Below are positions 1-64,000 of a DNA stretch of 64,000 nt, piece by piece. The position numbers were made by a program, and so were the translations under genes. Within the stretch, counting starts at the first letter, position 1; each line of letters opens with the position of its first letter. This DNA is from an uncultured delta proteobacterium (GTDB lineage: Bacteria > Myxococcota > Myxococcia > Myxococcales > Anaeromyxobacteraceae): NCBI GenBank assembly GCA_963814585.1, contig CAWFDF010000008.1:64001-128000 (forward strand), in the 5' to 3' direction. The notes beneath the pieces were generated by a model that did no database searches, was not told the origin of the DNA, and saw nothing but the letters and a program-made list of their open reading frames with translations.

Positions 1-826
1 CGAAGGGGCGGTTCTGGTCGGGCGGGATGATCTCCTCCGGCGTCCGGAGCCCCGGCTTCGGCCCGCGGGACGGCGCCGCCGGGGGCAGCTCCCGGTGGCT
101 GCGCGGGAAGTAGGTGAACCAGCGACGCGCCAGGGCCAGGGCCTCCTGCTCGGTCTTGACCAGGAAGTCGCCACAGCCTGAGACCGAGCAGTGCATGCGC
201 GCCCCGCCCAGCTCCTCCAGCGTCACCTTCTCCCCGATCACCATCTCGGCCATGCGAGGCGAGCCGAGGTACATCGAGGCGTTCCCCTCCACCATCACCA
301 CGATGTCGCAGAAGGCGGGGATGTAGGCGCCGCCCGCCGCCGAGGGACCGAAGAGGAGGCAGATCTGGGGGACGCGACCCGAGAGGTTGACCTCGTTGTA
401 GAAGATCCGCCCGGCGCCCCGCCGCCCCGGGAACATCTCCACCTGGTCGGTGATGCGCGCGCCGGCCGAGTCGACCAGGTAGAAGAGCGGGAGCCGCTGC
501 GCCGCCGCGACCTCCTGGATCCTCAGGATCTTCTCGACGGTGCGTGCGCCCCACGAGCCGGCCTTCACCGTCGAGTCGTTGGCCATGACCGCCACCGCCC
601 GGCCGTCGATGGTCCCCAGCCCGGTCACCACGCCGTCGGCGGGCAGCTCCGGGTCCGTGGCGTTGGCCAGCGCGCCGTCCTCGACGAAGGAGCCGGGATC
701 GAGCAGCAGGTCCAGGCGCTCGCGGACGAAGAGCTTCCCCTGCTCGCGGTTCTTCAGGTGGTAGCGCTCGGCCCCACCGCGCCGGACCCGCGCCAGCTCC
801 CCCTCGATCTGCTCGTCACGGTTCAT
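1..826 (-). CDS. Acyl-CoA carboxylase carboxyltransferase subunit (methylcrotonyl-CoA carboxylase beta-like), runs off the window edge
   Basis: Hand translation from ATG 826: MNRDEQIEGELARVRRGG...RERLDLLLDPGSF...ADGVVTG...NDSTVKAGSWG...VDSAGARI...GPSAAGGAY...ELGGARMH; GGAG RBS upstream. Confidence 0.9.
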   Translation of the reverse strand, partial: MNRDEQIEGELARVRRGGAERYHLKNREQGKLFVRERLDLLLDPGSFVEDGALANATDPELPADGVVTGLGTIDGRAVAVMANDSTVKAGSWGARTVEKILRIQEVAAAQRLPLFYLVDSAGARITDQVEMFPGRRGAGRIFYNEVNLSGRVPQICLLFGPSAAGGAYIPAFCDIVVMVEGNASMYLGSPRMAEMVIGEKVTLEELGGARMHCSVSGCGDFLVKTEQEALALARRWFTYFPRSHRELPPAAPSRGPKPGLRTPEEIIPPDQNRPF

Positions 827-869
827 GGTCGTCTCCTTGGATCGCCGGCGGCGGCTGGCCGTCGAGGCG

Positions 870-1643
870 TCACTCGCCCGTGAAGACCGGGGCGCGCTTC
901 TCGGCGAAGGCCGCCAGCGCCTCGCGCCGGTCGGCGGTCGGGATGCAGGCCTGGTAGAGGGCGTTCTCGAGGTCGAGCGCCTCGCGCAGCGGCAGCGACA
1001 GCCCGCGGTCGACGGCCCGCTTGGCCTGCCGCAGCGAGATGGGAGCGTTGCGCGTCACCCGCTGCGCCAGCGCCAGCGCGGCGTCCTGGAGCTCGGGCCC
1101 CGGCACCGCCTGGGTCACCAGCCCCGTGGCCAGGGCCTCGGCGGCGCCGACGCGCCGGGCGGTCAGGATCAGCTCCTTGGCCCGCGCCACCCCGATGACC
1201 CGCGGCAGGCGCTGCGTCCCGCCCGCCCCGGGGATGATGCCGAGGCCGACCTCGGGGAGCGCCAGTTCGGCCCCGTGGGCGGCGACCCGCAGGTCACAGG
1301 CCAGCGCCAGCTCCAGCCCGCCGCCGAGCGCGACGCCGTTGATGGCTGCGATGACCGGCTGCGGCAGCGCCTCGAAGCCGTCGAAGGCGGCGCGGATGGA
1401 CCGGTGGAAGCCGGCCACCGCAGCGTCGTCCATCCTGGCGCGCTCCTTCAGGTCGGCCCCGGCGCAGAAGGCCTTCTCGCCGGCGCCGGTGACGATCACG
1501 GCCCGCAGGGACCGGTCGGCCGCGGCTCGGCCCTGGTGCTCGATCAGCTCGCGGAGGAGCGCGACGGTCAGTGAGTTGCGGCGTGGCTCGCCGAGGATGG
1601 TCCACCGCTCGATGGCACCGATCCGCTCGACGCTCCACTCCAT
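870..1643 (-). CDS. Enoyl-CoA hydratase (methylglutaconyl-CoA hydratase-like)
   Basis: AFCAGADLKER, NGVALGGGLELALACD, LPEVGLGIIPGAGGTQRL crotonase motifs; start at MEWSVE. Confidence 0.92.
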   Translation of the reverse strand: MEWSVERIGAIERWTILGEPRRNSLTVALLRELIEHQGRAAADRSLRAVIVTGAGEKAFCAGADLKERARMDDAAVAGFHRSIRAAFDGFEALPQPVIAAINGVALGGGLELALACDLRVAAHGAELALPEVGLGIIPGAGGTQRLPRVIGVARAKELILTARRVGAAEALATGLVTQAVPGPELQDAALALAQRVTRNAPISLRQAKRAVDRGLSLPLREALDLENALYQACIPTADRREALAAFAEKRAPVFTGE

Positions 1644-1644
1644 G

Positions 1645-3960
<2,316 letters not shown>

Positions 3961-3990
3961 GCGAGACCTCCACCCACCCTCGGGGGGGTG

Positions 3991-4020
3991 AAACTAGCGG
4001 GCGCCCGTCGACCTTGTCAA
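3991..4020 (-). promoter_or_regulatory. Putative sigma70 promoter of thiC
   Basis: TTGACA-N18-TAGTTT ending 30 nt before the ATG. Confidence 0.5.
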
Positions 4021-4078
4021 CGAACGCCCGCGAGAACTTTCGCTTGGAGCGGCGGCCTGTTCCCGGGCGCCGCCGCGG

Positions 4079-5455
<1,377 letters not shown>

Positions 5456-5491
5456 TCAACCGGATTCGGCGGCGCGGCGGCGCGCGCCGGA

Positions 5492-5659
5492 TCAGTCGAG
5501 GTCGATGATGACCACGCCGTGGCCGGGGCGCTCCGGCTCGCGTTCGACGGGGCGCTGATCGGGAGGAGCTGGCAGCGGCAGCTCGGCCACCGGGCGCTCC
5601 TCGCGCTCCGGCCGCCGCTCGCGCCGCTTGATCTCCTCGATGACGTAGGCGTCCAGCAT
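5492..5659 (-). CDS. Small hypothetical protein (55 aa)
   Basis: MLDAYVIEEIKRRERR...GVVIIDLD; AGGA RBS; GC3-rich codon usage. Confidence 0.65.
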   Translation of the reverse strand: MLDAYVIEEIKRRERRPEREERPVAELPLPAPPDQRPVEREPERPGHGVVIIDLD

Positions 5660-5861
5660 GGTCTGGTCCTGCGCTCCGATCACTTCGGTTCATCCTGCAT
5701 CCGCCGCCCCAGCCGTTCAGACGGGCCACCCCGGCCGCCTTCTTCACTCGCGCCCATCCCTCGATACCGGTGGTGACTTCCCGTGTCATCAGGCGGGCTT
5801 GCGAGACTCGCCACCATCCCGTGCTGAAAGCATAGCGCATCCGCGCTGAACCGACAGTCCC

Positions 5862-6326
5862 TCAGCTGGTGCCCCGAACGGGCCGCCCCAGCCCCTCGGC
5901 GCGTGCCTTGAACGCCTCCAGGGTCTTCGGCAGCTGGACCCGTGTCATCTCGTCGGTGAGCTTGTCGATCACCGCCTGCGGGATGAGGGGCGGCTTCGAG
6001 ATCTGGATGTCGACGGAGTACAGGGCGCGGGTCGCGCTCCCCTCGAGCGCCAGGTCCCAGGAGCCGTTGGACACCTTGAGGGCGTCGCCGGTGACCAGGG
6101 TCCAGGCGACCCTGGTGGGGCGCTCCTCGACGTGGCGAAGCACGTACTTGATCCGCTTCAGGCCGAGGTCCAGCTCGTACTCCACGTGCCGCTCGCCCTT
6201 CCCCGGCAGCACCCGGCACGCCCTGATGCCCGGCACGAACTCCGGATAGCGTGGGTAGTCGATCAGCACGTCGAAGAGGCGATCCGGGGTGCAGGCGATC
6301 ACCACCTCCTTCGAGACCTCGGCCAT
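5862..6326 (-). CDS. SRPBCC/START-domain (polyketide cyclase/Coq10-like) protein
   Basis: LFDVLIDYPRYPEFVP...GSWDL...LEAFKARAE. Confidence 0.85.
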   Translation of the reverse strand: MAEVSKEVVIACTPDRLFDVLIDYPRYPEFVPGIRACRVLPGKGERHVEYELDLGLKRIKYVLRHVEERPTRVAWTLVTGDALKVSNGSWDLALEGSATRALYSVDIQISKPPLIPQAVIDKLTDEMTRVQLPKTLEAFKARAEGLGRPVRGTS

Positions 6327-6376
6327 GGCGTCCTCTCCCTCTGCACCGGCGGCGCCTCGGGCGTCCCGGTCCTCGT

Positions 6377-6790
6377 TCAGCGGCTCTCCAGCGCCTCTCC
6401 GGCCGAGAGGCGGTTCACCAGCTCCTCGGGCAGCCGCCGCACCTTGCCCTCGGGATCGATGCAGGCGTGCACGGTCCGCCCCGTGGCCAGCACCTGCTCG
6501 TCGTCGCGGACCAGGCGATAGGTGAAGCTGGCGGAGGCGCGCCGGATCTCGGCGAGCGAGGTCTCCAGGCGGAGGAGGTCGTCATAGCGGGCGGGCGCCA
6601 GGTACCGGACGCTGGCCTCGGTCACCGGGAGCAGCAGCGAGTAGCTCTCCTCGAAATCCCGGTAGCGCAACCCCTTGGCGCGGATGAACTCGCCCCGCCC
6701 GGCCTCGAAGAAGCGGAGGTAGTTGGCGTAGTAGACGAAGCCCATCTGATCGGTGTCACCGTAGATGACGCGCAGCTGGGTCGCGACCAC
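6377..6790 (-). CDS. Acyl-CoA thioesterase (YbgC/4HBT family)
   Basis: RVIYGDTDQMGFVYYANYLRFFEAGR, YLAPARYDD. Confidence 0.92.
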   Translation of the reverse strand: MVATQLRVIYGDTDQMGFVYYANYLRFFEAGRGEFIRAKGLRYRDFEESYSLLLPVTEASVRYLAPARYDDLLRLETSLAEIRRASASFTYRLVRDDEQVLATGRTVHACIDPEGKVRRLPEELVNRLSAGEALESR

Positions 6791-6792
6791 GT

Positions 6793-8115
6793 CTACACCG
6801 TCTCGATGCGGATGAGGCGGGTCCGGTCGAGCGTCGCTGGGTGGCCGTCGATCTCGGCGATGGCCGCCTGGATGTCGGCCTCCTGCGCCTGATGGGTGAC
6901 GAAGACCAGCGGGACCGGCGCCGAGGCGTCGGCCTGCTCGCGCTGCTGCACCGCGGCCACCGAGATTCGCCGCGCCGCCAGCGTCGAGGCGATGCGGGCC
7001 AGCACGCCCGGCTCGTCCTTCACCGAGACGTGCAGGTAGTAGGCGCAGCGGATCTGGCTGTGGGGCCGGAGCTCGACCTGCGCCTGCTCCGGGGGCAGCG
7101 GCACCCGCCCCGGGCTGCCGGCCAGGATGTTGCGGGTGAGATCGATGATGTCCGAGACCACGGCGCTGCCGGTCGGCATGGCGCCGGCGCCCTGCCCGTA
7201 GAGCATGGACGTCCCCAGCGACTCGGACTGGAGCACCACCGCGTTCATGGCCCCGCGCACCCCGGCCATCAGGGAGGCCTGCGGGATGAAGGCCGGGTGG
7301 ACCCGGGCCTCGATCAGGTCCTTGCCGCCGGGGCCCGCCCCGCCCGGCTCGCAGCGCCGGGCCACCGCCAGCAGCTTGAGCGTGTACCCGAACTCGCGCC
7401 CCCAGCGGAAGTCGTCCGGTGAGAGCCGCATGATGCCCTCGGTGAGCACGTCCTTGGGCTCCAGCCTGGCGCCGAAGGCCAGCTGCGCCAGCACGCAGAG
7501 CTTCTGGGCCGCGTCCCCGCCGGAGACGTCGAGGGTGGGATCCGCCTCGGCGTAGCCGAGCCGCTGGGCCTCGGCCAGGACCGGCCCGATGGCCTCGCCC
7601 CGCTCCGCCATGGCGGTGAGGATGAAGTTGGTGGTCCCGTTGACGATGCCGACCAGGCCGTTGATCCGGTCCGACGCCAGCGACTCGCGCAGGGTCCGGA
7701 TGATGGGCACGCCACCGCAGACCGCCGCCTCGTAGTAGACGTCGACGCTGCGGGCGCGGGCCAGCTTGAAGATCTCCTGTCCGCGGGCCGCCAGCAGGGC
7801 CTTGTTGGCCGTGACCACGTGCTTGCCGCGCGAGAGCGCCCCGGTCACCAGCGCGAAGGCCTCGTCGACCCCGCCCATCAGCTCCACCACCACCTCGATG
7901 CCAGGGTCCTCGAGCAGGTCCTCGACGCGGGTGGTCAGCAGCCCCGGCGGCACCTCGAGCACCCTGCTCTTGCCGGCGTCGCGCAGCGCCACCCGCTTCA
8001 CGGCGAGGCGCGCACCGAGGCGCGCCTCGATGTCGCCGGCGTGGCGGCGCAGGATCGAGAGCACCCCGCCCCCGACCGTGCCGAACCCCGCAATCCCGAT
8101 CCCCACCTCGCGCAT
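6793..8115 (-). CDS. hom: Homoserine dehydrogenase with C-terminal ACT domain
   Basis: GFGTVGGG, VVTANKA, YEAAVCGGVP, NGTTNFIL, GYAEADP, DEPGVLA; start MREVGIG. Confidence 0.97.
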   Translation of the reverse strand: MREVGIGIAGFGTVGGGVLSILRRHAGDIEARLGARLAVKRVALRDAGKSRVLEVPPGLLTTRVEDLLEDPGIEVVVELMGGVDEAFALVTGALSRGKHVVTANKALLAARGQEIFKLARARSVDVYYEAAVCGGVPIIRTLRESLASDRINGLVGIVNGTTNFILTAMAERGEAIGPVLAEAQRLGYAEADPTLDVSGGDAAQKLCVLAQLAFGARLEPKDVLTEGIMRLSPDDFRWGREFGYTLKLLAVARRCEPGGAGPGGKDLIEARVHPAFIPQASLMAGVRGAMNAVVLQSESLGTSMLYGQGAGAMPTGSAVVSDIIDLTRNILAGSPGRVPLPPEQAQVELRPHSQIRCAYYLHVSVKDEPGVLARIASTLAARRISVAAVQQREQADASAPVPLVFVTHQAQEADIQAAIAEIDGHPATLDRTRLIRIETV

Positions 8116-8117
8116 GC

Positions 8118-8693
8118 TCACGGGCTCCCCCGGCGGTAGGCGTGGAGGACCGCCCGCAGCTGCGGGACCGCCGTTCCGTTCCTGACCGTGATGACCTCGA
8201 TGCGCACCGGCCCCACGCCCGGTGCGTAGCTGATCTCGTTGATGAGCTCGGTGTCGGCGGCGGCGCGGGTGTTGGCGCGGACCCGGACGCAGCCCTCGAA
8301 GGTGCCGGCGGGGGTCGTCACCCGCTCGCCCACGGCCACGATCTCGTAGTTCTCGGTGGACTGGGGGGAGAGCACCGAGCTCCAGCGGGTGCCCACGGCG
8401 ATGGGGCCACACAGCAGCGAGCGCGAGCGATCCTGGAGGCAGGCGCCGACTCGCAGCTCCCCGCGGGCGCTGTCCCGGTAGTAGCCGTCGGCGGTCAGCT
8501 CCAGCACGCGCACGGTCCGGAGGGGCGCGGCGCCGGCCGGCAGCTGCGGGCTCCGGTCCTCCCAGGTCCACTCGGCGCCGACCGCGAGCGGGTAGTAGTC
8601 GCCCGGCCGGGAGCCGGCTCCGGCGGTGGGGGGCGCGTGGGCACAGCCCACCACCGAGGTGAGAAGCGACAGGACCAGCGCCGATCGGATCAT
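8118..8693 (-). CDS. Hypothetical lipoprotein
   Basis: MIRSALVLSLLTSVVG-C lipobox; YYPLAVGAEWTW, VTTPAGTFEGC, YAPGVGPV repeats typical of beta-rich lipoproteins. Confidence 0.75.
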   Translation of the reverse strand: MIRSALVLSLLTSVVGCAHAPPTAGAGSRPGDYYPLAVGAEWTWEDRSPQLPAGAAPLRTVRVLELTADGYYRDSARGELRVGACLQDRSRSLLCGPIAVGTRWSSVLSPQSTENYEIVAVGERVTTPAGTFEGCVRVRANTRAAADTELINEISYAPGVGPVRIEVITVRNGTAVPQLRAVLHAYRRGSP

Positions 8694-8713
8694 GGGGAGC
8701 ATTGTAGCCTCGT

Positions 8714-9595
8714 TCACTGGCGAGGCGCCGGATTCCTCGGCGCCGGCGCGGCCCGGCGGAGGTCGTCGAGGGCCTCGGCGGCGATCTCGCGGACGCGAGG
8801 ATCGGGGTGGGATGCCTCGAGCACCAGCAGCCAGCCCTCGGCGTCCCGGCCGCCGATGTCGCCGACGATCCGGGCCATCCTGAGGGTGAGCGCGGGATCT
8901 CCTCCGCGGCAGAGATCGATCAGCGCCGGCACCGCCCTGGGATCCCTGATCTGCGCGAGGGCCCCGACGGCCCGGTGGGCCACCCTGGGGTCGCCGTCGC
9001 GCAGCCGCTCGATGAGGGCCGGGACCCCGGCCGTGACCCCGCGCTCCCCGAGCGCCTGGACGGCCTGCCCGCGCACCCGGGCGTCCGGGGAGCCCAGATC
9101 CGCGATCAGGGCCTCGTCGGACTTCACCTCCGCGGCCACGCTCACCCGAAGGGCCCGGACCGCCTCTCCCACCGCGCCGACCAGGGCCTGCCTGACGGCC
9201 GCTGGCGGGCCCCCGGCGCCCACCGCCTCCGAGGCTCGGCCGCTCTCCTTGTGGGGGGGCTCGCCGCTCCGGGTCGGCGCCAGCTCGACCTCCACGGCCA
9301 GCTCGGCCTGCAGTCCCTGGCCGCCGGCGAGGGGGAGGACGCGCAGGGCCACCACGTCGATCCGGGCCACGAAGGCCCGGGCGGTGGCCGGCCCGAGCCG
9401 GAACCCGGCGTCCGCCAGGGCGGCGCGGGTGATGGCCTCGACCGCGGCGCCGTCGAGCCCCACCTCGCCGACGGCGTCGGAGAGCGCCGCTCCGACCTTC
9501 ACCTCGACGACGCTCGGGGGCGGGACCTTCTGGCAGGCCGCGCCGGCCACCGCGACGGCCAGCGCGAGCCCGAGGCCTCCCCGGGCGCGTCCCAT
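8714..9595 (-). CDS. HEAT-repeat lipoprotein
   Basis: AVAGAA-C lipobox; repeats DARVRGQAVQALG, DPRVAHRAVGALA, DPRVREIAAEAL. Confidence 0.8.
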   Translation of the reverse strand: MGRARGGLGLALAVAVAGAACQKVPPPSVVEVKVGAALSDAVGEVGLDGAAVEAITRAALADAGFRLGPATARAFVARIDVVALRVLPLAGGQGLQAELAVEVELAPTRSGEPPHKESGRASEAVGAGGPPAAVRQALVGAVGEAVRALRVSVAAEVKSDEALIADLGSPDARVRGQAVQALGERGVTAGVPALIERLRDGDPRVAHRAVGALAQIRDPRAVPALIDLCRGGDPALTLRMARIVGDIGGRDAEGWLLVLEASHPDPRVREIAAEALDDLRRAAPAPRNPAPRQ

Positions 9596-9609
9596 GCCCT
9601 CCCTCCGGA

Positions 9610-11370
9610 TCACGCCCCGCCTGAGACCGGGTCGTGACCGCCCTGGCTCGTCGCCTCGGAGGCTGGCGCCGGCGCACCGGCGCCTCCGTCACTCCTGCCG
9701 GCATCGCCACCAGCGGGCGCCTCGCCGCCGGCCGAGGCCGGGCCGGCGCTTCCCTGGGACTCCCCGGGCGCCACGTCGCGACGCTCGCCGCGTCCTCGCC
9801 CGCCGCGACGCCTGCGACGGCGCCGCTTCCGGCGCCCTTCGCCGGCCGGCCGGCCATCCGCGGCAGGGCCCGAACCGGCGGCCCCGGCCACGCCGGGCTC
9901 GCCGTCAACCTCGTCCTCCTCGTCCGCGTCTCCGTCCTCGTCGTCCGACTCGTCGCCGCCGGCCTCGAGGTCGGCGACGCCAGCCGGATTGGCCGGCGAG
10001 GCGATGGCCGGAGGCGAGGCCGGGGCCTCCTCGGCCGCGGCCCGCGGTGACGCCTCGGCGCCCTCGCCGCCGCTGGCGCGCGGCCCGGTCGCGCCGCGGG
10101 CGCCGTCGTCGCCACGTGGCTCGTGCCGCTCGCGCCGCTCCTCCCGGTCTCCCTCGCGCCGCTCCCGCTCGTCCCGGCGGCCGCGGCGGGCGGTCTCCTC
10201 CCGCGCCGCGGCCTCGACCGCCGCCGCGAACCAGGCCTCGTCGACCACCGGCACCACCACCTGGGTGCAGCCGAGCGAGGCCTCCACGAACGCCTCGGCC
10301 AGCCCCTCGCCGCACAGCAGCAGCACGGGCGGCTGTCCCGAGGCCGTGGCCTCGGCGCGTGCCTCGCGCTGCGCCTCGCCGGCCGTGACGACGGCGCCGA
10401 TCTGGGCGCCGCAGTTGCCGAGGTCGCGCCGGACCTCCTGTACGTCTCGCCGGGCGGCGTCGCCACCACCGCGCAGGACGCGGAAGCCGTGCCGGACCTC
10501 GAGCAGCCCCATCCGCTTCCGCGCGGTGACGAGCACGTGGTCCTTGCCGCGGCGGGCCACCTTGATCTCGCGGTAGCCGCTCCGCTCGAGCAGCCTGAAG
10601 ACCAGGTGCTCGATGGTGGGCGGGGCGCACTCCCGCAGCCGGCGGCGCATGGCGGCCAGGCCGGCGCGGCGCAGCTCGCCCGGGGAGGCCAGGCGGGCGC
10701 CCGGGGCCACGCCGGAGAGGCGCTCGCCCGGCTCGGGCTTCGACGCCAGCGCTATCGACTCGCCGTCAATCTGGAAGAGCGGGCTGCGTCCGGCCGCCTC
10801 GCGCCGGCGGTTGTCCTCGGCCAGGGCGCTGGCCAGCGCGGCGTGGTCGCGACCGAAGGCGTCCGGCATGAGCTGGCGCTCGGCGCCGCTCGAGGCGATC
10901 TCGCCCAGCGACATGGCGCCGCCGGAGCTGGCCAGGATCTCGTAGGCCACCTCGGCCGGGGGCGGGAACCGCCGACCGGGCCGCTCCTCCCCTTCCTCAC
11001 GCCTCCTGGCCTTGTCGCCGCCGCGCCCGGCGGCGCGGGCCATGTCCCGCGCCGGGATGGGGTGACGCTCGCGGGGGCGGTACGGCAGCTCGTCGAGCGG
11101 GGGCGGCTCCACCAGGTTCTCGAGCCCGGCGGCGTCCTCGTCGAGCTGCCACTCGACCAGGGCGAAGGTCCCCGGCAGCACCGGCATGAGCTGGCGCTCC
11201 GGACGCGGCAGGCGGCAGTGCGCCACCAGCTGGTCGGCCATCACCTCGTCCGGGATCTTGCCGACGTGATCGAGCAGGGTCTCCCGGACCGCGATCTCGG
11301 TGATCTTCCGGAAGTGAAGAGGCTTCCCCTCGCGCCGCAGCACCTCGACGGCGGCTTCGGTGAAAGTCAT
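9610..11370 (-). CDS. Tandem HARE-HTH + degenerate Mrr-like endonuclease domain protein with disordered acidic/Arg-rich tail
   Basis: MTFTEAAVEVLRREGKPLHFRKIT...GTFALVEW (HARE-HTH); second copy AEVAYEILASSGGAMSLGEI; IEHLVFRLLERSGY...DVQEVRRDL...VLLLCGEGLAEAF Mrr-like. Confidence 0.75.
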   Translation of the reverse strand: MTFTEAAVEVLRREGKPLHFRKITEIAVRETLLDHVGKIPDEVMADQLVAHCRLPRPERQLMPVLPGTFALVEWQLDEDAAGLENLVEPPPLDELPYRPRERHPIPARDMARAAGRGGDKARRREEGEERPGRRFPPPAEVAYEILASSGGAMSLGEIASSGAERQLMPDAFGRDHAALASALAEDNRRREAAGRSPLFQIDGESIALASKPEPGERLSGVAPGARLASPGELRRAGLAAMRRRLRECAPPTIEHLVFRLLERSGYREIKVARRGKDHVLVTARKRMGLLEVRHGFRVLRGGGDAARRDVQEVRRDLGNCGAQIGAVVTAGEAQREARAEATASGQPPVLLLCGEGLAEAFVEASLGCTQVVVPVVDEAWFAAAVEAAAREETARRGRRDERERREGDREERRERHEPRGDDGARGATGPRASGGEGAEASPRAAAEEAPASPPAIASPANPAGVADLEAGGDESDDEDGDADEEDEVDGEPGVAGAAGSGPAADGRPAGEGRRKRRRRRRRGGRGRGERRDVAPGESQGSAGPASAGGEAPAGGDAGRSDGGAGAPAPASEATSQGGHDPVSGGA

Positions 11371-11431
11371 GGAATTCCTTGAGGAAAGAGGATCGGGGGC
11401 CAGCGACGCAGCGGCCCGCCAGGAAGCGCGC

Positions 11432-11460
11432 ATTGTGGTCGCGCTTGGACGCCCTGTCAA
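11432..11460 (-). promoter_or_regulatory. Putative sigma70 promoter of the HARE-HTH gene
   Basis: TTGACA-N17-CACAAT. Confidence 0.55.
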
Positions 11461-11526
11461 CGGTGAACGTGCCTGGATCATCGGGCGGTTCCCGCCGCCC
11501 GGGGATCCCGCTCCATTCACCGATCG

Positions 11527-12261
11527 TCACACACCGAGGAAGAGGCGCTTTCCGAAGTTGAGCGCCAGATCGGCGTCGAAGATCTTCTGTGCCGAGGTCT
11601 CGATGTCGTAGGCGACGCGGTGGAACCGCACCTCCTGCGTGGCGTCGTCGTAGGTGACCAGGCAGGCCCGGTTGTCGCCGTCGCGCGGCTGCCCCACCGA
11701 TCCGACCGAGACCACGTACTTGTACCCCTTGCGCAGCCGGAAGCGGCTCGACACCACCTCGCTGACCTCGCCGCCCGGGGCCAGGGCGAAGGTCTTGCAG
11801 AGGTGGCTGTGGCCGATGAAGGTGACGTCGGCCAGGGAACGGGCGTGCGGGACCAGGTCGCGGGCCTGCTCCAGGGCGAAGACGTAGTCGTAGGCCTGGG
11901 GCTCCACCGGCGATCCGTGGCTGTAGCAGATGGCCCCTTCCCGGGTCGAGTAGGGCAGGCCGCGGAGCCACTCGAGGTGCTCCGGCTCGATCCGGCTCGC
12001 CGTCCAGTCGAGCGCATGGCGTGCCGCGTCGTAGTAGAAGCTGTAGTCCATCCGGCCCGCCACCGCGGCGTCGTGGTTGCCGAGCAGGGTGACCGCGGAG
12101 CGGGACCGGATCAGCGCGCAACACTCGTTGACGCTGGCGCCGTAGCCGACCACGTCACCGAGGCACACGACGCGGTCCGGCCGCTCGCGGTCGACGACCG
12201 CCAGCGCCGCGTTGAGCGCTTCCAGGTTGGAGTGGATGTCGCTCAGGATGGCGACGCGCAT
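11527..12261 (-). CDS. Calcineurin-like metallophosphoesterase
   Basis: SDIHSN, LGDVVGYG, GNHD, HGSP, GHSH, GSVGQPRDG. Confidence 0.93.
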   Translation of the reverse strand: MRVAILSDIHSNLEALNAALAVVDRERPDRVVCLGDVVGYGASVNECCALIRSRSAVTLLGNHDAAVAGRMDYSFYYDAARHALDWTASRIEPEHLEWLRGLPYSTREGAICYSHGSPVEPQAYDYVFALEQARDLVPHARSLADVTFIGHSHLCKTFALAPGGEVSEVVSSRFRLRKGYKYVVSVGSVGQPRDGDNRACLVTYDDATQEVRFHRVAYDIETSAQKIFDADLALNFGKRLFLGV

Positions 12262-12307
12262 TCGGCCTCGTGTGTCGTGGGATGGTATCCGCCGCCGAGA
12301 AGAAGCG

Positions 12308-13242
12308 TCAACGCCCCGGCGCGAAGAGCTCGGGCTCGAGATCGTCGAAGTGGGCCAGCTGGCGCGCCTCGGCGTAGCGCGCCTTGATCTCGGTGGCGGT
12401 GAGGGTGCGCAGCCGGTCGAGGCTGAACTGCTCCACCGCGAAGCTGGCCACCACGCTCCCCACCACGATGGCCCTCCGCAGCACGGCCGGATCGACCTTC
12501 CCGGAGCGCGCCACGTACCCCATGAAGCCCCCGGCGAAGCTGTCGCCGGCGCCGGTGGGATCGAAGACGTCGGGGAGCGGATAGGCCGAAGCCGCGAAGA
12601 CCTCGTCACCGGAGAAGAAGAGCGAGCCGTACTCGCCCCGCTTGACCACCACCGCCTTGGGGCCGAAGCCGAGGATCCGCCGGCCGCCCGGATCACGTTG
12701 TGCTCGCCGGCCAGCTGGCGGGCCTCGGCGTCGTTGACGAAGAGCAGGTCGACCCGCTTCAGGGTGCGGAGCAAGCTCTCCCGCTTGGAGTCGATCCAGA
12801 AGTTCATGGTGTCGCACGCCACGAACCGGGGTGCCCGCACCTGGTCGAGCACCGAGTGCTGCAGGTCCGGGTCGATGTTGCCGAGGAAGACGAAGTCGGT
12901 GTCGCGCCAGGTGGGCGGGAGCACCGGCTTGAAGGTGGCCAGCACGTTGAGCTGGGTGTCGAGGGTGTGCGCGGTGTTGAGGTCGAACTCGTAGCGCCCC
13001 TTCCAGCGGAAGGTCTTGCCGGGCTGCCGCGCCAGCCCGGCCAGGTCGGCCCCGCGGGAGGCGAGGAACCGCACGTGCTCCTCGGGGAAGTCCTCTCCGA
13101 CCACCGCCACCACCCGGGTCGGCCCGAAGAAGCTCGCGCAGGTCGAGAAGTAGGCAGCCGATCCCCCCAGGATCTCCTCCCGGTGGCCGAAGGGCGTCTC
13201 CAGCGAGTCGAGCGCGACGGACCCGACGACCAGCAGCGGCAT
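12308..13242 (-). CDS. PfkB-family carbohydrate/nucleoside kinase (apparent frameshift near 12680)
   Basis: VVGSVALD, GGSAAY, NDAEAR, VKRGEYG, DPTGAGDSFAGG. Confidence 0.9.
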
Positions 13243-13285
13243 GTGCTCCTCTCGGGCGCCGCGGTCGCGGGCGCCAGGATGGGAC

Positions 13286-14434
13286 TCAGTAGCCCAGGGT
13301 CCCGGGATCGGTCAACGACTCGATTCCCTCGCCGGGGGCGGCGCCTCGGCGGGGATCTCCCGGAGTCCCGGCGGCCGCCAGCTGCCCGCAGGCGGCGGCG
13401 ATGTCACTGCCGCGGTTCCTGCGAATGACCGCGGTGATGTTGCGGGCGATGAGGACGCGGTGGAAGGCCTCCACGCGCTCGGTCCCCGGCGCGCGGAAGC
13501 CCAGCCCCGGGTTGTCGTTGTACGGGATCAGGTTCACCTTGGCCGGGATCCCCGCCACCAGCCTCGCCAGCCGGACCGCGTCGGCGTCGGCGTCGTTCAC
13601 GCCCCCCAGCAGGACGTACTCGAAGGTGATGCGGCGTCCCGCCTTCAAGGGGAAGGCGCGGCAGGCCGCCAGCAGCTCGCCGATGGGCCAGCGCCGGTTG
13701 ATGGGCATGATGGCGTCGCGCTGGGCGTCGGTGGTGGCGTTGAGCGACACCGCCAGCTTCACCCGGGTCTCCTCCCCGAGCCGGCGCATCGCCGGCACCA
13801 GCCCGCTGGTCGAGACGGTGACGTGGCGATGGGAGAAGTTCGGGCCGTCCTCGTCGAGCAGCAGCTCCAGGGCGGCCTTGAGCCGATCGAAGTTGTGGAG
13901 CGGCTCGCCCATGCCCATGAAGACCAGGTTGGTGAGGGGGCGCGGCGCCGGCCCCTCCCCGAGCTCGACCAGCCGGCGGTTGGCCCGGTGGACCTGGTCG
14001 ACGATCTCCCCCGCGGTCAGGTGACGGACCAGCCCCATGGTGCCGGTCATGCAGAACGTGCAGCCCAGGGCGCAGCCCACCTGGGAGGAGACGCAGAGCG
14101 TCCGGCGGTCGGTCTCGGGCATGTAGACCGACTCGACCAGCCTCCCGTCCTCGGTCCGCCAGGTCCACTTGATGGTTCCGTCCGCCGATCGCAGCTCGCT
14201 GGCGCGCTCCAGGGAGGCCAGCCTGGTCCGCGCCGCCAGCGCCAGGCGCAGCGGCCTGGGCAGGTCGGTCATCTCGTCGAACGTGGCGGCGCCGTTCCGG
14301 TGAAGCCACCGGAAGAGCTGCCTGGCCCGGAACGGCTTCTCCCCCAGCTCCGCCACCAGCGCCGCCAGCTCGACCCGGGAGCTCGAGCGCAGGTCGGGGC
14401 GCGCGGCGCCCTGGCTCGCATGACTCCCACCCAT
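13286..14434 (-). CDS. rlmN: 23S rRNA/tRNA m2A methyltransferase RlmN
   Basis: CVSSQVGCALGCTFC, MGMGEP, VSTSG, FEYVLL, AACGQL; alternative GTG start at 14446. Confidence 0.97.
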   Translation of the reverse strand: MGGSHASQGAARPDLRSSSRVELAALVAELGEKPFRARQLFRWLHRNGAATFDEMTDLPRPLRLALAARTRLASLERASELRSADGTIKWTWRTEDGRLVESVYMPETDRRTLCVSSQVGCALGCTFCMTGTMGLVRHLTAGEIVDQVHRANRRLVELGEGPAPRPLTNLVFMGMGEPLHNFDRLKAALELLLDEDGPNFSHRHVTVSTSGLVPAMRRLGEETRVKLAVSLNATTDAQRDAIMPINRRWPIGELLAACRAFPLKAGRRITFEYVLLGGVNDADADAVRLARLVAGIPAKVNLIPYNDNPGLGFRAPGTERVEAFHRVLIARNITAVIRRNRGSDIAAACGQLAAAGTPGDPRRGAAPGEGIESLTDPGTLGY

Positions 14435-14442
14435 CGGGACGC

Positions 14443-15813
14443 TCACGAGACCGCCGCCTGGCGTCCCGGGCGCGGCTCCGGCGCCGGCGAGGCCCCGGCG
14501 TCGCGCCGGGCGATCTCCACGCGCGTCACCCGCCGCTCGTCCCCGCCGCGGACCGTGAAGGCCAGCCCCTCCCAGGTGAAGACCGATCCGACCGGCGGGA
14601 CCCGCCCGACGGAGGCGGTGACGAATCCGCCCAGGGTCTCGTAGTCCCCTTCCTCCGGGAAGTGCACCTCGGGCGGCGCGGCCCCGGCCGCCGCGGCCTG
14701 GCCGTTCAGGTACTCCTCCAGGTCGTGGAGCGGGATGGTGGCCTCGGCCAGCCAGACCCCCTCCCCCACCGCCTTGACCGGCGCCGCCTCGGTGTCGCCC
14801 TCGTCCTGGATCTCGCCGACGATCTCCTCCAGCACGTCCTCCAGCGTGACGATGCCGCTGGTGCCGCCGAACTCGTCCACCACGATGGCGAGGTGGACGT
14901 GGCGCCGCTGCATCTCCTTGAGCAGGCGGGAGATCTTCATCTGCTCGGGCACGAAGAAGGCGGGCTTCAGGTGCCCGTCGAGCCCGACCGCCTGGATCGG
15001 CCCCCGCCGCAGCTCCAGGACGATCTCGCGGACCATGAGGATGCCGACGATGTTGTCGATCGTCCCCTGGAACACCGGCATGCGGCTGTAGGGGTTCTCG
15101 GTGACGATGCGGGTCAGCTCCTCGGGCGGCGCGTCGCGGTCGATGGCCACCACGCGGGTCCGGGGGACCATGATCTCCTTCACCACCCGGTCGGCGAACT
15201 CCAGGACGCTGTTGAGCAGCTCCTCCTTCACCTCGTCCAGGACGCCCTCCCGGGTCCCCATCTCGATGAGGTACTCGATCTCCTCGCTGGTGACCGGGGG
15301 CGTGGCGGACGAGGCCCCCCGTCCGAAGAGGCGCATGAACCCGGAGGCGGCGCGCGAGGTGGCGGCGGTGAGCGGCCACATCAGCCAGGTGAGCAGCCGC
15401 ACCAGCGGGATGGTGGCGAGCACCAGGTGCACGGGGCGACGCTTGGCCAGCGTCTTGGGGACGATCTCGCCGAAGAAGAGGACCACCAGGGTGGTCAGGC
15501 CGGTGGCGGCGGCGACCGTGGTCCCCTCGCTCCAGCCCGGGTGCCCGGAGACCAGGTCGGAGGCGACCGCGGCCGAGAGGGCGCCGATACCGATGTTGGC
15601 GAGGGTGTTTCCGATGAGGAGCGTCGAGAGGACCCGCTCCGGCTGCTCGATCCAGATGGAGAGGAAGCGGGCCCTGGGACCGCCGCCCTCCCGGAGCTGC
15701 CGGGACCGGGCCTCGCCCAGGGCGGTCAGGCCGGTCTCCGACGACGAGAAGAAGGCCGAGGCCACCAGGAAGGCCAGCCCCAACACCCACTTCCAGGTCT
15801 CGACGGCACTCAC
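14443..15813 (-). CDS. Hemolysin-family CNNM/CBS/CorC-HlyC membrane protein
   Basis: SAFFSSSETGL, FGEIVPK, YSRMPV, VVDEFGGTSGIVTLEDVLEEIVGEI, YETLGG. Confidence 0.93.
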   Translation of the reverse strand: MSAVETWKWVLGLAFLVASAFFSSSETGLTALGEARSRQLREGGGPRARFLSIWIEQPERVLSTLLIGNTLANIGIGALSAAVASDLVSGHPGWSEGTTVAAATGLTTLVVLFFGEIVPKTLAKRRPVHLVLATIPLVRLLTWLMWPLTAATSRAASGFMRLFGRGASSATPPVTSEEIEYLIEMGTREGVLDEVKEELLNSVLEFADRVVKEIMVPRTRVVAIDRDAPPEELTRIVTENPYSRMPVFQGTIDNIVGILMVREIVLELRRGPIQAVGLDGHLKPAFFVPEQMKISRLLKEMQRRHVHLAIVVDEFGGTSGIVTLEDVLEEIVGEIQDEGDTEAAPVKAVGEGVWLAEATIPLHDLEEYLNGQAAAAGAAPPEVHFPEEGDYETLGGFVTASVGRVPPVGSVFTWEGLAFTVRGGDERRVTRVEIARRDAGASPAPEPRPGRQAAVS

Positions 15814-15944
15814 GGCCCTGCGCCTCCAGAAACGACGATGCCCGCCCCGGGACCGGGACGGGCAAGGCCACTCTACACCGACCGCGTCCCCGACGGGTCA
15901 CCCGTTCGGGTCCTGGAATGGAAACCAGGAGTGACGCCGGCTGG

Positions 15945-16388
15945 TTACTTCAGTTTCTTCCACTCGTAGGCGTGGACCTGGACCTCCGGGAAGAAGTAGG
16001 ACACCTCGATCCTGGCGTTCTCGGCGCTGTCCGACCCGTGGACCGTGTTCTTCTCGATGTCGGTGGCGAAGTCCTTGCGGATGGTGCCGTCGGCCGCCTT
16101 CTTCGGGTCGGTGGCGCCCATGATCTCGCGGTTCTTGACGACCGCGTCCTCGCCCTCGAGCACCATCAGCACCACCGGTCCGCTGGTCATGAAGGTGACG
16201 AGATCGTTGAAGAAAGGGCGAGCCCTGTGGACGGCGTAGAAGCCCTCGGCTTCGCGCCTGGACAGGTGGGCGAACCGGATGGCGATGGGCTTGAGACCGT
16301 TGGACTCGAAGCGGGAGATGATCTTTCCGATGATCCCCTTCTCGACGCCGTCCGGCTTGATGATGGACAGGGTGCGTTCAGTGGCCAT
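15945..16388 (-). CDS. ndk: Nucleoside diphosphate kinase
   Basis: [26 protein letters not shown]. Confidence 0.99.
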
Positions 16389-16464
16389 GTGCTGCTCCTC
16401 CTCAGGTGCGATGGGCCGGCGGTGGGGGTTCCCCGCTCCGCCGGCCCGTGATGGGATGGTACGG

Positions 16465-17497
16465 CTACGCCTTCTTCCGGGCGGCCCGGGACGAACTGGC
16501 CGCCTTGGCCGGTGCCTTGGCCGGTGCCTTGGCCGCCGCCTTGACCGGCGCCTTGACCGGCGCCGGCCTGGCGCCAGGCTTCGGGCCAGGGCTGGCCACC
16601 GCCGCCGCGGGCGCCTTGCCCCCCTTGCCGAGCCGCTCCTTCATCACCTTGCCGAGCACGTGAGGTCCCTCACAGACGGTGATGCCGGCCTCGCGCATGG
16701 CGGCGATCTTGGCCTCGGCCGTGCCCGAGCCGCCGGAGATGACGGCGCCGGCATGGCCCATGCGCTTCCCCGGGGGGCGGTGCGGCCGGCGATGAAGCCG
16801 ACGACCGGCTTCGTCATGTGGTCGCGCACGAAGGCGGCGCCCTGCTCCTCCTCGGTGCCGCCGATCTCGCCGATCATGATGACCGCATCGGTCTCCGGGT
16901 CCCTCTCGAACTCCCGGAGCACGTCGATGAAGTCCGTCCCGTGGACCGGGTCGCCGCCGATCCCGACCGCGGTCGACTGCCCCAGCCCCAGGTCGGAGAG
17001 CTGCTTGACCGCCTCGTAGGTGAGCGTTCCCGACCTCGAGACCACGCCGATGCGCCCGGGCCTGTGGATGTGGCCCGGCATGATGCCGATCTTGCACTGA
17101 TCGGGGTGATCAGCCCCGGGCAGTTGGGCCCGACGAGCCGGACCTCGGGATGGCCGGCCAGGTACTTCCTCACCTTCACCATGTCGAGGATGGGGATCCC
17201 CTCGGTGATGCAGACCACCAGCGGGATGCCGGCCTCGGCGGCCTCGATGATGGAGTCGGCGGCGAATGGCGGCGGGACGAAGATGGCCGATGCGTTGGCG
17301 CCCGTCCCCTTCACCGCGTCCTGGACGGTCTGGAAGATGGGCACCGTTCCGTGGAACTTGCTGCCGCCGCGGCCCGGGGTGACGCCAGCCACCAGCTTCG
17401 TGCCATAGGCCAGCATCTGCTCCGAGTGGAAGCTGCCGGCGGAGCCGGTGATGCCCTGGACGAGGAGGCGGGTGTTCCTGTCGACGAGGATGCTCAT
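16465..17497 (-). CDS. sucD: Succinyl-CoA synthetase alpha subunit (apparent frameshifts near 17100 and 16775) with Ala/Lys/Pro-rich tail
   Basis: [50 protein letters not shown]. Confidence 0.95.
16502..16564. repeat. About five imperfect 12-bp tandem repeats encoding KAPA/KAPV in the SucD tail
   Basis: gccttggccggt / gccttgaccggc units. Confidence 0.8.
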
Positions 17498-17528
17498 GGT
17501 CGTTCTCCGATCGATCGGGGCGCGGTGA

Positions 17529-18695
<1,167 letters not shown>

Positions 18696-18944
18696 GGTGG
18701 TTGCTCGCTCGGCGCCTGGCTCATCTCCCAGTCCTGATGGGCCGAAGCCCACCGCCCTGAGCCGCCCGTCGCCGGTGGATCACCCACCGGGTGACCGTCG
18801 AGGAGCCGTCCTGGGTTGATGGCACGTGCGCCCGTGGAGTTGCCATTCTCCCTCGCCGGCTTCGGGGCGGCCGGCGAAGGTCCTGCGGGTTGGCGTTGTA
18901 TACCTCCGTGGCGGGCGCTTGGCGACAGTCCTGACCGCGACGCC

Positions 18945-20258
<1,314 letters not shown>

Positions 20259-20419
20259 CGTTCGGACCTCGGGTGTTCAGGAAGAATCCGGAGCGAACCT
20301 GTTACCACCCACGCCCGGGGGAGTAAAGGTGAACTCCAATGGAGGTATCCGAAATTCATAGGGATTTTACGGACCCGTGCGGTCGACATTCCAGTCGACG
20401 GGGCCTCGCCCGGCCGCGC

Positions 20420-21094
20420 TCAGCCGGCCGGACGCCGCACCGCGTCAGCATAGGAACTCAAGTGAAGACCCGCGCTTTCCACCAGGGCGCGCACCCGGGG
20501 GCTCACCAGGGCCTCCAGCTCGACCTCCCGCTCCACCCCGAAGCTGGTCTGGACGTGGCTGGGGCGGTACCCGGGGTGCACCATCAGCTCGGTCGTTCCA
20601 TCCTCGATCCGCTGCAGCGCCTCCAGCAACCGCGCCTCCGTCCAGGCCGGGCGCGCGGAGGCATCCCCGACGAAGGCGTCGCTGGTCATGACGCCGGCCC
20701 GCCTCAGCGCCGCGCGCATGGCGGCGTCGATGGCCCGCACCGGGAAGCGGCCGGCCGTCGCCACCCGCACCATGGCGGTGAACGGGCCGGGCGCCGCGTG
20801 GGCGTGGCGGTGGCTGTCGAGGTGGCTGGGCGGCCGGCCGCGGAGCTCGGTGAAGCGGGCCACCTGACGCTCCAGCAGGGCCTCGGCCTGGTCCGCGTCG
20901 AGGCCCGGGGGCAGGACCGCGTGCAGCCCGACCGCGAGCGACGCCGGGGCGGCCCGCAGCGCGGCCTCGGCGAACGGCGTCTCCACCATGGCCGTGGCCG
21001 AGCGGACGATCCCGCGGGCGTGGGCCTGGAGGATGCCGCGATCGATCTCGGGGTCGTAGCCCAGGTCGTCGGCGTTGACGATCAGCCTGCGCAT
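20420..21094 (-). CDS. ChbG/YdjC-family deacetylase
   Basis: LIVNADDLG, VGLH, HLDSHRHAH, ELMVHPG. Confidence 0.9.
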   Translation of the reverse strand: MRRLIVNADDLGYDPEIDRGILQAHARGIVRSATAMVETPFAEAALRAAPASLAVGLHAVLPPGLDADQAEALLERQVARFTELRGRPPSHLDSHRHAHAAPGPFTAMVRVATAGRFPVRAIDAAMRAALRRAGVMTSDAFVGDASARPAWTEARLLEALQRIEDGTTELMVHPGYRPSHVQTSFGVEREVELEALVSPRVRALVESAGLHLSSYADAVRRPAG

Positions 21095-21099
21095 GCCGC

Positions 21100-21783
21100 T
21101 CAGCGGCGGGCCGGCGGGCGCGGCGTCATGGCGCGCGGCTCGACGGCGAAGTCGTAGATCGACTCGAGCCGGACGTTCCGGTACCGCTCCACCTTGAAGG
21201 CCATGCGCGAGAGCGTGGCCAGGAAGGGCCCCGGGTCCAGCCCTCCGGCCTTGCCGGCCGCCTTCCGGAGCCGCCTCACCTCGGCCAGGATCAGCGTCCG
21301 CGCCTCCCGCGGGTGGTAGAGGAACGCGCCGGAGAACACCAGCCTCCCCTCGTAGGGGAGCAGCCGCGCCTCCAGCAGGTCTCCCCGCTCCAGGCCGGCG
21401 ACCTGGCGCCGCTCCGCCACGTCGAGCACCTCGCCGGCGAAGACGTCGGCCACCCGGACCACGCCCGGCTGCAGCCGCCTGACCTCGAAGAGGCCGCGCC
21501 GCTGGGCCACCAGCCCCGCCACCGTGGCGTGGTCCTCGGCGGCCAGCGCGCCGCCCTCCTCGGCGATGAACCGCTCCAGCGTGCTGGGCGCCATGGGGGC
21601 GGGCCGCCACTCGTAGAGGTAGAAGTCGAGCATGCCGTTCATCCGGCGCTCGTACGACTGGTCCTCCTCGTGCGGCTCCCCGTAGCGCCCGAAGTGGTCG
21701 GCACGGGCCGCCAGCAGGTCGGCCTGGCGCGGAGCCGCCGTCGCCCACGCCAGGAACCGCTCGTGCAGCTCGGGCAGCGTCAT
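21100..21783 (-). CDS. Conserved-looking hypothetical protein
   Basis: [13 protein letters not shown]...; ATGA overlap with carA stop; GC3-rich. Confidence 0.75.
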
Positions 21784-22905
21784 CGCGCCGGACGCTCCAT
21801 CATCCCCACGAACCGGCCGAAGAGCGAGCGGGCGTCGTGGGGCCCGGGGGCCGCCTCCGGGTGGTACTGGACGCTGAAGGCGGGCACGTCGAGCGCCTCG
21901 ATCCCCTCCACCGTCCCGTCGTTGAGGTTGACGTGGGTGACCCGGGCGCGCCGGCCCAGCGACTGGTCGTCCACGGCGAAGCCGTGGTTCTGGACCGTGA
22001 TGTCCACCTTGCCGGTGGCGAGATCCTTGACCGGCTGGTTGGCGCCACGGTGACCGAACTTGAGCTTGTAGGTGCGGGCGCCGAGCGCCAGGGAGAGGAT
22101 CTCGGTGACCCAGGCAGATGCCGAACACCGGCACCTTGCCGAGCAGCGCCGCCACCGTCTCCCTGGCACCTTCCACCGCCGCCGGATCGCCCGGGCCGTT
22201 GGTGAGGAAGACGCCGTCGGGCTTCAGGGCCAGCGCGTCGGCCGAGGTGGTTCGGCCCGGCACCACGGTGATGCGGCAGCCCTGCTCCGCCAGCAGCCGG
22301 AGCATGGCGCGCTTCAGCCCCCAGTCGTAGGCGACCACGTGGAAGCGCGGCGACCGGACCTCGCCCCGCCCCGCCTCGGTCCAGGCGTCGGCCCCGGTCT
22401 CGCGCCACTCGTAGCGGCTGGGCGTCGAGATGCGGGTGGCGAGGTCCTGCCCCTCCATCCCGGGCAGGGCCCGGGCCCGCTCGACCAGCGCGGCGGCGCT
22501 GCCCGTGCTGGAGATGATCCCCATCTGCGCGCCCTGGGTCCTCAGGTGGCGGACCAGCCGGCGGGTGTCGATCCCCACCAGGCCGACCACCCCGTGGCGC
22601 CTCAGGTAGGCGTCCAGCCCCTCCTGGGCCCGGAAGCTGGACGGCAGCTCGGCGTGGTGGCGGGCGATGAAGCCAGTGGCATGGACCCGGGCCGACTCGT
22701 CGTCGGCGACGTTGCACCCGTAGTTCCCCTGCTCCGGGTAGGTCATGCAGACCATCTGTCCGACGTAGGACGGGTCGGTGAGGATCTCCTGGTACCCGGT
22801 GAGCGAGGTGTTGAAGACGACCTCGCCACGGGCCTCGCCGGAGGCGCCGAAGGCGGTGCCCTCGAAGGTGGCGCCATCCGCCAGCGCCAGGATGGCCCTG
22901 GTCAT
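21780..22905 (-). CDS. carA: Carbamoyl-phosphate synthase small subunit (apparent frameshift near 22105)
   Basis: [55 protein letters not shown]. Confidence 0.96.
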
Positions 22906-24203
22906 CGCGGCTCCTCGCCGCCCGCGTGGACCAGCCGCCCGCCGACGATGGCGTGCGTGCAGCGCCCGGTCAGGCGCCGCCCCTTCCACGGGGAGTTGGT
23001 GCTCCTGGAGTGCAGGCTCTCCGCGGTGCAGAGCCACTCGGCGGCCGGATCGAGGATGGCCACGTCGGCCGGGGCGCCCCGGGCCAGCGTGCCTCCGGGC
23101 AGGCGGAAGGCCCGGGCCGGCGCCACGGTCAACGCCTCGACGAGCCGCCTCTCGGTGATCCGGCCCGCCCTGGCCAGGGCCAGGCAGACCGGGAAGGCGG
23201 TCTCCAGCCCGACGATGCCGTTCAAGGCGGCGTCGAACTCCAGCGCCTTCTCCACCGGCGAGTGCGGCGCGTGGTCGGTGGCGATGCAATCGAGGGTGCC
23301 ATCGGCCAGGCCGGCCACGCAGGCCTCCACGTCGGCCGCCGAGCGGAGCGGCGGGCACATCTTGAAGTCGGTGGAGTACCCCGAGGCGGCCAGGTCCTCG
23401 TCGGTGAGCGAGAGGTGGTGCGGCGTCACCTCGGCGGTGACCGCCAGCCCCCGCGCCTTGGCGTCTCGAACCGCCCGCACGGTGCCGGCCGACGAGGCGT
23501 GGGCGATGTGGACCCGCCCCCCGGTCAGCTCGGCCAGCGCGATGTCGCGCAGCACCATCACCTCCTCGGCCTGCCCGGGGATCCCCTTGAGGCCGAGGCG
23601 CGTGGAGGCCGCCCCCTCGTGCATCACGCCCTTTCCCGCCAGCGCCAGGTCCTCCTCGTGGACCGTGAGCGGCAGGTCGAAGGCCCGGGCGTACTCCAGC
23701 GCCCGCCTCATCAGCGACGAGGAGCTCACGGGCAGGCCGTCGTCGGAGAGGGCCACGCAGCCCCCGGCCTTGAGCTCGCCGTACTCGGCCAGCTCCTCAC
23801 CGCTGGAGCCCCTGGAGATGCAGCCGCACGGGTAGACCCGGGCCAGCCCGGCCGCGGCCGCCCGCGCCAGGATCAGCTCGGTGACGGCCAGGGTGTCGTT
23901 GACCGGCCTGGTGTTGGGCATGCAGACGATGGAGGTGAAGCCGCCGGCCACCGCCGCCCGGGCCCCGGTCGCGACCGTCTCCTTGTACTCCTGCCCCGGC
24001 TCGCGCAGGTGCACGTGCAGGTCGATGAAGCCGGGCGTCACCCAGCGGCCGCGAGCGTCGATGAGGGTGGCGCCGGCGACGCGCTCGGCGCGCTCCGCCA
24101 CCTCGGCCACCTTCCCGTCGCGCAGCACCACCGTCCGGACCGCGTCGACACCCGAGGCCGGGTCGATGACCCGCCCGCCTTCGATGATGATCACGTTGCT
24201 CAC
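22902..24203 (-). CDS. pyrC: Dihydroorotase
   Basis: DLHVHLREPG, MPNT, EVTPHHL, KMCPPLR, ATDHAPH. Confidence 0.97.
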   Translation of the reverse strand: MSNVIIIEGGRVIDPASGVDAVRTVVLRDGKVAEVAERAERVAGATLIDARGRWVTPGFIDLHVHLREPGQEYKETVATGARAAVAGGFTSIVCMPNTRPVNDTLAVTELILARAAAAGLARVYPCGCISRGSSGEELAEYGELKAGGCVALSDDGLPVSSSSLMRRALEYARAFDLPLTVHEEDLALAGKGVMHEGAASTRLGLKGIPGQAEEVMVLRDIALAELTGGRVHIAHASSAGTVRAVRDAKARGLAVTAEVTPHHLSLTDEDLAASGYSTDFKMCPPLRSAADVEACVAGLADGTLDCIATDHAPHSPVEKALEFDAALNGIVGLETAFPVCLALARAGRITERRLVEALTVAPARAFRLPGGTLARGAPADVAILDPAAEWLCTAESLHSRSTNSPWKGRRLTGRCTHAIVGGRLVHAGGEEPR

Positions 24204-25141
24204 GCCTTGGCCTCCGCGGGATCGCCGCCGGCGAGGAGGTAGAGGATCGCCATCCGGACCGCGACCCCGTTCTGGACCTGGTCGAGGATGACGCTGTGGG
24301 GGCCGTCGGCGACGTCGGGGGAGAGCTCGACGCCGCGGTTGATGGGGCCGGGGTGGAGGATGAGCGCGGACGGCGTGAGCCAGTCCCTGGCCTTCTTGGC
24401 GTTCAGGCCCCAGAGCTTGGAGTACTCGCGGGTGTTGGGGATGAGCGGGTCGCCGATCCGCTCGTGCTGGATGCGGAGCATGACCACCGCGTCGGCCCCC
24501 TCGACGGCAGTGCGCAGGTCGTGGGTGACGGTGCAGCCCAGCTGCTCGACGCCGGCCGGAATCATGGTGGGCGGGCCGCAGAGGCGGACCCTGGTGCCCA
24601 GCTTGGTGAAGGCGTGGAGGTCGGAGCGGGCCACGCGGCTGTGGCTGATGTCGCCCACGATGGCGAGCGTCCTCCCCTCCAGCGTCCCCAGCCTCTCGCG
24701 GATGGTGAAGCAGTCGAGCAGCCCCTGGCTGGGGTGCTCGTGGGCGCCGTCGCCGGCCGAGACCACGGCGCAGGCGACGTGCTCGGACACCAGCCGCGGC
24801 GCGCCGCTGGCCGAGTGGCGGATCACCAGCACGTCGGGGCGCATGGCCTCCAGGTTGCGGGCGGTGTCGACCAGGGTCTCGCCCTTGGTGACCGAGGAGC
24901 TGGCGGAGGTCCAGTTGAGGGCGTCGGCGGAGAGCACCTTGGCGGCGATCTCGAAGGAGCTGCGCGTCCGGGTGGAGGCCTCGAAGAAGAGGTTCACCAC
25001 CGACTTGCCCCGGAGGCTCGGCACCTTCTTGATCGGCCGCCGCAGCACCTCCTTCATGGAGACCGCCAGGTCGAGCACCAGCAGCAGCTCCTCCCTGGAG
25101 AAGTCCTCCAGCGCGATGCAGTGCTTCTGTCGGCCGATCAT
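24200..25141 (-). CDS. pyrB: Aspartate carbamoyltransferase catalytic subunit
   Basis: FFEASTRTRSSFE, HEHPSQ, SHSRVARS, LRIQHER, HPGPINRG. Confidence 0.98.
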   Translation of the reverse strand: MIGRQKHCIALEDFSREELLLVLDLAVSMKEVLRRPIKKVPSLRGKSVVNLFFEASTRTRSSFEIAAKVLSADALNWTSASSSVTKGETLVDTARNLEAMRPDVLVIRHSASGAPRLVSEHVACAVVSAGDGAHEHPSQGLLDCFTIRERLGTLEGRTLAIVGDISHSRVARSDLHAFTKLGTRVRLCGPPTMIPAGVEQLGCTVTHDLRTAVEGADAVVMLRIQHERIGDPLIPNTREYSKLWGLNAKKARDWLTPSALILHPGPINRGVELSPDVADGPHSVILDQVQNGVAVRMAILYLLAGGDPAEAKA

Positions 25142-25674
25142 CGCCCTCTCCTCGTGGTGACGACGACCGCGTCCTCGGCCGCCCCGTCCTCGCGCAGCGT
25201 CACCTGGACGTCCTGTCCGTCCGGCACGTCCAGCCTGGCCCCGGCGAAGTCGGCGGCGATGGGCAGCTCGTGGCCGCCACGGTCCACCAGGACCACCAGC
25301 CAGACCCGCCTGGGCCGGCCGAAGTCGACCAGCTCGTCGAGCGCGGCCCGCACGGTGCGACCGGTGTAGAGCACGTCGTCCACCAGCAGGACCGTCCTGC
25401 CCTCGAGGGGAAAGCGGATGTCGGTGGGTCCCACCACCGGGGCGGCCCCGCGGACGGCCAGGTCGTCGCGGTAGAGGGCGATGTCCAGCGTCCCCAGCGG
25501 CGGCTGATGACCCAGCCGCCTGGCCAGATCGGCCCGGAGCCGGGCCGCCAGGTGGACGCCGCCGCGACGGACGCCGACGATGGCCAGGCTGTCGGTCGCG
25601 CCGGCCTCGACGGCCCGCGCGGCGATCTCCTGGCCGAGCCTCGCCATGACCTGCTCGATGACCTGCGAGTTCAT
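25138..25674 (-). CDS. pyrR: PyrR bifunctional regulator/UPRTase
   Basis: LDIALYRDD, VDDVLYTGRTVRAAL, VDRGGHELPI. Confidence 0.93.
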   Translation of the reverse strand: MNSQVIEQVMARLGQEIAARAVEAGATDSLAIVGVRRGGVHLAARLRADLARRLGHQPPLGTLDIALYRDDLAVRGAAPVVGPTDIRFPLEGRTVLLVDDVLYTGRTVRAALDELVDFGRPRRVWLVVLVDRGGHELPIAADFAGARLDVPDGQDVQVTLREDGAAEDAVVVTTRRGR

Positions 25675-25694
25675 GCCTCCCCCACCGCCACCGC

Positions 25695-26156
25695 TCACCA
25701 CTTCACTGGCGAGATGTCCTGCTCCAACTCGATGGCAAAGGTCTTCTCGGTGAACCGATCGAGGATCGGGTAGTGAACGCTGGTGGTGTACTCGAAGGCG
25801 ATCCGCAGGGTCCGGGGCATGCTGTCGGCGTGGCGCTCCCAGGTCACGTCCTCGGGCCGCAGGTCGACCGCCGGCACCACCGAGATGGAACCGTCCGGCG
25901 CTGGCGACTTGACCGTCGCCAGCGCTCCCAGCTTCTCGCACAGCTGCGCCAGCAGCTGGACGTCATCGCGGTTGTTGACCGCCCGGTTGGCGAACTCGCC
26001 GGTCACCACGCCCACCTCGTAGCGCACGATGTAGATGGGCCCCCAGACCAGCGCCAGGTAGCCCCCGCCGACCAGCAGGAGCAGCAGCACCACGGTGACC
26101 CAGGAGATCTCCCCGCGCTCCAGGGAGCGCGGGCGAGGCGTGGCGGAGGCGTTCAT
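25695..26156 (-). CDS. Hypothetical membrane-anchored pilin-like protein (DUF4845-like position after lepB)
   Basis: RG-EISW followed by a hydrophobic helix; located after lepA-lepB. Confidence 0.65.
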   Translation of the reverse strand: MNASATPRPRSLERGEISWVTVVLLLLLVGGGYLALVWGPIYIVRYEVGVVTGEFANRAVNNRDDVQLLAQLCEKLGALATVKSPAPDGSISVVPAVDLRPEDVTWERHADSMPRTLRIAFEYTTSVHYPILDRFTEKTFAIELEQDISPVKW

Positions 26157-26174
26157 CGGGGATCGCTTGTACCC

Positions 26175-26990
26175 CTACTCGACCGGTTTGAGAAGGCGGT
26201 CGAGGCGCACGCCCTGGCCGTCCGTCGCGCCGGGCCACCACCCTCCCGGCCCCCACCCCCACGCCACCAGCGCCACCCGGCCGACCACGTCCTCGACCGG
26301 CACCTGCCACTCGCCGTCGCGGCCGTCGCTGGAGCGGTCACGGTTGTCGCCGAGCACGAAGAGGAAGCCCCTCCCGACCGGCCCGAAGGGTCCCTCGTTC
26401 CGGCCGGGCCGGACCCGGCGGCACTGGAGGAGCTCGTGCCCCATGGCCCCGGAGCGCGTCGCCCGGGCCCAGGCCTCGGCCTGGGCCTCGGGCCCGTCGT
26501 CGATGGAGCCGGCCAGCGGCCCGAGCGCCAGCATCTCGCGGAAGGCGCGGCAGGTGTCGAAGCGGAGCGAGCCGGTCTCCCCGTCCCGCTCCGGGTAGGT
26601 GCGCTCGCCGACCGCCAGGCGGGGCTGCGCCACGCCCTCCACGAAGAGCTGCTGCTCGCGCAGCTCGATCACGTCGCCCTCCACGCCGATCACCCGCCGG
26701 ACCAGCAGCCGGGAGCGGTCGCGCGGGTCCCTGAAGACCACCACGTCGCCGCGCCGCGGGACCGCCAGCGGCACCACGGTGTGGTCGGTGAAGGGGGCCT
26801 TGAGGCCGTAGGCCAGCCTCGAGACCATCACCACGTCGCCGTCGAGGAGCGTCGGCGCCATCGAGCCTCCCGGGACGGCGAACGGCTCGGCCACCGATCC
26901 TCGCAGCAGCAGGACCACCGTCGCCGCCGCCACCGAGGGCCAGAGCAGGTCGCGCCACCAGGGGCCGGGACGGGCCGATCCCCCCGGCAC
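26175..26990 (-). CDS. lepB: Signal peptidase I family protein (catalytic Lys position is Arg)
   Basis: PGGSMAPTLLDGD, RGDVVVF, LVRRVIGVEGD, FVLGDNRDRSSDGR; follows lepA; GTG start approximate. Confidence 0.88.
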   Translation of the reverse strand: MPGGSARPGPWWRDLLWPSVAAATVVLLLRGSVAEPFAVPGGSMAPTLLDGDVVMVSRLAYGLKAPFTDHTVVPLAVPRRGDVVVFRDPRDRSRLLVRRVIGVEGDVIELREQQLFVEGVAQPRLAVGERTYPERDGETGSLRFDTCRAFREMLALGPLAGSIDDGPEAQAEAWARATRSGAMGHELLQCRRVRPGRNEGPFGPVGRGFLFVLGDNRDRSSDGRDGEWQVPVEDVVGRVALVAWGWGPGGWWPGATDGQGVRLDRLLKPVE

Positions 26991-26995
26991 GCCGG

Positions 26996-28801
26996 TCAGT
27001 CCTCGACCTTGAGGACCGCCAGGAAGGCCGACTGCGGAATCTCCACGCTCCCCACCTGCTTCATCCGCTTCTTGCCCTCCTTCTGCTTCTCCAGGAGCTT
27101 GCGCTTGCGGGAGATGTCGCCGCCGTAGCACTTGGCGATGACGTTCTTCCGGAAGGCCTTCACCGTCTCCCGGGCGATCACCTTGGCGCCGATGGCGGCC
27201 TGGATGGCCACCTCGTACATCTGCTTGGGGATCTCCTCCTTGAGCTTCTGGCAGACGTCGCGGCCGCGGTGGTAGGCGTTCTCGCGGTGGACGATGATGC
27301 TGAGGGCGTCGACCGGCTCGCCGTTGATGAGGATGTCCAGCTTGACCAGGTCGGCCTCGTCGTAGCCGCGGAGCTCGTAGTCGAGGCTGGCGTAGCCGCG
27401 GCTGATGCTCTTCAGGCGGTCGAAGAAGTCGAAGACCACCTCGGCCAGCGGGATGTCGTAGGTGATCTGCACGCGCGTGGTGCCGACGTACCGCATGTCC
27501 TTCTGCACGCCGCGCCGGTCCTGGCAGAGCTTGAGGATGTTGCCGACGTCCTCGGTCCGGGCGTGGATGTGGCAGGTGAGGATCGGCTCCTCGAGCCTGG
27601 CGATCCGCTGCACCGGCGGCAGCTTGGCCGGGTTGTCGATCTCCTCGACCTTCCCGGTGGTGTCGGTGACCCGGTAGACCACCGACGGCGCGGTGGTGAT
27701 GAGCGACAGGTTGTACTCGCGCTCCAGTCGCTCCTGGACGATCTCCATGTGGAGCAGGCCCAGGTACCCGCAGCGGTAGCCGAAGCCGAGCGCCTGCGAG
27801 GTCTCCGCCTCGTAGGTGAAGGCCGAGTCGTTGAGCTTGAGCTTGTCGAGCGCGTCGCGCAGCTGCTCGTAGTCGGCGGCGTCGATGGGGAAGACGCCGC
27901 TGAAGACCATGGGCTTCACCACCTTGAAGCCCGGGAACGGGGCCGCCACCGGGCGGTCCTGCTCGGTGATGGTGTCGCCCACCTTGGCGTCGTGCACGTC
28001 CTTGACGTTCGCGACGCAGACCCCCACCTCCCCGGCCATGAGCGAGGGCACGGCGGCGGCGAAAGGCGTGAAGACGCCCAGCTCCTGGACCTCGAACTCC
28101 TTCTTGTTGGACCAGAGGACGATCTTCTGCCTGGGCTTCAGCGTCCCCTCGAAGACCCGGACCAGCATCACCACGCCGCGGTAGCTGTCGTACCAGGAGT
28201 CGAAGATGATGGCCTTGAGCGGCGCCGCCGGATCGCCCGACGGTGGCGGCACCAGGTGCACCACCTGCTCGAGGATCTCGCGGATGCCGATCCCCTCCTT
28301 GGCAGAGCACGGCACGGCGGTGGAGGCGTCGAGCCCGATCACCTCCTCGATCTCGCGTCGCACCGCCTCGACGTCGGCGCTGGGCAGGTCGATCTTGTTG
28401 ATGACCGGGATGATGGCGAGGTCGTGGTCGAGGGCCTGGTAGACGTTGGCCAGGGTCTGGGCCTCGACCCCCTGGGTGGCGTCGACCACCAGCACCGCCC
28501 CCTCGCAGGCGGCCAGGGAGCGCGAGACCTCGTAGGCGAAGTCGACGTGGCCGGGAGTGTCGATGAGGTTGAGCTGGTAGGTCCGGCCGTCGAGCGCGGT
28601 GTAGCGCATCCGGACCGTCTGGGCCTTGATGGTGATGCCGCGCTCGCGCTCCAGCTCCATGTTGTCGAGGAACTGGGCCTGGGCCTCGCGCTTGGTCACG
28701 GTCCCGGTCACGTCGAGCAGGCGATCGGCCAGCGTGGACTTGCCGTGATCGATGTGCGCGATGATGGAGAAGTTGCGGATGTGCGCGTTCTGCTCGGCCA
28801 T
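26996..28801 (-). CDS. lepA: Elongation factor 4 (LepA)
   Basis: [46 protein letters not shown]. Confidence 0.99.
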
Positions 28802-28932
28802 GTGGGAGCGGGCTTGTAGCACGCGCGGGGCCGCTCAGGCCACGCCGCCGGATCCGATTCCGAGGGTCTCGCCGCGGCTGTCAAGGACTCTCTGCTGTCT
28901 CCCTGGGACCCATACGGGTACTTGCCGGGAAC

Positions 28933-28980
28933 TCCCTGTATCTTGTGGTGAATTACATTGTCCCACACAATAGGTGGTGG
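28933..28980. promoter_or_regulatory. Tandem NrdR boxes
   Basis: tcCCTgTATcTTGtgg (28933-48) and acaCAATAggTgGtgg (28965-80) resemble consensus acaCwAtATaTwGtgt, 32 bp apart, upstream of an RNR gene. Confidence 0.85.
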
Positions 28981-28988
28981 TCTCTTCG

Positions 28989-29016
28989 TTGACACCCGCC
29001 TACCGCTTGCTACATT
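28989..29016 (+). promoter_or_regulatory. sigma70 promoter of nrdJ
   Basis: TTGACA-N16-TACATT with extended -10 TG, immediately downstream of the NrdR boxes. Confidence 0.7.
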
Positions 29017-29239
29017 GACCTTCCGCTGAGGTGTGGCGGGAAGCACGGAGGAGCGGGCGGCGGGTCGGGCGGCGGGCTCCCAGGGCGGGCACCCTTCGTT
29101 GTCAGACCACCAAGCTAATCCCCCGGTTCATCGACGCGAGCCGGCCGGGGGGGAGTCGTCGACGCGCGCATGGCATCCCCGCGCGTGAACGGGAACGGTC
29201 TTGCCTGGAGCGTGAGCTCCCGGGCGGAGGTACGGAGAG

Positions 29240-32006
<2,767 letters not shown>

Positions 32007-32072
32007 CCGCGACGAGGCCGGCTTCTGGTGGCCTCGCCGCAAGGTTCGAGAAGCAACTGCTGCATGTAGACA

Positions 32073-32109
32073 GGCCCGCATCCCTTCCCGGGGTGCGGGT
32101 CTTTCCTTT
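32073..32109 (+). terminator. Rho-independent terminator after nrdJ
   Basis: GGCCCGCATCCC-ttccc-GGGGTGCGGGTC followed by TTTCCTTT. Confidence 0.75.
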
Positions 32110-32297
32110 GGCGCAGTGGTTGCGGGCACGGTACACCGCGCCTTCCCTCTCGGCGGCGCCTGCGTGCGGGCTGGAGGATGCGCCGAGCCGCCGGGCCTGA
32201 GGCGGGCGGCGGCGTGCGGAGCGAGGCTCGGGGGTGGAGGTCCCGAGATGCTCCTCGAGTCTTGTGCTGGCGCCACCAGAAACCGGCGCCAGCACGA

Positions 32298-35200
32298 TCA
32301 ATGGAAGTTCCTGGCCCGCTCCCCCACCGTGGGCGCGAAGGCCAGCGGGGCCAGGGCGTCCACCCGCACGTTGACCACCCGCCCGTTCCGCTCCAGCCGG
32401 CCCCTCGCCAGCAGGAACGGCGAGCCGCGCACCACCGGCCGGTACCGCTCGTAGACGTCCGGCATGACCACCAGGTTGGCGATGCCGGTCTCGTCCTCCA
32501 GCGAGACGAAGACGATGCCGTGGGCGGTCTCCGGCCGCTGCCGCACGATCACCAGCCCGGCCACCTCCACCGGCGCGCGGTCGTCGAGACGGCCGAGCTC
32601 GCTGGCGGTCCGCACCCGGCCGCCCGCCAGCGTGGGGCGGACCAGGGCCATGGGGTGCCCGCGCACCGAGAGGCCGGTGGTGGCGTAGTCCCCCTGCACC
32701 AGCTCGGCGGCGCCGGCCGGCTCGAGCCGCGCCTCCGGCTCGGCCGGCGCCAGCCCGGCGAACAGGTCGCCCGTGTCCGGCTGCGCCGGCTGGGCCATGG
32801 TCTTCCAGACCGCCTCGCGCCGCTCCGGCTCCAGACCCTTCAGCGTCCCGGCCTCGGCCAGCCGCGTGGCCCAGGCGCGCGAGAGCCCGGCGCGCAGGCA
32901 GAGCGCCGCCACCGAGCCGAAGGCGCCATCCCGTCGCGCCGCCACCACCGCCTCGCCCACCTCGCGCGGCAGCCCCTGCACCAGGTGGAGCCCGAGCCGG
33001 ACGACCGGCGGCTCCCCCGGCGCCGGAGGCCGCCCCGGCGCCAGCCCCTCCAGCGAGGTCTCCCAGCCGCTCCAGTCCACGTCGACGCCTCGCACCTCCA
33101 CCCCATGCCGCTTGGCGTCCTCGACCAGCGTGTGGGGCGCGTAGAAGCCCATGGGCTGGCTGTTGACGAGCGCGGCGGCGAAGATCGCCGGGTGGTAGCA
33201 CTTCAGCCAGGCCGAGGCGTAGACCAGCAGCGCGAACGACGCGGCGTGCGACTCGGGGAAGCCGTAGCCTGCGAAGCCGAGCAGGTGCGTGAAGATCTTC
33301 TCGGCGTCGGCAGCGGGGATGCGCCGCTCGGCCATGCCGTCCAGCAGCCGCGCCTTCATGGCCGCCAGCCGCTGGTGCGAGCGCCGGTGGGTCATGACCC
33401 GCCGCAGCTCGTCGGCCTCGCCCGGCGTGAACCCGGCCGCCACCACGGCCAGCCGCATGGCCTGCTCCTGGAAGAGCGGGATGCCGAGGGTGCGTGCCAG
33501 CACCGCCTCGAGCGGCGGGTACGGGTAGGTCACCGGCTCCCGCCCATCGCGCCGGCGCAGGAACGGATGGACCATGCCGCCCTGGATCGGCCCGGGCCGG
33601 ATGATGGCCACCGAGATGACCAGGTCGTAGAAGCAGCGCGGCTGGAGCCGCGGCAGGAGTCCCATCTGCGCCCGCGACTCGATCTGGAAGACGCCGACGG
33701 TGTCGGCGCGGCTGGCCATGTCGTAGACCGCCGGATCCTCGGCCGGGATGGTGGCGAGCGAGTCGGGCCAGGGCACCGGCGTCGGGTGGGCCGGCGCCGG
33801 CCGGTGGCGCGCCAGCAGGTCGAGGGCGCGAGACAGGGCGGTGAGCATCCCCAGGGCCAGCAGGTCGACCTTGAGCAGGTCGAGCGCCGCCAGGTCGTCC
33901 TTGTCCCACTGGACGATGGTCCGGCCCGGCATGGCCGCCGGCTCGATGGGGACGGTCTCGGCGAGCGGCCTCCGGGTGATGACGAAGCCGCCGACGTGGA
34001 TGGAGAGGTGGCGCGGGAAGCCCTGCAGCTCGCCGGCCAGCGCCAGCACCTGCCTCACCCGCGGGGCCTGGCCGGGATCGAGCCCGGCCTGCGCCAGCGT
34101 GGCGTCGGTGATGGCAGCCGGGTCCTCGTGGTGCGAGACCGCCTTGGTGAGCCGGTCCACCTGTGAGAGCGAGAGGCCGAGCGCCTTGCCGACGTCGCGC
34201 AGCGCCGAGCGGGTCCGGTAGGTGATCACCTCGCAGACCATCCCGGCGTGGGCCCGTCCGTACCGCTCGTAGACGTACTGCAGCACCTCCTCGCGCCGCT
34301 CGTGCTCGAAGTCGACGTCGATGTCGGGCGGCTCGCCCCGCTCCGCCGAGATGAACCGCTCGAAGAGCAGCCCCATCCGGACCGGGTCGATGGAGGTGAC
34401 CCCGAGCACGTAGCAGACGGCCGAGTTGGCGGCGCTCCCCCGCCCCTGGCAGAGGATGCCGCGCTCCCGCGCGAACCGGACCACGTCCCAGACCGTGAGG
34501 AAGTAGCTGGCGTAGCCGAGCCGATCGACCAGGGCCAGCTCCTTCTCGAGCTGCCGCGCCACGTCGGCCGGCGGCTCGCCGCCGTAGCGCCAGCGCGCCC
34601 CCTCCCGCACCAGGGTGCGCAAGAGCGCCATGCCGGTGAGCGGCTCGTCGGTCGGGGCTGGGGACGCGACCGGGATCGCGAATGGGGTCGTGGCCGCGGC
34701 AGTGGTCGTGGCAATGGTCGTGGCCGCGGCAATGGCCGCGATCGATGCCGTGGCAGTGGGTGCGATCGAGGCCGGGGCCGCAGCCGGGATAACCCCCGCC
34801 CCGACCCCCGCCCCGCGCGTGGTCCGCAGCCGGGTGACCCGCTGCGGCGCCACCGCCCGCTCCGCCTGCGCCGGGCTCGAGGTCGAGACCGCGGCCCCCG
34901 CCGCCAGCGTGGCGGTGTCGACCCGCACCGGCGGCAGCGGGTGCTCGCCGCGGATCTCCTCCATGCGGAACCGGCACCGCGCCGCGATCTCCACCGCGGT
35001 CTCCAGCCCCTCCGGGAAGTCGGCCCAGAGCCTGGCCATCTCCTCCGGTCCCTTGAGCGTCCGCTCGGCGTTGGGGGCGAGCCGGCGGCCGGCCCTGTCC
35101 ACCGTGGTCCCGAGCCGGACGCAGGTGAGCACGTCCTGCAGCACCTGCCGGCGCCGCTCGTGGGTCTCCACGTCGTTCACCACCGCCACCGGGATGGCGA

Positions 35201-35750
35201 GCCGCTCCCCGATGGCGCGGGAGGCCGCCACCCGCGCCTCGTCGCCGGCCACGTGGTGGCGCGCCACCGTCAGCGCCAGCCGGCGGCCGAAGAGCTCGCG
35301 CAGCTGGGCGGCCGCCTCGCCGTCGTGGCCGCCGTAGAGCGCGAAGAGGCCGCCGGCCCGCTCCCCCAGCAGCCGCTGCGCCACCCGCACCGCCTCGGGC
35401 TCGCGCCGCCCCGCCGCCGCGGCCACCGGATCGCCGCCGTGGGCCGCGGTGATGAGCCGGCAGAGGTTGGCGTACCCGTCGCGGTCGAGCGCCAGCAAGG
35501 TCAGCCAGCCGGGCCGGCCGCGCCCGAGATCGGCCACCGCCAGCTCGGCGCCGACGAGGAGCGGAAAGCCGAGCCGCTTCGCCTCGACGTGAGCGCGGAC
35601 GATCCCCTGGAGCCCGTTCCGGTCGGAGAGGGCCAGCGCCTGCAGGCCGAGCTCGGCGGCGCGCGCCACCAGCTCCTCGGGGTGGCTCGCCCCCTCCAGG
35701 AAGGAGAAGCAGGAGCGGCAGCGCAGCTCGGCGTAGCGTGGCGTCGCCAT
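32298..35750 (-). CDS. dnaE2: Error-prone DNA polymerase DnaE2 (ImuC)
   Basis: YAELRCRSCFSFLEGASHPEEL, GRGSAANS, PPDIDVDFEH, FQIESRAQ, YGFPESHAASFA, QRPETA, C-terminal RARNFH. Confidence 0.97.
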   Translation of the reverse strand: MATPRYAELRCRSCFSFLEGASHPEELVARAAELGLQALALSDRNGLQGIVRAHVEAKRLGFPLLVGAELAVADLGRGRPGWLTLLALDRDGYANLCRLITAAHGGDPVAAAAGRREPEAVRVAQRLLGERAGGLFALYGGHDGEAAAQLRELFGRRLALTVARHHVAGDEARVAASRAIGERLAIPVAVVNDVETHERRRQVLQDVLTCVRLGTTVDRAGRRLAPNAERTLKGPEEMARLWADFPEGLETAVEIAARCRFRMEEIRGEHPLPPVRVDTATLAAGAAVSTSSPAQAERAVAPQRVTRLRTTRGAGVGAGVIPAAAPASIAPTATASIAAIAAATTIATTTAAATTPFAIPVASPAPTDEPLTGMALLRTLVREGARWRYGGEPPADVARQLEKELALVDRLGYASYFLTVWDVVRFARERGILCQGRGSAANSAVCYVLGVTSIDPVRMGLLFERFISAERGEPPDIDVDFEHERREEVLQYVYERYGRAHAGMVCEVITYRTRSALRDVGKALGLSLSQVDRLTKAVSHHEDPAAITDATLAQAGLDPGQAPRVRQVLALAGELQGFPRHLSIHVGGFVITRRPLAETVPIEPAAMPGRTIVQWDKDDLAALDLLKVDLLALGMLTALSRALDLLARHRPAPAHPTPVPWPDSLATIPAEDPAVYDMASRADTVGVFQIESRAQMGLLPRLQPRCFYDLVISVAIIRPGPIQGGMVHPFLRRRDGREPVTYPYPPLEAVLARTLGIPLFQEQAMRLAVVAAGFTPGEADELRRVMTHRRSHQRLAAMKARLLDGMAERRIPAADAEKIFTHLLGFAGYGFPESHAASFALLVYASAWLKCYHPAIFAAALVNSQPMGFYAPHTLVEDAKRHGVEVRGVDVDWSGWETSLEGLAPGRPPAPGEPPVVRLGLHLVQGLPREVGEAVVAARRDGAFGSVAALCLRAGLSRAWATRLAEAGTLKGLEPERREAVWKTMAQPAQPDTGDLFAGLAPAEPEARLEPAGAAELVQGDYATTGLSVRGHPMALVRPTLAGGRVRTASELGRLDDRAPVEVAGLVIVRQRPETAHGIVFVSLEDETGIANLVVMPDVYERYRPVVRGSPFLLARGRLERNGRVVNVRVDALAPLAFAPTVGERARNFH

Positions 35751-37447
35751 CAGTCGAAGAAGCCGTGGAGGTGGAGCCGGCCATCGGCCCCGTCCCGGTA
35801 GATCCAGCAGTCGCCCAGCCCCTCGATGCGGGCCCGGTAGTAGTCGCGATCGAAGGGGGCGCTCCACCACTCGCCGCGCAGTCGCTCCGGCCCCTCGAAG
35901 GAGAGGACCGCGTGCACCTCGGCCCCGAGCCGCACCGCGCTCACCCGTCCACCCTCGCCGGTGGCCACCAGCGGACGAGGCTCGCCGAGCAGCCGGGTCG
36001 GCCGTGGCGCCGGCTCCTCCGCGGCCGGCCTCTCCGGCGCATCCGCGCCACGCCGCGCCGCCGCCTCCGCATGCCGCCGCGCCAGCGCCCCGGGCTGCCG
36101 CGCCTCCAAGCCGGACTGCCGCGCCAGCGCCCCGGGCTGCCGCGCCTCCAAGCCGGACTGCCGCGCCAGCGCCCCGGGCTGCCGCGCCCCGGCCCGGAAC
36201 GGCACCGGGCGCCAGGCTGCCTCGGGCCGCCAGCGCGCCACCGGCTCGGCGGCCACCACCGCGCCGTCCCCGAGCCGCCCGGAGAGCCGGGCCAGGACCG
36301 TCTCCAGCGCCGCCTGCGCCTCGGGCCGGTCGCCCAGCGCCAGCTGCGCCTCGCGAACCACCGCCACCTCGACCGCGGCCAGCTTCACGCCGACCACCGC
36401 CCCGGGCAGCCGCAGCGCCAGCACCCGCTCCCGCCAGGCCAGCAGCCAGCGCGCCCCCACCGCCGAGGGCTGCGCCAGCGGGATGCTGAGCCGCTCCTCG
36501 CCGCGCGGGTCGAGCAGGAGCGTCACGGTGAGCCGGCTGGCTCCGAGCCCGCGCCCGCAGAGCCGCGCCGCCACCCGATTGGCCAGCCGCTTGAGCACGA
36601 AGAGCACCGGCTCGGCCCCGTCGGCCGGCCCCTCCAGCTCGATGGCCTCCTCGGGGAGCGTCTGGGGGAGGTACGGGATGAGCGGCGTGGGGTCGTCGCC
36701 GCGGGCCAGCCGCGCCGCCGCCGCGCCGGCCGGCCCGAAGCGGAGCGCCAGCCCCTCGGGCGGCAGCCGGGCCAGCTCCCCGACGCACGCCACGCCGACC
36801 GCGCCCAGCTTCGCCACCACCACCGGCCCGAGCCCGAGCGCCTCGAGCGGAAGCGGCGCCAGCGCCCGCGCCTCCTCGCCCGGCGGCACCAGCATCACCT
36901 CCGCGCCGGACGCCGCCTCCATGCCGTGCCGGGCCAGCGCCAGCGCCGGCCCGCGCCCGCAGGCCACCGCCGCCCGGACCGTGAAGCCGAGCTCTCCGGC
37001 CAGCGCCCGGGCCTGGCTCGCCAGCCGCCGCTCCGGCTCCGGCCCCGGCTCGCGGCCGCACAGCAGGTGGGCGGCGCTGGCGTCGAGCAGCAGCGCGTCG
37101 GGGCCGACCACCTCCACCGCCGGAGCCACCGCCAGCAGCGCCTCGGCCAGGGCGCGCAGCGCGGCCAGATCCGCGGCGGGCGCGTGCTTCACGGCCTGGA
37201 GCCGGCCGCAGGCGGCCAGCGCCTCGGCCAGCGTGTCGCCGGGCCGGACCCCCGCCGCAAGCGCCGTGGTCGAGCAGCAGAGCACCCGCCCCTCATCCAC
37301 CACCGCCACCGGCCGGTCGCCGATCGCCTCTCCCTCCTCCCGACCGCGCGCCAGCCGCTGGATTGGCAGCCCAGGCACGCAGAGCGCCAGCAGGCGGGGG
37401 CCGGCCGGCGGGCCATCGAGTGCGAGGGTGGAGGCTGCGCGTGGCAT
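35750..37447 (-). CDS. imuB: ImuB Y-family polymerase-like accessory protein
   Basis: ALAAGVRPGDTLAEA, DALLLD, LAPLPLEAL, AQLAL clamp-motif-like, GPERLRGEWW...RDYY...WIYRD...LHGFFD; overlaps dnaE2 start. Confidence 0.93.
   Translation of the reverse strand: MPRAASTLALDGPPAGPRLLALCVPGLPIQRLARGREEGEAIGDRPVAVVDEGRVLCCSTTALAAGVRPGDTLAEALAACGRLQAVKHAPAADLAALRALAEALLAVAPAVEVVGPDALLLDASAAHLLCGREPGPEPERRLASQARALAGELGFTVRAAVACGRGPALALARHGMEAASGAEVMLVPPGEEARALAPLPLEALGLGPVVVAKLGAVGVACVGELARLPPEGLALRFGPAGAAAARLARGDDPTPLIPYLPQTLPEEAIELEGPADGAEPVLFVLKRLANRVAARLCGRGLGASRLTVTLLLDPRGEERLSIPLAQPSAVGARWLLAWRERVLALRLPGAVVGVKLAAVEVAVVREAQLALGDRPEAQAALETVLARLSGRLGDGAVVAAEPVARWRPEAAWRPVPFRAGARQPGALARQSGLEARQPGALARQSGLEARQPGALARRHAEAAARRGADAPERPAAEEPAPRPTRLLGEPRPLVATGEGGRVSAVRLGAEVHAVLSFEGPERLRGEWWSAPFDRDYYRARIEGLGDCWIYRDGADGRLHLHGFFD
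36076..36188. repeat. 42-bp perfect tandem repeat, about 2.7 copies, in frame in imuB
   Basis: gccgcgccagcgccccgggctgccgcgcctccaagccggact; encodes (ARQPGALARQSGLE)n. Confidence 0.95.
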
Positions 37448-37508
37448 GGACCGGCTCCGGACCGACGAGGCTACTGCTCGTTCGTTCAGTTATCAAGCCG
37501 GTCTGACA
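37443..37508 (-). promoter_or_regulatory. SOS promoter copy A (imuB-dnaE2) with LexA box at 37474-37489
   Basis: Minus strand TTGATA-N17-TAGCCT; the spacer contains CTGCTCGTTCGTTCAG, close to the Myxococcus LexA consensus CTRHAMRYBYGTTCAGS. Confidence 0.85.
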
Positions 37509-37562
37509 GTCTCCTTGGGGCGCGCGCGCGGGCGCCTTCAGTAACCCAAACGCGGTCCCTCC

Positions 37563-37592
37563 TTCGCGAGTTCTGACGTCAGAACTCGCGAA
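37563..37592. repeat. Perfect 30-bp palindrome
   Basis: TTCGCGAGTTCTGAC|GTCAGAACTCGCGAA. Confidence 0.95.
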
Positions 37593-37653
37593 TGGGGGAG
37601 GCCGGGGACTCTAACGAGGGAGGTCGAGTCGGCCTGAAGCCAGGACAGTTTCA

Positions 37654-37671
37654 AGTCCAGACGTCTGGACT
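37654..37671. repeat. Perfect 18-bp palindrome
   Basis: AGTCCAGAC|GTCTGGACT. Confidence 0.95.
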
Positions 37672-37742
37672 CCAGGACGACCGCCCTGAAATGCCGGCCC
37701 CGCACCGCGCCCCGTCCCGAGGTCGCCACCCAGAGGTCGGGG

Positions 37743-37775
37743 TGGACAGCATAGCTATGTCAGAGGTATGCTGTC
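37743..37775 (+). promoter_or_regulatory. TA promoter with overlapping inverted-repeat operator
   Basis: TGGACA-N18-TATGCT; GACAGCATA-N13-TATGCTGTC inverted repeat plus internal CATAGCTATG palindrome. Confidence 0.65.
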
Positions 37776-37778
37776 GCC

Positions 37779-38102
37779 GTGAAGCTGGCCGCTGATCAGG
37801 AGACTGCCGCCTGGCTGGCGACCAGGCCGGCGATGCCGTGGGACGCCGGCAACAGCACCAAGAGCGCGGCGAAGCACGGGTTCCACGTCGCGGATGTGGG
37901 GTCGCTCCTGGCCGGGGCGGTGCTGTTCGCAGGTCGAATCGTCGAGCCGGCGCACGAGGAGGCGAGGTACCTGCTCCTCGGCGTCGCCTCGGACGGTCGG
38001 CACACTGCGCTGGTCTTCGCCCGGCGTGCCGATCTGCTGCGGCCGATCAGCTGCCGCGCGATGAGGAAGAAGGAAAAGGAGGCCCACGATGAAGCGACGT
38101 AG
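37779..38102 (+). CDS. brnT: BrnT-family ribonuclease toxin (DUF497)
   Basis: WDAGNSTKSAAKHG, HEEARYLLLG, VFARRADLLRPISCRAMRKKE. Confidence 0.85.
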   Translation: MKLAADQETAAWLATRPAMPWDAGNSTKSAAKHGFHVADVGSLLAGAVLFAGRIVEPAHEEARYLLLGVASDGRHTALVFARRADLLRPISCRAMRKKEKEAHDEAT

Positions 38103-38355
38103 CACCAAGAAGCCGAAGATGAAGAACGCCGCCAGCGGGCGGGATGCGACGCTGCGCTCGTTCGAGGAGCGGGACCTTGGCGACGACATCAAGGCGGCGG
38201 GGACGGCCGTCGTCGTTCGTCCCCAGCGGCCCACGTCGATCCTGCTCAGCGACGAGCTGAAGGCCCAGCTTCGCCGGCGCGGTGCGGAGCTGGGGGTTGG
38301 CTACCAGACGGCCGCCAAGATGATCCTCTCCAGGTACGTCAACGCCAAGCTGTAG
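38089..38355 (+). CDS. BrnA/CopG-like ribbon-helix-helix antitoxin
   Basis: PTSILLSDELKAQLRRRGAELGVGYQTAAKMIL; overlaps toxin 3' end. Confidence 0.8.
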   Translation: MKRRSTKKPKMKNAASGRDATLRSFEERDLGDDIKAAGTAVVVRPQRPTSILLSDELKAQLRRRGAELGVGYQTAAKMILSRYVNAKL

Positions 38356-38442
38356 CTTGGTAGATGATGTCCGCCACCGCGCCCCGCGCCCCGCGCCCGT
38401 CGCGCCCGGACGGCGGCATCTCACCCAGCTTGAGCCGCCGAT

Positions 38443-38754
38443 CTACTCGGACCCCGGGGTCCGGTCGTCTCTGGCCGGCACAGCCTGGGCCTTCCTGGCT
38501 CGGCTCAGCCATGGCTCGGCAAGGCGCAGCGCGAGGAACTCAGCGCCGAGCACCACGAAAAGAAGCGAGACGAGATACGGCAGATAGCCGACCGCGAAGT
38601 TGACGACCTGGAAGCCAGGCGCCCGAGCGTATTCGTCGATTGACGTTGCAGTTGCAGCGAAGCGAGACAACGCCCAGAGGACGAGAGCGCACAGACCGAG
38701 CCAGGCCACGCCCGCGATGAGGAATACCGCACGCCTCACCTGAATCACGGACAT
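38443..38754 (-). CDS. Small two-TM membrane protein
   Basis: MSVIQVRRAVFLIAGVAWLGLCAL...; two hydrophobic helices; visibly lower GC; GAGG RBS. Confidence 0.6.
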   Translation of the reverse strand: MSVIQVRRAVFLIAGVAWLGLCALVLWALSRFAATATSIDEYARAPGFQVVNFAVGYLPYLVSLLFVVLGAEFLALRLAEPWLSRARKAQAVPARDDRTPGSE

Positions 38755-38773
38755 CGCCCTCACCCTCGCGGGC

Positions 38774-40805
38774 CTACCGCTCCGCGAAGACGTACTCGTG
38801 CTGGGCGTCGCGGGTGATGAGCGTGCGCTTGCCCCCCGCGCCACCGACCACCAGCTCGACCCCGCTCATGCCCGGCACGGTGGTGATGAAGGAGACGGTG
38901 CCGTCCGGGTTCTTGCGGCTGGCCACCTCGCTGCGCCACTCGCCGAAGTCGAAGCTGGTGACGCCGCCCACCTGGCTCACGGCGATCTCACCGAGCGCGT
39001 CGTTGGCGTAGCGCCCGGCCAGCCTGCCGGCCTCGGCCGGGTCGGCCGGCACGGTGAGCAGCTTCCGCTCGGCGGCCAGCTGCTGGAAGAAGGTCCTGGC
39101 CTGCGCCGCCAGGTCGGCGTCGGCCTCCGGCTTGCCGTCGAAGAGCACCTCCAGCAGCTTGCGCCGGTAGAGCGTGCGCAGGATCCAGCCCGGGTCGGCG
39201 TTGGTCAGGATCACCGCCCCGACGCCCTGCTCCGGCAGCCAGATCATGTCGCTGTGGTAGCCGATCATGTCGCCCCCGTGGTGGACCACCGGGATGCCGT
39301 ACTTGGTGTCGACCATGAGTCCCATGCCGTAGCTGTCGTCCTTGCCGATGGAGACCTGCGGCGTGCGCCGCTCCAGCAGCGGCGCCTTGGCGATGTAGCG
39401 CCTCCCGCCCGGCAGCACCCCCTCGGCCAGCTCGATCGAGACGTAGCGCAGCATGTCCCGGACGCTGCTCCAGGCGGCGCCGGCCGGCCGCAGCGGGATG
39501 ATCGCAGTAGTTGACCGCCATGAGCGCCTTGGCCGGTCGCCCATCGATGTCGGGGGCGTGGGCGGTGGCGTGGTTCCCCTTCAAGGCCCGGGCGTAGTCG
39601 AAGGTGGTGGCCTTCATGCCGAGCGGCTCGAAGACACGGGTCCGCATCGCCGCGTCGTAGGCGGCCCCGAGCTCAAGCTTCGGGTAGAGCGCGCGGCCGC
39701 CGGTGAAGCCGCCGGCGCCGGCCATGCGGGTTGGAGTACTGGAACATCTCGCCGAACTTGCTGGTCGGCTGCATGGTCCCGAGCGTGGCCATCGCCTCTG
39801 CGGGCGTCACGCCCTGGTACTCGAACAGCCACTCGAGGTCCTGGCGCGGCAGGCCGGTGCAGGCGCAGATCAGGTGCTTCACCAGCACCTGACGCGTCGT
39901 CTCCGGCGTCGCCCAGCTTGAAGGTCGGCAGCAGGCTGGTGACCGGCGTCTCCCAGGTCGAGCTTCTTCTCGTCGACCAGCTTGGCCAGCATCAGCGTGG
40001 TCAGCGCCTTGGTGTTGGAGGCGATCATGAAGAGCGTGTCGGCGTCCGGCCTCTGCGGCTTGCCCGAGCTCGCGCACGCCGAAGCCGCCTGCGAAGACCG
40101 ATCTCGCCGTCCTGCACGAGGCCGACCGCCACGCCCGGCACGCCCAGTTCCTTCATGGCCGTCTCGACCCAGGCGTGCGAGCCGCGCCAGCCGCTCGGCG
40201 TCGAGCCGGTGGGCCTTCTTGCCGGCGAACGACTCTCGGGCGTAGCCCTTGGGGAGGAGCCGGCCGAAGACCAGCGAGACGGCCGCGCTCCGCTTCTCGC
40301 CGACCGCCTGGGCCATGTCGTAGATGATCACGGTCCAGACCTCGCCGGCGCGCCGGGAGTAGGCGGCGACGTCGCGCTTCTCGTTGGGGGAGGTCTGGTA
40401 GTCGTAGGCGCGTCGGTTGGTCCAGCCGTCCTTGTCGGGGGCGTCGGTGGTCACCTTGAGCGGCCAGCGGGCCTCGGGCTTGTAGGCGGCCCAGGCGGCG
40501 GCCACCGCGGCGTCGGCGTCTGGCGCCTTCACGTCGACGAAGGCGAGGTAGGAGCCCCCCTCCGGCGCCTCGAGGATGGTGGCCGGGCCGCGCACGGCGA
40601 TCGACCAGCCGGCCGGGGCGATGAAGGTGGCCCCCTCGACCGTGCTCCGCGGCGTGTCGGCGGCCAGCAGCTCGGGCGGCGGCGGCGCTGGGGGTGGCGC
40701 CACCGCGGGCGGCGCGGTGGCCGCGGGCGGCTCCGGAAGGACGGAGGGCGCCGGGGTGGAGCAGGCGCAGAGTGCAGCGACACATCCAGTGAGAAATGCG
40801 CGCAT
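38774..40805 (-). CDS. Serine hydrolase, beta-lactamase/class C-like lipoprotein (several apparent frameshifts 39500-40180)
   Basis: ALCA-C lipobox; FMIASNTK (SxxK), FQYSN (YxN), VFEPLGM, HHGG. Confidence 0.88.
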
Positions 40806-40862
40806 GGGGGGAACCGTAGCGAGGCGGACGAAAGGTGTAAAGTCCTGGCGCCGCGAGCCCCA

Positions 40863-41505
40863 TCACGCAGCGTGAATACCACCCGCCCGCGCCGGCCTGG
40901 CCTGGCCATCGGCCCGCCGCGCCAGGATCCGCCCCTGCTCGGTGCGCAGGTCGAGCCGCACCAGCGCCGGCGGGCGCAGCGAGGCGCCGGGGGACGAGAG
41001 CCAGAGCCCCACGGCCCCGCCCTGCTCCGCCGCCGTGGTGAGCCGCCGGAGCGCCACGTCGGCGCCGCGGAACGGCCGGCCGCGCGGCACGTCGATGGCC
41101 ACCAGCGCGAAGGCCCCGGAGCCGAGCAGCGCCTCGCACGCCCAGAGCGCCAGCCGGAGGCCTTCCTCGCCGCCGGGCGGCCGGACGATGAGGAGCCGAC
41201 CGAGGTCGACGCCGAGCGCCACCGCCGCCGGAGGGTAGAGCTCGTCGCGCCCGTCGACGAAGGCGGCCAGCGCGCCTCCCGGGAGGCGGGCGATGGTCGA
41301 GAGCGCCACCGCGGTCTTGCCGCTCGAGGCCCCGCCGCGCAGCTCGGAGAGGGCGCCGCAGGGGAAGCCGCCCGGCAGGAGCGCGTCGATGGCCTCGAGC
41401 CCGCTCGCCAGCTGCCCGTCGCGCCGCGCCGGGCGGCGCTCGATGCGCTTGATCTCGTCGCGGAGGCGCGCGAGCAGGGCTGGGGTGGGATTCTGCTTTC
41501 GGCAT
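40863..41505 (-). CDS. imuA: ImuA RecA/SulA-like protein (ATG at 41505 is one base out of frame; likely extra A near 41498)
   Basis: LLARLRDEIKRIE...SGLEAIDALLPGGFPCGALSELRGGASSGKT...FVDGRDELYPPAAVALGVDLGRLLIVRP...WACEALLGSGAFALVAID...LRRLTTAAE. Confidence 0.88.
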
Positions 41506-41566
41506 GGACCGGCTCCGACCAGGCGACGTTACTGCTCACCCGTTCAGTTATCAAGCCGATCCGACA
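41501..41566 (-). promoter_or_regulatory. SOS promoter copy B (imuA) with LexA box at 41532-41547
   Basis: TTGATA-N17-TAACGT; box CTGCTCACCCGTTCAG; 55/66 identical, ungapped, to 37443-37508. Confidence 0.85.
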
Positions 41567-41719
41567 TCTGCTTCGAGTACGCCCGCCACGGCTCCAGGGA
41601 CACCGACCGCTGCTCGATGTGATCGTGCGCCCCCACGAGAGACGGGGGCGATGGCCGCTCTCGAGGCCTCCGCCCGCGCGCCGTCCCTGCGCCCGCGACC
41701 CTGGCGGCGCGGGGTCCGC

Positions 41720-42130
41720 TCAGGCCTGCTGCGCCTGCTTCCCCTCCTGCGCGGCGATCTCGGCGCGAACCTTGTCCATGTCGAGCGCCCGCACCTGCCG
41801 GATGAGGTCCGTGAGCGCCGCCTCCGGCAGCGCCCCCGGCTGCGAGAAGAGCAGCACCTGGTCGCGCAGGATCATCAGCGTGGGGATGGAGCGGATCTGG
41901 AACGACCCCGCCAGCTCCTGCTGGGCCTCGGTGTCGATCTTGCCGAAGGTGATGTCCGGGTTGGCCGCCGCCGCCTTCTCGAAGGTGGGCGCGAACATCC
42001 GGCACGGGCCGCACCAGCCGGCCCAGAAATCGAGCAGGACGATGCCGTCGCGCTCGACGAGCTGCTTGAAGTTCCCGGACGTGACCTCGACGGTCTTCCC
42101 GCCCGCCACCGCGCTCGCTGCCCCGCTCAT
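41720..42130 (-). CDS. trxA: Thioredoxin
   Basis: DFWAGWCGPCR, IRSIPTL. Confidence 0.93.
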   Translation of the reverse strand: MSGAASAVAGGKTVEVTSGNFKQLVERDGIVLLDFWAGWCGPCRMFAPTFEKAAAANPDITFGKIDTEAQQELAGSFQIRSIPTLMILRDQVLLFSQPGALPEAALTDLIRQVRALDMDKVRAEIAAQEGKQAQQA

Positions 42131-42277
42131 CGCTCCGCTCCCGGCGCCCGCCGTCCATTCGGCACGTGGCGCCCTCACCGGGTTGGACCCCGTGACGCCG
42201 GAAAGGGTTCGCGGCAGGCCCGGGGGGCTTCCCGGCCGGTGCCCGGGCCGGCCGGGGCCCGCGCCCGGCCACCCCGG

Positions 42278-42835
42278 CTACCGCGAGGGCGGGTACTTGT
42301 GCAGCTTGCGCTGCAGCGAGCGCCGGTGGATGCCGAGACGGCGGGCCGCCTCCGAGATGTTGTTCCCGCAGTCGGTGAGCACCCGCTGGATGTGCTCCCA
42401 CTCGGCGCGCGCCAGCGACGGCGTCTCCGCGCCCGACTTGGGCGCCGTGGTGTCCTTGCCCATGAGCGCGGCGAGGATCTCGTCGGCGTCGGCCGGCTTG
42501 GGCAGGTAGCCCACCGCGCCCTCGCGCACCGCCTGCACGGCGGTGGCGATGCTGCCGTAGCCGGTCAGCATGAGCACGCGGGTGGCGGGGTCGAGCTGCC
42601 GCAGCTCGCGCAGCAGCTCCAGCCCCGACATCCCCGGCATCTTGAGGTCGAGCACCGCCATCTCGGGCGACTCGATCGCCACCTCGCGCAGCGCCTCGGC
42701 GGCGTTGCCGGCCGTCTTGACCTCGTAGCCGCGCGCCCGGATGGCCTGCGCCAGCCGCTCCCGCAGGACCTCGTCGTCGTCCACCAGCAGGATGTTGGGG
42801 AGGCTGTCCCGCCCGATGTCGGTACTCTGGGTCAT
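42278..42835 (-). CDS. RegA/PrrA/ActR-family response regulator
   Basis: LLVDDD, LTGYGSIATAV, YLPKPADAD, SLARAEWEHIQRVL...NISEAARRLGIHRRSLQRKL. Confidence 0.93.
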   Translation of the reverse strand: MTQSTDIGRDSLPNILLVDDDEVLRERLAQAIRARGYEVKTAGNAAEALREVAIESPEMAVLDLKMPGMSGLELLRELRQLDPATRVLMLTGYGSIATAVQAVREGAVGYLPKPADADEILAALMGKDTTAPKSGAETPSLARAEWEHIQRVLTDCGNNISEAARRLGIHRRSLQRKLHKYPPSR

Positions 42836-44205
42836 GTGCCGCTCCTCTCGCCGGTCGTGAGCGCCGGCAGCTCGAAACGTGCCTCGGTCCCGTGCTCGGG
42901 ACTCGAGGTGATGTGGAACTCCCCGCCCAGCTGCTCGGCGAGGACCCGGGTCAGGAAGAGGCCCAGCCCCATGCCCTCGCCCGGAACCTTGGTGGTGAAG
43001 AAGGGCTCGCCCACCCGGGCCAGCACCTCCGGTGACATGCCTCGTCCCTGATCGATGACCGTGGCCCGGATCCGCCCGGACTCCGTCGGCTCCAGGCGCA
43101 GCACCACCGTGGCGTCGGCGTCGGAGGCCTGCAGGGCGTTCTTGAGCAGGCTGCGGAGCGCGTCGCTCAGCGCCCGTGGCGGGCCGACCAGCGTGGCGTC
43201 CTCGATCCCCGGCGCCTTCGCCTGCACCACCCGCTCCCGTCCCTGGAGCCCGTCGAGCGCCGCCGCCACCCACTCGGCGACCGTCTGGCCGCGCAGCGGC
43301 TCGCCCACGTGCTCACCGGCGTGGCCCGCCATCCGGTCGAGGATCTCGCGGCAGCGCCCGACCTGGTCCCGGATCAGCTTCAGGTCGCGCGCCACCGCGT
43401 CGCTGACCTGGGCCGTGAGCTCCCGCTGCAGCTCCTTGGCGACCACCGTGATGGTCGAGAGCGGCGTGGAGAGCTCGTGGGCGGCGCCGGCCGCCAGCGT
43501 CGCCAGCGACGCCAGCTTCTCCCGCCGCTCGGCCTTGGCCCGGATCTGCTGCAGCTCCCGCTCGCGATCGGACAGGGCCATGGCCACCCGGCGGACGAAG
43601 TAGACGATGAACACGGCGGCCAGCGCCAGCGCCACCCACGAGGCGCGCACGTGGGCCACCAGGATCTGCTCGGGAGACAGGCCGAGGCGCAGGTGGTGGG
43701 CCGAGCCGGTCACCCACTCGTGGGCGAAGAGCCAGGCGAAGCCGGTCAGCGTCACCCCCATCAGCACCCAGGACCACCGCCCCGGCAGGAGCACCGCCGC
43801 CAGGGCCACGTTGACGAGGTAGAGCGTGGAGAACGGGTTGAAGGCGCCGCCGGTGAGGTCGAGCAGCAGCGTCAGCACGGCCGCGTCGAGCACCATCACC
43901 GTCGCCATCATCGACTCGGTGACGTGCGCGGTGCGGGCCCAGGAGCGCAGGACCAGGTTGCCGATCACCTCGGCGGTGAGCAGCGCCATGATGTGCGGGA
44001 TGGGCAGGTCGAACTCGGTCCAGAGCTCGGCGAGCGCGATGATCAGCGCCTGGCCGAGGATCGCCCACCAGTGGAGCTGCACCAGCCAGGAGAGCTTGAG
44101 CCGGCCTCCATCGGCCAGGCTGTCACCCGCGCCGGTGGCGGACTGGCCGGGAACCACCGACAGTGCGCGTGCCAACGCGGAGCGCATGGGTGTCTGGGAG
44201 CTCAT
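42832..44205 (-). CDS. RegB/PrrB/ActS-family sensor histidine kinase
   Basis: TGGAFNPF, AAHELSTPL, RCREIL, DQGRG, EPFFTTK, GMGLGL. Confidence 0.92.
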   Translation of the reverse strand: MSSQTPMRSALARALSVVPGQSATGAGDSLADGGRLKLSWLVQLHWWAILGQALIIALAELWTEFDLPIPHIMALLTAEVIGNLVLRSWARTAHVTESMMATVMVLDAAVLTLLLDLTGGAFNPFSTLYLVNVALAAVLLPGRWSWVLMGVTLTGFAWLFAHEWVTGSAHHLRLGLSPEQILVAHVRASWVALALAAVFIVYFVRRVAMALSDRERELQQIRAKAERREKLASLATLAAGAAHELSTPLSTITVVAKELQRELTAQVSDAVARDLKLIRDQVGRCREILDRMAGHAGEHVGEPLRGQTVAEWVAAALDGLQGRERVVQAKAPGIEDATLVGPPRALSDALRSLLKNALQASDADATVVLRLEPTESGRIRATVIDQGRGMSPEVLARVGEPFFTTKVPGEGMGLGLFLTRVLAEQLGGEFHITSSPEHGTEARFELPALTTGERSGT

Positions 44206-44345
44206 TTCTCGGGTGGACCGCACCCGAAGGTAGCACAGCGCAACGGCCTCGCCGCGAGCCGCGGCCCCATGCCGCACCCCGCCACCATTCAGCGGCCTTC
44301 CGCGGGCTCCTTGACGCCCGGCCCAGCGGCCTCTAGCGTCGCAAC

Positions 44346-44654
44346 GTGCAGCGCGGACGGCGGAAATCGGTGGCTTCGGCGCTCGCCGAGGTGCTCGGTC
44401 GCCACCGGGAGACCGGCGAGGCGGCCATCGCGGCGGCCTTCGTCGAGGCCTGCGGCCAGCGGCTCTCACGCTCGGCCTCCTTCCGGGGTGTCATGAAGGA
44501 CGGGCGGCTGCTGGTGCTGGTCACCGACCAGGCCTGGGCGGATCAGGTGCAGGCGCTCGCCGACGAGATCTGCGCCCGCGTCAACGCCAGGCTCGGCCGG
44601 CCGGCGGCCCGTGGGCTCGACATCCGGGTGGGCGCCGCCGGGAGCGCTCCCTGA
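44346..44654 (+). CDS. DUF721/DciA-family protein
   Basis: GRLLVLVTDQAWADQV...ICARVNARLG...LDIRVG. Confidence 0.7.
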   Translation: MQRGRRKSVASALAEVLGRHRETGEAAIAAAFVEACGQRLSRSASFRGVMKDGRLLVLVTDQAWADQVQALADEICARVNARLGRPAARGLDIRVGAAGSAP

Positions 44655-45928
44655 GCTCCGGGCGTCGAGGTCGTCACGTCCTCCTGCTGGCCGCGCTGTC
44701 GGGCTGCGCCACCGGCCCGGCCCGGCCGGCCACACCCCCGCCGACCCGGACCGCGCCGGCGGCCTCGGGCGCGCCCTCCCCGTCCCTGGCCGCGCTCCGC
44801 TATGGCGTCGAGCCCAAGGTGGAGCTCGCCCCCGTCGAGCTGCGTGCCATGGATCTGGCCGCACCGCGCCTGCAGCGCCCGGGCGATCCGCCTCCGGCCC
44901 GATCCTCCGTGCTGGTACTCGCCGCCCGCGAGCTGGCCGCCCGCGCCGCCTCCGGAGATCCGGCCCCGCTGGCCCGGGCCCAGGTCCGGACCGCGCTCTG
45001 GAACGCGGCCGCCTCCGATCCGGCGCCGCTGGTCTACTTGATCTCCGGCCCGCCCGGCCGGGTCGCCGAGGCGCTCCCGCCGGTCATCGCCGCGCGCTCG
45101 TTCGCCGGCCACCTCGGCGCCGGGGTGGTCGTCCGGGAGGGCACGGCCTGGCTGGTCCTGCTCGCCTCACCCCGTCGCGCCCTGCTGCGTCCCTTCCCCC
45201 GTGCCGTGGCCGTCGGCGACACCGCCCTCCTCGAGGGTGAACTGGTCACCGGCCTCGCCGAGCCGCGCCTCTTCGTCACCGACCCGGACGGCCGTTCCGG
45301 GGAGCAGCCGATGACCGGAGCGAGGCGCTTCAGGGCCGAGCTCCGCTTCGACCGGCCCGGGCGCTGGCTGGTGGAGGTGATCGGGCGAGGGATGAACGGC
45401 CCGGAGGTGCTGGCGCTGCTCGCCGTCAGCGCCGGGCCGGAGGCTCCGGACGCCGCCGCCCCGGTCGTCGAGCCCGAGCCCGCGGATCCCGCCACCGCCG
45501 AGGCGCTGGTCCTCCAGGCCATGAACGCCACCAGGCAGCGCCACGGCCTGGCGCCGCTCCAGCCCGCTCCCGCCCTGCAGGCGGTGGCCAGGGCGCACAG
45601 CGCCGAGATGCTGCGCCAGGGGCTGCTGGCCCACGTCCTGCCCGGCTCCGGCGACATCGGCGAGCGGCTGCGTCGCGCCCGCATCCCGTTCCGCAAGGCG
45701 CTGGAGAACCTGGCCAAGGGGCAGAGCGCCATCGCGGCCCACGAGGCGACCGAGGAGAGCCCGGCCCACCGCGACAACCTGCTGGCCGCCGGCCCCACCC
45801 TGGCGGGGGTCGGCATCGCTCGCGCCACGCTCCCCGGGGGCGGGCCGGTGGTCTACCTGACGGAGATCATCGTCGAGCCGCCCGCCGACCCCGCCCGCAG
45901 CTCCATCGACGGCGCGGAGGCTCGATGA
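44651..45928 (+). CDS. CAP/SCP-domain lipoprotein (probable CTG start)
   Basis: MNATRQRHGLAPL, ARAHSAEM, ENLAKG, SPAHRDNLL, VGIA; in-frame upstream LLLAALSG-C lipobox. Confidence 0.8.
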   Translation: MSSGRRGRHVLLLAALSGCATGPARPATPPPTRTAPAASGAPSPSLAALRYGVEPKVELAPVELRAMDLAAPRLQRPGDPPPARSSVLVLAARELAARAASGDPAPLARAQVRTALWNAAASDPAPLVYLISGPPGRVAEALPPVIAARSFAGHLGAGVVVREGTAWLVLLASPRRALLRPFPRAVAVGDTALLEGELVTGLAEPRLFVTDPDGRSGEQPMTGARRFRAELRFDRPGRWLVEVIGRGMNGPEVLALLAVSAGPEAPDAAAPVVEPEPADPATAEALVLQAMNATRQRHGLAPLQPAPALQAVARAHSAEMLRQGLLAHVLPGSGDIGERLRRARIPFRKALENLAKGQSAIAAHEATEESPAHRDNLLAAGPTLAGVGIARATLPGGGPVVYLTEIIVEPPADPARSSIDGAEAR

Positions 45929-45948
45929 GCCGCCGAGCCGCCGGGCCT

Positions 45949-46173
45949 CTACGCCATCCGGCGCTGGGTGGCGAAGCTGTCGATGCTGTCGGCCTCCCCC
46001 GGCCCGATCGAGCTCAGGCCGCAGCGGGTGCAGCACCAGCTGTTCCAGCTCTGCCGGATGGCCTCGTCGAGGCAGCTGTCGTAGTGGGTGCAGAACAGGT
46101 TCCGCTGGCCGTCGAGGCCGCGGTCCGGGTTGATCAGGTTGATCAGTTCCGTGGGGCAGGGCTTGGCGAGCAC
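45949..46173 (-). CDS. Small Cys-rich hypothetical protein
   Basis: AGGAGG RBS 5 nt before GTG; CTHYDSC...WCCTRC. Confidence 0.7.
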   Translation of the reverse strand: MLAKPCPTELINLINPDRGLDGQRNLFCTHYDSCLDEAIRQSWNSWCCTRCGLSSIGPGEADSIDSFATQRRMA

Positions 46174-46212
46174 ACTGGCCTCCTGGTGGCCCGAGAAGCC
46201 ACCTCGTCATCG

Positions 46213-48477
46213 ATGCACGCTGGCCGCCATGGACGGAGAGGCCAGGTCAGGTCACGCTTCGTCCATAGCGCGTCGCGATCCGGGGTTGCAAGTCCCCGGG
46301 CCTCCCGGTCCGGCTGGCGGTGCCTGGCCGTCCTGCTGACCCTGCTGGCCAGCGCCCCGGCCCGGGCCGCCGAGCCCCTGTGTAACTCCCTGTCTGGCCT
46401 CGGGAACGCCGCCGAGGCGCTGCGGCTCGGCGACTCCGCCGCCGGCGTCGCCGCCGCGCGAGCGGCCTGGTCGGCGCTGCCCAGGGGCTGGCTCGGGGCC
46501 CGGGCCGCCGCGATCCTCGGCCTGGCGTTGCTGCAGGCCGACCGGCCCGCCGAGGCCCTGGCGCCGCTCTGGGCCGGCGTGGCCTCGCCTCCCGCCGGAG
46601 TCGAGGGAGACCTTCACCTGGCCCTCGGCCGGGCCCTGATCCGGGCGGGGCGGCCCGCCGAGGCGCTGGCGCCCCTGGCCGAGGCGGTGCGGCTGGGTCC
46701 GGCGACGACCGCCCAGGTGGCCGGCTGGCTTCGGGCCGAGGCGCTCCTCGCCGCCGGGCAGGTCGCGCCCGCACTGCAGCGCCTGGAGGCCCTGGTGGCC
46801 AGCGGCGGCGGCGACCCCTCCGCCCGCCGTGGCCGGCTCCTGCTGGCCGGGGCCAGGCGGCTCGCCGGCCGAGATCCCGAGGCGCTCGCGGACTATCGGG
46901 CGCTGGCCATCGAGGAGGCCGGGGCGCCGGAGGCGGCCGAGGCGCTCCTGGCGCTGGAGCGGTGGTTCGCCGCGCATGGCGCCGGCCCCCCTCTCTCCGG
47001 CCGGGACCGGCTCCGGCGCGCCGAGCGGCTGCTCCAGCGCGGCCGATTGGGCGAGGCGCTGGCCGAGGTCGAGCTGGCCAGCGGCACGCTGCCTCCTGCA
47101 CCTGCTGGCCAGGCCGCCATGGTCCGGCTGCTGGCGCTGGCCGGCCTCGGCCGCCTCTCCGAGGCCGTCGAGCTGGCTCCACCGCTGGTGGAGTCGGGCG
47201 ACGCCGGGGTCCGGCGCGGCGCCCAGTGGCTGCTGGCGCGGGACGCCTCCAGGGCGGGCCGGACCGGGGAGGCCGCCAGCCGCCTGGCCGCGGTGGCCGG
47301 GAGCCTGGCGCCCATCCCTGGCCTCGGGGAGCAGCGCAGCCGCGACCTGGCCGACGAGGCGGCGTACCTCGCCGCCTGGCTCTGGTACGACGCCGGCGAC
47401 TTCAGGAAGGCCGTGGCCCGGCTCGACGCCTTCGTGCGCGCCCGCCCCACCTCGCCGCGCGTCGACGACGCCCGCTGGTTCGCGGCCTGGTCGAGCCACC
47501 GCGCGGGTGACCGGCGGGGAGCGCTGGCCCGCCTCTCCCGCCTCGAGCATGGCCCCATGGCCGAGGCCGCCCTCTACTGGCAGGGCCGGCTGGGAGGGCG
47601 CCGGGACCGGCTTCGGAGGGTCGCCGTCACCGCCGGCGATGGCTGGTACGGCTGGCTGGCCCGGCGCCGGCTCGAGTCGATGGGCGCCACGCCGCCGCCC
47701 GGGATCGCCGTCGAGCTGCCGGCGTCGGGGCCGCTCGAGGCCGCCAGCTCCGCGCGGCTCGCGGCGGCCGCCGCGCTCGCATCGCTCGGCTGGCGCGACC
47801 GGGCCGTCCAGGAGCTGGAGGCGCTGGCCGGCCGCGGCGCGTCCCAGGCCACCGCCATCGAGATCTGCCGCCTCGCCGCCTTTGCCGACGAGCCCGCCCT
47901 CGCCTTCCGCGTGGCACGGGACCTCCTCGGCCAGGCTCGCGGGACCGAGCGCTGGCTCTACCCGCTGGCCTTCGAGCCGCTGGTCACGGCGGCCGCGCGC
48001 GCCGCCGGCCTCGACGAGGCGCTGCTCCACGCCCTGGTCCGGCGGGAGTCCCAGTTCCAGCCCGGGGCGAGGAGCAGCGCCGGCGCGGTGGGGCTCGGCC
48101 AGGTGTTGCCGAGGACCGCGCTGCGGCTGGGCGTGCTGGGCGGGCTCGCCTCGGATCCCGCCGCGCAGCTCGCCGATCCGGCCACCAACCTCTCCCTGGC
48201 GGCGCTCTACCTCGGCCTGCTCCGGGAACGGTTCGGCGGCGACGCCGCCGCGGTGGCGGCCTACAACGCCGGCCCGGCGGCACCGGCCGGCTGGCTGGCC
48301 TCGCGCGCGGCGCAGCCGCTCGACGAGTGGGTGGAGAACGTCCCGTACAAGGAGACCCGGATCTACCTGAAGACCGTGCTCTCGGCGAGGGAGGCCTACC
48401 GGCGGATGATCGGCCTCCGGCCCTCGCTCGATCCGGCGGCGCCGGTCCCGCCTTCGATGGCCGGCGTCGCCTTCTAG
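46213..48477 (+). CDS. Soluble lytic transglycosylase (Slt70-like) with TPR region; start uncertain
   Basis: LVRRESQF, AGAVGLGQV, AAYNAGP, VENVPYKETRIY; signal peptide ending APARA. Confidence 0.9.
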   Translation: MHAGRHGRRGQVRSRFVHSASRSGVASPRASRSGWRCLAVLLTLLASAPARAAEPLCNSLSGLGNAAEALRLGDSAAGVAAARAAWSALPRGWLGARAAAILGLALLQADRPAEALAPLWAGVASPPAGVEGDLHLALGRALIRAGRPAEALAPLAEAVRLGPATTAQVAGWLRAEALLAAGQVAPALQRLEALVASGGGDPSARRGRLLLAGARRLAGRDPEALADYRALAIEEAGAPEAAEALLALERWFAAHGAGPPLSGRDRLRRAERLLQRGRLGEALAEVELASGTLPPAPAGQAAMVRLLALAGLGRLSEAVELAPPLVESGDAGVRRGAQWLLARDASRAGRTGEAASRLAAVAGSLAPIPGLGEQRSRDLADEAAYLAAWLWYDAGDFRKAVARLDAFVRARPTSPRVDDARWFAAWSSHRAGDRRGALARLSRLEHGPMAEAALYWQGRLGGRRDRLRRVAVTAGDGWYGWLARRRLESMGATPPPGIAVELPASGPLEAASSARLAAAAALASLGWRDRAVQELEALAGRGASQATAIEICRLAAFADEPALAFRVARDLLGQARGTERWLYPLAFEPLVTAAARAAGLDEALLHALVRRESQFQPGARSSAGAVGLGQVLPRTALRLGVLGGLASDPAAQLADPATNLSLAALYLGLLRERFGGDAAAVAAYNAGPAAPAGWLASRAAQPLDEWVENVPYKETRIYLKTVLSAREAYRRMIGLRPSLDPAAPVPPSMAGVAF

Positions 48478-48486
48478 CGTCCCCGG

Positions 48487-49350
48487 TCAGGCCACTCGCA
48501 GCGCCAGGTCGATGGCCTCACCCAGCCGCCTGAGCACCTGTGGAGACACGCCGGGGATCCTCTCCAGCGCCTCGCGCGAGGCGGGCCGGAGCCTGGCGAT
48601 CTCCACCATGGTCGACTCGCCCAGCACCTTGAACGGCGGCCGGTCCTCCTGGTCGGCGCGGGCCTCGCGCGCCAGCCAGAGCGCCTGCAGCACCTTCTGG
48701 CCCGCCGGATCGAGCGCACGCGCTCCCTTGAGCCGGCGCCAGCCCATGGGGTCGAAGACGCGCTCCTTCGGCACCGCGGCGGCCACCCGCTGGAACTCCT
48801 GCTCGGCCTGGTCGGCGAGGTTGCGGGTCGCCAGCTCGGCCTTGAACTCGTCGGCGATGGGGAGGAGGAACTGCGTGTCGAGGGAGGCGTAGACCAGCTG
48901 CTCACGGGTGAGCGGCCGGCGCCCCCAGTCGGAGCGCTGGTTGGCCTTCGACATCCGCACGCCGAACTTGGCCTCCACCAGCGCCGAGAGCCCCAGGCCG
49001 GGGCGCCCGAGCCGGCGCGCCGCCACCATGGTGTCGAAGAGGCGCGGCAGCCGCCAGCCATACTCCCGGCGCAGGCAGCGGACGTCGTAGTCGGCCCCGT
49101 GCAGCACCACCTCGCGGCCGTCGCAGAGGATCTCGCCCAGCGGCCGGACGTCCACCGCGATGGGGTCGACGATGTAGTCGGCGGACCTGGTCGAGAGCTG
49201 CAGCAGGCAGACCCGCTCCCGGTAGACGTGGAAGCTGTTGGACTCGGTGTCCAGCGCCAGCACCGGCTCGGGGCGCACCGCGTCGATCAGGGCCTGGAGC
49301 GAGTCGGGATCGGCGACGTGGACCGGGATCCGATGTACGGGTGGCGACAC
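48487..49350 (-). CDS. rnd: Ribonuclease D (DEDD 3'-5' exonuclease + HRDC)
   Basis: ALDTESN, CLLQLS, HGADYD, FDTMVAA, SDWGRRPL, YASLD, DRPPFKV. Confidence 0.92.
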   Translation of the reverse strand: MSPPVHRIPVHVADPDSLQALIDAVRPEPVLALDTESNSFHVYRERVCLLQLSTRSADYIVDPIAVDVRPLGEILCDGREVVLHGADYDVRCLRREYGWRLPRLFDTMVAARRLGRPGLGLSALVEAKFGVRMSKANQRSDWGRRPLTREQLVYASLDTQFLLPIADEFKAELATRNLADQAEQEFQRVAAAVPKERVFDPMGWRRLKGARALDPAGQKVLQALWLAREARADQEDRPPFKVLGESTMVEIARLRPASREALERIPGVSPQVLRRLGEAIDLALRVA

Positions 49351-49359
49351 CCCGTCATT

Positions 49360-50286
49360 CTAACCCGCCCGGGCGAGCGCCACCGCCACTTCGGCGGCCA
49401 CGGCGGCGTTTCGCACCAGCAGCGCCAGGTTGGCCTGGCGGGACCGACCCCGGGTCGCCTCGGCGACCGCCGCGAGGAGCCACGGCGTCACCGCCGGTCC
49501 GGTGACACCGGCCCGGGCCGCGCCCGCGAGGGCCCGCTCGATGGCGGCCTCCACCTCGGCGCGCGGCAAGGGCTCGGGAGGCTCCACCGCCAGCAGGACC
49601 CCGCCTGGCCGACCCAGCTCGCCCCACTGGAGCCCCAGCAGCTCGGCCGCCTCGCCGGCGTCCTCGACGCGGTGAGCGAGGTCCACGCCGCTGCCACTGG
49701 TGAAGAAGGCCGGCAGCTGGCTGGTCCGGTACCCGATGACCGGGACCCCGAGGGTCTCCAGGGCCTCGGCGGTGGCCGGGAGATCGAGGACCGCCTTCGG
49801 CCCGGAGCAGACCACGCAGACCGCGCAGCGAGCCAGCTCGCCCAGATCGGAGGAGACGTCGGCCGCTCCCGTGGCGGCCGCGCCGGCCGCGAGCCGGTGG
49901 ACGCCCCCGAGGCCCCCGGTGGCGAGGAGCCGGATCCCGACCCGGGACGCGATGGCCAGGGTGGCCGACACGGTGGTCCCGGCGTCGCGGCGCGACCGGA
50001 GCAGCGGGGCGAGATCTCGGGCGCCGGCCTTGGCCGGGCTTCGGGTGGGGTCGCCGAGCCGCGCCAGCTCGACCTCGCTGAGCCCGATCGCGATCCTCCC
50101 TTCGACGAGCCCGATGGTCGCCGGGACGGCCCCGGCGGCGCGAACGGCCTCGACGCAGCAGGTCGCGGCCTCGAGGTTGTGCGGCGGCGGCAGCCCGTGG
50201 GCCACCACGCTGCTCTCGAGCGCCACCACCGGGCCACCCCGGGCCAGCGCTTCCTCCACCTCGGGCGCCATCCGGATCCGGGCCAT
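49360..50286 (-). CDS. psuG: Pseudouridine-5'-phosphate glycosidase
   Basis: [48 protein letters not shown]. Confidence 0.93.
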
Positions 50287-50406
50287 GGGCCAGTCTAGCC
50301 CGCCGGGCGCCGTCGAGACCGCGCCATCGAGCCGCCAGGACGTGGCACGATCGAGGCACGATCGAGGCTTGTACGGGCCCGGGTGGCGGGGCTACCCTCC
50401 CGCACG

Positions 50407-50904
50407 ATGACGACGCCCCGTCGCCCCACCGCCCCGTTCGCCGCCGCTGGCCGGGCCACCGAAGCCGCCATGGGCCTGGCGACCGACCTGGCCTCGGACG
50501 TGGTCGACGGGCTGAAGAAGTCCGACCGGTCCTTCCGGCTCAAGGCCGGCGTGGTGGGAACCTGGCTGGTGCTGTCGGTCGTCACCCTGTGGGTCTCCTG
50601 CCCCTCGTCGGGCCCGGCCAACTCGCTCGGCGCCATCGCCCGGCTGCAGGCCACCAGCGTCGGCCAGGTGATCTCGGTGAGGAACGACAGCGACGGCACC
50701 GTCTGGACCGAGGTCGCGCTGGTCCTCGACGACACCTGGCGCTACGAGCGGCGGCGCACCGTCCGGGCTGGCGACACCGTCACGCCGAGGGTCGAGGACT
50801 TCACCCAGGACGGCCTGCCACCGCCGGCCGACTACCGGCCGCAGAAGCTGACCGTGCAGTGCGAGCAAGGTCGCGTCTCGATCCCGCTGGTCGAGAAGCG
50901 CTGA
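50407..50904 (+). CDS. Hypothetical single-TM protein
   Basis: One TM helix (VVGTWLVLSVVTLWV), beta-rich C-terminus, GC3-rich. Confidence 0.7.
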   Translation: MTTPRRPTAPFAAAGRATEAAMGLATDLASDVVDGLKKSDRSFRLKAGVVGTWLVLSVVTLWVSCPSSGPANSLGAIARLQATSVGQVISVRNDSDGTVWTEVALVLDDTWRYERRRTVRAGDTVTPRVEDFTQDGLPPPADYRPQKLTVQCEQGRVSIPLVEKR

Positions 50905-50917
50905 CGCCGGCGTCCGG

Positions 50918-51334
50918 TCAACCGGCGCGGCGAGGCCAGGGCCGGTCGTCGAGCGCTGCCTCGGCCCGACGCGCCGCCTCGAGCTTGCGCGCCGCACGCC
51001 AGGTCGCGCCCAGCCGCTCCACCACCTCCCGCCTGGCCGAGGCGTCCTGGACGTCCGCCCGGCGGCGCTCCAGGTCCGACCGCGCCACCCGGGCCCGCTC
51101 GTCGGCCTCGCTGGCCCTGGCGTGCAGCCGTCCCGCGTCCTGCCCCAGCCGCGCGATCCAGTGCGCCGCCGCAGGGAGCGAGGCCGCCGCCCGTCCGCGC
51201 GCCGCCTCCCCACGCAGCGCGAGCGCCTCGGCCTCGGCCGCCTGGCAGCACGCCATCGCCCGGCCGAGCGCCCGCTCCGCCGCCGTCGACTCGCGCCGAC
51301 GCAGATCCAGGAGCGGCTGGAGCGGCCACCTCAC
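50918..51334 (-). CDS. FliJ/SctO-like coiled-coil stalk protein
   Basis: MRWPLQPLLDLRRRE...EAALDD; overlaps the ATPase stop. Confidence 0.7.
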   Translation of the reverse strand: MRWPLQPLLDLRRRESTAAERALGRAMACCQAAEAEALALRGEAARGRAAASLPAAAHWIARLGQDAGRLHARASEADERARVARSDLERRRADVQDASARREVVERLGATWRAARKLEAARRAEAALDDRPWPRRAG

Positions 51335-52632
51335 GCCGCCACGCCGAGGAGCCTCGCCAGGGTCTCCTCGAAGGACGTGGTCTCCCCGGCACCCTGCCGG
51401 AGGAAGTCCTCGAGCAGGGCTCGCCGGACCAACGCCTGGTCGGCCTCGGGATCGCTGCCGGCCTGGTAGGCGCCCAGCGCCACCAGGTCGCGGGTCCGCT
51501 CCAGCGCCGCCAGCCAGGCTCGAACCCGGGAGGCCGCCGTCCGGTGGGCCTGACCGGTCACCTGCGGCATGACCCGGGACACGCTCGCCAGCACGTCGAT
51601 GGCCGGGAAGTGGCCACGCTCGGCGAGCCGCCGCTCCAGCACCACGTGGCCGTCGAGGATGCCACGGACCTCGTCGGCGATCGGCTCCTCCAGGTCACCG
51701 CCGGCCACCAGCACCGTGTAGATGGCGGTGATGCCTCCGTGCTCGCGGTTGCCGGTCCGCTCCAGCAGCCGCGGCAGCGCCTGGAAGACCGAGGCCGGGT
51801 AGCCCTGCCTGGCCGGTGGCTCGCCGGCCGCCAGCCCCACCTCCCGCTGCGCCCGGGCGAAGCGCGTGATCGAGTCGAGCAGGAAGAGCACGTCGGCGCC
51901 CCGCCCCGCGAACCACTCGGCGATCGAGGTGGCCACGTGCGCGGCCCGCAGCCGGACCAGCGCGGGGGCGTCGCTGGTCGCCACCACCACCACGCTCCTG
52001 GCGAGCCCCTCGGGGCCGAGCGCCTCCTCGACGAACTCCCGCACCTCGCGCCCGCGCTCGCCCACCAGGCAGATCACCGAGAGGTCGGCCCGGGCGCCGC
52101 GGGCGATCTGCCCGAGCAGCGTCGACTTGCCGACGCCGGCCCCCGCGAAGAGGCCGAGCCGCTGGCCGCGGCCGGCGGTGAGCAGGCCGTCGATGGCGCG
52201 CAGGCCCAGCGGCATCGGCTCGGCCACCCTGCGCCGGCGGAGCGGGTGTGGCGCCGGCCGGTCGACCGGCCAGGCCTCCAGCCCTGCCGGCTCCGGACCG
52301 CCGTCGATGGGGTGGCCCAGCCCGTCGAGCACCCGGCCCAGCAGCCTCTCGCCCACGCCCACGGTCAGGGGCGTTCCGCGCGGCCGCACCTCGGCGTCGA
52401 GCCCGACGCCCGCCGCATCGCCGAGGGGCAGGAGCACCGCCCGGTCCTGCCGGAGCGCGATGACCTCGGCGAGCAGCTCGGATCCGGCCCGCTCCACCTC
52501 GACCAGGTCGCCGAGCCTCAGCCCGGCCAGGGCCGCCTCCAGGGCCAGCCCGGAGAGGTGCGTGAGCCGCCCGGTGAGCCGGAGCGGCGAGGCCCGATCG
52601 AGCACGGCCCGCTGGCGGGCGAGCGGCGCCAT
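51331..52632 (-). CDS. FliI/SctN type III export ATPase
   Basis: GQRLGLFAGAGVGKST, GERGREV, DSITRFARAQREVGL, EPIADEVRGILDGH, FPAIDVLASVSRVM. Confidence 0.95.
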   Translation of the reverse strand: MAPLARQRAVLDRASPLRLTGRLTHLSGLALEAALAGLRLGDLVEVERAGSELLAEVIALRQDRAVLLPLGDAAGVGLDAEVRPRGTPLTVGVGERLLGRVLDGLGHPIDGGPEPAGLEAWPVDRPAPHPLRRRRVAEPMPLGLRAIDGLLTAGRGQRLGLFAGAGVGKSTLLGQIARGARADLSVICLVGERGREVREFVEEALGPEGLARSVVVVATSDAPALVRLRAAHVATSIAEWFAGRGADVLFLLDSITRFARAQREVGLAAGEPPARQGYPASVFQALPRLLERTGNREHGGITAIYTVLVAGGDLEEPIADEVRGILDGHVVLERRLAERGHFPAIDVLASVSRVMPQVTGQAHRTAASRVRAWLAALERTRDLVALGAYQAGSDPEADQALVRRALLEDFLRQGAGETTSFEETLARLLGVAA

Positions 52633-53249
52633 CAGGCCACCCCGGGCAGGAGCGCGGCCCGGAAGCCCTCCAGCCGGCTGGCGATCCGGGCGTCCACCTG
52701 CCCCGCCTCGGTCTCGACCACCACGTCGCCGGGCGCCAGGGACGGGTCGGACACCAGCTCCATGGCGGCGCCGGCCGCAGCCTCGGCCAGCTCCGCGGCC
52801 CGGTCGCCGAGGCCGGCGAGCCCGTCGGGGTGGAGGCGCACCCGCAGCGCCCGCCGCCGCCCCGCTGCCCGGAGGGCCACCACCGCCCCGTCGGCCGCCG
52901 AAGAGGGGTCGCAGCGGAGCTCGCGCCCGAGGATCCGCCGCGCCATCTCGATCGCCAGGTCGAGCGCCTCGACCTCGGCGCGCGCCAGCCAGCGTCCCTG
53001 GGCCTCGGCCAGGGCCGACAGCCGCTCGGCCACCTCGGCCGTGGCGGCGCGCAGCCCCTCGGTTCGACCCTCTTCCCGGGCCGCCGCGCGCACCTCCCCG
53101 GCCGCGCGCCGGGCCTGCTCCACCTCGGCCTCGACGCCGGCGAGGAGCGACTCCACCCGCTCCGCCGCCATCCACGCCCCGGCGGTGATGCGCCGCCTCG
53201 GCCAGGTCGCGACGTCCTGGCCCGCTCTCAGCACCCGGCTGGACTCCAT
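52632..53249 (-). CDS. FliH/SctL stator protein
   Basis: AREEGRTEG, LAIEMARRILG, VRLHPD, DPSLAPGDVVVETEAGQVDA. Confidence 0.85.
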   Translation of the reverse strand: MESSRVLRAGQDVATWPRRRITAGAWMAAERVESLLAGVEAEVEQARRAAGEVRAAAREEGRTEGLRAATAEVAERLSALAEAQGRWLARAEVEALDLAIEMARRILGRELRCDPSSAADGAVVALRAAGRRRALRVRLHPDGLAGLGDRAAELAEAAAGAAMELVSDPSLAPGDVVVETEAGQVDARIASRLEGFRAALLPGVA

Positions 53250-53461
53250 GGCCCCTCCCCTCGAGGCGCCGGACGGGTGCCGGGGCCCGGCACCGCGCTG
53301 CGGCGTTCCCGGCCCAGGATGCAGGGAGGATGCCGGACGGCGCGGGGCCCGAAGGCAGGGCGCCCGTCACCGGCTCACGGTGGCGGGCGCTCGATGGGGA
53401 GGTTGCTTGCCGCAGCGAGAGGGACGGCCCTCGACGCGGGCAGCTCGCGGGGGCCGGGGCG

Positions 53462-54183
53462 CTAGGCGGCGTCGCGCTCCTCGGGCGTCAGGTAGCGCTC
53501 CAGGAACTGCTTGGTCTTCAGCTCCACCTGCCGGACGCGCTCGCGGGAGACGCCCCAGCGCTTGCCGATCTCCTCCAGCGTGCGCGGCTGGTCCTGCTCG
53601 AGGCGGTTGTGGACGATGTCCCAGCCCAGCTCGCCGATCCGCTTGCGCACCTTGCCGAGCGCCTCGCGCACGTCGCGATCGCCCTCGTCTGGAGGTAGAG
53701 GTCCTCGGGGCCTGGACCGTCGTCCTCGATCCGCTCGAGGTGGGTGGTCTCGCCATCCTCGTCGACGGCGCTGTCGAGCGACATGTCGGCCTGGGCCACG
53801 GTGCCGCTCTGCGGCCTGACCGTGCTGCGGGCCTCCTTGAGGTACTTGCCGACGTAGGCCCTGATCCACCAGACGGCGTAGGTCGAGAAGCGGGTGCCGG
53901 CCCCCGGATCGAACTTCTCGACCGCCCGCATCAGGCCGACGTTGCCTTCCTGGATGAGGTCGTCGAGCCGCACGGTGCCGCGCCGCTGCTTGCGGGCGAT
54001 CGCCACCACGAAGGCCAGGTTGTGGCGGACCAGCTTCTGCTTGGCGGCCACCTCGCCCCGGCGAGCCCGCACCGCCGCCGCGTGCTCCTCCTCGCGGGAG
54101 AGCGGCGGGAAGTCGCGGACCGCCTTGAGATAGGGGGCCAGCTCGTCGAACTCCCTGCCGCCGCGTTGGGTTCCGGTCTTCAT
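53462..54183 (-). CDS. Alternative sigma70-family factor, RpoH-like (apparent frameshift near 53690)
   Basis: YLKAVRDFPPLSREEE, NLAFVVAIA, DLIQEGNVGLMRAVEKFDP, RFSTYAVWWIR, TLEEIGKRWGVSRERVRQVE. Confidence 0.9.
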
Positions 54184-54243
54184 GAGTACACTTTTCTTCC
54201 GATGTCCGTCAGGCTGGCGGGTCTTGAGGAGCGAAGTGCGGGC

Positions 54244-54272
54244 AAGTTATCAATCTGGACTGAATCAGTCAA
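54244..54272 (-). promoter_or_regulatory. Putative sigma70 promoter of the sigma gene; -35 overlapped by palindrome GACTGAATCAGTC
   Basis: TTGACT-N17-TAACTT with extended TG. Confidence 0.55.
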
Positions 54273-54388
54273 TCGCGACCCGGGTCTCGCACCATCCGGC
54301 TATCGTGTGAACGGTCACCGAGCCGTTCCAGTCACTACACCTAGCGGTTCGCGCATTCCCGTTTGCTCATGCCTGGTCTGAGTCCACC

Positions 54389-54402
54389 TTGATGTGTATC
54401 AA
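54389..54402. promoter_or_regulatory. FNR-type box
   Basis: Perfect TTGAT-GTGT-ATCAA in a GC-rich genome. Confidence 0.7.
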
Positions 54403-54561
54403 CCGCTTCTGGACGAGTCACCAGTGCGACGACGTGCCCGAGAAGGCGTCCCGATCAATCAGCGGATGGCATCCCTACGGGGATCGCCACAGGAACCGCG
54501 AGGCCCGAGGCTCAGGCCCCGGGCCACCGGATCGACACCACTCGCCCGGCGCCAGTGGCCG

Positions 54562-63051
<8,490 letters not shown>

Positions 63052-63215
63052 CGAGAACGGACCTCTTTCGCTGACTCAGGCTGCTGAAATGCATCACGCC
63101 AGCCTCGCGGCCGGCTGCCCCACTTCATCCGGCCGTCAGGCCGCGCTCACCCGGTTCACTGGACAGGGGGGCAGGTCTTAACGGGCCCGGACCCCTGCGT
63201 CAAACACCCGTGAGC

Positions 63216-63255
63216 GGTGGCACGGGACGGACCTCGCGATCCACCCCGTGCCACC
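63216..63255 (-). other. Stem-loop between rplL and rpoB (possible attenuator or processing site)
   Basis: GGTGGCACGGG...CCCGTGCCACC 11-bp stem, no U tract. Confidence 0.4.
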
Positions 63256-63265
63256 TCGGACGGCC

Positions 63266-63643
63266 CTACTTGATCTCGACCTTGGCGCCGGCGGCCTCGA
63301 GCTTCTTCTTGATCTCGTCGGCCTCCGCCTTGGGAACGCCACCCTTGACCTCCTTGGGGGCGCCCTCGACCAGGTCCTTGGCCTCCTTCAGGCCGAGGCC
63401 CGTGACCACGCGGACCTCCTTGATGACGTTGATCTTGTTGGCGCCGGCCTCGGTGAGAACGACCGAGAACTCGGTCTTCTCCTCGGCGGCGGCGGCCGGG
63501 CCGGCGGCGGCCGGACCAGCGGCCACGGCGACGGCGGCCGCGGCGGAGACGCCCCACTTCTGCTCGAGCTGCTTCACCAGCTCGGCGGCCTGGAGGACGG
63601 TGAGACCAGACAGCTGCTCCACGATGGCATTCAGATCGGCCAT
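63266..63643 (-). CDS. rplL: 50S ribosomal protein L7/L12
   Basis: [31 protein letters not shown]. Confidence 0.99.
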
Positions 63644-63741
63644 GATTTCCTCTTCCTTTTCTCTTCGTCCGGGCCCCCTCTCGGGCGACCCGTCAGCGTT
63701 CATGGGGCCTGGCTTCGCGCCGCCCCGGGTTCAGGTGCCTT

Positions 63742-64000
63742 TCAAGACTGCTTCTCCAGCTGCTCCTTCCGCGCGCCGAGCACGCGGGCGAGCTGCTGGG
63801 CCGGGATGCCGATGACGCGGGCGAGCTTGGTCGCAGGCTGGGCCAACATCCCCAGGATCTGCGCCCGGAGCTCGTTGAGGCTCGGCAGCTTCGCGAGCGC
63901 CGTGACGCCCTTGGCGTCCACCAGCGTTCCCTCCACCACCGCCCCGCGAATCACGAAGTTCTCACGGTCCTTCATGAACTCCGTGAGGAGCTTCGCGGGG
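63742..64000 (-). CDS. rplJ: 50S ribosomal protein L10 (partial, 5' end outside window)
   Basis: LAKLPSLNELRAQILGMLAQP; directly upstream of rplL. Confidence 0.95.
   Translation of the reverse strand, partial: PAKLLTEFMKDRENFVIRGAVVEGTLVDAKGVTALAKLPSLNELRAQILGMLAQPATKLARVIGIPAQQLARVLGARKEQLEKQS

Follow-up and report, generated by a model that had tools for sequence, protein, structure and literature searches.

In a group of sediment bacteria of the family Anaeromyxobacteraceae the imuA-imuB-dnaE2 cassette is divided, and its imuB-dnaE2 half is preceded by a copy of the imuA promoter, ribosome-binding site and first ~10 codons, likely produced by segmental duplication and in-frame deletion; predicted LexA and likely PafBC-type sites would keep both halves damage-inducible. 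To this reading as a whole we give a probability of about 0.65. The locus lies in a 4.34-Mb genome (G000); the window, to which all coordinates refer, is the whole 64,000-nucleotide stretch that was analysed.

The divided cassette

40863..41505, minus strand: imuA, RecA-like product (PF00154), assessed by dN/dS and ortholog comparison
35750..37447, minus strand: imuB, Y-family-like product with an IMS domain; stop codon overlapping the start of dnaE2
32298..35750, minus strand: dnaE2, error-prone DNA polymerase (NF004225, 1275.6 bits, cut-off 939)

The imuA product passes the cut-off of PF00154, and its top NCBIfam match, NF033429, stays below cut-off (58 vs 150). The protein encoded directly upstream of dnaE2 is identified by its domain content as the Y-family-like ImuB, since PF00817 scores above its cut-off and Pol IV models far below theirs, and the dnaE2 product qualifies as a DnaE2-type error-prone C-family polymerase. 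A role of the three genes in damage-induced mutagenesis is predicted. The imuA stop (40863) and the imuB start (37447) are 3.4 kb apart, as had been noted from the letters alone.

All three genes are under purifying selection of similar strength in split and unsplit genomes (dN/dS of imuA 0.34 and 0.33, respectively). As assembled, the imuA start codon (ATG 41505) is out of frame owing to an extra base at 41491, which is an assembly error, because it is absent from the contigs of 4/4 public runs; as the orthologs are intact as well, we rejected the possibility that imuA is a pseudogene.

The duplicated promoter module

41501..41566, minus strand: P_A, the imuA promoter module, regarded as ancestral; same position and architecture in 36/37 unsplit family loci examined
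Parts of P_A, minus strand: TGTCGG 41566-41561; -35 TTGATA 41554-41549; LexA-type box 41547-41532; -10 TAACGT 41531-41526; GGAG 41516-41513; ATG 41505
37443..37508, minus strand: P_B, the copied module before imuB, found ahead of imuB in six clade genomes
Parts of P_B, minus strand: TGTCAG 37508-37503 (PafBC-type, with TA 10 nt on); -35 TTGATA 37496-37491; LexA-type box 37489-37474; -10 TAGCCT 37473-37468; GGAG 37458-37455; ATG 37447
37415..37447, minus strand: first ~10-11 codons of imuB, ImuA-derived by sequence comparison

The two segments are identical at 55 of 66 ungapped positions, a recount that returned the figure of the preliminary description; its further statement, that the mismatches avoid the functional parts, is likewise borne out, TTGATA-N17-TAnnnT, the ends of the LexA-type box and GGAG being identical between the copies. 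The string CTGAAC-N7-CAGTA occurs twice in the window and not once in 100 shuffles. The repeat outruns the promoter: the similarity goes on for ~10 codons into the coding sequence, and its 5' edge is formed by an additional conserved element, TGTC(A/G)G, which the earlier reading had not included. In the split clade ImuB thus begins with ImuA-derived residues; imuA keeps its native stop, and its last codons contain a decayed relic of the former overlapping imuB start. Relatives with an unsplit cassette have one promoter for all of it, and their imuB start lies within the final codons of imuA.

Among the six P_B copies TGTCAGACCGGCTTGATAACTG is invariant, while the P_A copies of the clade carry differing changes in TGTCAG, the -35 or the -10 element, and TGTCRG-N10-TA is whole in 2/6 of them. 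This heavier drift on the imuA side is the sole hint of divergence between the copies; the first base of TGTCAG varies in the unsplit sister G002 as well.

Two readings were rejected: that the arrangement reflects a misassembly, and that the segment is a dispersed repeat with no relation to SOS genes. The assembly does contain many single-base indels (in imuA, nrdJ and a serine hydrolase gene of the gap), and the stretch is not covered end to end by any one public contig; however, in G001, G005 and G009 a single contig carries the two promoters together with the two genes, and public contigs bridge P_B to brnT (37416-37787), imuB to P_B (37061-37523) and imuA to the cargo (40724-40902), so that an arrangement which the preliminary description had wished to see confirmed in reads is upheld. 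As to a dispersed repeat, when the segment upstream of imuB was compared by blastn with the whole 4.34-Mb genome, the other copy was recovered with an E-value of 4e-14 and the next match at 0.01, and the module is present in two copies only, among the matches listed.

Distribution and origin of the split

The split is not standard in the family: it was found in 7/72 scorable genomes, as the synteny comparison proposed earlier made clear, and imuA abuts imuB in the remaining 65. P_B stands directly ahead of imuB, with a second promoter before imuA, in G000, G001, G005, G007, G009 and G012, which belong to one Anaeromyxobacteraceae clade; no second box was seen at the 12 unsplit junctions read by eye. 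At the order level 2/46 junctions are split. The P_B copies group together (94/97) inside the imuA promoters of the clade and, by this phylogeny, are one lineage of single origin. The best concatenated tree leaves the six split genomes ungrouped, with unsplit G002 placed inside the clade without resolution, yet their union in one clade is not rejected (p-AU 0.076 for the concatenation, 0.31-0.52 for single genes). G014 and G037 hold similar copies, likely of independent origin, and G039 has a separate box ahead of imuB.

Two other candidates were discarded. Ongoing gene conversion between P_A and P_B leaves no signal, their identity being equal within (0.749) and between (0.747) genomes. What looked like a third promoter copy in G007 comes down to two contig ends, each of which links one and the same cargo gene to P_B by a different path; strain variation is the simplest account.

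We suppose that a segment comprising the promoter, imuA and the 5' part of imuB was duplicated in tandem once, in the ancestor of the clade, after which the downstream copy would have lost imuA from about codon 11 on, and the stump of imuB would have disappeared from the upstream copy. With imuB now provided with a promoter and a start, the junction would tolerate insertions and take up variable cargo, and the copy would become indispensable. Since the start-stop overlap is lost, translation of ImuB would no longer be coupled to that of ImuA. The preliminary description had offered either a promoter duplication or a cassette duplication with reciprocal loss; the imuB promoter is indeed copied from that of imuA, and because the N-terminus of ImuB derives from ImuA, cassette duplication with reciprocal loss is preferred over a bare promoter copy. 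A search downstream of the imuA stop gave no convincing imuB stump (three weak local alignments among 42 pairs), and for this reason tandem duplication and insertion followed by capture are not told apart. The attachment site of an integrative element was rejected by reasoning: such a site would be doubled too, but with imuA-imuB left contiguous, unlike what is observed.

Cargo in the gap

38774..40805, minus strand: beta-lactamase-family serine hydrolase gene, also present in G001 and G005
38443..38751, minus strand: small predicted membrane protein gene without a Pfam family, also present in G012
37779..38355, plus strand: BrnT toxin gene (37779-38102) with a likely antitoxin gene of ribbon-helix-helix type (38089-38355), also present in G012
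37551..37599, no strand assigned: dispersed palindromic hairpin repeat with core TTCTGACGTCAGAA, just upstream of P_B

The cargo varies among genomes and toxin-antitoxin pairs are frequent in it (BrnT, PIN-RHH or AbiEii modules in G000, G012, G005 and G014), while G009 (~335 nt) and G037 (~250 nt) have a non-coding spacer only. The brnT pair points away from P_B and has a sigma70-like promoter that lies within a hairpin (37743-37772); the serine hydrolase gene is broken in this assembly by single-base indels that are missing from public contigs. The hairpin repeat has five more copies elsewhere in the genome, and it lies close upstream of P_B in G000, G001, G005 and G009 and farther up in G012. 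Two candidate intrinsic terminators were detected between the halves against 1.2 expected, by a scan whose strict rule missed both promoters. Metatranscriptome contigs (three runs, a small share) covered mostly a thioredoxin gene, and neither imuA nor imuB.

Predicted dual control

The exact Myxococcus consensus CTRHAMRYBYGTTCAGS, on which the preliminary description had relied, has no match in the genome, and by hand comparison the boxes of P_A and P_B each depart from it at 2/17 positions. What stands is a half-site of the lineage's own: the CTGAAC/GTTCAG pair is present in 19/19 family lexA promoters, and the scan of lexA and recA promoters suggested earlier found half-sites at both, recA having two. 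The genome has a lexA gene, the box fills the -35/-10 spacer in 34/36 unsplit imuA promoters, and it also precedes ruvC. The boxes of P_A and P_B are this LexA-type half-site and are predicted operators; against the LexA reading we count the two consensus mismatches together with a report from M. xanthus, as far as available to us, in which a similar recN box did not bind LexA and a pafBC box was weakly bound (PMC9705874).

At its 5' edge the module starts with TGTCAG-N10-TA, which agrees with the mycobacterial PafBC motif, given as tGTCgg(N10)tA(N3)T and read by R46/R50 in the part of the source available (PMC8635444), apart from the last base. Both P_B (TGTCAG-N10-TA) and P_A (TGTCGG-N10-TA) have the GTC triplet 10 nt ahead of tA; because the final T is lacking at both copies (TAACTG), as it is at recA (TACAAC), we file these elements as PafBC-like and not as members. 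The element TGTCRG-N10-TA occurs in 29/36 unsplit imuA promoters and in 6/6 P_B copies, and TGTCRG-N10-xAnnnT in 15/16 family recN promoters with upstream sequence. The genome contains 12 TGTCAG-N10-TA hits (of which one falls within 23S rRNA and another within a coding region of low GC) against 2-5 at spacings 7-9 and 11-13, and 8 against 0-1 at control spacings in upstream positions. Motifs of this type precede recA, recN, recJ, ssb, imuB and nrdJ, the last with the following site:

29100..29117, plus strand: TGTCAG-N10-TA upstream of nrdJ (class II ribonucleotide reductase), same predicted regulon

Across 13 family genomes there are 151 motif hits against 55 for the reversed control. In G019, of another genus, the motif stands ahead of recA, ssb, a RecJ-like DHH protein, RNase H and imuA and precedes orthologs of two further G000 target genes, 9/17 downstream ORFs scanned there having no Pfam family. 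In order-level imuA promoters TGTCRG is frequently missing or differently spaced. As for a regulator, the genome has two tandem WYL gene pairs, and the first gene of the C12 pair encodes by homology a PafB-like protein, paired with a second WYL protein; it can be aligned with solved PafB (E-values 8e-22 and 2e-13), and R-x-F-E-R, with the DNA-reading arginines, is conserved. Because the motif lies at both halves and at repair genes and a PafB homolog is present, dual LexA and PafBC-type control is predicted for both halves. The sigma70 promoter TTGATA-N17-TAnnnT would be repressed by LexA in its spacer, and an overlapping start ~23 nt further upstream would be activated by a PafBC-like WYL heterodimer at TGTCAG. 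PafBC-dependent promoters have no -35 element and need PafBC and ssDNA for activation; at this locus the overlapping sigma70 promoter obscures the first of these traits.

Competing explanations

It is unlikely, in our estimation, that insertion came first, with a polar insertion (the hairpin repeat or a toxin-antitoxin module) disrupting the overlap of imuA and imuB, and expression of imuB-dnaE2 being restored afterwards by selection for an ectopic copy that brought promoter, ribosome site and start codons; the end state and the predicted regulation would be the same as in the tandem duplication route. The position of the hairpin repeat in five genomes, the spacer modules in G000, G012, G005 and G014 and the want of a clear imuB stump speak for this course. 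However, G009 and G037 are split without coding cargo, P_B is of single origin though the cargo differs between genomes, and ~100 nt would have to be copied non-tandemly and land in frame. An improbable explanation is also that the duplication took place as we describe it but TGTCAG binds a different regulator (DdiA or another XRE protein, for instance) or acts as an upstream promoter element, with LexA acting alone or with a further factor. It draws on the final T missing at imuA, imuB and recA, on the different spacing in other families, on the two WYL pairs, which make even a WYL reader ambiguous, and on the proteomics of an M. xanthus lexA mutant, where, in the portion of the report at hand, ImuB was down and the PafBC homologs were up (PMC12288472), not as expected from simple PafBC activation. 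It is countered by the exact N10 spacing with xAnnnT at recN, the spacing-specific enrichment, the repair-gene targets in two genera and the conserved PafB arginines.

Somewhat doubtful is the notion of an adaptive split, repeatedly reached, in which ImuA is dosed apart from ImuB/DnaE2, P_B being kept under strict dual control and P_A retuned. It accords with the copies of likely independent origin in G014 and G037, the separate box in G039, the constancy of P_B beside the variously changed P_A copies, and an account, partly available to us, that M. xanthus ImuA inhibits RecA1 and is induced earlier than imuB and dnaE2 (10.1101/2020.12.14.422803). But the split is rare in both the family and the order, both copies retain every element in this genome, G002 varies at the same first base while unsplit, the kin genomes are not independent and protein-level constraint is unchanged. 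Returning to the duplicated segment as preferred here, the separate tuning envisaged by the preliminary description is in this genome as likely as co-regulation, because both copies retain all elements.

Relation to known systems

Cassettes divided into units with an SOS box each have been described before: for imuA-imuB/dnaE2 nearly every configuration is stated to occur, even one in which the three genes stand at separate loci, each behind an SOS box (PMC3901139, in the part available). M. tuberculosis imuA'-imuB and dnaE2 are the same three genes in units each with an SOS box; here, in contrast, the break is imuA // imuB-dnaE2, the genes keep their order at a single locus, and the second promoter can be recognised as a copy, which includes the ribosome site and the first ImuA codons fused to ImuB. 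The M. xanthus cassette (imuA-imuB ... dnaE2) shares phylum and LexA box type with this locus; independent promoters are reported for its imuA, imuB and dnaE2, with boxes ahead of the latter two (10.1101/2020.12.14.422803), and elsewhere its imuA-imuB is called an operon and dnaE2 activated through DdiA (PMC12288472). The accessible parts of these two reports describe no copied promoter. Our literature search found no account of promoter duplication in a split LexA-controlled operon and, among the papers listed, nothing specific on Anaeromyxobacter LexA/imuA.

Mycobacterial imuA'B is controlled by both LexA and PafBC (PMC8682763). From the accessible portions of PMC8682763 and PMC8635444, mycobacterial recA/imuA'B resemble our locus in several ways: TGTCRG stands 10 nt ahead of TA, the gene that carries it has a LexA box too, repair genes are among the targets, and there is a PafB-like WYL protein whose residues correspond to R46/R50; in contrast, both signals here lie within ~45 nt and overlap a -35/-10 promoter, and the motif is a predicted one with consensus A at position 5 and a variable final T. 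The search found no description of a PafBC regulon in Myxococcota in the portions of the literature available, and the M. xanthus PafBC homologs, in the words of one study, "were not investigated further" (PMC12288472).

Significance

Read as a duplication, the locus would record operon splitting without loss of regulation, the promoter, ribosome site and start codons having been copied together, after which the old overlap decayed and the gap turned into an insertion site. The P_A/P_B pairs of six genomes are a ready system for asking if ImuA and ImuB/DnaE2 are tuned separately, and it is the boundary of the copy that revealed the second regulatory element. Tentatively, we also consider it possible that Myxococcota have a PafBC-type (sigma-adaptation) damage regulon beside LexA, embracing recA, recN, recJ, ssb, nrdJ and the mutasome, and that the ~100-nt module is a portable dual switch, repeatedly grafted with start codons onto imuB, which would separate ImuA, with its inhibition of RecA, from the mutagenic polymerase. 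Should the site be a true PafBC site, Myxococcota would share a mechanism described chiefly in actinobacteria, and this would provide a candidate for the LexA- and DdiA-independent regulator in M. xanthus (PMC12288472, as far as accessible), a question that could then be tested in an organism amenable to genetics, with target promoters already named.

Promoter copies and assembly

The preliminary description held that imuA and imuB-dnaE2 are each preceded by an ungapped copy of one promoter segment, and this is borne out by the alignment (55 of 66 positions identical). The suspicion of a dispersed repeat was dispelled, the other copy being the sole strong match in the 4.34-Mb genome (E 4e-14; 0.01 for the next among the matches listed). 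The window has two occurrences of the box-plus-TA pattern, which appears in none of 100 shuffles. Below, G000 is the genome of the window, C numbers are its contigs, other G numbers are related genomes and L numbers are loci from G genomes.

41501..41566, minus strand: promoter module of imuA (P_A)
37443..37508, minus strand: copied module before imuB (P_B)
imuA-imuB gap: genes of a beta-lactamase-family serine hydrolase and a small membrane protein
imuA-imuB gap, opposite strand: genes of a BrnT toxin and its likely antitoxin
imuA-imuB gap: palindromic repeat with five more copies elsewhere in the genome

The gene products are a RecA-like ImuA, an ImuB with an IMS domain (77-84% identity in the closest relatives) and a DnaE2 scoring above the NF004225 cut-off. 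In DnaE2 the PHP and polymerase domains are separated by a long low-complexity insert rich in Ala and Thr (34250-34730), whose length differs among relatives, and in ImuB a short tandem repeat lies near 36090-36190.

As to misassembly, public contigs bridge the joins imuB-P_B, P_B-brnT and cargo-imuA (cargo meaning the genes in the gap), but none of them spans the whole stretch. In the window's assembly imuA is not in frame with the ATG at 41505, and single-base indel errors disrupt nrdJ (29240-32006), the serine hydrolase (38774-40805) and imuA (41491). The comparison covered the imuA and hydrolase indels, and both sets are absent from the public contigs: the base at 41491 from those of all four sediment and wetland runs, several hydrolase indels from those of one to three runs each. 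Pseudogene calls in G000 are unreliable. Elsewhere in this genome, the genes at C13:144300-151500 stand out by their low GC content and may be a foreign island or contamination from binning.

Distribution and origin of the split

The search covered 92 family genomes. Matches to imuA and to the imuB N-terminus were both present in 72 of them, and the split is not the standard arrangement in these, being found in seven. The two genes are adjacent in 65, lie 0.4-3.5 kb apart on the same contig in five (G000, G001, G005, G009, G014) and are on separate contigs in two (G007, G012). A promoter stands directly before imuB in all seven, and a second one before imuA in all six split genomes of the window's genus; in G014, which belongs to another genus, the 5' end of imuA is off its contig. 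The strict pattern matches twice only in G000, G001, G005, G007 and G009 of the 92 genomes, and no second box was seen at 12 adjacent junctions picked from the longer gaps and inspected by eye. In G014 the imuB promoter and first codons cluster, with modest support (82/83), with the imuA promoter of G023 from its own genus, and the lexA of G014 falls outside the clade of the window. At the order level (47 genomes of other families, taken from search matches and not random; 46 junctions scorable), in G037 a 17-nt stretch before imuB repeats the core of its own imuA promoter exactly, in G039 a box without a recognisable copy stands there, and three other junctions have gaps above 100 nt without a CTGAAC box. 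In three large-genome relatives (G053, G041, G048; L103-L105) imuA and imuB are adjacent, dnaE2 is not in the flank retrieved, and TGTCAG stands 19 nt before the box, spaced as in the window.

The start of imuB in unsplit relatives usually overlaps the end of imuA, lying 11 nt ahead of its stop (ATG-N5-TGA, e.g. ATGCGGCCTGA). Split genomes retain the native imuA end; the old imuB ATG is still intact there in G007, G009, G012 and G014 but has decayed in G000, G001 and G005. The N-terminus of ImuB in the split clade is ImuA-like (in G012, MSLADPTPAL in ImuB and MPHADPTPAL in ImuA), and its junction with the ImuB body is at an identical position in all six genomes. Since the six P_B copies form one group (94/97) nested among the imuA promoters of the clade, and P_A and P_B are as similar within genomes (identity 0.749) as between them (0.747), one old copying event without ongoing conversion is indicated. 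The eight-genome clade is strongly supported (100/98 in the imuA tree, 100/100 in the thioredoxin tree), with the unsplit G002 inside it at an unresolved position; the six split genomes as one group are not rejected (p-AU 0.076; single genes 0.31-0.52), yet this is not the best tree. Mean pairwise dN/dS of imuA/imuB/dnaE2, a crude estimate on these GC-rich genes, is similar in split (0.34/0.39/0.32) and unsplit (0.33/0.29/0.36) genomes, so both halves appear to be maintained.

Tandem duplication followed by in-frame deletion would reach the chimeric start in the fewest steps. Insertion first, with later capture of the promoter and start, is still a candidate because no imuB stump was found in the split genomes. 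The spacer contents are as follows.

G009: non-coding, 335 nt
G001: hydrolase
G005: PIN-RHH pair and hydrolase
G007: penicillin amidase
G012: BrnT pair and other genes
G014: AbiEii

As insertions also occur upstream of P_A (G006, G007, G008), gaining cargo is probably what normally happens to a free intergenic site. In G008 (L039:5416-6537) the space between thioredoxin and the imuA promoter has taken up a gene for an AlkZ-like DNA glycosylase. The short palindromic repeats of the window fall into two families (37551-37599 and 37653-37670; cores TTCTGACGTCAGAA and GTCCARACGTYTGGAC), with copies on C3, C4, C9, C10, C11, C12 and C14. The first family flanks cargo modules three times in G005, which suggests a role in cargo turnover.

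Cassettes split into parts that each have an SOS box are already known (PMC3901139), and M. xanthus imuB is claimed to own a boxed promoter (10.1101/2020.12.14.422803). The literature accessible to our search, which lay short of the primary cassette survey, contained no report of a copied promoter-plus-start module.

Predicted LexA element

The proposed LexA control was upheld in part: lexA is present in G000, and lexA promoters carry CTGAAC and GTTCAG half-sites in all 19 family genomes examined, but nowhere in the genome is the published Myxococcus consensus matched exactly. The latter result points against a LexA element, as does M. xanthus, where a similar recN box did not bind LexA and the pafBC box bound weakly, according to the available text of PMC9705874. 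Order-level lexA promoters (five genomes) have at most one half-site within 75 nt. In G000 a box lies upstream of ruvC (named from its translated start, not by family search). Of the recA genes, a pair that recalls recA1/recA2 of M. xanthus, one is preceded by two GTTCAG half-sites and the other by none. This second recA (C12:436118-436903, minus strand) has neither a LexA half-site nor TGTCAG in 330 nt upstream. A real sigma70 promoter is supported by the unsplit imuA promoters, of which 34 of 36 have TAnnnT downstream of the box with a spacer of 17 or 18 nt. Upstream of recN (family loci L154-L176) two conserved CTGAA half-sites about 15 nt apart accompany the PafBC-type motif, a possible second LexA arrangement. 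L185 (C11:21622-21680) reads TGTCAGA-N6-TTGATCTGAAC-N7-CAG, the architecture of the imuA promoter; its surroundings are low in GC, its neighbour is an AAA_21/AbiEii-type gene, and no gene is obvious downstream of it.

Candidate PafBC-type element

The similarity between P_A and P_B begins at TGTC(A/G)G. Of the 36 unsplit imuA promoters 29 contain TGTCRG-N10-TA, as do all six P_B and two of the six P_A of split genomes. The mycobacterial consensus of PafBC, a WYL-type heterodimer activator, is tGTCgg(N10)tA(N3)T, its GTC triplet being read by R46 and R50 of PafB (PMC8635444). TGTCRG-N10-xAnnnT occurs in 15 of 16 family recN promoters having upstream sequence, and TGTCRG in 7 of 13 order-level ones. 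Within G000, TGTCAG-N10-TA occurs 12 times vs 2-5 at six other spacings, and 8 vs 0-1 times in upstream positions (crude gene finder); the looser TGTCRG-N10-YA shows no clear enrichment (63 vs 11-56). Among the TGTCAG-N10-TA sites listed are those of recA, ssb, recJ, nrdJ and imuB, four at genes whose function is unknown, one in 23S rRNA and one in a low-GC coding region. The following TGTCAG-N10-(T/C)A sites are conserved in other genera.

C4:223212, C4:228821, C14:511876, C12 recN upstream (L159), window 29100-29117: sites before recA, ssb, recJ, recN, nrdJ

CA variants precede a PolB-type exonuclease and a PD-(D/E)XK nuclease in G000. G019 has 20 matches, some of them likely chance; among the 17 downstream ORFs scanned, nine have no Pfam family. 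The targets include recA, ssb, a RecJ-like DHH protein, RNase H, a metallophosphoesterase and imuA, and also orthologs, at 64% identity, of two G000 target genes without a name. Over 13 family genomes there are 151 matches vs 55 for the reversed control. WYL genes form two tandem pairs in G000; the leading gene of the C12 pair can be aligned with solved PafB, and its R-x-F-E-R is preserved. Judged from these motifs, a PafBC-type regulon of Anaeromyxobacteraceae and other Myxococcales is a candidate.

Mycobacterial imuA'B is under both LexA and PafBC (PMC8682763). Against the PafBC reading are the missing final T at imuA, imuB and recA, the differing TGTCRG spacing in other families, and the fall of ImuB in an M. 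xanthus lexA mutant though PafBC homologs rise; the available text of that report leaves the homologs unstudied and infers additional ImuB regulators (PMC12288472). Two conserved small proteins without a Pfam family carry the motif in two genera (L179:1093-1569 and L177:1344-1751, both minus strand; orthologs L230 and L231), and one of them has CxxC pairs and lies close to the pafBC-like pair; they are candidate new DNA-damage genes.

Predicted working and significance

When DNA is damaged, cleavage of LexA would release both sigma70 promoters, and PafBC activated by ssDNA would promote the overlapping upstream start, so that imuA and imuB-dnaE2 would be induced in parallel and translated from separate ribosome sites. 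Read-through from imuA into imuB seems unlikely because an antisense toxin-antitoxin operon and a strong hairpin lie in the intervening 3.4 kb. The split may be adaptive: its recurrence and the greater drift of P_A speak for this, its rarity and the same element sets at both promoters in G000 against it. The literature accessible to our search contained no report of a PafBC regulon in Myxococcota, and the predicted PafBC-type element would be a more valuable lead than the split itself.
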